A stretch of 64,000 bases of DNA. Source: Lingula anatina. Lineage: Eukaryota > Animalia > Brachiopoda. Within the stretch, counting starts at the first letter, position 1, and every line of letters begins with the position of its first letter. Below are positions 1 through 64,000 of the stretch, in pieces. The translations under genes were made by a program, and so were the position numbers. The stretch is from assembly GCA_051362555.1 (NCBI GenBank), contig CM120642.1:16120001-16184000 (forward strand). The letters are read 5' to 3'. The notes under the pieces were generated by a model that made no database searches, had not been told where the DNA came from, and was given only the letters and a program-made list of their open reading frames with translations.

Positions 1-728
1 AGTGACCTTAGGACAGCCACCCTATAAAGTGCGTTTGCCGAATTCCTTGATAATTCATTGCTAATCAACGTGTAAATATTTTTAAAGGTTCCAGATCATT
101 AAGATGGCGAGGTATTTTATTTTATTGTTTAATTTTTTTCATGGTAATTTTACCTTGATGTACATCCAATTTTACCTTGATGTATCAGTGCCGTCTAACA
201 GCGACTTGAGAAAGGCAAAACATGACACCAAACGTGAAAGAGAAATATTAACTGAAGGAAAATTTCGCTTGCTGAAACAAGAAAACATTATTACGGACTC
301 GCTGGAGATGTGAAAAGGGAAAATATTAGACAATAAATCACATTCCTAAAATATAAAATGGGCTCTTAATTGTATAAAACCAGCTCCACGAGTCACCTGC
401 GTGTAGATATATCCGAAATGAGTGTTCGTAAAAATTATTTCCTTTTATCCTTTTTTTGCGTTTTTAGACCTGGAAAGGTGACTCTACCTCAAGGGGTGCA
501 TATATCTATTCTCCATTACTCACAGCCTTTTGCGCCCTAACATATCTTCATAATTAGGTAGAATAATTCAACGAATTGTTAATTTTAAATGCGCACCTTC
601 TGGCCAAAACTCAAACTAAGGACAAACCACTCTGCTGACGCCCCCTAGTTGGATAATTTATTGCTTTTTAAAACATAGAACAACAATTAAGTTCTTATTT
701 AAAATGTAAATTTACATAACGTCTCCCC

Positions 729-736
729 TATATAAT
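729..736 (+). promoter_or_regulatory. Candidate TATA box of the secreted CBM/TSP1/WxxW gene
   Basis: TATATAAT about 60 nt upstream of the Kozak-context ATG (GCCATG) at 795. Confidence 0.45.
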
Positions 737-794
737 ATCTTGAGCGTACTGGTCAAAACTACTTGATAACTCAGCAAGAAGACGGAGGTGTGCC

Positions 795-943
795 ATGACG
801 TTCTCAGCTTACCTATTCCTGGTGGTTCTAGCCACGGCGACAGCCACTCCTGGTAATCAATTTCATTTTCTCACCTTTTTAAGCTTTCAGAACTATTTGC
901 GTAAAGGCGCGTTAAGTAAAGTTACAACTATGTACGTAATGAG

Positions 944-1025
<82 letters not shown>

Positions 1026-4000
1026 GCTTTTTATAATTTCAGAAAACCCAGAAGATTTTTAAAACTTACATTTGATAACAAATATTCATTGTTATTCATA
1101 TTTCAAAAATTCTGTTGGAATAACATTTGATAACAAATATTCATTGTTATTCATATTTCAAAAATTCTGTTGGAATACAGAACTGACAATTTTTATCGTA
1201 TTCTAGAAAAGGAATGTGAGAGTATTGGCGAGTACATGCGAGACATTAGCAACCGGTGTTATTTTTACCAGTGCACCTACGCCAACGCGGCATTAGACTT
1301 GGAGCCCACGCGTCTCAGATGTGCTCCGGGCACCACAGTGCGTCATGATTACGTCATGCAACCCGGTGACGCAAACCCTTGTCACGGCATTAATTTGGTA
1401 AGTATCGCAACATATTTGTAACACTCGGTTGTTATTGTATTTGTTCGTTAAAATTTTCGTTAATAGATTAAACAAAGAAGTGATTACACTTTGCCTCTAG
1501 GGGCGCTGTGTGGACTTTTTTCGCGAAATGCTCCGTTACAACGGATTTTGATTGCGTTTCTGATATTTTTGTTTTGATGGCCAGTTTCGATTTCCTTAAT
1601 ATTTCTAATGTTCAAAACAGTAAGTAATACGGCATTTCTTCAGACTTTGTTACACCGTGCTTGAAACCGTTTGCGGTACGGATTTTTGCTTTTTCATTTG
1701 GGGCACCATCGAAGTCATACATCAGTTTTAAAGAATTTTTAATATTGCAGCCTTTTCTATTGTTGCTTTTTCATAAGATTGGGCCAAAATTAGTTTTCCA
1801 AGCGTTCGTTAGCCCGGTGTGACACGGTGTCTTAAGAACTTTATACATAATTGGGATTTTGTTCGATACAAACGATATTCATTACAATCACCCGCCATCG
1901 TATGCCTCTTTTCCTGATCTCGAGTCTCGATATTTTTTCAACTAAACTTAGCATGATTGTTTGCAACGATACATAAGACAGTCACGCAAGATCAATCCAT
2001 CTCAAAGATTGTCTGGTTATGATGAAGAAAATCCCATTTGTTCTTTTAACAAATTCCACAAATTGTACCTTGACACTCCTGAGACTTTCTCTTCGCTTTG
2101 AATTTTATACCCCTAGTATGTGATCAACATGACTGACTGCAAATCTACACGCTAAATCCTAATTAATGTCAATAAGCGTTTTTAATCTCTCGATTAAATG
2201 TTACATTTATTACCCAAATCCGATTCTTTGTGGCAGCCGTGTATTGACGAAACCGGCGAGTGGTCCCCCTGGGGAGAGTGGGGAGAGTGCAGCGTCACGT
2301 GCGGTGGTGGCGTCAGCGTAAGAAGCCGAACGTGCTCTATACCCGGCACCTGTGAGGGACCCAGTGAGGAGAGTCGAGTCTGCAATACTCAAGCCTGTAA
2401 GTATATGGCAATATGGCAATAACACAAACACAAGGTATAAACGGGGCTGTACGAACACACACGCATGCAGTGACGGACATGTAGGCCTAAAGGTTTTAAT
2501 CCATTCCCCATAGTAGTTTGTTGTTCCACAAAACTGTAGATAAACATCCCATGAATATTCAAATACCTAATGCACTAAGACAAAACAACTAAAATGATAG
2601 TGTATGATGGCGTATTATGGTGTATGAAGGCCTAATAACAAAGAAGTAGGCCTACATATTTGAAAATTGCACGACAACAAAGCACACATTCTACACCCTG
2701 GTTCCACAACTACATTCTTTCTACACTAATTTTTTCTAAACACTCCCAGGTTTCGTCTTCACGAACTGGACCAACAAAGACACCCCTCTCACTATAGACG
2801 GTGGCGCTTAGGGAGGAGACGGAGACTTCGAGACAGACTTTGGTGCGGTAAGTATAGGGCCCAGCAAGATACACAACGATACGAAGGGTTCCCTATATAG
2901 TAGGGATTTAATCAACGTTTTTATTCGCATGGTGAATGTATTTAGCTTTCATTTTGTAAATTGCAGTATGAACAACGCAGCTGTTTTCTTTGGGTAAGCA
3001 TATTTTCGACCTCGATAGGCCTATATGTTCCTTTCCATCGCAAAAATAATTTTCTCTCAATTTTACTAAAACCTTTTTTATTGGAAGCAGGTAGTTTCAG
3101 TGCCATGAACCTGTCAGGTTCATTTTCACAAAAAATTAATTGCATACTTACGTTCCCCTTTGCATCGAAACATAATCCAATTTTACCTGACCCTCCAAAA
3201 ACATGTTGAGAATCAGGGTGGTCAACGACCGGAATCTTTTATGTTCTAAGGATACTCCTGTATGGTGTCAAAGTGAAATAGGCAATTTTTCATTTTGTAA
3301 TTTGTCGCATCATAATACGTAGTGTAGTAGTGCTCCTACGCTGTTGTCAAGAAAATTGATTTATATACTACCCATTTTTATATTTTATATTTTTACTACC
3401 CATATTTATATTTGTTGAATATTAGGATGACATCCATCGGTCGAACCTTACTCAGAGAGATAATTGTGATCGATAGTGCAGGGTAGTATAAGTCAAACTC
3501 TGCCAGTGGTTTATTACAGTACTGTATGACTACACTGGCAAAACTTTGTCAGACCGAAATATGAAACAATATTTGTATGATCCATGACCAATATCTTTTA
3601 TAAAGCCAATTCTCTGTATTTTTAATACATGTCCGAAGGAAAGTCGCCATGCACTTTAGTTTGGCCTGCATTATAACAGTGGTCATATACATTTTAACAG
3701 ACATGTCTGTCAGAGAACAATTCAATGTACTCAGTTCTAATGTTAAACAATAAATAGCATTTTCTTCATCTTAGGTCTGCGGAGTTGGCAATCCAATTGT
3801 GGATATAGAATGCCGAACGGTAGAGGGTCATATTCCGTCCAATGAAACCTACCTAGACGAGCCTGGCGTGTTCATAACCCGCTGCGGGCTCACGCCGATC
3901 CCCGGCATCATGTGTGTGAACGCTGCCACTAACAACGGCACATGCGTGGACTTTGAGACGCGTTTCTTGTGCCCCAATAACGAGGTTTTCGGTACGCGAG

Positions 4001-4074
4001 AGGTGTACGCCAGAGCGGAGGAACTTGAGTTGCAATTGGGTCTTGTCGAGGAATCCGGAGGTCCCCCATTATAG
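795..4074 (+). CDS. Secreted protein gene: signal peptide + chitin-binding (peritrophin-A/CBM14-like) domain + thrombospondin type-1 repeat + Mucin2-type WxxW (CysD) domain. Contains an in-frame TAG, so it may be a nonsense allele or pseudogene
   Basis: Exons 795-852, 1207-1397, 2237-2396, 2750-2847, 3775-4074, all GT-AG with matching phases (268 codons). Signal-like N-terminus [19 protein letters not shown]; [11 protein letters not shown]...RCAPGT; [25 protein letters not shown] (TSP1); [42 protein letters not shown] (WxxW). TAG at 2809-2811. AATAAA at ~4298 and ~4318. Confidence 0.85.
946..1023. repeat. (AT)n microsatellite
   Basis: Uninterrupted dinucleotide run in intron 1. Confidence 0.98.
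1068..1177. repeat. 55-bp direct tandem duplication
   Basis: acatttgataacaaatattcattg...ctgttggaata occurs at 1068 and 1123. Confidence 0.9.
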
Positions 4075-7000
4075 ACGAGTAAAACTGCGCCCAGTATAAG
4101 TGATGAAATGCTCTATGAGTTAATGGATCATTTTAATGGCGATTTTAATTTCTGCAGAACCAAGAGTTTCCTTCTTGTCCTTGAGTAGTAAGTGGATTAT
4201 ATTTTATTTTGAGCCGTAGAGCACGAGGATAAAAAATATGCTTAGACATTAAATTTAAAAGGATATATTAAGTTTTACAGGATATTTGACTGTTGAAAAT
4301 AAATTGTAATGACCAAAAATAAAGGTAACAATTATCTCATAATTTGTCTTAATGGCGTTTGTTTGAGCAGAACATTTACAACTGAGAAAACTTAACTATT
4401 TGAATTACAGATAACATGGACAATTGAGTATAACTTTTGCATCTTAAATGTTATTTGTAATTAAAATAGTATTTTATTTGAAAGTTAGAAATACAAATTT
4501 AAAAGATGACATTACACTCTTCACTCATTCACTCCCTTGACTAATATCTCTCTTGCATCATTATTTGTCAAAAAGTAATCAGTTTTTTGTTATTCATGAA
4601 ATTGCAATGATTACACCAATTTGTTATTGTATAGCACATTAATTTTGCATTTTATGATGAACATCAATTCTTCATGAAATTCGTTGATCGTTTTTTTTTT
4701 TTTTTTTTTTTTTTGCCATTTGGCATGTACGTTCATTTGATTTATGGGTTAACATCGAAACAATTTAGATCGGATTTTAGTTATTTTCTTTCGTTTTTTA
4801 AATGAGTTACTTTTTAGTATTCCAAATCCGCCCGTGACCCTGCATATATTTTTTATCTTTTACCCTGCAGATATTTTTCAATCTTAGAGGACAGCAAAAT
4901 TACCATTAACCTGCCTTTGATTTCGCAAATGATAACATGTGTCATAAGACAATGTGTTCGATATTGACAAACAGTCAACTGCTTCAAATATTTCCGTTTA
5001 CATTTACGCCCACGTTGACAATATCAGATAGACGGTTGTGCCAATTCATAGCAAATGACTAATCGTGTGTAATATGTGGATTTGTGTTTCTTATTTTAAA
5101 TCTGAGTGTAAATTGGTTTTTCACAAATAAACGACAGGCCACGAGCATAATATGCATGTTCAATCTCGGTAAATGCACATCATGACAAGGATAAATACTA
5201 GAGTCAAAAAACATCTTAGTCAAGACTTTTGGTTCGTTTAATATCTGTGATACTTCCATCAATTGGAATTGGAATAACAAGAGAAAAGAATACAGCAGAG
5301 AAACACGGGCGAAGCAGAGACATGTAGTCGAGGCAGTGATATGATTACTTAAGAGCGGGCAGGGGTGAGTTTGGGGGGGGGTCTGTGGAGCTGCTATACA
5401 CGTATAAATAACACAGTTTTATAGACTGAGGGTGTCAAGTTCTTGAGCCAAGTTGCTGGAAATACATGCTGTATGCTTTGGTTATTGTAGGGATTCCATT
5501 TTCATTGGGAGACTTATATGATGATTTGTACTGGGAGTATTTTGCTGTATCCCGACGAACCCTCTGCTGCCTCACTGACCCCCCCCCTCCCCACCCCCAT
5601 CCCTCCTCCCTCTGTCTGAAGAAAAATAAAATAAGAAAACAACGACTAACGACTATTGCAAGCGAGAATGGATATCCAATCGAGATTTAATTAGCACATA
5701 ATGCTGCTTATTCACTATTAGATAGAGAGCATGTCAATACTGTTTTGCTGTTAACCCGCCCTACATGCGTTTGTGGATTAGTTAGGTAAAATTACGTCTT
5801 AAGAGTAATAAACCTACATCAGCGGTCATTTTACTGATAACAATGTGCATTATTCTTTCGTCAGAAATCATTTCACTTGGGGCCCACTGATATGTGAGCA
5901 AAGCCTTTGAGCTACTGTCGACTTCGAGATTCATTTCCCTTTTTGTTAAAACAGATAGACGACAATTCCGGTTCATTTTAGTGCCGATGATTTCTGTCTG
6001 TTGTAATTTGAAGAAATACCAAAATGATCTTTTCAGACTACTGAACACTGCTGAGCTCTGAACACTGCCCTAACCAGTATGGTATGGCATTCAGACTTGG
6101 CAAAACCCAACCTGTCTTTCTCAGAGTTTATGCTTTGTTTCTCCTCTCTTATCTTAGTTACTACCGCATATTAGCGCTGCCAATCCTTCTTTTAATTTTT
6201 GACTCTTAATTTAAACAATGGATTGCATTAATGGATAATCAGTTTATGCACATTTCTTATTGGTCCAAGTTTCTGCCTTTTGCTCTCTTATTTTGTTTAA
6301 AATTTCTGATGCAGATTGACTGGGACTCCGTCGCGACAGAGCTGGATGAAAACCGTTCGCAGTCAATAACGCCATGCTCGCAGTCAGTATTTTTACAATA
6401 CGATAATGAATTGTGATTCAAATAATTAGTTGGGAAATTAAAATCGCTGATTCGCGGTTCCAAGTCACAAACGGCAATTATCGTTTAGAAGTCCTGTGCG
6501 AGGTTCATTCAAAACACCGATGAAGAGAAACACGTGGTTCTAATGTGTACGCCTGCTTTGTTCTAAATTATAACCGATTCTCCAAGATATGCAGTGCTAC
6601 CGATCAGAAATCGCTACTTTAACCCATGTCTATGGCACTGACGCATTAGTTCCACCACCCTGGGGCTAGCGGCATGTAATTGGAAGGAAACGTCAACAAT
6701 GGTCATGGGAAAGCTGTACTGTATAAGATGTAATGACCATTTGTCAAATCTCTCTCTGGTATGATCTAATTTTGTCCTTTGTGCACAGCATAAATCATAT
6801 TGCACAAATAGAAGCTTCTTTTTACTGTTTTGTGTGGGCCTAATGGCAATTTACACCCTGCATTTAATAGATTGAATTTTGGGTCACATATCAACTTTGA
6901 TTGAGTTTTCTGTATTAGAAACTATTCAGTCAAAATTCTCACGATGAGACCAGTAACTACAAGAGTGACCGACAAGCTTTAATTGATTGTGAATGTGATT

Positions 7001-9828
7001 GACTGATTAAATTGTTCAAGACTAGGAGTATAGGCCTCTACACCATTAAAATTCAGAATATTGAACAAGAACCCATGCTAGAGATACGTAGAGATATTAG
7101 AAGTCGGTTACTAATGCCTTTCCAATTGTCCTTGGGCTCGGCACTGATTGCTGCTGTCAGGATATTGTAGACATGTTGAGGACAGATACAAAGAAAATGG
7201 CCATGCTATTTCCTGCTTCTGAGATTTCGCAAGAGAACTATTACCGACAAAGAAGTAATTTCAAGACATTATCAAGGGCGAGTTGGATAAAATTACGGAA
7301 ACTGTTCCAGCTCGTCTGACAATCTTTCAAACTTCATTGAAAACATCGCAACGTGTAAATCAGAAAGTAGTCAATTAAACCCTCTATTAGCATTGCTCAT
7401 GTTGGATTCATATATCTTATTTTGTTTTCTCTTGTTTTAAAGATGGTCGCATGCTGTGCCACATGTATAATCTTTCATGATGATATAAGTAATGTCTTTC
7501 CTTTTGACTAGAGGGAACGGCATTGTTGGATGTAAAATTAGGCACAAAAGAGACATACTTCAATTTTCTTTTATTCTACCTCACACATTGATTGCATGTT
7601 AATATACAGTATTTCTCTAATATAACAGCAAACTTTTAGAGGCGTCATCTTCCTTTGTGTGGCAGATACCTCTATTGTGATACATTATCAAGCTGGCATG
7701 CGGCAACCTATGCAGAATACAGGCTTTCAAGTCTGTCGTCATCATGTTTCAGTCTGTTGCATAGAAACGGAATTTAATTGAGTAGATGTTTTATCTGCCT
7801 TCATTGAAATTCATGGTCTTATGCATCTCTTTAAGAGAACGCCGAATAAAGTGCTAAACAGTGCACGATACTGTTTTGTATAGGTGTATCAAGTAGCAGT
7901 TGGAGAACGAAATAAAAGAAACAAAACAGCAAGAGCCCACTCGTTTAAGCGAATTTTTTAGTATTGACTTGTTTTTGTAAAAACAAAATGTTTCTGCTGC
8001 CACTGGGTTGTTTAACGTGTAGTTTTGATTGGAACAGGTTAGAACCAGCGAGGCCGACACTGCACTGAAGAGCTTCAGTACCACTGTTTCAGAGATATAT
8101 CCACAGATAAATGGAACTGAATTACAGCAGTTGACGTCTTTTCCCAGACTTATGTAGGAGTTCAACAGTAACGCTTTAAACAGGAATGAATTTCGATTGG
8201 CATATTGAAGTTCATAATATCGTTGTTGTGTTCAACAGTGAGAAGGAATAACATATTTTGCAGTTTTTAACGAGAAAAGGATGTACCCTCTTCCATCACT
8301 GTCAACACTACGGAAGCATACGGCGGCCGATTCCACAAATGCACGTACACTAAGTCAGAAGAAGTCTAAAACATAAGACGAGTGTTCTTGTTCCTAAAGG
8401 CGACTTCAACTTAAAAGACACGTTTCTTAAAAGATAAGAATATAAACAGATGATTGTAGTAGCTTGTATCTTATAAAAAATATGAACAGCTATGGATCAA
8501 GAAGTCAGGTATTTTTGCACAGGAATAGAAGAGTTAGGTTTACTTTTGTTGTACTTGAGAACCATTACATTCTCTGCACGGCCAGTTACCAATATAAATG
8601 TGCATCATACAATTAACAGGTTTCTCTTTGAGTGACCAATTTTTTAAAAATCTGTCAAAACATCGAAAGTGGATATCCAAGTTTTAAACTGTTTACCCTG
8701 GTGATATGCCATCCACATACGCCTTTTTAATCTGATCATTTTATGAATTAATATGTTGCGCGACAATTCCTTAGGCGCATGGCTCTCAAAATGACTCTTC
8801 AATGAGCACGTCATCTTAAAAATAATTATTACAATTACTATTGACCATAAGGGTCTTGATTGCTGAGAGCAGAAAGTACAGCAATAAGAGAACGAAGAGC
8901 ACCCAGTGGAGTGAAACGTGATCGCGTTTATGTCAATGCGGTGCAAATGGAATTTATTTATTACGAAGTCGAATTGTTGTTGTATAGATGACGCACGTGG
9001 ACGTTGCCAAGAGGTTGGTTCAAAAATATATAACCTTTCTTAATTCAATTGACAGTGATTGCAGCGTTTTCCATAAGTTGATAACGGGTCAAATAAGGCA
9101 GTTCTTAAAGTTTTTTAGTCTTTGCTATTGCACATTTCCTCTGATCGCTACGATCTGGAAGCCCGTTGTGTATAAATTCATCCTCATTTTCCTCGAACTC
9201 AAAACCAATTAATTAAATGAGTCCCAAGACAGTTGCCAGCTAATTGCTTTTTCAAGTTCAGAGCTCTTCTTTAACGTTTCTCCCGTAGAAATCTATAACC
9301 TATATTGTTCGATCTTAGTACATCCACAGATAATGTGGTTACTTACGAGGGAACAGACTATCCGTTTTTCAAACCTCTATCTATTCCAGCACTTCTAGAA
9401 TGCATGATGAATGGCCTTGGCAGGACAACCCTGATGGTAATCGTTAAGCGTCTCTGAAGATCGTCTCTCTATTTACCGTCTGTTATTTGAAGGCTGACAA
9501 CTTTATCTTCCAATGTCATTTGCAGGATACAACAAACACAAGAACAGTTCCTGTGACCTTAGAAGAAGATTCTGAACTTTAAAGCAGTAATATATTTATT
9601 TTTTTCTGCTGAACGATAATGACCAAACCTGGATACACATAAAAATACATTGACATGATTGATTCCCTGTGTCGCGGGGTATACCGGGCAGCATATAGCA
9701 TTTTACAATTGCGAAGTTAAATTTTGAACTTTTTTTCCACCGTCACAACAAAATCCCGGAGGATTAGCACGAGTATCTGACGTTCCGGTGACGTTGAGCG
9801 TTTCTGTCAAGGACGGGAACTCGTTACA

Positions 9829-10953
9829 ATGGATCTTTCACAAAACGACTCTTTGCATCTCCTCGACAACTATTACAAAAATGGCACAGGGCAACAAATA
9901 GACACCATTACTTTAAAACGATGGTTTTACCCCACAGTGGCTGCCTTTGCTTTCATAGGATTAACAGAAAATACCGTATCAGTGATGGCCCTGTGGTTCA
10001 TACCTCACCGCCCATGGGCGCCGTTCCACTACCTCCTCCTGTACCTAGCTGTGGCTGACTGGCTATTACTGGCGGTATGTTTCGTGCCAGCTTTGGCTTC
10101 GGTCATCGGAATGGCAGGGGATGGTCAAGGCGAGGCCCAGATTACGTGCGCCGTAACTGTCATCTCTGACCTGTCCTGCTATCTCATATTGCCTCCGCTG
10201 ATGGCAACAACAGGACTTGTGGTCAACCAGTACGTCTCAGTGGTCAAGGCACTGTCCTATTCTACTTTCATGACGAAGAGGAGAACATTTACCTCCATAT
10301 TCGTCCCGTGTGTCTTGGTGACGGCCGCCTATTTGACGTTTCACGGGATCACCTGCGCCGCGTCACCCAAATCAAGCTGCATGGAACATTTCGAGAAATC
10401 GAAATATTTCCTGGCAAGGGAGTATTTCTTGGCCTGCGCCATCATTACCCTTTCGGTCTTCAACGTCATCGTCTATATTTTGATATTTGCCAAAGCCCAC
10501 GAGGTGACGTTACGACCGGTCACCGGCGGTCCGGTCTCCAGCCAAAACAAGCTGGCCACAACCGTGGCCTTACTTTTAGGAACGGTCCTCCTATTTTGGA
10601 TCCCAGGGACCTTAACATCCATTTTTTACATTATTGGGAACCAGAACCCTGGCCATTTCGACCAAGACATGGAATTTTCACTGAACACGCTTCAGCTTGC
10701 CAGTAATATTATGTTCTTTTTCAATCCAATAGTGGATCCGTTCATATATGGTTTACGCCTCAGAGAAGTTCGGGAAGGGTACAGGTTGCTGTTTAGGAAA
10801 TTTAAAAGTTGGTGGGTTGGGGATGAAAAGGACTTTCTCACCCATAGGCTATCATCGTCGGCGGGAAATGGAAAAGTACTTGATGATGTTGTCACCGTGA
10901 ACGGCGCTGTTGTCAGGGAGATTTCTCACATGGACATGTCGCAAGAAATTTGA
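9829..10953 (+). CDS. Orphan class A (rhodopsin-like) GPCR, single coding exon, with melanocortin/adenosine (MECA)-like motifs
   Basis: 374 aa with seven hydrophobic segments; N-terminal N-glycosylation sequons; TM1 ENxxS; TM2 LAVAD; TM3 end NQY (DRY position); TM6 FWIP; TM7 NPIVDPFIY followed by helix-8 LREVREGY. Confidence 0.92.
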   Translation: MDLSQNDSLHLLDNYYKNGTGQQIDTITLKRWFYPTVAAFAFIGLTENTVSVMALWFIPHRPWAPFHYLLLYLAVADWLLLAVCFVPALASVIGMAGDGQGEAQITCAVTVISDLSCYLILPPLMATTGLVVNQYVSVVKALSYSTFMTKRRTFTSIFVPCVLVTAAYLTFHGITCAASPKSSCMEHFEKSKYFLAREYFLACAIITLSVFNVIVYILIFAKAHEVTLRPVTGGPVSSQNKLATTVALLLGTVLLFWIPGTLTSIFYIIGNQNPGHFDQDMEFSLNTLQLASNIMFFFNPIVDPFIYGLRLREVREGYRLLFRKFKSWWVGDEKDFLTHRLSSSAGNGKVLDDVVTVNGAVVREISHMDMSQEI

Positions 10954-12547
10954 ATGGTATTGTTATTGTCGCAGCAGATCGAACACTTTTAAGTAACGCG
11001 TTATCCATCCATATATTTAATGTCTAACGTGACTTGCGATCAAAATATATTACTAAGAACACTAATGAAAGACTGTTATTCAAAATCAGTGACACTTAAA
11101 ACTACGCCATGCTCGATTTCCGTTCTAAGGAATTACTCTGACAAAGCCACTTGTCAGACCGTTTGTCTTGGTAACGACGGTGTAACATATGCGTTGCCTT
11201 TGTTCGTTTTATTATTTTTTTTTTCAAATCTAAGTCTGAAGTGAGCATACCGGATTTTATAGGTCACTGGAAACTTACCTGTCTACTATTCAGACAGTGG
11301 GAACGACAAAGGCATATTGACAGTAGAGCTCGAGTTTCCAGTGGACCCCGACACTCAGGTGGGAAAAGAGCAGCTCGCGGCAATATCTCCCCAATGCCTA
11401 TGATTAGAGTGAAAAGGCCAATTCTGTGTTATGTACGTTGGGAATATGTAAGAGAGTTTCGTAATATATAGATGTGTCAATAAAAAGTGACATTATTCAT
11501 AAAACGAACATGCGTAACTGTCAGTCAATTGGTAAGTTTATTAATGGTTTAGTCTGTTGTCTACGTTGTATACTGAACACCCCAACTGGTGGTTACACGA
11601 GCGCCCCCGCACACACACACACACACACATTTAAATGGCAGACAACCAACGTGCGCCTTTCTCCTTTTTCCCCATTATCACTGTAGGTATGCGCTTATTC
11701 TCGTGCGTAAGGCAATCTACAGAAGGAATAATAGACAGGAATATTAAAATATGAAAAATCTCTAATATCCCGATATGAATTAAATAATATGCATATAAAA
11801 ATTTTAGTAGCACATCATTTCTTTAAAAAAGACGATTCAAGTAAAAGATAACCTGTCTGTGCTCCACAGCATAAATCACCCGATATGTAAAATGTAGGTA
11901 CTGTACATCAACCAACTACAGATAAAATATTTGAAACATACATTTCAATGTGTTAATATCAGTTTTTATATGGGTATTCTTAGAGAAAAAAAAACTTCAA
12001 AACGAAGTTTATATTTTCATTTGTTTAAAACACGTTTAAAGCTCTGGAAAATTGTAAAGTTGCTTCCTGGCAAGCGTCACCTAGGGTTCAAAGACTAATC
12101 ATCGACAGTAACATTTAGTACAAATGGCACAAATGGAATCATATCATCCACAGAAAAAAAATTTCAAAAGTCCCATAAAATAAATATAAAAGTAAACATC
12201 ACCACGCATAGAAATTCATATCAATATGGTGCATACTATGTAGGAATTCCAATCACATACCTAAACCAATCTTTAATTATTACAAATCAGGCTAAAATTA
12301 AGCTTTTACAATATTGATCATATTTCAATAAAATATTTGTGCATACCGCTATAACCCAGACCCAAGGATATTCCCTAATAATGCTACTTAATATCACGTA
12401 TCATATGCAAGTTCCTAGAACCAATTAAAACTGCTGAATGTAATAAAACTATACTTAAGAAAGTAAGAATAAATTGCAATATCATAATGCACTAGCTTGC
12501 TCACTGCACAACAGCAATTAGCATGAGCTGTCCCTGAGATCAACACC

Positions 12548-14587
12548 CTAAATCTTAAGATTATAAAACTTGATGGCATTTTCTCGGAAAATTTTGATTT
12601 GGTCTTCTTCTGTTACATCCAGTTTTTTCAAAATATCCTGAAGAACTTGAAAGACTTTCTGGAATGAAGCTCCAGCCATAAGACTCACTGGCCAATCGGA
12701 GCCAAAAAAACACCGATCTACTCCAAAGATTTTCATAACATGCTGCAACAAACATATAGTTCAATTCAATAGGCTATTGTGTATGTATTGTGATGTGGCG
12801 CCATCTTTCAACAGAAATGAAAGTTGCAATAAAGTTGAAACCAGCACCGCACAAAAGTGAAATTTACCATTAAAGTGATAATAACTCTTCGTTTCGGCCA
12901 AAAAATGAATTTTCCTGGAGTAAACAACAATTTTTCCATACTTACCAATGGTTAATGAATCCATTTTTACATTCAAAGTTAGTCCCTGGTTTTTTTCTAA
13001 AAAGTTTGTTTTTTTGTTAAAATCTCTTAAGAGATTTTAACAGAGTATAGCCATCAATGGAGGTCACGTGGTCTAAAGACAAGCTCAGATATCAGAATAA
13101 TAGCTATAACAGCCGTTTTTGTGGGAAAACAGACTATATTATATTTTTATGAGTCACTCACAATGTTTTTATTGTGAAATACAGATTTCATACGAAGAGT
13201 TATTATCCCTTTAAGCAACAGTTTTATCATTCAAAAATTGCTTAATCATTAATTTTATTACATACAGGTATAAATACTCAAATTGACAATTCTTATTCAT
13301 CTGGAGAAAACAATTGATAGAATGACCAGCTTTTTGTTAATGTTGTTTTACTGAATATCTGATGTCCATACCTTAACATATGGCACAAAGTCCTCCACCT
13401 TCCAATCCTTGAGATCTGCCTCAGTCACTAACCCTGACCTGTAAAAGGACTACTATTAAACATTTCTTTTTGTATTCCAGCCTCTATTTTATTTCTGAAA
13501 AAAACATTCTCTTCTAAAGACCTAAGAAAATACCTATAAGGCAAATAACTAGAATGAAATAGTCCATAAAATATAGGTTGATCACTTAACCTCCGTACTT
13601 GTTGCTTGCATCTTGGTTACTTAATCATTAATCTTATTATAGTAATCAATAATTAACCAGATGCACTTTGACACATTGCCAATAGTTGTCATCCCCTGGG
13701 ACACGACCCAATGACAATCTATGACATTGATAACAGGCCACTCTATAGTTCTAATCATTAAAAGCACCACAAAATCTATACAGAAATATACTTTTGTGAT
13801 TATAATATAAAAAAAGATTATATTTCTGAAAGTTTGATCATTTTTGAGCATTGAACAGATCGAATTATTACCATACTTACAGTTTACAGCTGATATTTGG
13901 ACACTTGGCAATCTTCTCCATATCCTCTTTCCATCCTTCCATCTTTCCATCTTTGATGAATGGTTTAGCAATATGGTCCACCACCATCTTCAAACTGGAG
14001 TTGTAAGAATTACGGTTACCATGTGTTCTTGAACAACGCAATGGCAATGTGCACTTTTCATGACAGGACTCTCAACATTGTATACATATTGGTGTTAATA
14101 TTTGATATTACTACTACCACTACTACTACTCCTACTTATGATTATAATACTAAATATAAACAACAATTAAAAATGATTTCACATTCTTCAATTTTTTGTA
14201 AAAAATAAAATGGGTCAATAGTTATGATAAAATTTGTTAATTCTATCCTCTAAAATCTAAAACTTTAGGTTCAAATATACAATATCATAACAAAAGGAGT
14301 TTTTCAGTATAAAAATATTTTTGGGGAGTAAGTCATCATCTTACTTAGGAAACTGGGCTCCAAGGGAAGGCACATGCTTCAGAAGATGAGGCCTGAAAAC
14401 AAAGTATCTTATTAAGTTATATGTATCAAACAAAGATACTGGGTTTGGCTCACACATGCACATAAAATGTTCATCCATGCTTAAAATGACTGATTTAAAA
14501 AAAAAAAAGGCTGTGCATGAGAAGAAAATTATATAAGCTAATCTAAATGAAAGAAATAAGATGCACTGTGTGTGTGTATATGTGCAG

Positions 14588-14625
<38 letters not shown>

Positions 14626-17600
14626 TTGCACATGCATGCATGCATGTGTACATGTGTGTTGGAATTTAGAAAAAAAAAAACTAAAGTCAATACCATACTG
14701 AAACACACACCTTAGTAAGAGGTCAAAGGTCAGTCCTTTCTTCTCCAATATTCCTAATCCTTTCTTCACATCCTCACGCGTCAGCCAGTCCTCCTTCTCG
14801 AAGTCCAATATATGGCGAGTGCCAACAAATTTGGGGTCCATGGAGAGTTCATCCAAAGTTTTCTCAAGCTGAAATAAGTAGAGTACTTTTTATACCTCTC
14901 CAAGATTTACATATACAGCATAAAGTCCACTGAAGGTGAATATAATGATGCAGGTGGTGCAAGACCATGCAAGTTAATAAGTAAACTCAAGAAGTGCAAT
15001 GGCTGAATACCCTGTTGCATCACACATATATGTTTTGATTGCAATAAATCTTCTACAGAAAGAAAAATTGTCTTAGTTTTTATAAACATCCACTACTGTA
15101 ACACACTTACATCTGGGGAGGTCAGATCAATGCCACCTACAACCCCCTTCAGAAATGGATGCGTCTTTGCCAGTTTCAGAAGCCATTCTGAAAAATTGGT
15201 ATATGAAATAAGTTAGGTAAATCTGCTTGCACTCAGCGAGAGTCCCCACAGAGTTGGATCAATTTAAGTAGACCAATGGTGTCTATAGGAATGATGTCTT
15301 AGAGGGAAATAAATGTTGTGGTTTTGAATTTTCTCCAGAAATGGTTGTATACAGTACATTGGGTAAAAAGGGAAAATCTTAATAACTTCAGCAAAAATGG
15401 TTTGATAAAGCTCATATATATTCAAACTTGACCTGTATTTAAGTGCTATTTATTACTGTGGAAAGTATGGAAATAATAAGTCACATGGTTTTTAACTTTA
15501 ATGTTTACCTAGCTTGCATGTAGATAAGTTTGAAACATGCATAAAAGACGCACTATAGACACTCAGACAGGCAACAAGATGGCAGTTGTGACCAATACAA
15601 TCATTCTACTGATCTGTTGTACTCCAGAACCACTACCTAGAGTGTCATCCCAACAGTTGGCCGAATAGTCATGTGTGTTTAGAAGTTTACATGTAATGAC
15701 AAACAGATATAGTGTATATACCTAACATGCCTTCTCTTTTACGCTGTAAAACAAAACAGACAGGCCCACTAGTACTTTTTTAACTCGAAGAACAGTGAAA
15801 TGGGACTCATTCTTATTCATTGTGTTACCAAGGCTTGCAAGCACTTTAATAAAAATATTAAAATAGAAAGAAAAATGGTCTGATAATGCTGATATTAAAA
15901 TTTGGCCTTTACTTTAATGGGATGAAATGCTTTGGTAAGTTTGAGGATATTAAGTCATTTTTTGTGTTATCAAGACTTACCTATTTTAATATAATGTATG
16001 CTGAAAAAATTTAAAAAGGCCACAATAATTTTAGCAAAAATGGTGAAATCAAACTGCAATTCAAACTTGACCTGTATTTTAGTGCTATAAATCACTCCAG
16101 TAACAATGAGGATAATAAGTCACACATTATTTTCCATTTACATACACAGAAACAAAGTCAATGATGATGCCAGATGAAAGACATACAGCTATGCACATAC
16201 TAGTTTAATATGTCTGTACATAAAAAGTAAAATCCAGTTTAAAAAAAACTACAGCTTTTAAAAAATTATCAAGACAGCATAAACTTGAAAAGCACTTGGT
16301 GGGTACAGTATATAGGAGCAGGATATTTTCATTACATCTAATTTCACCGGTTTCATTACATCAGACAGTCAGCTTGGATGTTTCTCACAGGGGTTAATAT
16401 TGTATTTTGTATACTATTTTAGAAGCCCCTAATATCAGAGGGCAGCTTGGAAGCACAGGTACTCACTGGTCTCCTCAGGGCAGTTATTGAGCACCTGTAT
16501 AAAAACAGCATGTCTGAAGGGTGTGTCTCTGGTCTCCTCTGCATATTCCTCTATGTTGATATCCCTGAACAGTACTGGCACATCAGCATCGGGCCAGGCA
16601 TACTGGAATTTCTTCAATTTCCAGAGATCTGGAGTTAAGAAAGATTTTTATTCCATCTCAATAAAATATTTTGACATAAATATATGTTTTTATTATCCAT
16701 GTTTATATATAATCAAAGGCAGATTGAGAGAAACATAGTGGCACATATGCCCCCCCCCCCAAATTTGTACTAATTTGTACATCTGGCAAACCTATTAAAT
16801 GGTAAGCATTTTTCCTCCCCCAACCTCAATTATTCATAAATTAAAACAAAACCCCCTACACCACTTAATTGTTTCCATCATCCATAAATCTCTCAATTTG
16901 TAAAATTAACTCCCAAAATCTCATTATATCCCTTTAATATAGACCAAGTTATTAGAAATACAGCAAAAAATTATTTTTCATTTACATTCTCTTAATAAAT
17001 AACTTTTTGTTTCATAATATACTGTAGAATTTTGTATATACTGCATTGTACGTGTTACAATATTAAAATGATACTCCAGTGACTGTGCACCCTTGAAACG
17101 TGTACGTATTGTATTAAGTTACAAAACTGTACTGATGTAGTGTATCTTTTTGTATTTGTAATATGCCTTTTTGATCCTGTGATGTATTGTATGTTCTTGT
17201 ATGTTTGTATACATTGTAACGTGTTGTATTGTGTTTGTGTATGCTTAATAAAAAAAAAAACTTTTTGTTTCATTTGCCTGAAAATGCCTCCTATTTGACC
17301 TCAGGTGATCTCATTTGTTTAAGCAGGTTATATTCAATATTATAAAACTCTACTGATTTCTTTAGAACTATCCTTCAGCTGCATAATGATACATTAATTA
17401 TTGTCTTACCATATCATTTTTTTATATGGCCATATAAGCAGGGTGTTACATAAAGACCATTAAGGAAAGCTACTGATTTGAAAGTTGTCCCACACATAAT
17501 CTGATTTCAGACTAAATGAGCTTTCACATGATTGGTAGCAACAAATCCAAAATTTAAGGGTCAACCTGAAGGACTATTAATTAGGAGTTTAGGAGTACCG

Positions 17601-17800
17601 AGTGCATGAATAGATTGATATATTTATAATTATCATAAATCCCCCCCCCCCCAATTACCAAGCTTACTTTAAAAAAATTCAAGTGTTTCTTAGTTTGTAT
17701 TGGAATATTCATAATTTCAATCAAAACTTTAAATACTAAAACAAATTAATAACTCACGAAAATGTGTATCCACCAGATCTGTCAAGTCCATCTCTGTCAT
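12548..17800 (-). CDS. Amidohydrolase_2 / COG3618 family protein (L-fucono-1,5-lactonase-like), 8 coding exons, 287 aa
   Basis: Exons (minus strand) 17800-17758, 16628-16467, 15187-15111, 14868-14711, 14392-14345, 13994-13881, 13438-13372, 12742-12548. Phases are consistent and total 864 nt. Motifs VDTHFHLW, GVVG, VGTRHIL, LTFDLL, VVDHIAKP, CKLSGLVTEA, FGSDWPV, IFRENAIKFY. Confidence 0.9.
12870..13214. mobile_element. Non-autonomous TTAA-flanked DNA transposon (Kolobok/piggyBac-type MITE), copy 1
   Basis: TTAA-AGTGATAATAACTCTTCG ... CGAAGAGTTATTATCCCT-TTAA terminal inverted repeats; homologous copies at ~26.5 kb and ~45.6 kb. Confidence 0.8.
14589..14622. repeat. (TG)n microsatellite
   Basis: Direct reading. 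Confidence 0.95.
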
Positions 17801-18646
17801 CTCCCCCTTTCTTCCCTTGGCAAATTAGTAGAAAAAGGGCATTTAATTCACTGAGAACATGTACAGTATGATCCATCATGTAGTCTACTTAGGTACAAGT
17901 ACAGTTTAATTCATACTAGTACATATATATACACTGTGTATGCTAGCTAGTCGTAATGAATGAAACAATACTACTGCTAGTACATGCACTAGTATATATA
18001 GTAGTGATAGTATAAATGAACATCTTAATTAAATAACATATACCTGTAATCACTAGTAATATTTGATAACATAATATTACAGATTGAAGATCAGGCCCTT
18101 AAGGTCTGGCCCTCTAGCTAGTTCAGTTTACATGTACACATAGATGTGCATGCAGTGATCACATATATGTAAAATATCGTAGACTACCTGTACAATCAAA
18201 TCTTGCCTCGTAACCTGTATAGAGGCCTTGTATTTACCTGAGCCGAAAGCATGCAGTCGGTTTACTTTGCGTTAATATGCAGTACGTCATTGACCTTGGC
18301 CTACTTACCTGTATTTATGTCATTGCTACATATGATACTGGTGGCCGCATTACATGCTTCACTTTTTGAAGGGAGGGAAGCTCTTCATTTCGGGTGGGGA
18401 AAGTTCCCTAATACGGATTTGCCTGGAGTTGACGGCAATTTTCCCATATTTTATTTTTCAGGAGATAATTTCGGAGGGTGCACATGGCCATCTACCAGTA
18501 CATGTATGAAGGCCCACTTTTTCTGATTGCAGATTTGAGAAAAATGCGACAACCGTCGATTTGGAAGTAAAATGGAAATTATTTTATTTCTATCTGTTGT
18601 GTACAGTAAACCGGCGGCTAATACTCATGTAGCTGTACTGTACTAG

Positions 18647-18677
<31 letters not shown>

Positions 18678-18953
18678 TGTATATATATATATTGTATAGT
18701 GAAAATTTGAATCTCACATTAAGAACTATTATCCTTTAGATAAAAAAATAACCTATCAAATATGCACAAGCACGGCAATGTCCACCAGTTTTTTTTCTTT
18801 CTCTGCTGGTTTTATTTATACAGAGTTATAGTTTCGCTTTCAATTTTACACGCATGGGTAGGATAGAAGATAGAAGTCCTGTTATGAAAAAATGACCTTG
18901 ACCTTAGACGGAAGTGAAAGAGATAAAAATGGCTGCGTCCTGAAATTAACAGA
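17801..18953. promoter_or_regulatory. Head-to-head (likely bidirectional) promoter region of the amidohydrolase and SMG7
   Basis: Start codons diverge ~1.15 kb apart. ETS-like CGGAAGTG (18909), GGAAGT (18562) and YY1-like AAAATGGCTG (18926). Minus-strand donor-like sites at ~18235 and ~18305 suggest non-coding first exon(s) of the amidohydrolase. Confidence 0.6.
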
Positions 18954-21900
18954 ATGAGCTCAGCTGCTCAAGTTTTGAAGTAAGTTAACCATTCAGCTGT
19001 TTTTGATTAGTGCGCCTATGGAAATAAATGTAACGTTTAACCAAGAATAGATTAGGTAATTTCTAAATCCCTGAGCCTAATGTAGAATAAAGGTAAGGGA
19101 GATTTGTAACAAAATGTGGACTCGGGAGTCGGGTCGGAGTACATGTACTTTCTGTCCCGAGTACCCTTCCCATAGCCGAGCTTCAGTTTCTTGATAAGAA
19201 TATGAAGCTAATGGCTAGAGCTTGTTATGTCTTTAACTGTGAATTTTTAGAAATATGCTCTGCACTGCCAAATAAGACCGGAGATTTATAAATCATGTTA
19301 GATCCGAGCACGAAATCCCTGCGTTTACACTCCCTTTGGCTACATACCCTGTATTAATGAATGAAAGCATAGACTGAAAAATGTTAGAAGTGAAGACCAG
19401 TTTGCGCATTCACCACGTTGCGGGTGCTCTCAAATTTTTATCATGCCTCTCATCTCCATAACTTGCACACTGCTCTAAAGCAAAACAGTTTTCCCTTCAA
19501 CTGAGCTGTGAGTAAGGTAATAAACCATGGCTGCTTACTTGTTTGGCCGTTTTACAGTTAAGTGCTTGCGTACATAAATTAAAAGAAACTAAAAGGATAT
19601 CACCAGTGCAAAATATGTACCAAGTGGTTTTCCTGTCATATATGTATATGTAGTCTGGTGCCAAAACATTTATACTAGGACATGTATTTATTCAATATCA
19701 TCTTGTTCTCCAGTCCCACTGATATCGCATTGACTCAAACTGTGCACTGCAGCACAGTTCTCTGTCTTCCTTTGTAGTTCATCTCTATGGATTCTTCTTG
19801 TAAACTGGAAAGCAATCTGCCAGTATGGTTTGCTGTTTTTTAATCGTGCCAATGGGGGTTGGGAATAAGGAATTTTTTGTAATGTATGGCACAGTACAGT
19901 AGTTTTTAGTTTATGTTCTTTTGTTTTATTTGTTTTATAGGCAAGCTGAGGCCCTGAAGGCAAGCATAGGAGGTAAGTATCATTAAAAAAATTGTGTGTG
20001 CATCTAGTAAAATAGAAGACCATCAAAGAGAGAGAGAGAGAGAGAGAGATTTTTATCTTGGAAGTGATGCATAATGAAGATAATGATGATGTCGGGGCTT
20101 TCAAATGTTTATTCACTGACTTATTTTTCATACAAATTCACAGTTTATACTGTATTTCTTTGATCATGCATTCACTTGTTTTCATTATATTTTGCATGAT
20201 AAGCAGCAGTTTTCCATTTTCATGTTGCATTCTGCCATTCAGTATTTCCTTATTAGGTAATTTCTAAGTGACTCGTTTCAGTGAAGAAAATCTAAATATT
20301 ATTTGGGTTACTGATACTTGGATCACATCCAAACTCCATAAGCATGTGTTATGCACAGGGTAAAACCTAACAATTCCATTGTGAAATTCACCAATTAAAC
20401 CAAAAGAGACATGAATTTGACATGTTCCATCTTTTCTTAGTGCTAAAACAATTTCTACACTTGTTAATTAAACTTGCACCCAATAACCCCCTATTCTTTT
20501 AATTATTTTATTCCTCTTTAATTATTTCTTGCAGTTAGTAAAGATGCTCATGTAGGCTCTGAACTTTGCAACAAAAATGTAGAAACATATGATTGCTTGA
20601 TTAACTTTATAATAATACTTTTCTCTCTCTTCAGATTCCTCCAGTAATAGCCATGAGACATGGGTTGCTAGGCAACACCTCCAGGATTTATATCAAAAGT
20701 TGCTGGTAATTGACCTTGAGTACTCCCTGGACAAGAAAGTTGAGCAGGACTTGTAAGTTTTTGGTTAAGATAATTACACGGCTCACACTAGAATTTGTAT
20801 TTTATTTTATGTTAGTCAGTTATATCTTCAAAATAATTTGGTTAAAATTCTTTTGCCTGCTTATAGTCTTTGGCCTATTTTCTTTTGATATTGTGGAAAT
20901 CAGTTGTTTTTAAGTGGGATAAGAAAATGCTTAATAAAGCTGTTAGATCTTATAAGAAATAAAACATTATCAATGCCATCATCATTATAGGAGGCAAAGA
21001 GTGGGTTCCTTTAAAACTTGACAATTATCTTGTTATAAGCTGACTTTCATAAGTCGGTCACTATAGTCACTTACCGGGGCCACTTATTTGTGTTATGTAC
21101 AGCACTTCAGAAATGTTGTTAACAGAATGTTCTGCAATTTCAGGTGGAATTATGCTTTCAAGAACCAAATCAATGGTCTCCAGGTCCAGACCAAAGATAA
21201 ACAGGTAATTTTATTCAACTGACCACTTTCCCACTTCTGCTGCATGAAAGCATTAATGAAATGTCCTCAATATTTGGGTCCCAAGTCACAATATAAGTGC
21301 TTATTCAGCATGCCACGAAAACTTAAAGGTGTTTGATTATCAATTCCTTTTTTATGTACAGACACAGATGTGTCTGTACATATTGCCATCACCTGCGTCT
21401 GTCGTCGCCGCCGCCGTCGCCGTGCACTTTCAGTGTAAACATGATAAGTAGAGGGCAGTTTTACTTTTTGGCTTTATATTTACAGAGCTGATGAATATTC
21501 ATAATATGCAGGTCAAGTCCGAAAATCAGCATGATCAGGCCATTATTGTAGAAGTTATGCTGTTTTTTCATTTTTCAGCATATTTGCAACACTGTAAACA
21601 CATTTCAAGGAAAACCGATAAGCCTGTTGTCATGAAACTTACAGGAGTAATCAAACTTACTGAAATGCAGGTCAAGTTCAAAAATCAGCATGATCGGGCC
21701 ACTATTTTAGTAGTTATGCTGTTTTTTCATTTTTCAGCATATATGCAACACTGTAAACACAATATAAAAAAAACAGGTAAGCCAGTTGGCATTAAACTCA
21801 CAGGAGTGGTCAATCTTACTAAAATGCAGGTTGAGATCGAAAATCAGCATAATTGGGCCATTATTTTAGAAGTTATGCTGTTTTTTCACATTTCCTCAAA

Positions 21901-24900
21901 TTCAATTCTTAGGCATGTTAACAGTCTTATTATTTAACTAATAAGATACATAAAAGTGTTTGTTTAACATTTCCTGCATCTTTACTACATTGTTAGTTGA
22001 TTTTTTAAAAATGATGGTAAACTTGTTATCGTGTATTGTGTAATAAAGTGTCAAAAATGGAAATAAACTCATATCATTGCAGTTTGTCAGATTCAATCAT
22101 TCAGTATGTTCAGAATCTCAGAATGTAAGAAATTGGACATTTAACACTATTCTATTGATATTTTTCCCATCTCATCAATTTTCTTAGTTGATCATATAAA
22201 AATGGCAGTAAATCGCTAATTTTGTTTTATGTTAAAAAAATGTTAAGAATGGGAAAAAACCCATTTCAGAACAGTAGTGTCTTGTTTCACATTTCCTCAG
22301 ATTCAATTCTTAGGCATGTTAACAGTCTCATTATTGAACTAATAAGATACGTTAAAGTGTTTGTTTGACATTTTCTTCATCTTTATCACATTGTTAGTTG
22401 ATTTTGTAAAAATAATGGTAAACTTGTTATCGTGTATTGTGTAATAAATGGAAATAAACTCATATCATTGTAGTTTGTCAGATTCAATCATTCACTATGT
22501 TCAGAATCTCAGAATGTAAGAAATTGGACATTTGACACTGTTCTATTGATATTTTTCACATCTCATCAATTTTCTTAGTTGATCATATAAAAATGGCAGT
22601 AAAATGTTAATTTTTGTTTTATGTTAAAAAAGTGTTAAAAATGGAAATAAACCCATTTCAGAACAGTGCTGTCTTGTTTACATTTTGGCATTATCAAGGT
22701 GTGACTTTCAAGTTCCACGGGCCTGAAAACCTTTGCTAGTCACGTTTTCTGATTGTCCATGATACTAATATTTTATTATTAAAAATTGATGGTCATTATG
22801 TTGTTAAACATTATGTAATGTTGCATCAAAATTAGAAGAAACCCCTATTTTGGGCACTGCTTCCATGATGACCATTTAAGGAAAACCATGTCACTTACTG
22901 TTCTCAAACTTGCAGGAAAGAAACACAGGACTAAAATACAGCTTCAGTAAGCAATGCAGTCTTTTTGGTAAATTTTTCTGGCAATTAAACAGTTTTTTTG
23001 TGAAAATTTAACTTTTCACATATTGGCATTTTCAAGGTCTGACTTAGAACCTCAACGGGCTTGAAGACCCATGCTAGTCACATTTTCTGAAAATCCATTA
23101 TACATATATTTTATTATTAAAAGTTGATGGTCATTTTGCTGTTAAGCATTATGTAATATTGCATCAAAATAGAAGAAAACACAATTTTGGGAGCTGCTGC
23201 CATGATGACCATTATGGGAAAACCGTATTACTTATGATTGTCAAACTTTCAAAAAAGAAACACAGTACTAAAATGCAGCCGAGTTGAAAAAGCAGTCTAA
23301 TTGGCTTCTTTTTCTTGAAGTTATACATTTTAGTGAAATATTCATTTTTATCTTGTTTTTTTTTTTACTGATTGTCTGTTTCTTTGATATTAACTCCTTT
23401 GAAACATAATTACAAAATATAATTTTAAAGATATCTAGGAGTTTGTCTTTTCCTCGTAGTCTTTTCCTGAGAGTTTCAGTTGGTTGTTCACATTGATCTG
23501 ACAAAGTTTGAACTTCTTTTCTGTTGTTTTCGTCCATTTGTGAATGAAGATCATGGAGAGAGTCAAATTCATTGTGAGATTCTTTGTCACATAGATCAGA
23601 CGAAGTTTGAACTTCGTTTTTTTTTTTTTTTTTTTTTCGGCTGTTTGAGGATAAAATTCATAGAGAGAGTCAAAGTCAATGTGAGATTCTTTGTCGTTGT
23701 CTGCAGTATCTACATTTTCATAGTCTGGACATACAGTATGAGATGCTTTAATTGTTTTGAACAGGTGTATTATTTTTCTTAGAAATGACATTGATTATGC
23801 CAAATGAATATTGGTTTTATTAAAAATTGGTTTCTTGTTTTGTTTATAAACATGTTGAGTTACCATCCAAGAAAAAATTATCTAATTCAATGAAGTGAAA
23901 CACACTAAAAGGTGCCAGACCAGCAGAAAATTCCACCCTGTACTTAAGAACCATACACTGCCTGCCTGATAATATCTGTCTTAGCTTGTTTCACTAAACC
24001 AGTGAACACTTTTCTGGACCTACCTTCAAAATACTTGAAGAATCAACAGCAAGAACAGCAACCAGTAGGAGTAGGCTTATCAGCTTAATGGATACCATTA
24101 TTTTAAAGTCTGACTTGCCAAGATTTCTAAAACAAGGGAATCAACAGAACTAAAGAATTAACAATTTGTATGAAATATAAACTATAATTAAGTCCATTTT
24201 TAAAAGAAATAATCAGGGTTCTCTTTTACACCTTATTACATCTACCACAAATATTAAACACACTTATAAGTAATAATAATAATAATGATAAGAAGTAGAA
24301 TACATTTATTATAACTCAAATCACTTGAGTTGCACATTTAAAAGTGGAGAGTTCCTAGCTGATATTAAACATTTATGCCCGGTCTTAATGGATCTCTTCA
24401 GTCCTGAATCATCCTTATCTTAGTAGGGAAAATACAAAGCAATGTGGCTCTACAAAGCACTACTACATATAGCGAGAAGAGACAAAGCTAGGGTGCCATT
24501 TTCTTAATAGATATAATGATAAAATATCATCCCCCAAATGTTATTGAACAGTCCATGCCTTACCAGTTTTCTGTCCTACAGTTCTTAGGAGATTTGCGCC
24601 TTGACTGATGTGTGGAGTTTCAAGGAGGGTGGTATATTTAAATACACTATCATATTAAAATGTCCCCTATTCCTCATGTTATCAATCCTATTTTACCAGC
24701 AGGTTTCAAAGCCCACCTTTATGTAATAAAATGTAAGCGCCAAACTACATGTTCATATGGGCTGAGACCGAGTGTGCTGAGACCAAGACGTCAGCCAGTT
24801 GATGTGTAGCTTCAGTGCACAGTTAGCCTTCACTGCAGAATTGGTGCTCCATATTAATATCGCGGTTCCTTCCCTTTGAGTGGGTAGGCAAAAAATAAAA

Positions 24901-27900
24901 ATAAATAAATAAAAAAAAAATAAAAAGGCAGATCAGTGTCTATGGTGCACAGGTAGCACTTACTGTGGAAACCGTCCCGACTATTACAGTCTCTCTCCAG
25001 CCTGCGGGGAGGCCATTGTGGTTGCCAATCATTGTTTGCAATTTAATTATATAATATCCTAGGTTTGGAGAGAGATTTAAGACCCCAGGGTGTCTCACTA
25101 GGCTGGGGGAGAGATTTAAGACCCCAGGGTGTCTAGGCTGGGGGAGAGATTTCAGACCCCAGGACCGAGTGTGCTGAGACCAAGACATCAGCCAGTTGAT
25201 GTGTAGCTTCGGTGCACAGTAAACCTTCAGGGCGGAATTGGTGCTCCATATTGCGGTTTCTTCCCTTTGAACCAGTAGGCAAAAAGAAAAAGAGTACCGG
25301 AATGCAGCCCTACTATAGAACCTTTGGACCAATGAAACCCTTGATTAAAAAACAAAGAGACAAAAGCTAGGGTGCCATATTGAAATGTATTCCAGATAAA
25401 GTTGCTTTGTCACGTACTCTTGTCCCCTATTCCTTATGTTATCAATCCTATTTTACCAGCAGGTTTCAAAGCCCACCTTTATGTAATAAAATGTAAGCGC
25501 CAAACTACATGTTCATATGGGCTGAGACCGAGTTGTAATGAACCTTTTACATATGCCTATGATGAATGTCCTAAACTTATATAATTTTGTACGCTTAATT
25601 CAAGTGTGGTCTCGAAATAGGACATTACGTTTTAGACTTATTTAGTGGATAACACAATCCAAAGATTCCACAGTTCGTGTCAGATTTACGTAAGGTCGCG
25701 CAAAGAAAACCCAAGTCCACATAATGACCAGTTTAATGGTTTATTAGTTGACGATCTCTAACTACATGTTCTACGTGAAGCCTCCAACTTCTAAGCCGTC
25801 TCCCATGGCTCTGTCGAGTGGTAACCTTCAAGTCTTCTTCCTTCTGAACTCCAGATATTAATTCTGCACGTCTTTTATACAATATTTCTTATCACAAGGT
25901 GGATTCTGTGCTGCATTATTATTAACGATGATTATTATATAATTTATTATGTAATGTTACATCAAAATTGACAAAAATGCACTGCTACTACAAACATTTT
26001 GAAAAGAAAACCGTGTTACTTATTATTATTATTTTTAACTTACAAGTATGATTTTTAGGATTGGCATGCAGTTCAAATTAGAAAGCCAGCTCAATTGGGT
26101 TATCATTTATTATTGAACTTATGCAATTTTGTGTAAAATTTTCATTTTTCTCAATCTGGCTCTTTCAAAATGTGTACTCTCATGGGCCTGAAGCCTTATG
26201 CTTGTTACACATTTTACTTACATTGGTATTACCTGTTGAGCATAATTAAAATTTGATGTTGAATTTGCAATTTAACATAATGTACTTTTGCATCAGAATT
26301 GACAGTAGCCTATTTTGTGCATTGTTATTTTCAGCTTTTTGTCTGTACATTTGACAGCTTTGCTGCCTTGTCTTAAAATTCAGTTGTGTTGTGACTTTGA
26401 TTAGATGAAGAGAATTGAGGTCAATTCAAGGTGAAGACCAAAAAAAAATCAGCTAATACATAGCAATTTATTTATTTGAATAGCACAGGCATTGATGATA
26501 TGATTACAATGATAATAACTCTTCGTTCTGAATTTTCCTGGAGCAAACAACAATTTTCCCCATACTTACCAATGGTTAATGAATCCATATTTACATTCAA
26601 AGTTAGTCCCTGTTTTTTTTCTAAAAAGTTTGTTTTTTTGTTAAAATCTGTTAGGAGATTATAACAGAGTATAGCCATCAATGGAGGTAACGTGATCTGA
26701 AGACAATCACAGATATCAGAATAATAGCTATAACTGCTGTTTTTTGTCGTAAAACAGAATATATAATATTTCTATGAGTTATTCACAATTTTTTATTGTG
26801 AAATATAGATCTCATACGAAGAGTTATTATCCCTTTGAATTTAGAGAAAAATGCACCAAAAATCAAAAACTTACATGAATAAAGTGTGTGTGTGTGTGGT
26901 GGGGGGGGGGGGGGGGGGGCATTCTGCAAGTTATGTACCACATTGACTTCACTTTTAGCATAAATCCTGAAATTTTATTTTGTTTTTGATATTCCAGAAC
27001 CCCAACAGGGCAGAGATCCAGGCCAGTCTGAACCTATTCCTGGAGACTGCCAGTGGATTCTATTTACAGGTGAGAGCCAATGTCATATTTATATTTATAT
27101 TCAGGTCTCTAATACAGTATACAGGTCATACATTATCTGTGAAAAGAACATTGATTTCTTTTTAGTATGGTGTTGACAGATAGATTGAAAGCCTTATCAC
27201 AGATAGATTGAAAGCCTTATCACAACTCTAAATCATCAAACTTCCAAACACACTTCAGAAATGTGTAAGTGAAATTGTGTTTCTTTAATTTTTTTTTTTT
27301 TAATGTCAGCTAATTGAACATTTGTAGATGTCTCTTTGTATGTCTCTTTGCTATTGCTTCATTATGAGATTGTATGTTTTATGTTTGAGTGTTGGAGGTG
27401 AAAATTCAGAATTTTGGTTTCAGCTCATGCAGGAACTAAGCAGTGCTTTTAAATTAGATTTGCCATTTCGAAGAAAAACTAGTCACTTTGGTGCATTAAA
27501 AGGTAAGTGTGATATATATCCATGTAAATATTACCACAAATTTGAATGCATACAGGTGTTATATCATATTTTCTTGTCTTAGACTTACACATGTAGTGCA
27601 TTATAATTTTAGTTTTGATAATGTTTGTCTTAAGTATTTAAAAATCAGTAGTTCAGTTAAAAACCAATCTGTTTGTTAAAGTTTTTTTTATGGTATAGCT
27701 TTTAATGTTATTTTGGGAGCTATTAAAGATCTTTGTACAGTAAGGAATTGGTTGAAGTGTTCAAAGAAAATTATTATGAGGGGTGTGTTAATTTGTTTCA
27801 GAATGTTATCCCTATTATGGCAAAATCAAGTCTCCTAAGAAAGCTTCCTGTCTGTACATCTGTCAGCACATACTGGTGCATCTTGGAGATATAGGCAAGT

Positions 27901-27948
27901 TTTCAAATTAAAAATGCAGTGTCACAAATGTTTTCGTTTGGGTTTTTA

Positions 27949-27979
<31 letters not shown>

Positions 27980-30900
27980 TCAAATTAAAATCTCATCTTG
28001 CACTTTTTGAAAGGGAAGGAAGTTATGTATTTGACCCAAATCATTGAAACTTTCATTACAAAACAGATATTAGTACATGATAGTGATAATCTCATCTGTC
28101 CAGTGCAAGAAAGATGACATACATGACTATAATTACTAAGTAAACAAAACATTGAAAGAGGGTATGATGTTCACTTTTCTTTGTAGCTCGTTACCTACAG
28201 CAGATAGAGCAGGCACAGACGTACTACAGACATGCTGCATTCCTGGTTCCTTCCAATGGTCAGTTACTCTCACTCTTTTCTTTTTGATTCATAAAACAGT
28301 CAGCTTGCAGTCTCTTCTTTAGAAATCATTGAATTATGAGCTTGCAGCTCAAAAGTATGAATCCCCACTTATTTATATAATAGTAAAGTGGTGTTCTAAA
28401 ATTGTCAACCAACAGTTCAGGATGCATCATATTAAAGATGTGCTCACCATATTTGAAAATGGCCCAAAGTCCAATGTTTTTTTGTCTGCATATGTTGCAA
28501 AGCTGATAAAACTTTCCCATATCAGGCTTAACATTTATAACACCCCTTAAATAAAAGTACCTGATTTCGATTTTTCTTTCAGAAATGTTTAGAAAGACAT
28601 GGTGGTCTAAATGACTGGCCAGTCATATTTTTCCAAGGAAAATTAGATTTGGAGGGATTACTGAAAAGGATACCTTAAAACCCCATTGTAAGCTTGGTAT
28701 AAATAATACATCTTTCTGATTCTACCAAATATTTAGTTCTCTCATCTGTTCTTCAATATTTGCAATCCAGGTCAACCTTACAACCAGTTGGCCATACTTG
28801 AAGCAGCCAAAGGAAACAAACTGTGCACTGTCTTCTACTACATCCGCAGTATAGCAGTCAAGCACCCATTCCCTGTGGCCACCACTAACCTGGAGAAGTT
28901 CTACAGTAAACTCATCAAGGACTCGTAAGTGAAGAATGGGGTCTAGCTTTAGCTTGTTACTCAGTAGCAGATCCTTTGTTTCCATTTTGATTTTGCTGTA
29001 TATCATCAGTGTAATGGAGTTGTTATTGGAGATTTTATAATTCAATATTTTGATTTATTATTTGAAATTTATTAATATGTTCTGAAGAGAAGAGAAGAGT
29101 CTTACAGACAGAGTGCCATTTGGAATGATGTATACAATAGCTTAAAGTTTGTTATGTCTTATCTTTTCAGTGTTGAATACAGGGGTAAACTTTCCATGTG
29201 TGAATTTGTGAGCACATTTCTCCAGTTTCATGCTTTTGTCCATTTGTGTACAGGTAAGCAGCATGACAGTGGTATGCCATAGATAATTGATATGTGAAGA
29301 AAAGCACATTTTAAAGAAACATACTGTTTCTACCCCAGTCTAATGCTCTTTACCTGTTAATACTTTACCAATCTAATATTAGACTAATGCAATTTTGTAT
29401 TGTTGAAATTTTTCCAAAATGATATCCCTGATTTTCAGTAAAGATTATTATAATACTTTATATGCATCTTGTTTTCACAGGTTTAAATATTTGATTTATT
29501 TAAATATCAAAGTTATTTACATATTTCTGTATATTTTACCGTCAGACCTGACCAAAGCTAAACGGCATGGCGACAAACTAGCCACCAGTCTCTCCTCCCA
29601 CATCAGCTCTGTCAGCTTCTCCTCGTACCAGCTGGTCCAGATGGTAGCGGTCAACCTGTTTGCTATGGACCATGCGTCCAGGAGACTGGACAGTGGAGGT
29701 GACCAGAGCAAAGAGGTGCTCAGTGAGGATGAAAGGACCTGCTGGGACTTAGTGTTTAATTTGACAGGTGGGTACTTATAATGATGGGAATAGTATCTAT
29801 ACAATAATTATTATTTATTATTATTTGCTGTTGTCTGATGGTGAAATTGCACTTTAAACTTACAGATCAAAAGTCTACTTGTAGTCTGTACATGAGCATA
29901 GGTAAGAGAAGCGGGAACTTAATGTTTCTGTAACTCTGTTAGTTGGATCTGTTATGTGAATGATACAGTTGTCAGCACAACAGTAAGTAATAAAAGATTT
30001 TTTAAAAAACTTGTTTACTACAGAGCTGAAGTGAAAGATCACAATTAACACATTACTGAGTATCTCTTGGGCTTGAACTAAATTTCAAGTGACACATTTA
30101 TTATATTTATTGCTGCAATAAGAATTATCAACTCATGCATTCTGTGGCCTGTTCCAGCCACCATGCTGAGTCACCTTCTCCACTTCACACCTAAACAAGA
30201 GCAGAAGGCCAAGGACCACCACACTTTGCCTGCCATCAAGATACTGCTGGACTGGGTCAGACTGGACAGGGACATGCTGGCCAAACCAGTGTTCAAGGGC
30301 TCAAAGTAAGTACTGGTCAGTCAGACTGGACAGTGCCAAAGTGAGTAGGGTTACAAGATGGAGGTGAAGTAGAAAACGAAACAAACTAATTTAAAAGTTT
30401 TTATCAGCTTTTTAAATACATTCATTTACATGAAGAAATGAGATTGAATGATTGTTGTTTTACATATTTATGTATCTGTTTATATTTATTTCTTGGGTTT
30501 TGTTCTATAATTTTGTATAACAGTGTTACAGTATTTAGGATATGAGTTTCAAATGTAAGAAACATGTCTTCTTTGGTTAAAGCATCCAGTAAAACAGTAA
30601 CAAAGGAATGTGAAAGTTATTTTTTTGTTCTTCAGTGTATGGAGTAACCTGAGCAAGCTTCTGAACAACCTCCAGTTTCATGTTGGAGTCAAGGACACCA
30701 CAGGGCTGGAGAAATGTAAGTGTTGGTTAGGCTTCTGTAGAATTACACAATATCAATAACCAAGTATCTCTTTTTTCAAGGTATATAGAGTGTTAAAAAT
30801 CAGTTTTACCAATGTGATTTTACAATTTCAGAAAAAAAATTATAACAGTCTTTTTAAGCAAGTGGATGTTATATTTTCAGATGTACAACTCCCTTTGCCT

Positions 30901-33784
30901 GAAGACTATGATCTACAGTGTTTTCTGCCAACCTCCAAGGGTCAGGAGTAAGTAAACCATTTCATTGGTGATAAATGTTTATAAGGACAAATAAAAAACA
31001 ATTGAAATAATTGTTATTAATGAAAAGAAAATGTATGTAAAGAGTTGAAATACAAAAATGAATTATAATTTGATTTATTTAATCAGGCTTACCAAGTACT
31101 AGCTAAAGATGAAAATAATTTTTTAAATTAAAGAATGTTTAAATAATTGAATTAACTGATGCATCATTTTGAAGGCCTGTGACATTAAGTGGACTTAGTA
31201 AAACTAACTGTAGTCCGTTATCTGGATTGTAAAATTATGCATGTCAATTTAAATACGGATTGCCTCAATTTGTTCCCTTCATCTTAATGCCATATGACAT
31301 TAAACTATACTTTCCTACAGGAGACTGGATTTCAGCAAATACCCAAGCGATTTATTTCCTGGTGAGGTAGAGGCGCGGCTGAGGTGCCAGCGTTTGATGG
31401 AGCACGGCAAGGCTCTGTGTGAGGAGTTTCCCAGTCTGAACCTCATCAACTTCCAGGTCCTCAAGTCTGGCAAGCTGCAGTTCAGTGCACCTAGCTATCA
31501 TGTGAAACTACTGCCTGCCGGTGGGTTTCTGAAGTCTCAGATAAAAAATTGGGGCTAGTGTTACAAAAGATCTGTTGACCAAGAGGTGGTCTTCGTAACT
31601 AGACTAAAAGATTTTAGGTTTTTTTTTTTTTTTTTTTTTTTTGACCATGGATAAATCAGTTGAAATCTACCTAAGTTGAACACAAATGATGTATGATTTA
31701 AACCAATTTCTGAAGAATGGATTAATCCTGAAATGAATATAGACCAGTATCTTTTGTCTAAATGTTAAGATCACATTTTGGTATTAAGTTCTTTTGTGAA
31801 ATCTGCCCCTTTTGTCAGATTTAAAGTAATATTTTCACCCTTTGTGTCTATCAAGGAAGATCAAATTTTGTTACAGAGGCCTAGCATTTAGTTTCTCAAC
31901 TTATTAGTTCTGGTTAGAAAATGATATGAAGGAAAATTGTTCTTGGTTAGTTATTTCTCACAGACATTAACCACAGTGCATTTGTCTATTTTGTTTTAAT
32001 TTCATGCTGTTTCACTCCATATTAGCTGTAATTTCGGTGAAAAAAAAAAAAACTTGTGAAATTACTCCATCAAATGATTGTAGAAGGATAATTTAATGAA
32101 AGTAAAAGAACTTAAGATTTTGAGTTTCATGATTCTTGTTTTCATATTTCAGATTCTGAGAGTCAGCAGCATGAAAGAAAAGCTTCCAGACAGAATGTGG
32201 CTATACAGGTAGGTGGAATCTCATCTCAGTCAAAACTACAAATTAAAAAAAATTGGTCTCTCTATATGAATTAGTACTGTTTGTTACCTAAGCATTCTAA
32301 GGCAGCTGCTGCTTTGAACATCAGCCAGCTTTTACTATTAATGTGTTTTCTAGAATGTTTCAGTAATTGCTGGAATATTCCACCATGAAAAGAGACTAAT
32401 TAGACTAGACTTGCCATTGCTTGGCTACATTAATATCTTGCTCAGTTCGGTGTCCTAGATTCCCGTGTTTTCATCTTTTCCAGGCTATTATGCAGAATAA
32501 AGCCACTAAAACTCTTCCTGGCCAAGGCTCACAAAACCAGGTCTGTGTTGGTGAATATATCAAAGAAATATGAAAACAAAGGATCATTTTTATGTCAGTT
32601 AAAAAAAGAAATGTTATATCTGTGAACACAGTTGACATAATTAGTGCCAGCTTTATTCTTAATGCAGTGAACCTTTATTGCCGTGCATGGTTGGTTATAT
32701 TGTAGTTATCATTTTATCTCAGTCAATATTAAACATGTCTACTCTATGCATCACATGTCCTGTCAGTAATTTTGTCTGTCAGCTGTTTGTGCCTGTTAAT
32801 CACGTCATGTCTGTTAGTCATTTTTTGTGCCATTTGTGGTATGTCTGTCAATTATTTGGTCTATCAGTTGCTTCATGTCTATCAACAGTCAGTTTGCCTA
32901 TCAATTGTGTCATGTCAGTCGCTTTGTCTCTCAGTTGTGTCATGTCTGCCAGTCAAACTACATGCATGCCAATCACTACATATGTGATAACCCTGTTTGT
33001 CTGTCTGTCTGTCTGTCCGTCTGTCTGTCATGTCTGTTGTTTTCAACTCCAGGGACCCCCACAAATAGAACAGAGAAAACCCCTACAGCTGTCTCCCTCC
33101 CAGTCCAGGTCTCAGGCCGACCTCTCCCCCAGTCACAGCCAGGGACACTTGTTTGAAGAATTGCCAGTAGATGGCAGCAGTGGTAGCAACCAGTCCACCT
33201 CTCCCTTGCCATCTGGCCTCCATGGTAACCTGCCACCTCGGTTGTTACAGCAACAACAACAACAGCAACAACAGCAGCAGCAGCAATCATCTCAAGGAGG
33301 GATGTACCCCTCTCCTCACCCTGGGGGATATCACCAGGGCATGCCCCCACAGCACCACCCTGGTATGATGCCCGGAATGGTGCCGAACATGCCCAGAGCA
33401 CCTCTCATTAGACAACCCAAACAACAAGTGGACCCAGGTATACGGCCTGGCCTGAGGCTGGAGTCCCGAGGTGGACCCCAACCCCAGCAGATGCTGCCCT
33501 CTGGTGTCCAGTTCTCACAACCTTCTGGTGCCCCTGTGGCAGAGATGGTCCCCAAACCTACAGCTTTCCTGCAGCAACAGCAGCAGCAAGATGGGGCACC
33601 AAGGGGGAACTTTTCTTCTGGGGTGAGGATGCCTCAACACCAGCCATCCCCTCGGATTCCCCTACAGAACCCCATTGGTGTTAGTGCCAGGATACCCAGG
33701 GCCCAGCAGGGGGCTGGGATACCGTCAAGGATGCCAAGTCCACAACAAGGGCCTCCTGCTCCCCAGAGAATGCCAAATGCACAA

Positions 33785-33829
<45 letters not shown>

Positions 33830-36800
33830 GAGGAAAGAAACATGAAAATATGAGGTTGGGACAAAAGTTAAGAGAGTGTTTAAAGAATGCTTTTGGGAAA
33901 CATTTTGAGTTTGTTACTCACACCTTAAAGTATTTACTACCATAATTGTGAATCAATAAAGAATGGTATGGTTGTAAATTTTTTAAATTCAAATATAAAT
34001 ATATAATTATATAAAAATGATCGGAAGTTCTTCCATTTTAAGCTCAAATCAGTCCCAAAATACAGTGCACCTTTGGAATATGTGATGTTGATTTGCCCTT
34101 ACAGTGTACTGTTGTATAAATAAGTGCTGGAAAGCACTAAGAGGAAAATTTTTTTTCAAAATCCCAGATAATTTTCAAAAAAAGAAAGAGAGTAATCATT
34201 GATAAACTGCCTAGTTCTTTCATGCTCTTTTATATTTTTATCTTTTTATTTAGCCCAAATTTACTTTTGCTCTTCTGTATGATTAATAATGTTAAATTCC
34301 AGTCTATACTATTATATAATATGCTTTTAATCTCTATAAACAGATTATGCAAAATTTTTGTTAAACAATTTTTTTTCATATCATCATTTTTTTAAGAACA
34401 GACATTATTTTTTAGTTATGGGAAAGAATAAAGCTTCTGGGGTTCTGTGATAATCCCTATTGTGCATTTATAGCTGCTCTTATGCACTAATTCTATTGTT
34501 TAGCCTGTTACTCCAAGCTCCTTGTGTATTGTTAGGGATAAAAATTTGGCATTGGTCAAGAAATTAACTGAATTTGAATTTTTATATTGGTATTTAGCTG
34601 GTAGCCCCATTTTTACTAGTATTTCACATTCTGTCTTAGACATCTTATTATTTAACGATCAGAGAAAAAGCAGAAAAAGGGAATGCAGCTGACTGTTATT
34701 TGTGTGTATTTCAATGAAATTTACACAGGAGGTGTTTTTATGCTGTTAAGAAAATATTTTTAATATGGGAAAATAATACCTATGTGAAAAGTTTAAAACA
34801 CAAGTATTATTGGAATTTTATTTTTTTAAAAAATGTGCATATTTACTTTAACAGTGCTACATAAAGTCTTTAAATAATATTGATAACTGCAGGCACAATC
34901 ATTCATATATACTGAAGGTCACGAGATGATGTCCAAGTTGTTGATGACTAAATTGTTGTTGTTTTCTAAACGGACACCAAGGCAAGTGCATGTCATTCAT
35001 GTCTCATAATAATCCATCGCTGTTCTTCTCAAAGGTTTCGTTTGTCACCTACAGATTTGATAAAGATAATAATGGCAAATAAGTGTTAGGGATTGTCCGT
35101 GCAGGTAGAGAACACACTTTGGAAGCGATAATAAGTCATGAAGTGCTGTAAACAATGTCATTTTTCACACTCGAATGATGATTGGAACTTGGCTTGGTTA
35201 GCATAGCATCTCTTTGTTGAATATAATTTTGTGTACTGATAATATAAGAAAAGTGCAAGTGTCATATGGTCAGTTTACCAGACTTAACTTTAAGTAGTCC
35301 ACTCAACCACTGCAAAATCTAATTCTTAGACAATTGTATTTTAAAATTTGACCAGGGTTTTCTATTGATTTGACCATGCTCAGCTACACAATGTACAGTG
35401 ACTGAAGTCTTTCACTGTTTTAATTTCCAATCTACACTAATATTTAATGTGGTACACAGCAGAGTCTAATTTTTCTGATAACCCATCAATATAATGGCAA
35501 ACTGCATTCTGGGATTTTTCAATTCTCCAAGGGACAAGCTCCATGGGTAACTCTTGGTCCTCATTAGAATGTAAATTTCTAGTTGGTGATACGTTATTAT
35601 GCATTTTTAACCAAAGGGATTGACAATCTAAAGTTTAAACTTTCATTTAGGGGTAGGTCTTTGTTTGATTAAACCATTATTTTTATTAGAGGGTGAGAGG
35701 AGGGGGTTGACAGAAAAGGGGGAGCATGGGGAGGCAGTGTTCTGAGTTGAATGAAGATGTTAATAGCAAGGTAAAATGATGCAGAAAGGAAATCTGATAT
35801 ACATTTGAATATCTTTATTTCAGATGTTTTGAGAGTAACAGTCAGAAGCAAATGTTTATATCATTTCTCAATAATTTATTGGAACATTTACTTGTACCTT
35901 TTGTTGTTAATTAATGAATGTAATTGATTTATAAATTAGGTGGTGAGGCAAGACTCCCATTCTCTCAGCAAGCCTGGAGCAGCCCCTTCCTGCAGCAACA
36001 GCACACACCAGAGCAACAACAGTACTTACAGCAGTTGCAACAACAAAGACAGCAACAGCAACAACAGCAGCAGCAACAACAACAACAACAACAGCAGCAG
36101 AAGCAACAACAGCAGCAGATACAAGGAGGGCTGTACCAGGGTGGAGGAGGGGGAGGCGGAAGTGGACATTTTCCCCCACAGCAGCAAGTGCCCCAGCAGC
36201 AAGTTCCCCACTCTCTGCAACAGCTGATACAGGACCTACAGAGGTAGGACTTTATCACTTACATTTTTTGATAAAAAAAGATTGAGGTAGTATAGTGTAG
36301 TGTAGTATAGTTATAGGAGCAGTTGGATGATTCCGCTTGTCTTGACATACTGCTTTATTAATTGTACCACCAGCGTTAGCGCTGGCGGTACACATGGTTT
36401 TAGTCCCGTCCGGATCGTTCCGCCGGCTCCTGCGGCTCCGCCGGCTCCGCCAGACGGCTACCGTTACCGCTTCTCCTCCTAGACGGTAAGAGCCCCCGTA
36501 CCCATCTCTTGGATTTAGGTCACCTATAATCTCAACTCGTTCCACGTAAAATTTGGGCTTTGTCGGTTTTGGGGTCTAGGTGTGGCACTCATTGCAATGC
36601 ACCCTTGTCTAAAAATGGCAAAATTAAATGCTAATTATCTACCCTACGGAAGGAATTATGGGAAAAATTTCTACAGACGGCTTTCCAAAAGTCATATGTG
36701 TAGATTTCAAATATGCCCTTGGATTTGACCTTTGACCTTTATTTCAAGGTCAAACGGGCCAAAATTTTCAAAAAAATGAATTTTTTTACGAAAAAAAAAT

Positions 36801-39800
36801 TATTTGCCCTGTTATTCAGACACCACACAGACTTAACCAATAATATTATTGGAAAGTGTTACCCTTCAGGTCATCTTTCATATCCGTGAATTTGGGGTCA
36901 ATCGGTGCATTTTCACGAGAGTAGCGGCCATAAGATACCAAAACTGAAAACTGTCTCTAATTCGGGAACCGTTAATGCTAGAGACCCATTCTTTTTTGCA
37001 TTTTGTAGAGCATGTAAAGCCCAACACTGGAGGTGGTCTCGGTTTTTTTGTATTCCATACGGTTTTCGAGTTACGCTGTATCAAAAAGTACATATTGGTG
37101 GTGAAAGCAAAATGTGCAGTACGGTAATGGATAATAAATTTTGAACTCCGTAAAAATAAAACATAAGGCTTGGCAAAGCAGACAACTTGTGGTCAAAAAT
37201 GACATTATTTCATCAAATGTGAACATCTGGAACTTCAGAGCACCTCCCATTTCAAGAATTTTGACCAAAATGACCTTTTCTTTATTTTAATTAATTTTTT
37301 CTGTAGGAAATTTATGGCACATTATGGTAACTCCAAAATTATAACATTTAGTCCCTTATATCTCCAAAACTGGCAGAGATAGGTCCATAGTTACTATTGA
37401 AGTTGAATAGGAAGTCATATACTGGCAATCTAAATGTGACCTTAAAATTGACTTTTGACCTACTTTTCACCGTGAACTGAACTTTGCAAATTTTGCTTCC
37501 CTTTTATCTCCAAAACTGGCAGAGATAGGTCCATAGTTACTATTGAAGTTGAATAGGAAGTCATATGCTGGCAATCTCAATGTGACCTTAAAATTGACCT
37601 TTGACCTACTTTTCACCATGAACTGAACTTTGCAAATTTTGCTTCCCTTTTATCTCCAAAACTGGCAGAGATAGGTCCATAGTTACTATTGAAGTTGAAT
37701 AGGAAGTCATATACTGGCAATCTAAATGTGACCTTGAAATTGACATTTGACCTACTTTTCACCATGAACTGAACTTTGCAAATTTTGCTTCCCTTTTATC
37801 TCCAAAACTGGCAGAGATAGGTCCATAGTTACTATTGAAGTTGAATAGGAAGTCATATACTGGCAATCTAAATGTGACCTTAAAATTGACCTTTGACCTA
37901 CTTTTCACCATGAACTGAACTTTGTAAATTTTGCTTCCCTTTTATCTCCAAAACTGGCAGAGATAGGTCCATAGTTACTATTGAAGTTGAATAGGAAGTC
38001 ATATACTGGCAATCTATATGTGACCTTGAAATTGACCTTTGACCTACTTTTCACCATGAACTGAACTTTGCAAATTTTGCTCCCCTTTTATCTCCAAAAC
38101 TGGCAGAGATAGGTCCATAGTTACTATTGGACTTGAATAGGAAGTCATATACTGGCAATCTAAATGTGACCTTGAAATTGACCTTTGACCTACTTTTCAC
38201 CATGAACTGAACTTTGCAAATTTTGCTTGACTTTTATCTCCAAAGTTACGCTGTATCAAAAAGTACATATTGGTGGTGAAAGCAAAATGTGCAGTACGGT
38301 AATGTATAATAAATTTTGAACTCCGGAAAAATAAAACATAAGGCTTGGCAAAGCAGACAAGTTGTGGTCAAAAATGACATTATTTCATCAAATTTGAACA
38401 TCTGGAACTTCGGAGCACCTCCCATTTTAAGAATTTTGACCAAAATGACCTTTTCTTTATTTTAATTAATTTCTTCTGTAGGAAATTTATGGCACATTAT
38501 GGTAACTCCAAAATTATAACATTTAGTCCCTTATTTCTCCAAAACTGGCAGAGATAGGTCCATAGTTACTATTGAAGTTGAATAGGAAGTCATATACTGG
38601 CAATCTAAATGTGACCTTGAAATTGACCTTTGACCTTCTTTTCACCATGAACTGAATTTTGCAAATTTTGCTTCCCTTTTATCTCCAAAACTGGCAGAGA
38701 TAGGTCCATAGTTACTATTGAACTTGAATAGGAAGTCATATATTGGCAATCTAAATGTGACCTTGAAATTGACCTTTGACCTACTTTTCACCATGAACTG
38801 AACTTTGCAAATTTTGCTTCCCTTTTATCTCCAAAACTGGCAGAGATAGGTCCATAGTTTCTATTGAACTTGAATATAAAGTCATATACTGGCAATCTAA
38901 ATGTGACCTTGAAATTGACCTTTGACCTACTTTTCACCATGAACTGAACTTTGTAAATTTTGCTTCCCTTTTATCTCCAAAACTGGCAGAGATAGGTCCA
39001 TAGTTACTATTGAAGTTGAATAGGAAGTCATATACTGGCAATCTATATGTGACCTTGAAATTGACCTTTGACCTACTTTTCACCATGAACTGAACTTTGC
39101 AAATTTTGCTTCCCTTTTATCTCCAAAACTGGCAGAGATAGGTCCATAGTTACTATTGTAATTGAATAGGAAGTCATATACTGGCAATCTAAATGTGACC
39201 TTAAAATTGACCTTTGACCTACTTTTCACCATGAACTGAACTTTGTAAATTTTGCTTCCCTTTTATCTCCAAAACTGGCAGAGATAGGTCCATAGTTACT
39301 ATTGAAGTTGAATAGGAAGTCATATACTGGCAATCTATATGTGACCTTGAAATTGACATTTGACCTACTTTTCACCATGAACTGAACTTTGCACATTTTG
39401 GTTCCCTTTTATCTCCAAAACTGGCAGAGATAGGTCCATAGTTACTATTGTAGTTGAATAGGAAGTCATATACTGGCAATCTTAATGTGACCTTGAAATT
39501 GACCTTTGACCTACTTTTCACCATGAACTGAACTTTGCAAATTTTGCTCCCCTTTTATCTCCAAAACTGGCAGAGATAGGTCCATAGTTACTATTGGACT
39601 TGAATAGGACGTCATATACTGGCAATCTAAATGTGACCTTGAAATTGACCTTTGACCTACTTTTCACCATGAACTGAACTTTGCAAATTTTGCTTGACTT
39701 TTATCTCCAAAGTTACGCTGTATCAAAAAGTACATATTGGTGGTGAAAGCAAAATGTGCAGTACGGTAATGTATAATAAATTTTGAACTCCGGAAAAATA

Positions 39801-42800
39801 AAACATAAGGCTTGGCAAAGCAGACAAGTTGTGGTCAAAAATGACATTATTTCATCATATTTGAACATCTGGAACTTCGGAGCACCTCCCATTTCAAGAA
39901 TTTTGACCAAAATGACCTTTTCTTTATTTTAATTAATTTCTTCTGTAGGAAATTTATGGCACATTATGGTAACTCCAAAATTATAACATTAAGTCCCTTA
40001 TATCTCCAAAACTGGCAGAGATAGGTCCATAGTTACTATTGTAGTTGAATAGGAAGTCATATACTGGCAATCTAAATGTGACCTTGAAATTGACCTTTGA
40101 CCTTCTTTTCACCATGAACTGAATTTTGCAAATTTTGCTTCCCTTTTATCTCCAAAACTGGCAGAGATAGGTCCATAGTTATTATTGAAGTTGAATAGGA
40201 AGTCATATACTGGCAATCTTACTGTGACCTTGAAATTGACCTTTGACCTACTTTTCACGATGAACTGAACTTTGCAAATTTTGGTTCCCTTTTGTCTCCA
40301 AAGTTACGCTGTATCAAAAAGTACATATTGGTGGTGAAAGCAAAATGTGCAGTACGGTAATGTATAATAAATTTTGAACTATGGAAAAATAAAACATAAG
40401 GCTTGGCAAAGCAGACAAGTTGTGGTCAAAAATGACATTATTTCATCAAATTTGAACATCTGGAACTTCGGAGCACCTCCCATTTTAAGAATTTTGACCA
40501 AAATGACCTTTTCTTTATTTTAATTAATTTCTTCTGTAGGAAATTTATGGCACATTATGGTAACTCCAAAATTATAACATTTAGTCCCTTATTTCTCCAA
40601 AACTGGCAGAGATAGGTCCATAGTTACTATTGAAGTTGAATAGGAAGTCATATACTGGCAATCTAAATGTGACCTTGAAATTGACCTTTGACCTTCTTTT
40701 CACCATGAACTGAATTTTGCAAATTTTGCTTCCCTTTTATCTCCAAAACTGGCAGAGATAGGTCCATAGTTACTATTGAACTTGAATAGGAAGTCATATA
40801 TTGGCAATCTAAATGTGACCTTGAAATTGACCTTTGACCTACTTTTCACCATGAACTGAACTTTGCAAATTTTGCTTCCCTTTTATCTCCAAAACTGGCA
40901 GAGATAGGTCCATAGTTTCTATTGAACTTGAATATGAAGTCATATACTGGCAATCTAAATGTGACCTTGAAATTGACCTTTGACGTACTTTTCACCATGA
41001 ACTGAACTTTGCAAATTTTGGTTCCCTTTTATCTCCAAAACTGGCAGAGATAGGTCCATAGTTACTATTGAAGTTGAATAGGAAGTCATATACTGGCAAT
41101 TTACTGTGACCTTGAAATTGCATTTTGACCTACCTTACGATGAACTTAACTTTGATTGTACCATTTTTAGGCATATATATTTTTTGCATATTTTGAAAAT
41201 TCTTGTTGATTGCATTTTTACAGCTTGTCAAGCAGAAGACTGGTGGCTGTGACCCTTATTTTGTGTATGTGGGGGTCTATACAAATGTGATTGCTCCAGC
41301 TGGTGGTACAATATTCGGAGGCGGTATCGCCTCTCTGATCCTCTAGTTAAGAGATAAGAATTTCCTGTGGGTCTTCAGTTTATTTTTTTCTCAGCCATAA
41401 AATTCATTAGTTTCCTGTACACGTGTTTGCCTACAGTGATAGATATGTCTGACCTGTTTGTGGTGTGTTTTGTTTGGTACATGTGCACTTAACTGAACAC
41501 TTCCTTCCTGCATGATCCAAGCATAGCGCTGATGATTTTGTTTATCTTTTAAGCATGGCTGTCAAAGGAAGAGGCTTAGCTCCACTTAACATACCACCCC
41601 CAATGGGCCAGATGCCTGCCCACAGAGGACATGCTCCACCCATGAGGAGAGAAAGCTCCTCCCCTTCATTGCTCCAGACACCTGCCAATTTTGAAGAGGA
41701 TGAGATCAATTTCCCTGATTTGAATAATATCAACATACAGGTGAGAGAATCATATGGCATTACACTTGTAGAATTGGTAAATATGTGCTGTCTCTTTTTC
41801 TTTCTCTTTCTCGTATTTTCATGAATAAAGTGAAAACTGGCAATTGAGAGCAGGGTTCCTTTTATTAAGTACCACAACATAGCCATCAAAGCTGTATAGT
41901 TGGATGAAATTTAAAAAATGACAGATAAATTGGGGAGATGTATATAATTAATAAATATATGTTGTGTGTTGTCCTCTTCCAGCCAGGGGCTGCTTTCTCT
42001 ACATCAGATATAGAAGTGATCTTGGCAAATAATCCACAGCAGGCACGGCAGCAAAAGTAAGTAAGGCATGATGGAATGTTTGCATTACTGTCTTTAATCA
42101 GCTTGTTTCATTGTAAATGAGAAGCGTGCTGTTTATGCCAGGATGAGTGCAGTCCTAATGAGATTGCAGGAAATACAGCCGGGAATAATTACATAACAAG
42201 AGTTTAGGTGAAGCACGCATTGCCATTTTGTTTGTCTGATGCCATACTTTCCAACAATATTGTAATCCACAATTTTGGAACCAAGATTTAAATTTTGAAT
42301 CAAGAAAATTATTTTAAGATTGTATGAAAATCTGTTATATAACTGTAAATTCAAACCGTACTGTTGATTTTACTTTTCTTGGTTTACCATTACTTATGCC
42401 CTAAATTTAGAAAACTGCTATGTACAGTTCCTTTGTTATGATTGAAGCTGCCAAGTTCGGATGACATAACAGGGTGGTCCATAAAAAAAAAATTGGCTGT
42501 ATTTTTATGTACAGACACAGATGTGTCTGTACATATTGCCATCACCTGCGTCTGTCGTCGCCGTCGCCGATCATGTCGCCGTCGCCGTGCACTTTCAGCG
42601 TTAACACCATAAGTGAAAGACAGTTTTACTTTTTGGCTTTATATTTACAGAGCTGACTAATATTCATAAAACGCAGGTCAAGTTCGAAAATCAGCATGAT
42701 CGGGCCATTATTGTAGAATTTATCCTGTTTTTTCACTTTTTAGCATATATGCAACACTGTTAACACATTTCAAGGAAAACCGATAGGCCTGTTGTCATGA

Positions 42801-45800
42801 AACTCACAGGAGTTATCAATCTTACTAAAACGCAGAGCAAGTTCGAAAATCGGCATGATCGGGCCACTATTTTAGTAGTTATGCTGTTTTTTTCACTTTT
42901 CAGCATATGTGCAACACTGTTAACACATTTCAAGGAAAACCGATAGACCTGTTGTCATGAAACTCACAGGAGTAATCAATCTTACTAAAATGCAGGTCAA
43001 GTTCGAAAATCAGCATAATCGGGCCATTATTTTATAAGTTATGCTGTTTTTTCACATTTCCTCAGATTCAATTCTTCGGCATGTTAACAGTCTCATTATT
43101 TAACTAATAAGATTAGTAAAAGTGTTTGTTTGACATTTCCTGCATCTTTACAACATTGTTAGTTGATTATGTAAAAATTATGGTAAACTTGTTATCATGT
43201 ATTGTTATCATGTATTGTAATAGAGTTTCAAAAATGGAAATAAACTCATTGCAGTTTGTCAGATTCATTCATTCACTATGTTCAGAAACTCAGAATGGAG
43301 GAAATTGGACATTAAACACTGTTCTATTGATATTTTTCCCATCTCATCAATTTTCTTAGTTGATCATATTTAAATGGCAGTAAATTGTTAATTTTGTTAT
43401 ATGTTAAAAAATTGTTAAAAATGAAAAAAAAACACATTTCAGGACAGTGCTGTCTTGTCTACATTTTGGCATTTTCAAGGTGTGACTTTGAAGTTCCTTG
43501 GGCCTGAAGACCTTTGCTAGGTACATTTTCTGAATATCCATGATACTAATATTTTATTATTAAAAATTGATGGTAATTATCCTGTTAAACATTATGTAAT
43601 ATTGCATCAAAATTTGAAGACACCCCTATTTTGGACACTGCTCCCATGATGACCATTTAAGGAAAACCATGTCACTTACTGTTCTCAAACTTACAGGAAG
43701 AAACATGGGACTTAAATAAAGCTTCAGTGGGCAATGCAGTCTATTTGGTAAATTTTTTTGGCAGTTAATCAGTTTTTTGTGAAAATTTAATTTTTCACAT
43801 ATTGGCATTTTCAAGGTGTGACTTAAGAATCTCCACCGGCTTGAAGACCCATGCTAGTCACATTTCTGAAAATCCATGATACAGATCTTTTATTAATAAA
43901 AACTGATGGTCATTATGCTGTTAAGCATTATGTAATATTGCATTAAAATAGAAGAAAACACAATTTTGGGTGCTGCTGCCATGATGACCATTATGGGAGA
44001 ACCATGTTACTTATGATTGTCAATCTTTCAAAAAAGAAACAGGACTAAAATGCAGCCTGAGTTAGAAAAGCAGTCTAATTGGCTTCTTTTTCTGGAAGTT
44101 ATACATTTTAGTGAAATATTCCTTTTTATCATGTTGGCATATTCATTGTGGGACTCGAAGCTCCCATGGACATGAAGCCAAATGGTAATCAAGTTTTCTA
44201 CATGTCCATGCTATTTATAGTCAATAATCAAAAATTGGTGATAATTATTCTGTAATTTATTATGTAATGTTACATCAAAATTGACAAAAATCTTTTTGCA
44301 CTGCTACTACAAACATTATGAAAAGAAAACTGTGTTACTTATTATTATTTTCAACTTACAAATATGATTTGTAGGATTGGCATGCAGTTCAAATAAGGAA
44401 GCCAGCTCAAATGGGTTATCATTTATTATTGAATTTAAGCAGTTTTATGTGAAATTTTCATTTTTCTCATTCTGGCATTTTCAAAGTGTGAACTTAAACT
44501 CCCATGGGCCTGAAGCCTTACGCTTGTTACACATTTCACTTACATTGGTAATACCTGTTGAGCATAATTAAAATTTGATGTTGAATTTGCAGTTAAGCAT
44601 AATGTACTTTTGCATCAGAATTGACAGTAGCCTGTTTTGTTATTTCCTGCTTTTTGTCTGTACATTTGACAGCTTTGCTGCCTTGTTTATGGACACACCC
44701 TGTATAACTGTTCAATGCTCACACTACATTTCCTGTAGCCCAATGTTTGGTGTTGCTCAAAGAAACCCATCTGCCGGCTCTTACTCTCTGTTCAGCAACT
44801 CCCCCTGGGGCGGCACTGAGGGTGACAGGGAGGGAATTATACAAGGAAAAGGTTTGTATCACCATAAGAAATGTTATAACAGGAAACTAAGTCATATCTT
44901 GCATGTGAGATTAGTCTTTAGCTGACCTTCAGCTCATTGCTGTCAAGAAAAAGAAAAAATGAAATAAATTTCAGGTTATTTTGCTTTAAAAATTTGCGTC
45001 ATGAAAACAGTGAGTTATTCTACTGTACATTTCTGGATCAGAGTAATAAACCGTTTTTGATGAATTTTATGAGATATTTATTGAATCCTTCTTTCATGTA
45101 TTCAGGCATGCCTTTTTTTCTATCTCAAGGTGTGGGTAATGACAACCCACAGGGAAGGTCCAAGGTTCCAAGTCACGGCATGCTGGGCATTGGGGACACT
45201 GGGCTACGGGGACTGGGAAGTGACCCCCCTGGTCTGGCAGGAGACAGAGGCAGTGATGTGGGCATGGCCCAGGGGCTTGGGCTGGGGTATGGGTTCAACC
45301 CTGGGGACCAGGTGTGGGGCCAGCAACACCCACCCCAGCAGCAGACCCCCCCTGGTGCCCCCTCTGGGAACCCGTTGATGTCCAACAGCATTCAGGTAAG
45401 AAGTATGTCTTTGAAGAAGAAAAGGGAGAAGGTTCAGTGAGACAAAAAGCAACATTGAAAGTATTTTGAGATCCATTCTTTAAAAAATTGCAGGCAATAT
45501 ATTAGTCTAAATTTCTAAGCTTTATGAATGGTTTATTTATTGCTTTTTGTGTGTAACTGCTAGTTTTCAAAAAGTTAACTTGTCACTGAGTTTCAACGGA
45601 ACTTGTGTGAAATTAAAGTCATAATAACTCTTCGTTTTGGCCAAAAATTGGATTTTCCTGGAAAAAACGGCAATTTTCCTGTACTTAGCAATGGTCAACG
45701 ACCCCATTCCTGCATTCAAAGTTAATCCAGGGTTTTTTTCCTAAACGTACGGTTTTTTGTTAAAATTTCTTAAGAGATTTTAACTGACGGAGCCCTCTCT

Positions 45801-46491
45801 GACATTGCATAGTCACTGGTGACCTACTTAAAACTGTGGGAAAGGCAGACAACAAACAACAACAACACTATATAACAATAATGTAAGGTTCATGAGATAT
45901 ATTCGTCTTTTTGTTAAAAATGCATTTATATCCACAATGTGTGCCATTCTGGGCTGTTCGTTATCTGACGCACTGTACAAAAACTCCCTACTTACGTCTG
46001 TGGACTGCACTAGCGTTTGGCGCCATATGTTATTTTGGTCTCGAATGAATGCGAGAATCTGCGTGACACCCAAACGTCATTGGCAACGAATGCCTTGACG
46101 ACCGGGAAGAAAGGCATCGAAAGCCCTACTGACAAGCACAGATTTTAGTTTTACTACAATAACGGCCGTTTTAGTGGTAAAATGCAATATAATATATTTC
46201 CATGCGTTGTTTACAATGTATTTCTTGCAGATTTTTGAATCTCAAAGGAAGAGTTATTATTGCTTTAAAGCCATCGTATGATAATGGTTTGTAATATAGT
46301 ATTAATGTAACATAACATACTTTATTTAGAACCAAATAAATAACAGCATTGGCTTCGGTGATGATATTTATTTATTTATTTATTTATTTGTTTACATATT
46401 GGGGTTGCAGTCAATTTGGACATCAGGGCCCTCTCCTTTGGAACGCCTGCTAGAACAACAGAAACAGCAACGCCAGTTTGAGCCGCACTGA
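18954..46491 (+). CDS. SMG7: Nonsense-mediated mRNA decay factor SMG7 (EST1C), 24 coding exons, ~1133 aa
   Basis: Exons 18954-18979, 19941-19972, 20635-20752, 21144-21204, 26998-27069, 27424-27502, 27802-27894, 28187-28258, 28771-28924, 29171-29253, 29546-29767, 30158-30305, 30636-30715, 30881-30947, 31321-31520, 32153-32208, 32484-32540, 33053-33785, 35940-36243, 41554-41740, 41983-42056, 44739-44851, 45106-45395, 46411-46491 (3402 nt, open frame). The translation matches recalled human SMG7: QDLYQKLLVIDLEYSLDKKVEQDLWNYAFKNQI, NPNRAEIQASLNLFLETASGFY, LVHLGDIARY, VPSNGQPYNQLAIL, PLPEDYDLQCF, and C-terminal SIWTSGPSPLERLLEQQKQQRQFEPH. Confidence 0.96.
21349..26371 (+). mobile_element. HINE/DINE-1-like non-autonomous Helentron, family A copy 1, with internal duplication and ~2.5 kb of inserted DNA
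   Basis: 5' T-run then palindrome tgtacagacacagatgtgtctgtaca, a (GTC/GCC)n tract, ~159-bp core tandem units, 3' sub-terminal IR gtctgtacat and terminal hairpin gacagctttgctgcc. Homologous to 42502-44686. Confidence 0.75.
25534..25896 (-). mobile_element. Probable solo LTR
   Basis: TG...CA ends with short IR (tgtgata/cattaca); minus strand has TATAAAA near its start and AATAAA further on. No matching TSD seen. Confidence 0.4.
26508..26836. mobile_element. TTAA-type MITE, copy 2 (termini degraded)
   Basis: High similarity to 12870-13214, including gataataactcttcg ... gaagagttattatcccttt. Confidence 0.8.
33788..33825. repeat. (GA)n microsatellite immediately after an SMG7 donor site
   Basis: Direct reading. 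Confidence 0.95.
36355..41347 (+). mobile_element. HINE/DINE-1-like element, family B copy 1, carrying a higher-order satellite array
   Basis: 5' palindrome tgtaccaccagcgttagcgctggcggtaca, (cgccggctc)n tract, 3' sub-terminal IR gctggtggtaca plus hairpin gaggcggtatcgcctc. An inverted, degenerate copy lies at 55544-56432. Confidence 0.78.
37068..41150. repeat. Higher-order tandem array: 146-bp units in blocks of 6, 8, 2 and 4, each block preceded by a ~299-bp unit
   Basis: tctccaaaactggcagagataggtcc starts at 37361, 37507, ... 38091; 38536 ... 39558; 40003, 40149; 40594 ... 41032. The long unit starts at ~37068, 38237, 39704 and 40295. Confidence 0.95.
42502..44686 (+). mobile_element. HINE/DINE-1-like element, family A copy 2 (near complete), nested in a small CAGGGTG-ended MITE
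   Basis: Same termini and ~160-bp cores as copy 1. Flanked by cagggtggtccataa (42470) and ttatggacacaccctg (to 44702), an inverted pair. Confidence 0.78.
45613..46268. mobile_element. TTAA-type MITE, longer subfamily copy 3
   Basis: TTAA-AGTCATAATAACTCTTCG ... GAAGAGTTATTATTGCT-TTAA. Both arms are homologous to copy 1, with ~300 bp of extra internal sequence. Confidence 0.8.
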
Positions 46492-47355
46492 AGTCCCCCA
46501 CCCATGTCTTTGTGGAAATCAGCTTAAAGATACCTTCCAAAAGCCCCTGTCTTGTGCAGAGCAACAACTACTGCTGTGGACAGGGAGACTGGAAGACTTC
46601 TACAACTGGGTCGACAATAACTAGGTCAATTAAATATAGGTCAACTGAAATTGAGTCAACAAGAAGAACATCAACATGAAGTGTAGGATGTGTGGATTCA
46701 GTGTCTTTTTATTTCCTTTGAGATCAGATGTAAATTCCATCATAGGATGAGATACGTATTGTGAACGAGTATGCTTTAATTGGGTTGAAACTGGAGAAAA
46801 GAATATATTATTATTTAACTTTATTTATTTATTTATTGTAGGGGGATTTCTGCTTTAAAAGTGGTCTTAGTCTAAATATTGGGAGTAATTCTGAGGTATT
46901 ATTATTATTTGATTTTGATTTACTATGATTTGAACAAAAAAGAGGAATTAGTTTCATTTTTTTTCTCTCTTTTGCTCAAGCCATATCACTTTATCCAAAA
47001 TTCTCATGGAGAGCTTGTAGTTACATAAAAAATCAAATAACTAAAGTAATATTTTCTTAATATTGTCATTATTTTGAGAGATATGATTGTCTTCTCTATA
47101 CTTACCTAAAACAAAAGAAGTTTAATTCCCATCAGTGAACAGATGAGGCAGTGTTAACTACAGGTCTTGTTGCTTATAAAAATGCAGTTTCAGCTGGATA
47201 GCAGCCACGTGAATTGTGAAGCCAGCAGAAGGACGCGAGAAACCCATCAAGCGAGCAAATAGCTAAAATTAATTAAAAGTAAAATAGTAGACTCCGTATA
47301 TTAATTAAGTATAAAGTAGGATATATATATATGTATGCATATAAGTATATATTCC

Positions 47356-47359
<4 letters not shown>

Positions 47360-47417
<58 letters not shown>
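47360..47417. repeat. (AT)n microsatellite in the probable SMG7 3' UTR
   Basis: Direct reading; AATAAA at ~47631. Confidence 0.95.
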
Positions 47418-47420
<3 letters not shown>

Positions 47421-49776
47421 CATGGTTTTGTCTGTACTAATACAGTGTATCTAATACCCTTCTCTAGTATTGATAAACTCTTCCCCATAAAAACCAAGAG
47501 ACCTTTAATCTCAGACTGTGAGGCTATTACTTTATCCTTATTAGATTATTGCTAGAAAATGGTCATAACTAATCTCAATCTTTAGCAAAGAATGTAGTTA
47601 GATCTTTAGAGGACTGTGGGACCGCATGACAATAAAGATACCCCCTCCCCCCCTTCCCAAAGCAAAAAGCTCACGTGGTTTATTAGCACGTGTTGCTGTT
47701 CTCACGTACATTGAAATGTTTAGTAATTTAAGCATATTCCTGTACTTGTTATGAAGTGATTTGGCATCTTAATTAGCTTGTAGCCAAACATCCGCTACAT
47801 TGATTGATTATAACATTTACGTTGAGAACAATGTAAGAGAACACCTGATACCCCCATGTGAATTAAAGAATTACCAGTAAACAATATAGACAGCTACTGC
47901 TATTGCACGACATCCTTTAGGTGACATTCTACTTTCTGCTGAAACATATGACATTCAACTTTCGCTGAGGTACGTTTCGAATTGCTAATGTCTGCTGGCA
48001 GTCAGTCATACAATTATGCGGCTACGCTTTTAGAATCTGCCCAAGTAAGATCCTTGGTTTATTCATCATCGTCCTACGATAAGATTTTAAATAGCAGCCA
48101 TGTCCCAAAGAGACAATCTTTATTATCAGGATTATATATAAGTGCATCATTTCACAGCGCAACATAAGTGAATTGCATTTTTCTTTGCTCTGTGTAACTT
48201 CTGAAGAATGTTTGTTTTCTACCTGGTCAGGTGGTACGTTAAAGGTGATTGAATATCTTGTAATGTCGGGAATATCTTTAGTGATTATTTTCACGGGTAA
48301 ATGTTTAGTCTCTGTCAGTGACTTGGGATTGAAATGGGTACTAAAACGTGGCATTTTGGGCTTGCATTGTGTCAGGGTGACCAGTTTGGACATTATGATT
48401 CAGAATTGCATTTGCCTGAAAACTGCTGGGAATGCTTTTGGTAACGCACGTCATTTTGATCGCGGAAGTAGAATTAAGAGTTTGGGCGTATGGTGTTTGG
48501 TCGCCTAGAAAATGAATATATTTTGGTATGGCTTAATGTTCACCTTTTTTGTGTAGAATTGATATCCGTATGCTTGATAAGTGTAATAGTGGCAGTCTAA
48601 TTAAAAGGACAGAGTCTAAGGAAATTTGATTTGAAAATGGAAAACGGCGATTTATGGTTTCCAACAATAAAACCAAGACTTGCTTTCACACGTTTGTTTT
48701 TTCCTTTATTTTTCTAATAGTTGCAAGATTTTCAGACATTTTCCTGTACTTGTAAATTAACATTAACAAACCACGAAACTATTTCCACAATACAATAGAA
48801 ACCCGGTCTATTAATTCTGTTCATGACGTCAACTTGCACGTACATGGTGGCCACCGTCACCTACTAGGACCCTCCGAATTTTTTTTTAAAGATTTTTTAT
48901 TATCATTATTATGTCAAATATTTATTAATTATCTTTTGCTCATTATAACTTTTTCCCAATCTTAAGCGTACTATATTGAAATAAATGACAGCGGGACCGC
49001 ACCTTCTTGATATTTTAAAGACGGTAGTGTTCGTGTGAATGATTAAGTCGACGACAGCAGTTTTCTGGAATGCGAAACAACTTAATTTGAGCGGACGTCT
49101 TTCCGTGTTGACACGTCATTAATTTCGTGATATAACTCCTCACGTTGTGATGAACGTTTTTCTCCTTGCAGCGTAGGATGTGGGATCGTGAGAAACAACG
49201 AAATTATGGCAATTGTGACCGATTTTGATATGTGGAAAAGTTACTACCGTGTGCCCGTGTTTAGAAAGTTTTGTCTCTCTTATTTAAAAGCCTGCTTCAT
49301 CTTGTTGCATTTTGATTATTCCCGTAGCTGGATACTACGATAACACGAACGCAGTGCTGTTTTGGAATAATCAGTTAAGTCATTCTTGTAGAAAACGTTA
49401 AGAATAGCATAATAAATGTGTCAAGATTCACTGAGGAAATAAATTCCATCATAAATTTAAGTACACGTTGTTAATTTATATATTTTTTATTTATATTTAT
49501 TATATTTAGAATGATGATAATTATAACAATAATCATATCTATGTAGAGTCTGTAATCCGAATATTTTCAATAAATAAGTCCTATAACATACATGCTAGAT
49601 CCGTAAATTTTCAGGCGTAAAGTTCTTTAAAAGATATTTTATAAATATCTATTTTCAAAATTGCCAAGGGAAGCCGTACCGCGTGATTAATGTGGAAATG
49701 CATTCCTATCATATAGAGCCGTGCCGTTAAAAAAAAAACGCAGAAAAAAGTGACAAGTAGCCTACGTGACCAATCT

Positions 49777-49927
49777 CAGGCCCGTAGCCAGCAATTTCAA
49801 AAGTGGGGTTCTTTTTCTGAAAAAGTGGACCTTTTTCTTTAAAAACTCCATGTACCTAGATTAAATTTTACCCAGAGTGGACCTTTTCTCAGCAAAAGGG
49901 GCGGTTCTTTCGAACCCCCCGGGCCTG
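49777..49927. mobile_element. Small MITE
   Basis: CAGGCCCG ... CGGGCCTG termini with aatct on both flanks. Confidence 0.55.
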
Positions 49928-49989
49928 AATCTGGTCTTGTACAGTGTTAAAACGTGACCGAAGGAGCGTAACTGGTGGAGAGGGGGCAC

Positions 49990-50400
49990 GTAAGGGAAGA
50001 CGAGTTCACTCAAGTACGGTGATGCATAAGTTTGCCGTTTAAAGAGAACCTATGCTCTTGTGGGTAACCAGCGAAGTTCTATTTGAGGATAGATGTGATG
50101 TGTCTGTCACCAGGGGTGCGGTTAAGGCCACGGGCAGAGGTATTTTGAATGCGCTGTAGACGTTTTCCCTTTTCTTGAGGACGTGCTCATAGAAAATGGA
50201 GTTGCAGTTGTCCAATCTAGATGTGAAAAATACAGTAATGACTGTAGCGGTTGAGGAGTCCATGTGATATGAAACGTGCATGGTTTTAAAATGTGTGATA
50301 TTTTGACCATAGAAGGAGAGGTATCCACGTGCACTCCTAGAATTTTGGCACGAGGAGAAACATTGACCACACTTTAATAGCAAGTCTTGAGGAAGAGGTC
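49990..50400 (-). mobile_element. Degenerate L2/CR1-type LINE reverse-transcriptase C-terminal fragment
   Basis: TATVITVFFTSRLDNCNS resembles the conserved SRLDYCNS motif; RLQRIQN follows in a shifted frame; frameshifted. Confidence 0.65.
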
Positions 50401-50493
50401 AACCAATCAATTTCTTTTTTTGCATTTGGGGCTGTTATACGAAACGTGCGTTAGACTTTATAGCCAAATAAATAAATAAGTAAACAACAACAA

Positions 50494-50494
50494 C

Positions 50495-50536
<42 letters not shown>

Positions 50537-50561
50537 TATAATTATAATAATAATAATAATA
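50494..50561. repeat. (AAT)n microsatellite
   Basis: Direct reading. Confidence 0.95.
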
Positions 50562-53500
50562 AGATTTCAACAGATTCCTCATAATCACTAAGCTAAACTC
50601 TGTCCAAAACCTTTGAGAAAATAAAGATCTGCGAAACTATTTTTCAGTTCTATATTATAATTTTGGAGAACCTTGCCCAAAATCGTAAGCTTTCATCTCA
50701 AGTATGGTTTCCAGTCTCGCAAAATATGGTAAATTACTCATGAATGAAATACTAAAGCTGAAGCTATAAGCCTACTGTAGATGGATGAGAGTGGTGCTAA
50801 GGGAGATAAAAAAGAAAGGGTAGCCCCTCAGGTTAGAAAAAAATAGCTAGAGACTAGAAAAGAAGCACTCAAACATTTCTATTTGGCCGTGAGGTGGGTC
50901 GTTGAAAAAACCTGAAGAAAGGTCTGGATTTAAGTAGGGCCTACGAAGTAAGAAACCAAGCGTTTCTTTCCACGACCTTACTTCCTCGTTTGAAGAGATA
51001 CATGTACATTGTACATCGTCCAAAAAAATGCTACATACAAGAAGAGGGAATATTACTGTGACCTATAATTGCATTTTTATTAAATGTATACAAAGAAATG
51101 ACGGCGAGAGTTTTAGAAAGCCATTTATTTGAGACTAACTGTTATCTTGATTCGCTCTCCTTGTTACTTTATCTCTTGGGCACCCGTGATTGGGCGAGAG
51201 CGTGAAAAAAAAACTCGGTCTCTGATTGTGCCAACAGCAAACAAATCGTGTTGAGAGTTTTCAAAGACATTTATTTGAGACTCACCTGTGTTCTGATTCG
51301 CCCACTGTTTGTTCCTATTGAGCATCGTGATTGGTCGAGACCTTGAGAGAAACCCTCGACTTCAGATTGTCACTCAGATAATGTACTTTTGGGAGCAGCG
51401 AGATGCCGATATGTACTTTTCATTTTTTTTTTTCATTTTGTAGGTTTAAAACTCGATTCAAATGAAAAATTATATATGTAATGTATATATATAATCAGAA
51501 ACAATCTCTTGATACACAAATATTATTAAGATTTTGCTTCAAAACTATCCCTATACAATAGTCTAACGCATGCTTTCTGTATTTAATTTTTTTGTTTTCA
51601 TTTAATCAAAGTAAAAGGAGTCTTCGCAAAGAAAAATCCGAGAAGTAGCTTTAATTTCCTGTGTGGACTCGAGGCTGCCATTGCACGTACTACCTGTTAT
51701 TAGAAGTTCACTTTTTTTGATCAAAACCACACTGAAATTATTAAATTAGTGAAAAAATATTGCGCCATATTTTGATTAGATAGCGCCTCATATGTTTGCA
51801 GTGAATTGACAGCGTTAATTAAAATGTTAAGCCCCTCTTCTTATCTATTCTGTAGAAAGGCAGCGCTCACAGCCTAACTATTTCGTAATAAGGTACTGTA
51901 AATATGTAAATACTAATACCTGCAACTGGTTTGAACTCAATGAGAGGAAAACTTGTAAGCGCTGTATTGTATGAATGTTAGTCTTGATACTGACAGATCA
52001 TAACTTAAATGGCAGGTTCAACCCACGTCACTTACCAAATATTGGAGATATATAATTTTTAAATAAACAATATTGAAACCCAAAATATTTTTGTCTTTTG
52101 TGAGACAATATGAAGGGCAAAAGGAAAAAAAATCAGTGGTAAACATTCAATGTGGTCGTGTTAATTTTCACATTTGCGTGTAAATGAACCTGTACGGTTT
52201 CCAGCGACATTTTCCTGCTTTCCGCTCCCAAGCCTTACACGTCTGCACGTGGCTTAGCATGTATTTCGGAAGTTTGCTTTTAGGTCTTAACACTGAAACA
52301 GGATCTCATTTCATGTGTTGACTCATAATTCAACTTTAAACTTACAATGTTACCATGGTTATCAGCTATATGAACCGCTGAGTCGTAAGGCTGTCCGCGT
52401 GCCGCACGTCCTCGTGGTGAATGATTCTCCTAGGTGTAGGATGAGTGCGGTTTTAAAATGAGGTTGAAGCGACTATTTTGCACTGTTTCAGCAGGGGATG
52501 AATCCACGTCACTACTGTCACGATGCTGTCGGGTATAGTATGGAAGATGTTACGCTCCTAATAAACAGAGAAGCCACCTTCCATATTTTAGTTATGATTA
52601 CAGAATTTATGTCTGTAAACATAAATACAAACGCCAGTGGGGAAAAATCATACACACACACACACACTAAAGAATAATGCCAAGCTTCAGTGTATGCAAT
52701 GTACACAGTGAAATACTTTATAGCAACGAAGGGAAATCAATAAAAGTAGATAAGTCTACCACGCAAGTTTCAGACATTCGAAGATAGCACAGGTTCTGTC
52801 AGTGTCAGATATCCAATCACGCCATTGAACCTGGTTCCTTATACGAAACCACCGGCCGCATAGTTCAGCAGATTAAAAAAATGAAATGTGATCAAGACTT
52901 TTTTTATTTTGGAACAGGTGTGAAGGTATAAATTCCTTAACAGTGTTTATGTTACAAGTTTAAAAGGATTTGTTCAGGACAGATATCAGAATATGACGAA
53001 ACTTTCACGTTTCATAAAAAAGGCGACAACCATCGGAAATCCATTTAGTGTCCTGTTAAACTAGAGATTATTTATATTCGAGGCACATAGTGCGGTTCTT
53101 TTCACCAAAATTATCTTCTAGATGAATAACCTTTACGTCATGTATGAAATATATTGCATAATGGCATTAAAATTGGAAATCATACATAGAAGGTAGAAGG
53201 TAATGAGTTCTTGAGGGTACGAAAAAAGATTATGTTTAAATATTAACTGCTGTGGAGAGTTGAATTTGCCATTATGTACGTAGTGGACAGTCGTAAAATC
53301 AAAAATGCAGCAAAAACTCGATTAATCAGTAGTTCGCTTACAACCTAAATACAATATGGAATACATAAAATGTCATTGCTACCGAGTCCTTTCATTCCCT
53401 TTGTTGCTTCAGCTAGCTTTCGTGCATTCTTTCCTTTCTTATGCATTTTCTATATTTGGCCGACCACATAGAGGATATTAATATTATTCATATTGCTCAT

Positions 53501-55359
53501 TGTAAACTGGTTTTACTCCACTCCACCATTTTTTTTTCATTTCACTGCCTTTTTGCACTTTTGAAAGTCGATGTTGGAAAGCACGTGTGCGTTCATACGA
53601 TAGTACTTTCTTTTTAAAGTTCAAAACTGACATCATACTGCTGATGATTTATTAAAACGAATATTTGAATGGATAAAAGCCAAAAAGCGTTTTTCATGAG
53701 ATTATACATATATATGTTATCTGCCGCTAAAACGAGTGCCATGAGGCACGTTAACCGATGTAAAATTTAAAGCTCAAATTCCAAGAATTAATTCTGATCC
53801 CCAGTACGTTATCGCAAACCGAACCGGAGATCTCACGACTTAATACAAGTCCATTATTCTTGTTTATTCGGAGTTCAAATTAACTCCAAGAACAACTAAT
53901 CAACAATTTAACTGAATTCTACAATGTTATTGTAAACAAACAACAAATCATACAGTTCTTTCTCTCATCCCTTTCTATGGTGTAGAAACTAGTCAAACAT
54001 TTTGCCGTATAGAGAATACGCATGCAAGCTTGACATCAGAAAATTGGAAATTCGACCGCGTGCATTCACGTGCACTTGATACGAACGGTTAGGACAATTG
54101 CACGTCACCGTTTTGAGTGATTTATAAATAAAGCTTAAGGCGCATCTATGTGCCTTCTCGTTTTATACCTAGTTTTAGTTTATCTTTAAATATGCGCTTT
54201 TAGCTCAACTTATCAATTTCTTAAACAAGATCAACACGGTGATAATGATTGATCTTGTTTTTTTATGACAAACGCGTGGGTGGTTGTTTATTTCATGGGA
54301 TCTAATTTACATGTTTTTAATGGCATGGTTATATCCGTTTTTAATTAATCCCTTCACTTTACGTGGAACAGGTGTGAAAACGAAACTTGAGCTTGGCAAC
54401 AGCAGTTCCGGGATTTTGCTGCAGTTATTTACTCAAATATTATTAAAACTGGGAACCAAGTATGAGATCTCAAATGGTTTTGATTCTAAAAATATTAGTA
54501 AATAAAGATCGATACTTCAAATAAATGAAAAAAATCTCAAATGCACACTAGTGGCGTCTTCCTTATTTTCCTCAATTTATCAGTGTTCTGTACACAATAA
54601 ATCACACAACATAAGCAACACTTATTACATAATGGAACTTTATTCTCAAGAAATTTAGCTACGACAATAATTCAATATGGAGGTACTATATCAAAAGATA
54701 TCATAAAAATAAATAATAAAATACTGCTTTTCATTTCATCACAAAAAAAGAGCACCTGCTAAAATAGCATAAATTGGCAATGTGACGTGCCAGAACATGA
54801 AAACAGGTTCTCCACCAAATTTGACGCCTTCCATAATCAAATCATCCACTCTCTGGCCTTACAATATCTTGATTAATATCACTTTCAAGGAGGTCGAACT
54901 CTCAAACCTGAAGTATTTTGAACAGATAGATAATTCTGGCATTTGGCGTTTTTACACACGGTACATTAAAAATATGTGCACGGCGCAACTACATATTTTG
55001 GTTTCCTTCGTTGCAACTGAACCCATAAAATATAGCACAGTTCCTGAGCGCACCCATGGGCTGAATTAAATAAGCACACTAAAATCGGGGTATAAGAAAG
55101 CCCCATGAAATTACCCTAAATGCACAGCGTGTTAATGAGGCAAAAGGCCTAAAATTTTTACCTACATTACTCAATGTACTTTTGGCTTGGGAGTCCAAGT
55201 CCCTTTACTTGATTTTCCCTCATGATAATGCTTAGAATGGGGAGCCTCTCTGGCCACATGGGGTCAATAGAAGTCTCTTATAAAATTGTTAAATAACCTT
55301 TTCTTTAATTTTATATCAGGGAATACTAGAGGCCCCTTTGACAATGGGGGCAGTAGGTA

Positions 55360-55410
55360 GATCATCATCATCATCATTCCTCCTCATCCCGTGTGGGACA
55401 TACGGCCACA
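55360..55410 (-). mobile_element. Possible 3' tail of an RTE-type LINE
   Basis: Minus strand gtggccgtatgtcccacacgggatgaggaggaa(tga)n: a short stem-loop plus a microsatellite tail. Confidence 0.4.
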
Positions 55411-55543
55411 CATCAAAAATATATTTCCTAGATCTAATGCTGTTGGAATGTTTCTCTGTCACAAGCATTTTGATTCAAAAATCTATCACTGTCTTATAAT
55501 AACATTTTTAAATATTTCATAAACATCATGAAAACTACAACAA

Positions 55544-56432
55544 GACTACAGGATCAGTGAGGTGATACCGCCTCCGGATATTGTACCACCAGCTGGAGAA
55601 ATCGCATTTATATGGAAACAAAACAAAAGGGGGGCACCACCTCCAGTGTTGTGCTTGACAAGTTCTACAAAATGCAGTTAAGAAGAACTCTCATATATTT
55701 TATGTAGGACATTACAATTTACAACAAAATCATGGATAAATGTAAAAGGTCACATCCAAGGTTGCAAAAAGATTGTGAATATAGGACTTTTCATCCAAGT
55801 TCAATAGTAAATATAAGAGGCTGGAAATTTGCAAGGTGCGGTTCACGGTGAAAAGTAGGTCAAAGATCAAGGTTACAGTTAGATTGCCAGTGTATGTCTC
55901 TATTCAACTTCAACAGTTACTAAGGGCATATCTCTGCAGGTTTTGGAGAAGTAAAGGATGAAAAACTTGCAAAATGCAGTTCATCAGGAAAAGCAGGTCA
56001 AAGATCAATTTCAAGGTTTCAGTAAGATTGGCAGTATATGACTTTCTATTCAATTTCAACAGTAATTATTGGTGTATCTCTGTGAGTTTTGGATATATAA
56101 GGGATGGAAAATTTGCAAAGTGCACTTAATCAGGAAAAGTAATTCAAAGGTTAATTTTAAGGTCACAGTTAGATTGCCAGTATATGACTTCCAATTAAAT
56201 TTCAATAGTAACTAAGGGCATATCTCTGCTCATTTTGGAGCATTTCACATTTTATCTTCACCACTAAATATTGCGAAGTTGTACTTTTTGATAAAGTGCA
56301 ACTCCTAAACTGTATGGCAAAAAAAAAAAAAATCCAGCGCCCAAACAGGGAACCGGCGGAGCCATATGAGAAGGGCCAGGGCTATGGTACCATAAGTACT
56401 GCCAGCGTACACGCTGGTGGTACTAATTAATA
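55544..56432 (-). mobile_element. HINE family B copy 2 (older, three to four degenerate ~146-bp cores)
   Basis: Both termini match the reverse complement of 36355-41347; diverged cores at ~55780-56240. Confidence 0.75.
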
Positions 56433-58345
56433 TAACACTATAACGTGATCATAAAGCATGACTTCATGAAATTGTTTACCGAGAGAATGGAATGTTCATC
56501 AACTTTGTTAAAATTAATACTTTTTTACCATATTTCTCAAATAATATCTCAGAGAGTTTTTGAGTAGACGAACTTTCTCTACGATGGGCTAACCTGTCAT
56601 AACAGGTGTTCATAGCTCATCACACTTGCTAGTTAGTGCTAATATAATCCCTAAGAACTGGGAAAAGAACTTTCCAGAAATAGCTGTATGTAATTATGTT
56701 CAAGCACCTTTGTGAATATCACAGAGTATGAACGTGATCAATCTTGCCAATCCAAAATTTTGTTAAAGCTCCCTTTACACTGGATGGTGTCTTTTCTGTA
56801 TCTCGTAGTACGGCCCTGTTTGAGGGAAAAAAATATAATACTTCATGTGCCAACAACTGGCCAATCATTGAGCATTCATTCTGTGATGCTTGTGCCTCCT
56901 TTCTTTGACCACAGCGACGCCAGTTTCATGGTTACACAAAGGGCACAGAAAGGACACGGTCCAGTGTAAAGTTGGTTTAAGCCCTTAGATCTGGAAAAAG
57001 CACTTCCCCAAAATAACTGTATGTAATTATGTTCCAGTACCTGGGTAAATATCACACAGAGTAAGAATGTGATGACACTTACCAATCAAGAATTTTGTTA
57101 AGGGGAGAGGGGGGGGGGCACAAGGATAAAACGTGTTTGCCTTATTCTGCTGGGTAAATATATAAAACAGAATAAGGCAATTTAAAAGTTGTGTCGCGTT
57201 TTGCTTGTTTTATCATTTTCTTTCTTTTTTCTTTTTTCTTTCTTTTTTTTGGGGGGGGGATTGTGATTGAGAATCAAAAGGAGGAACATATCGGGTGACA
57301 CACCATTCTGTCATACTTTTGGTTATGACAAATTGTCACTAACATATGCTAAGAAAGTACCTTACACTCTGTCTCTCAAAACTGAGCATTTGCCTCTGGC
57401 ATTCTACACAGCAGAATCAAACAATGAACTTCAAATCATTAAAACATTAAATAATTGTGCTCATTACAAAACTAAATTATATTTATATATGATCAATTAC
57501 ATATTTCATAGCATCTTATTATTCAGGCTTATTTTCATCTGAGAGGCTTTTCTCTCATAAATCATTTGTTGTGAAGCAATAGGATAGACATCTCTTCAAA
57601 TGAACATATTGCACAGAAAGAAAAATGAAAGGTTATTGACTGAAGTAATTTGGATGCAGCAAGCACCACTAAGTCTTTTAATAAATAAATAAATACAGTA
57701 AATGAATATATATTTAGATCTTGATCATAAACATATTGTCTATTTACTTTAATGTAGCTACTATGACAGTAACAATAAAACATGTTCACAGCAACTTACC
57801 TTGTCTTTTAATAAAGACGAAAATGTATTCACACAGATATCACATAAACAATAATATATTAATTTTCAGTAACCATAAATAATCCTTTTAAGTTTTTACA
57901 TTTTGACCTAATTAGCATGTAGTTTTAATCAATATGACTTTCAATACACATAAAAATTTAGTAACAGACATGAGCAGATATAAATATATTTACCAAGATA
58001 ACAAACTTCACTTGAACTGAAGGTAGCAAATACTCCCTGAAGCCAGTTGATCTGACCTGGTAATATTAATTAATGGGAATGTTGGCTGGTAACCAAGGGG
58101 AGATTGTACAGTGTATATACTAGTAAAGTATGTTTTTGATGTTTCTCCCATAGATCTAATAACAACACTTAAAAATTTTCTTCCCAGTGTTGATGAATCA
58201 AGTCATTCTAATTCTAGTATATCAGGAGACTGAAGTACAGATAAGGCATCAGGAACATATGGATTGGATGACACAATGGTTCTTCAATAAGTAAAAATTA
58301 CTTAGTCAGAAAGGTTTCATTTATGCTAGATCCTGAAATTTGATT

Positions 58346-58396
58346 TACCTGTTGACTGTTTCGTCTGTTCACTCTGACAGACTTGGTCACAACTGA
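58346..58396 (-). ncRNA. Minimal type-I hammerhead ribozyme variant (G3-C8) in the Penelope pLTR
   Basis: Minus strand reads ucaguu-GUGACCA-A-gucug(ucagagugaa)cagac-GAAA-c-a-GUC-aacagg. The second copy at 60352-60400 (+) has G12 changed to A. Confidence 0.55.
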
Positions 58397-59030
58397 ATTA
58401 CCAACACATGAATAGCAATGACCTCTCCAACAGCATAAAATTCACCAATGAAGAAATGAAGGACAACCACATAGCTTTCTTGGACACAGACATTATAGTC
58501 AAAGCAGATGGATCCATAAAAACCAAAGTGTACAGAAAACCAACTCACACCAACCAGTATCTGGATTTCACATCCCACCTTCCAGTATTACACAAATTGG
58601 CAGTGGTAAGAACATTGTTAGATCGCTGTTACGAACTAGTGACCGAACCAGAGGACAGGATGGAAGAAGAAAACATCATAAAAGAAGCATTGAAACAATG
58701 TAATTACCCAAAATGGACAATAAAGAAGGTGAAACATCAAATGGAAATGAAAAGATCAGGAAGTAAGATATCCAAAAATAAGAAAGACCAGAAAGTGGAA
58801 AAATCCAAAGGACAAGTTACAATCCCATATGTGAAAGGAATATCAGAGAAAATCATGAATGCAATGAGGAAGGAAAACATTCAAACCACACGCAAAACTC
58901 AGAAACTTTCTTGTACATCCAAAAGATAAGATAGAAGACAACAAGAAGTGTGGAGTAGTATATCATATCGGGTGTGGGAGCTGTGACAGAGTCTATGTTG
59001 GAGAGACGGGAAAATTAGAAACAAGACTAA

Positions 59031-59978
59031 GGCCACGCGCGCGCGCACCGATTTTTGCCCGTTCTCCAAAAAAAAAAAAAAAAAATCCCCCCCCCAGCCC
59101 CCAACGAAGTCGGTTGTTGCAAACGTCGTTATTGAATTTGCCAGGAAATGAGCTTTCTGCGCATGCGTATTATCGCCACGTGGAAATGCGGCCGCTTTGC
59201 CGTCAAATTCATCTCTAGGATTACTTTCAAATTACACAACAATAAAAGTCATAAAGAGAACGGGCGCCGTCGTTTTTGATTGGTATGCCATTGATATTGG
59301 GCATGGAGATATCACCTTTTTACAATTGTGCGAAAGGCTGAAAAATTTCGCCCGAAAAATTTCTGTGACATTCTATACAAAGCAGCACATTAATACCAGG
59401 TTTTCTGTAGCGAAAAAAGGGTCAACAAGGGTGTAGAGGTATTTGGTGGGCTGAAGGTCGGACAGGCCACCTGACAGTTTGGCTGCCTCGTGTGAGTTGA
59501 AGTAGACAAAATGGCATCATCCGAAATGACCTTTAATAGATTTGGTAGTATTAAGCATATCTTTGCATCATTTTTTAAACATTTCTGTGAAGTGTTCAAA
59601 ATGCTTTAACATTCTGAGAATACAAATAAAGACACACTCTTTGATTAATATTTGTTTTATTGATTGCTATACCAACTGAAGGCATGAAATAACCTTAAAT
59701 AGATTTGGTAATATGAAGTATATATATTCATGACTTTTTTTTTACATTTCTACGAAGTATTCACAATGCTTTAATATTTTGAGAGCATGGATAAAGACAT
59801 ATTGTTAGTTTGATACGTGTTTCTGTGGTAAAATTTGTGTTTCCAGCTGTGTACTGACAGCATTCCTTTACTTAAGCAGTATTTTTTTGGGGGGGCTGTT
59901 TTTTTTTTTTTTTTCGCCCTCTCGCACCAATTTTGGGGTACCCAGAGGATGTCATCCATAAAAATAAAAAGTGTGGCC
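59031..59978. mobile_element. PIF/Harbinger-type MITE inserted into the Penelope endonuclease
   Basis: GGCCAC...GTGGCC termini with TAA duplication. Removing it restores ACA AGA CTA AAG GAA CAC (TRLKEH). Confidence 0.85.
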
Positions 59979-60931
59979 TAAAGGAACACAAGAAAGATGT
60001 AAAGGAAAATGTAGGTGAGGGAGTTAACACCAGATCCAAATGCTCTATGTCGACAGGAGTTCTACACAAATCTGCCATCACAGATCATATGTCAGATAAC
60101 AACCATGTGCCAAAATGGGACAATGTAAAGGTGCTAACCGGTGAAAATGACTACAGCAAGCACAAAGTTTTGGAATCGATCTGGATAAGAAGGAAGAAAC
60201 ACACCATGAACAGAGATGAAGGAGCACACAAGCTGTCCCATGTGTATGACGACATTGTCAAACCCACCCTGGGGGGAGGGGGCGAGAGGGGCTAACAAGT
60301 CATCATCAATACTGAGATAATTACCTGTTCACCTTCACCTGAACAGGTAATTCAGTTGTGACCAAGTCTGTCAGAGTGAACAGACAAAACAGTCAACAGG
60401 TAAATCAAATTTCAGGATCTAGCATATATGAAACCTTTCTGACTATCAAAACTAAGATCCAATGAAACTATTTTCAAATTTAAAAATTACTTGTTTATTG
60501 TGCAATAAAATGGATTTTCAAATATTAACATCAGTATATTCAAGCCAGATATGTTTAAAATCTCCATCTGTGTGAAGAGATTGCAACCTTGGGTTGCCTG
60601 CTAAAAAACATAACCTACAGTGGTTCCCACTGTTACAGATACTGTACAAAATCAACTATCAAAGTGTTAACCAGATACGCTCAGGTGCTAACATATTATA
60701 GCAGTCCCATATTAACTTTCTGCGTAATATGACGTTACTGCTCGGTACTCACTTTTACTACACTAGTATTAAGAAAATATCATCACCTTTACAATTGCGG
60801 ATATTGTCAGTCTGTTATTTCCCAAACAGCATCCCAAGTCAAGATGATCGGCTAAATTCAACTTCAGAGGTTTCTTTGCCATGAAGTGGCTTCTCTGTAA
60901 AAAATAACATGCAGTATTTACCATATGTACA

Positions 60932-61476
60932 CACTAGTGGGCTAGATTTGGTCTTAAAGTGCAATTTAAATTCACAAGTGATCTTAGATCGCATTCACAA
61001 CGAGTTGTGATCCCAATGTGTCATCCCAATGGAGCCGAGATTTAATGACTATCCCCCCGCAGGGACGACGTGTGGGGAGGCGTGTGAGAGGCGGAGAGAC
61101 TATTAAAAGATTAGGCGGTTTTTCTTTCATGTACGACCGCCATATTTAGTCCCCAGGATTTGTAAAGCCTGGCTCAACTCGTTGTGAATGCTATCTTACA
61201 TGATCTTAATCATTACAACAGTAGTCTTAAAATGGACTGAATCTGCTTTTAAGATCAAAAATGATCTACTTCAGTGGTCAAGCAGTTTCCTCCCCTCACA
61301 ACAGGGGATACCTCCCCTTACAATAGAGGACACCTCTGCTCACAATAGGAGAATGTGTAAGGGGAGACAACTTAATTGGCTGTCAGACTAGAAATGGTCT
61401 TACTCATGTTTTAAGATCATGTAAGACTATTTGTGTTCTTAAATTGCACTTTAAGACCAAATCAAGCCCACTAGTG
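60932..61476. mobile_element. MITE with ~38-bp CACTA-starting TIRs
   Basis: cactagtgggctagatttggtcttaaagtgcaatttaa ... ttaaattgcactttaagaccaaatcaagcccactagtg, with TACA on both flanks. Confidence 0.85.
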
Positions 61477-61897
61477 TACAAAATAAGACTAAAACAATTT
61501 GATCCATAGACAAAGAGCACATTCAGAACAGCGGACTAACAGATCCACGGATCAAATATGGCCACCGACTGAAAAGCTTGATGCTTAATTCCCGATTAGA
61601 CACTGAAAAGATTCCCTGCAGGGATTATGCAACAAGCATTCAAGTGGGTCAGCCAAATTTCATCTTCTCCGTGGGTTGTTTACAGCTCTCAGAATGCGTG
61701 GCTTTTTCAGTTCCTATGTTTACTTAGTAATGATCTATGATCTTGAGAAAAAATGAATTAAAGTTAGCACTAGACTGTTCACTAAACAATGTCTCCTTAC
61801 TTCAGTGTGTCTGACAATGGCCCAAGTATTGGTATTAGTAAGTTTTCATTAAGTGTTGAAAATTTCCTCAATATGAAAAGCAGCACTACGCATATTA

Positions 61898-62113
61898 GAC
61901 TGCATTCCCACAGATTTTTAGATTGACCTATCCCCCTGGGGAGCCTCACTAGATTGGTGTCAGCTTAACCGGCGTAAATGTCTGGTTCGCCTACTAAAAG
62001 CTGTAAGGGGGTAATTAACTATAGTGCACGCTCGGCTGACAGCAATTTAGCATGAACCCCTAGGTAGTTAGGTCCATCCAGATGGATCGATCTAAATCTG
62101 TGGGAATGCAGTC
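61898..62113. mobile_element. Harbinger-type MITE
   Basis: gactgcattcccacagattt ... aaatctgtgggaatgcagtc with TTA on both flanks. Confidence 0.8.
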
Positions 62114-62453
62114 TTAATCTCTAGCAGGATAGTGACTTCCAAGTATAATGGTGTCACTATTACAAGACAAGGTCTCATTAGCCTCATGGATGGTTATAGA
62201 CTCTCAAGGCATTCTGGTCGCTTAACTTTTGAGTTATATTTTTATTTACAGAGAGCTTTTGGGTATAATGAAACATATTACTTGAAAGTAATGCAAATAG
62301 CACGGTGTATGACTTGAAAGTGAATTATGACTTGAGCAAAAATGTTCATTAGCTTGGTAGTTGGATCATACATGAGAAATATCGAACACAAGCCGAAATA
62401 TTTTCATACTGTTAGCTTATGGCCGACCTGGTCAAAGGCCTTCATCAGACATT

Positions 62454-62524
62454 AGGGGGAGTTTCATATTATGCCCTTGTATTAAATTTGACAAAGTACA
62501 AGGGCGTAATATGAAACTCCCCCT
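62454..62524. repeat. 71-bp hairpin (internally deleted MITE)
   Basis: agggggagtttcatattatgcccttgta / tacaagggcgtaatatgaaactccccct: 28-bp arms with one mismatch. Confidence 0.8.
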
Positions 62525-62881
62525 TCTGTGCAGCACATGACTATGTTAAATGTCAGGAGGACAGATGGAGGTTTAAGATTCATTTAGAACATAGTTACCT
62601 TTGTCAAGGAATTTATGTTTTTGGTTCTGTCTTTTTATCTGCATGTTAGCAACGTAAATGTTACAGACATATTTTCATTCTCCTTTTAAAAACTATCAAA
62701 GGTGCTTTAAGTAACAAAAGATTAGATTTTGGAGGTGCTCAGGACTATCAATTGTTATATTGTGTATTGCAAATATGAGGAAATTGGCAGATATTTTTAC
62801 TTTGTTTAATTAAAAATGGTACAAAATAATCCAAGTGCAGGGACAGGACATGCAGTGATTTTTGAAAAAAAACATTACCTT

Positions 62882-64000
62882 TTAACATAAAAAAGGGATG
62901 TGAATTAAATTGCTCTGCAACAGCTGATTAGCCGCAGCCTCAATCTGAGGTATCCATAGCAACAGGCGACCAAGACGCATTGACCTTTGAGGGTGCTTGA
63001 TCTCGATGACCTCCTGAAGTATCTGAACAAACTGATCTTGTAAGGCTTGTCTCTCTTCTTCTGCCTCTTCGCCTTCAGCTGGAAAATAAAAAGCAGATTA
63101 TAGGTTATCTACATGTCACAAGTGTTTTCCTGTGATCATGATTAAGGGCCAGGAAAAGAAAGCTGTGAATTACGTTACCTGTTAATAATGGTGGAAGAGT
63201 CATAGACAAATATCAAGGATGCAAAAAATTTCTCATCAAATAAACAAATAACCATTGTAGCGATTTGGGGTGAGTGCAGAAAAATCACCGACCAGACCAG
63301 GAATCGAACCCGGGACCCCTCGCTTACAGGGCGAGTGCTCTTACCTACTGAGCTACCCGGCTGGTTCTACCTGCCCCTGGCACTACACTCCTCCCCCCAA
63401 ATGCCGAAAGACGCAAACCCTATCTCGCACAACCGCTGCCACCATTGTATTTATTGACTGATTATTTAATCAAATAATTAATAAAATGTTAAAATCGAAT
63501 GAATATTTTGCAAATTCTGGGAATGATAATGATATCAAACTTTACAGAAATTACACCAAAAGCAAATTCTCCTGTCATTTCTTGAAAAATAACTTTAAAA
63601 CCCTTTTTCTTAGGCAAATTACTCATCCCAAATGCCTTTCAATCAAACAATGCTTAATAAATGCAGATATCACCTAAAATAATCTTTACAGTATTCATTT
63701 CAGAATATGAATTGGACTACTAGTTCATGAACTCGAATCCCTTCAAATCATGACATATTATGATGTACTGGTAGATTCAAAACTGGAAGCCATAATTTGT
63801 TAAAATCTATGCTGATAATTAAGAGCTAAGTTTGGAACACGCTGTACAGAGAAAGATGGAGAAACAAATTGCTTTTTGTATATTGATCTTATTCCTCTTA
63901 ATGAAGTCAGCTTTCAAAGCAATTCCAACCACAATGCAGGGCTTAGGGATGAAAGGAGTAAAGATTTGTTTGCTGCGCTTACCTAGATTGAGCAGAAGAA
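62882..64000 (-). CDS. 3' end of a nuclear receptor ligand-binding domain, NR6A (HR4/GCNF)-like; partial
   Basis: Exons 64000-63983 and 63078-62882, phase-1 GT-AG: ..LLLNL|AEGEEAEEERQALQDQFVQILQEVIEIKHPQRSMRLGRLLLWIPQIEAAANQLLQSNLIHIPFLC*. This fits the helix 8-11 pattern, and the tail resembles the recalled insect HR4 ending PEIQAAASLLLESKMFYVPF. Confidence 0.78.
63251..63449 (-). mobile_element. Miniature LTR retroelement (TRIM) with tRNA-derived LTR, Helenus-like
   Basis: Minus strand: TACA-A-TGGTGGCAGCGGT (PBS, 63444-63432), short internal region, GGGGGGAGGAG (PPT, 63398-63388), LTR TGTAGTG...CGCTACA (63387-63256) containing A box TAGCTCAGTAGG, B box GGTTCGATTCC and TTTTT. Confidence 0.8.

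What the first reader, a model, noticed from the sequence alone, without database searches (positions are those of the whole stretch)
63251..63449. The mini-element is circularly permuted: one LTR, with the LTR-end/PBS junction duplicated at both ends
Seen: ACCATTGTA at 63251-63259 and 63441-63449, 190 bp apart. This 9-mer is the element's own U5-end/PBS junction (TACA-A-TGGT on the minus strand). The order is junction-PBS-internal-PPT-LTR-junction, with no second LTR and no integrase-type TSD. Inference: integration of a 1-LTR DNA circle or a monomer of a circular/tandem RNA by crossover at this junction, rather than normal LTR integration. If this recurs genome-wide, it would be a distinct mobilisation route.
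Basis: partly seen in the sequence, partly recalled or inferred. Interest (0 to 1): 0.75.

Follow-up and report, generated by a model that had tools for sequence, protein, structure and literature searches.

The report
Half-finished Helenus copy caught in break
This is one oddly ordered copy of a known miniature jumping element (Helenus), absent from other versions of the same chromosome site, and it is likely a half-finished reverse-transcription product that was probably patched into a DNA break, not a new way of jumping.

Summary
In detail: 4 nt of LTR end, internal part (PBS to PPT), one 132-nt LTR, then 5 nt of PBS start. There is no second LTR and no TSD. The element is Helenus-1_LAn (Kojima 2024); the LTR matches the published consensus at 131 of 132 nt. 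Contigs of public runs show the site both filled and empty. The one empty allele that can be read has 3 other letters and lacks the 9-mer, so crossover at a shared 9-mer is refuted. The insert carries 4- and 6-nt fillers. The 9-mer is two short stubs, not a duplication of host DNA. PBS-internal-PPT-LTR-PBS stub is the order of an LTR cDNA stalled at the second strand transfer, so capture of such an intermediate by end joining is the best reading (about 0.6). A slice of a tandem array or circle is the main rival. In the small sample of other copies seen, ends lay at the ordinary LTR borders and no second permuted copy appeared; no genome was held for a full count. Known family, known kind of accident, tidy natural example.

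The parts
63247..63250 (.). Left filler, 4 nt, not from the element and absent from the empty allele; with its neighbours it completes a 7-nt direct repeat of the flank 8 nt upstream
   Evidence: joints from 63246 in X2 and X9; the 4-mer lies within 12 nt of 31% of window positions, so weak
63251..63255 (-). 5-nt stub after the LTR: spacer A plus the first 4 nt of the PBS, complementary to the last 4 nt of tRNA-Leu-AAG; likely a trimmed PBS tail or primer remnant
   Evidence: origin inferred
63256..63387 (-). Single complete LTR, 132 nt, TGTAG...CTACA; 131/132 identical to Helenus-1_LAn-LTR (difference at 63362)
   Evidence: compared by eye; all 23 RNA reads over 63362 carry the consensus letter
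63288..63363 (-). tRNA-Thr(TGT)-like Pol III cassette inside the LTR, followed by a T5 run at 63284-63280
   Evidence: ARAGORN; Rfam RF00005 51.6 bits, E 8.5e-10, acceptor-stem mismatch; T run read from the sequence
63388..63398 (-). Polypurine tract, 11 nt, directly before the LTR
   Evidence: sequence; same end as the published Helenus LAn internal parts
63388..63445 (-). Internal part, 58 nt; 4 substitutions and 1 deletion from Helenus-1_LAn-I, 4 substitutions from Helenus-3_LAn-I
   Evidence: by eye; tables 3-4 show the five Helenus-1 letters in reads of other copies
63432..63444 (-). [quoted passage not shown]
   Evidence: (tRNA end as printed in Fig. S2, from honeybee), compared by eye
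63446..63449 (-). 4-nt stub of LTR end (U5) before the internal part; all that is present of a 5' LTR
63450..63458 (.). Right filler: 6 nt (63450-63455) if 63456-63458 is the empty allele's 3 letters with one substitution, otherwise 9 nt with a 3-nt deletion; the 6-mer is an inverted copy of sequence 2 nt left of the break
   Evidence: 5% of window positions have this 6-mer within 12 nt, so suggestive only
63079..63982 (-). Predicted host intron (GT at 63982, AG at 63079) holding the insert, in a nuclear-receptor-like gene; the element lies in the gene's sense direction
   Evidence: splice signals; next exon: PF00104, E 0.0012, 18.8 bits, below the curated cut-off 23.5; splicing not shown

Best explanation
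This is a single dead-end copy of the Helenus-1_LAn miniature LTR retrotransposon, likely a reverse-transcription intermediate that stalled at the second strand transfer and was probably captured in a chromosome break by host end joining. Shown: family identity, permuted order, no TSD, filler bases at both ends, and an empty allele without the 9-mer. From textbook LTR biology: before the second jump the minus strand reads PBS-internal-PPT-LTR, and the plus strong-stop strand ends in a PBS tail copied from the tRNA primer. Inferred: the 4-nt U5 stub is either RNA left by RNase H just upstream of the PBS or a few bases of aborted extension after the jump. The 5-nt stub is the trimmed PBS tail or primer remnant. 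Integrase cannot use a molecule with one LTR end, so repair enzymes joined it in and added short fillers, perhaps templated from the break's left edge. The '9-mer duplication' is these two stubs added to the element's normal sequence.
For: Both ends lie within 5 nt of the one junction where this intermediate is predicted to end; two random ends on a 190-nt period would do so about 0.3% of the time. The empty allele lacks the 9-mer and both fillers (X2), so all 199 nt came with the donor. The diverged run X9 also skips the element from the same left point, 63246. At 5 listed right-flank sites a depth-32 contig of X2 shares its letter with X9 against the window, which fits the empty state being ancestral. 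No TSD, whereas the family makes 4-bp TSDs. The internal part with the private letter at 63417 runs into the right flank in one contig at single-copy depth (75.4 against 75.1 left), so there is no identical second unit. RT steps: PMC3185662, PMC7197481. Precedents: Ty1 intermediates captured at breaks, 40/56 3' LTR inserts with cDNA-only bases (PMC11372161); 2-15 nt PBS remnants at proviral 3' junctions (PMC2797772); about 50% of Tf1 cDNA keeps a single-stranded PBS tail (PMC11042837).
Against: No base is diagnostic of cDNA: the stub is too short to reach tRNA-only sequence, so a slice of a tandem array would read the same. The 0.3% figure is post hoc, since the finding was picked for these ends. 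I found no paper giving a 4-5 nt U5 remnant; PMC7197481 says only 'just upstream of the PBS'. The filler statistics are weak (5% and 31%). X9's 55 letters were not printed, so absence of the 9-mer rests on one contig of X2. The left-flank contigs of X2 (empty) and X6 (filled) share letters at 63111 and 63178 that the window and X9 lack, which allows a secondary loss in X2, recombination or merged haplotypes. No contig spans the insert.
Confidence: 0.6

Rival explanations
1. The insert is a slightly more than unit-length slice of a tandem Helenus array or of a one-LTR circle, copied or ligated into a break (templated insertion or end joining), its ends falling near the junction by chance or because a gapped circle is weakest there.
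For: Same sequence outcome as the best reading. Tandem arrays are known for Helenus LTR-11_DR and bivalve TRIMs (PMC6934838); one-LTR circles and gapped circular intermediates are known (PMC7197481). Fillers and no TSD fit equally.
Against: It gives no reason for both ends to sit within 5 nt of the junction (about 0.3%). No tandem array was seen in these data. Summed depth over the LTR is about four times that over the internal part in X1 (a rough figure, not a copy number), which does not suggest arrays dominate.
Confidence: 0.25
2. An ordinary integrase-made insertion or short array was later cut back by deletions, leaving 4 nt of one LTR and 5 nt of a second internal part.
For: Ordinary copies with normal LTR borders are common in all three close runs; eroded TRIMs are common.
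Against: Needs an array plus two deletions that each stop within 5 nt of the junction and of the host flank, remove the TSD and leave at most 3 nt of host DNA missing. The copy has only a few private changes. No remains in the flanks.
Confidence: 0.07
3. One reading: a one-LTR DNA circle or circular-RNA monomer recombined into a host site at a shared 9-mer, as a recurring route.
For: The permuted order and terminal 9-mer look like a Campbell-type integration. Tf1 without integrase does insert at host sites matching the first bases of its PBS (PMC11042837).
Against: The readable empty allele has no 9-mer, and the fillers are unexplained. No second permuted end among the loose-end rows shown. 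The back-joint 63440 to 63251 in DNA and RNA is what every normal 5' LTR-internal junction gives, so it is no sign of circles.
Confidence: 0.04
4. Assembly artefact: a collapsed repeat.
For: No contig spans the whole insert.
Against: Each junction is in two samples (left X1, X6; right X1, X2), and a collapse of LTR-internal-LTR would give a solo LTR, not this order.
Confidence: 0.04

Closest known systems
Helenus-1_LAn (Helenus/TRIMp3, Lingula anatina; Kojima 2024, PMC10886601; read parts 1-5 of 6 of the text, supplement by term search only)
   Same: LTR 132 nt, 131/132 identical; tRNA-like cassette in the LTR; 58-nt internal part with PBS and PPT; 190-nt unit.
   Different: Published form is LTR-internal-LTR, 323 nt, 4-bp TSD. 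This copy lacks the 5' LTR bar 4 nt, has 5 nt of PBS after the 3' LTR, fillers and no TSD. The text I read does not describe such copies.
Capture of Ty1 cDNA replication intermediates at double-strand breaks (PMC11372161, passages and section 10 read; Moore & Haber 1996 and Yu & Gabriel 1999 seen only as reference-list entries)
   Same: Retroelement DNA with intermediate-type extra bases put into a break by end joining, without integrase or TSD.
   Different: Yeast inserts are fragments of a coding element at induced breaks. Here the whole internal part plus LTR of a tiny element is kept, at a natural site that is polymorphic. The break itself is inferred.
Integrase-independent Tf1 insertion through the single-stranded PBS tail (Li et al. 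2022, PMC11042837; passages and Discussion read)
   Same: LTR followed by the first five bases of the PBS; 5' part of the element missing; no integrase.
   Different: In Tf1 the PBS-like bases pre-exist in the target. Here the empty allele lacks them, so they came with the donor.
Abnormal proviral junctions with partial PBS (PMC2797772; passages read)
   Same: A few PBS bases kept after the 3' LTR, plus bases of unknown origin.
   Different: In the three proviruses sequenced at both ends the 5' end was intact and integrase-processed; here there is no 5' LTR.
Tandem TRIM arrays (PMC6934838, passages) and retrozymes with circular RNAs (PMC4918200, search listing only)
   Same: Head-to-tail LTR-internal junctions, from which a permuted monomer could be cut.
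   Different: No array at this locus. Rfam found only a tRNA match here and no ribozyme. No sign of a circular RNA could be drawn from the reads.

Membership tests
Helenus (TRIMp3) | tRNA-derived sequence inside the LTR | tested here: met
Helenus (TRIMp3) | Short non-coding internal part with PBS and PPT | tested here: met
   58 nt; 13-nt match to tRNA-Leu-AAG end; 11-nt PPT
Helenus-1_LAn | Sequence identity to the family consensus | tested here: met
   LTR 131/132; internal part 4 substitutions and 1 deletion; by eye
Helenus (TRIMp3), intact copy | Two LTRs | tested here: not met
   one LTR plus a 4-nt stub; it is a defective copy of the family, not an intact member
Helenus (TRIMp3), intact copy | 4-bp TSD (animal Helenus) | tested here: not met
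   empty allele
Helenus (TRIMp3) | Pol III transcription from the tRNA-like promoter | tested here: inconclusive
   50 reads in three RNA runs, both strands in X11, no start or end pile-up; poly(A)-type libraries are ill suited
Circle integrated by crossover at shared homology | One copy of the repeated word at the empty site | tested here: not met
   X2 joint 63246 to 63459 with 3 letters between; X9's 55 letters not printed
Recurrent permuted-insertion route | Other copies with the same permuted ends | tested here: inconclusive
   none in 24 of 61 contig rows shown or in 6 of 6 read rows; no genome held
Captured reverse-transcription intermediate | Ends at the PBS/U5 border and just past the 3' LTR, no TSD | tested here: met
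Captured reverse-transcription intermediate | Bases found only in cDNA (tRNA sequence beyond the PBS match) | tested here: inconclusive
   the stub holds 4 tRNA-complementary bases, identical in PBS and tRNA
End-joining insertion at a break | Filler or templated bases at the junctions, small or no deletion | tested here: met
   4- and 6-nt fillers, 0-3 nt lost; templating only suggestive

The most novel reading that the evidence does not exclude
Because the Helenus cDNA is only about 200 nt, its pre-second-jump intermediate is often captured whole at breaks, so 'PBS-internal-PPT-LTR-PBS stub' copies without TSD form a recurring class across Helenus-bearing genomes: an integrase-free side route that makes SINE-like, one-LTR copies and records in the germ line where RNase H and primer removal stop for an unstudied Gypsy-type reverse transcriptase.
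Probability: 0.1. Interest if true: 0.6.

Novelty: new member of a known kind. Interest (0 to 1): 0.3.

Why it matters
As it stands it is a small, clean natural example of an LTR-element cDNA intermediate that was likely fixed in an animal germ line, with the empty allele still present for comparison. It supports, indirectly, that Helenus is copied by the standard tRNA-primed LTR pathway, which the family paper argues from structure alone. It also warns that a terminal repeat on a permuted element need not be a target duplication or a crossover scar. It would matter more if such copies proved common, since they would be missed by two-LTR annotation and misread as tRNA genes or SINEs.

Tried and rejected
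Whole-genome count of copies: no genome held. Other copies in the window: none. Collection scans for further copies: 9 metagenome hits match only the tRNA-like part, 56-57 nt at 86-88%; 0 hits in genome contigs; 15 viral hits are 15-23 nt chance matches. No RNA holder was listed for the stretch, which says nothing on expression. RNA reads: none on the intron flanks of this locus, so no allele state from them. X6 has no cover at 63463-63543; a hole proves nothing. The back-joint 63440 to 63251 (1 contig in X1; 4 and 2 reads in X11 and X14) was rejected as evidence of circles, since every normal copy has it. A row of 3 X2 contigs ending at 63254 (LTR plus 2 nt) is ambiguous: chance 0.12 per end. 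LINE-type insertion rejected: no poly(A) or simple-repeat tail and no TSD. Reading ATGGT or the 9-mer as a TSD rejected by the empty allele. Earlier-findings look-ups by sequence and in this genome gave nothing. Paper searches for a described PBS-to-LTR permuted copy found none; these cover open-licence papers only. Two papers wanted for Ty1 end structures were not held.

Full report
Observation. The 9-mer is at 63251 and 63441, exact and not extendable, and nowhere else in the window. On the minus strand the GC-rich insert (57% against 35% and 25% in the flanks) reads: 4 nt of LTR end, a 58-nt internal part, a 132-nt LTR, then 5 nt of internal start. No convincing remains of a second LTR lie in 550 nt on either side (9, 7, 77 and 100 of 200 shuffles reach the best scores), and no 4-6 nt duplication fits any of 12 boundary pairs.

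Identity. The LTR holds a tRNA-Thr(TGT)-like cassette. The supplement of Kojima 2024 (PMC10886601) lists Helenus-1_LAn from the brachiopod Lingula anatina; its LTR differs from this one at 1 of 132 positions, compared by eye. The internal part differs from Helenus-1_LAn-I by 4 substitutions and a deletion, and from Helenus-3_LAn-I by 4 substitutions. The PBS matches the tRNA-Leu-AAG end printed in that supplement over 13 nt. The normal family form is two LTRs, 323 nt, 4-bp TSD. The host is therefore likely Lingula or a close relative. The insert lies in a predicted 904-nt intron of a nuclear-receptor-like gene (the Pfam match is below the curated cut-off).

The empty site. No genome was held, so I laid contigs of 4 of the 10 DNA runs that hold the stretch. 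X1, possibly the window's own source, has both junctions with no differences. X2 has the right junction (63369-63488, 0 differences, depth 17.7) and also a contig that joins 63246 to 63459 with three letters, GAT, between (depth 37.3). X6 has the left junction; its right side is uncovered. X9, a diverged run, joins 63246 to 63504 with 55 unprinted letters, against 48 expected from the X2 allele. So the site is polymorphic and the readable empty allele has no 9-mer. The insert is 4 nt of filler, 199 nt of element and 6 nt of filler if the three letters differ from 63456-63458 by one substitution; otherwise 3 nt were lost and the right filler is 9 nt. At five listed right-flank sites (63547, 63562, 63571, 63577, 63590; 40 of 74 rows shown) a depth-32 X2 contig shares its letter with X9 against the window, which fits an ancestral empty state if that contig belongs to the empty allele (inferred from depth). 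Against this, the left contigs of X2 and X6 share two letters that the window and X9 lack, so merged haplotypes, recombination or a secondary loss in X2 are not excluded.

One unit. In X1 the internal part with the private letter at 63417 continues into the right flank in one contig at depth 75.4, equal to the left flank's 75.1. An identical second unit would have broken that contig. A different hidden unit cannot be excluded, as no contig spans the insert.

Other copies. Of 61 loose-end rows, 24 were shown. Twelve contigs leave the element at the ordinary LTR borders (63256: 3 in X2, 2 in X6; 63387: 3 in X1, 2 in X2, 2 in X6). The 4 contigs loose at 63251 continue into the PBS, and the 9 loose at 63449 continue, by their consensus letters, into LTR-like sequence: normal junctions. 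Three X2 contigs stop at 63254 (LTR plus 2 nt), which is ambiguous. In raw RNA reads of three studies (34, 8 and 8 reads laid; all 6 rows shown) loose ends fall at 63256 (6 reads), 63255 (4) and 63387 (3), three more rows lie inside the LTR, and none is at 63251 or 63449. No second permuted copy was seen, but this samples perhaps a dozen or two ends of a family whose summed LTR depth is on the order of a hundred times the flank (rough), so a minority class is not excluded.

Mechanism. In LTR reverse transcription the minus strand is primed at the PBS, jumps to the 3' end, and is extended through U3, PPT and the internal part to the PBS; the plus strong-stop strand copies the LTR and runs on into the tRNA primer (PMC3185662, PMC7197481; passages). 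Before the second jump is completed the molecule therefore reads PBS-internal-PPT-LTR-PBS tail, the order seen here. The 4-nt U5 stub would be template left by RNase H, whose cuts are described as 'just upstream of the PBS', or aborted extension after the jump. The 5-nt stub would be the trimmed tail or primer remnant. With one LTR end it is no integrase substrate (established knowledge), and the fillers point to end joining. The right filler is an inverted copy of bases 2 nt left of the break and the left filler completes a short direct repeat, but these have 5% and 31% background rates. Precedents exist for each piece: Ty1 intermediates captured at breaks, PBS remnants at proviral junctions, PBS-tailed Tf1 cDNA inserting without integrase. 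The steps from intermediate to capture are inferred, not shown.

Rivals. A slice of a tandem array or circle gives the same letters and is not excluded (0.25), but leaves the end positions to chance (about 0.3%, post hoc). Erosion of a normal insertion needs an array and two precise deletions (0.07).

Verdict. A real, polymorphic, aberrant copy of a published family, most likely made by a known kind of accident. My searches of open-licence papers found no description of this exact whole-intermediate form in a TRIM. Two unchecked scan notes describe similar captured intermediates in other genomes; they are leads, not support. Interest 0.3; a genome-wide tally of ends would decide whether it is more than a curiosity.

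Noticed in passing
window 63388-63445: The internal part mixes diagnostic letters: Helenus-3-type at 63430-63431 and in PPT length, Helenus-1-type in the middle, joined to a Helenus-1 LTR. It may be an undescribed subfamily or a template-switch recombinant.
   Followed up: partly
window 63288-63363: ARAGORN calls the LTR cassette a tRNA-Thr(TGT) gene; such copies will inflate tRNA counts in this genome, as the family paper reports for rust fungi.
   Followed up: no
window 63280-63284: A T5 run directly follows the tRNA-like cassette in the LTR. A Pol III transcript from a 5' LTR must read through it to reach the PBS, which is unexplained.
   Followed up: no
window 63466-63648 (run X2): Two haplotypes in one sample differ at 11 letters and 1 gap in 183 nt (about 6%), and run X9 under the same species label differs by about 10-15%: very high diversity or cryptic species.
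   Followed up: no
window 63254 (run X2): Three similar contigs leave the element after LTR plus 2 nt of the junction; chance, or another copy with an unprocessed end.
   Followed up: no
window 63188-63195: An 8-nt match to the LTR/PBS junction lies on the + strand about 55 nt left of the break, inverted relative to the element; probably chance, not tested.
   Followed up: partly
window 62888-63078 and 63983-64000: Exons of a nuclear-receptor-like gene on the minus strand (weak ligand-binding-domain match); 2 RNA reads in X17 on the exon.
   Followed up: partly
window 37204, 38379, 40437: The same 15-nt AT-rich stretch recurs three times, and 1077/1132 share a 16-nt stretch; possibly other small repeats.
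   Followed up: no
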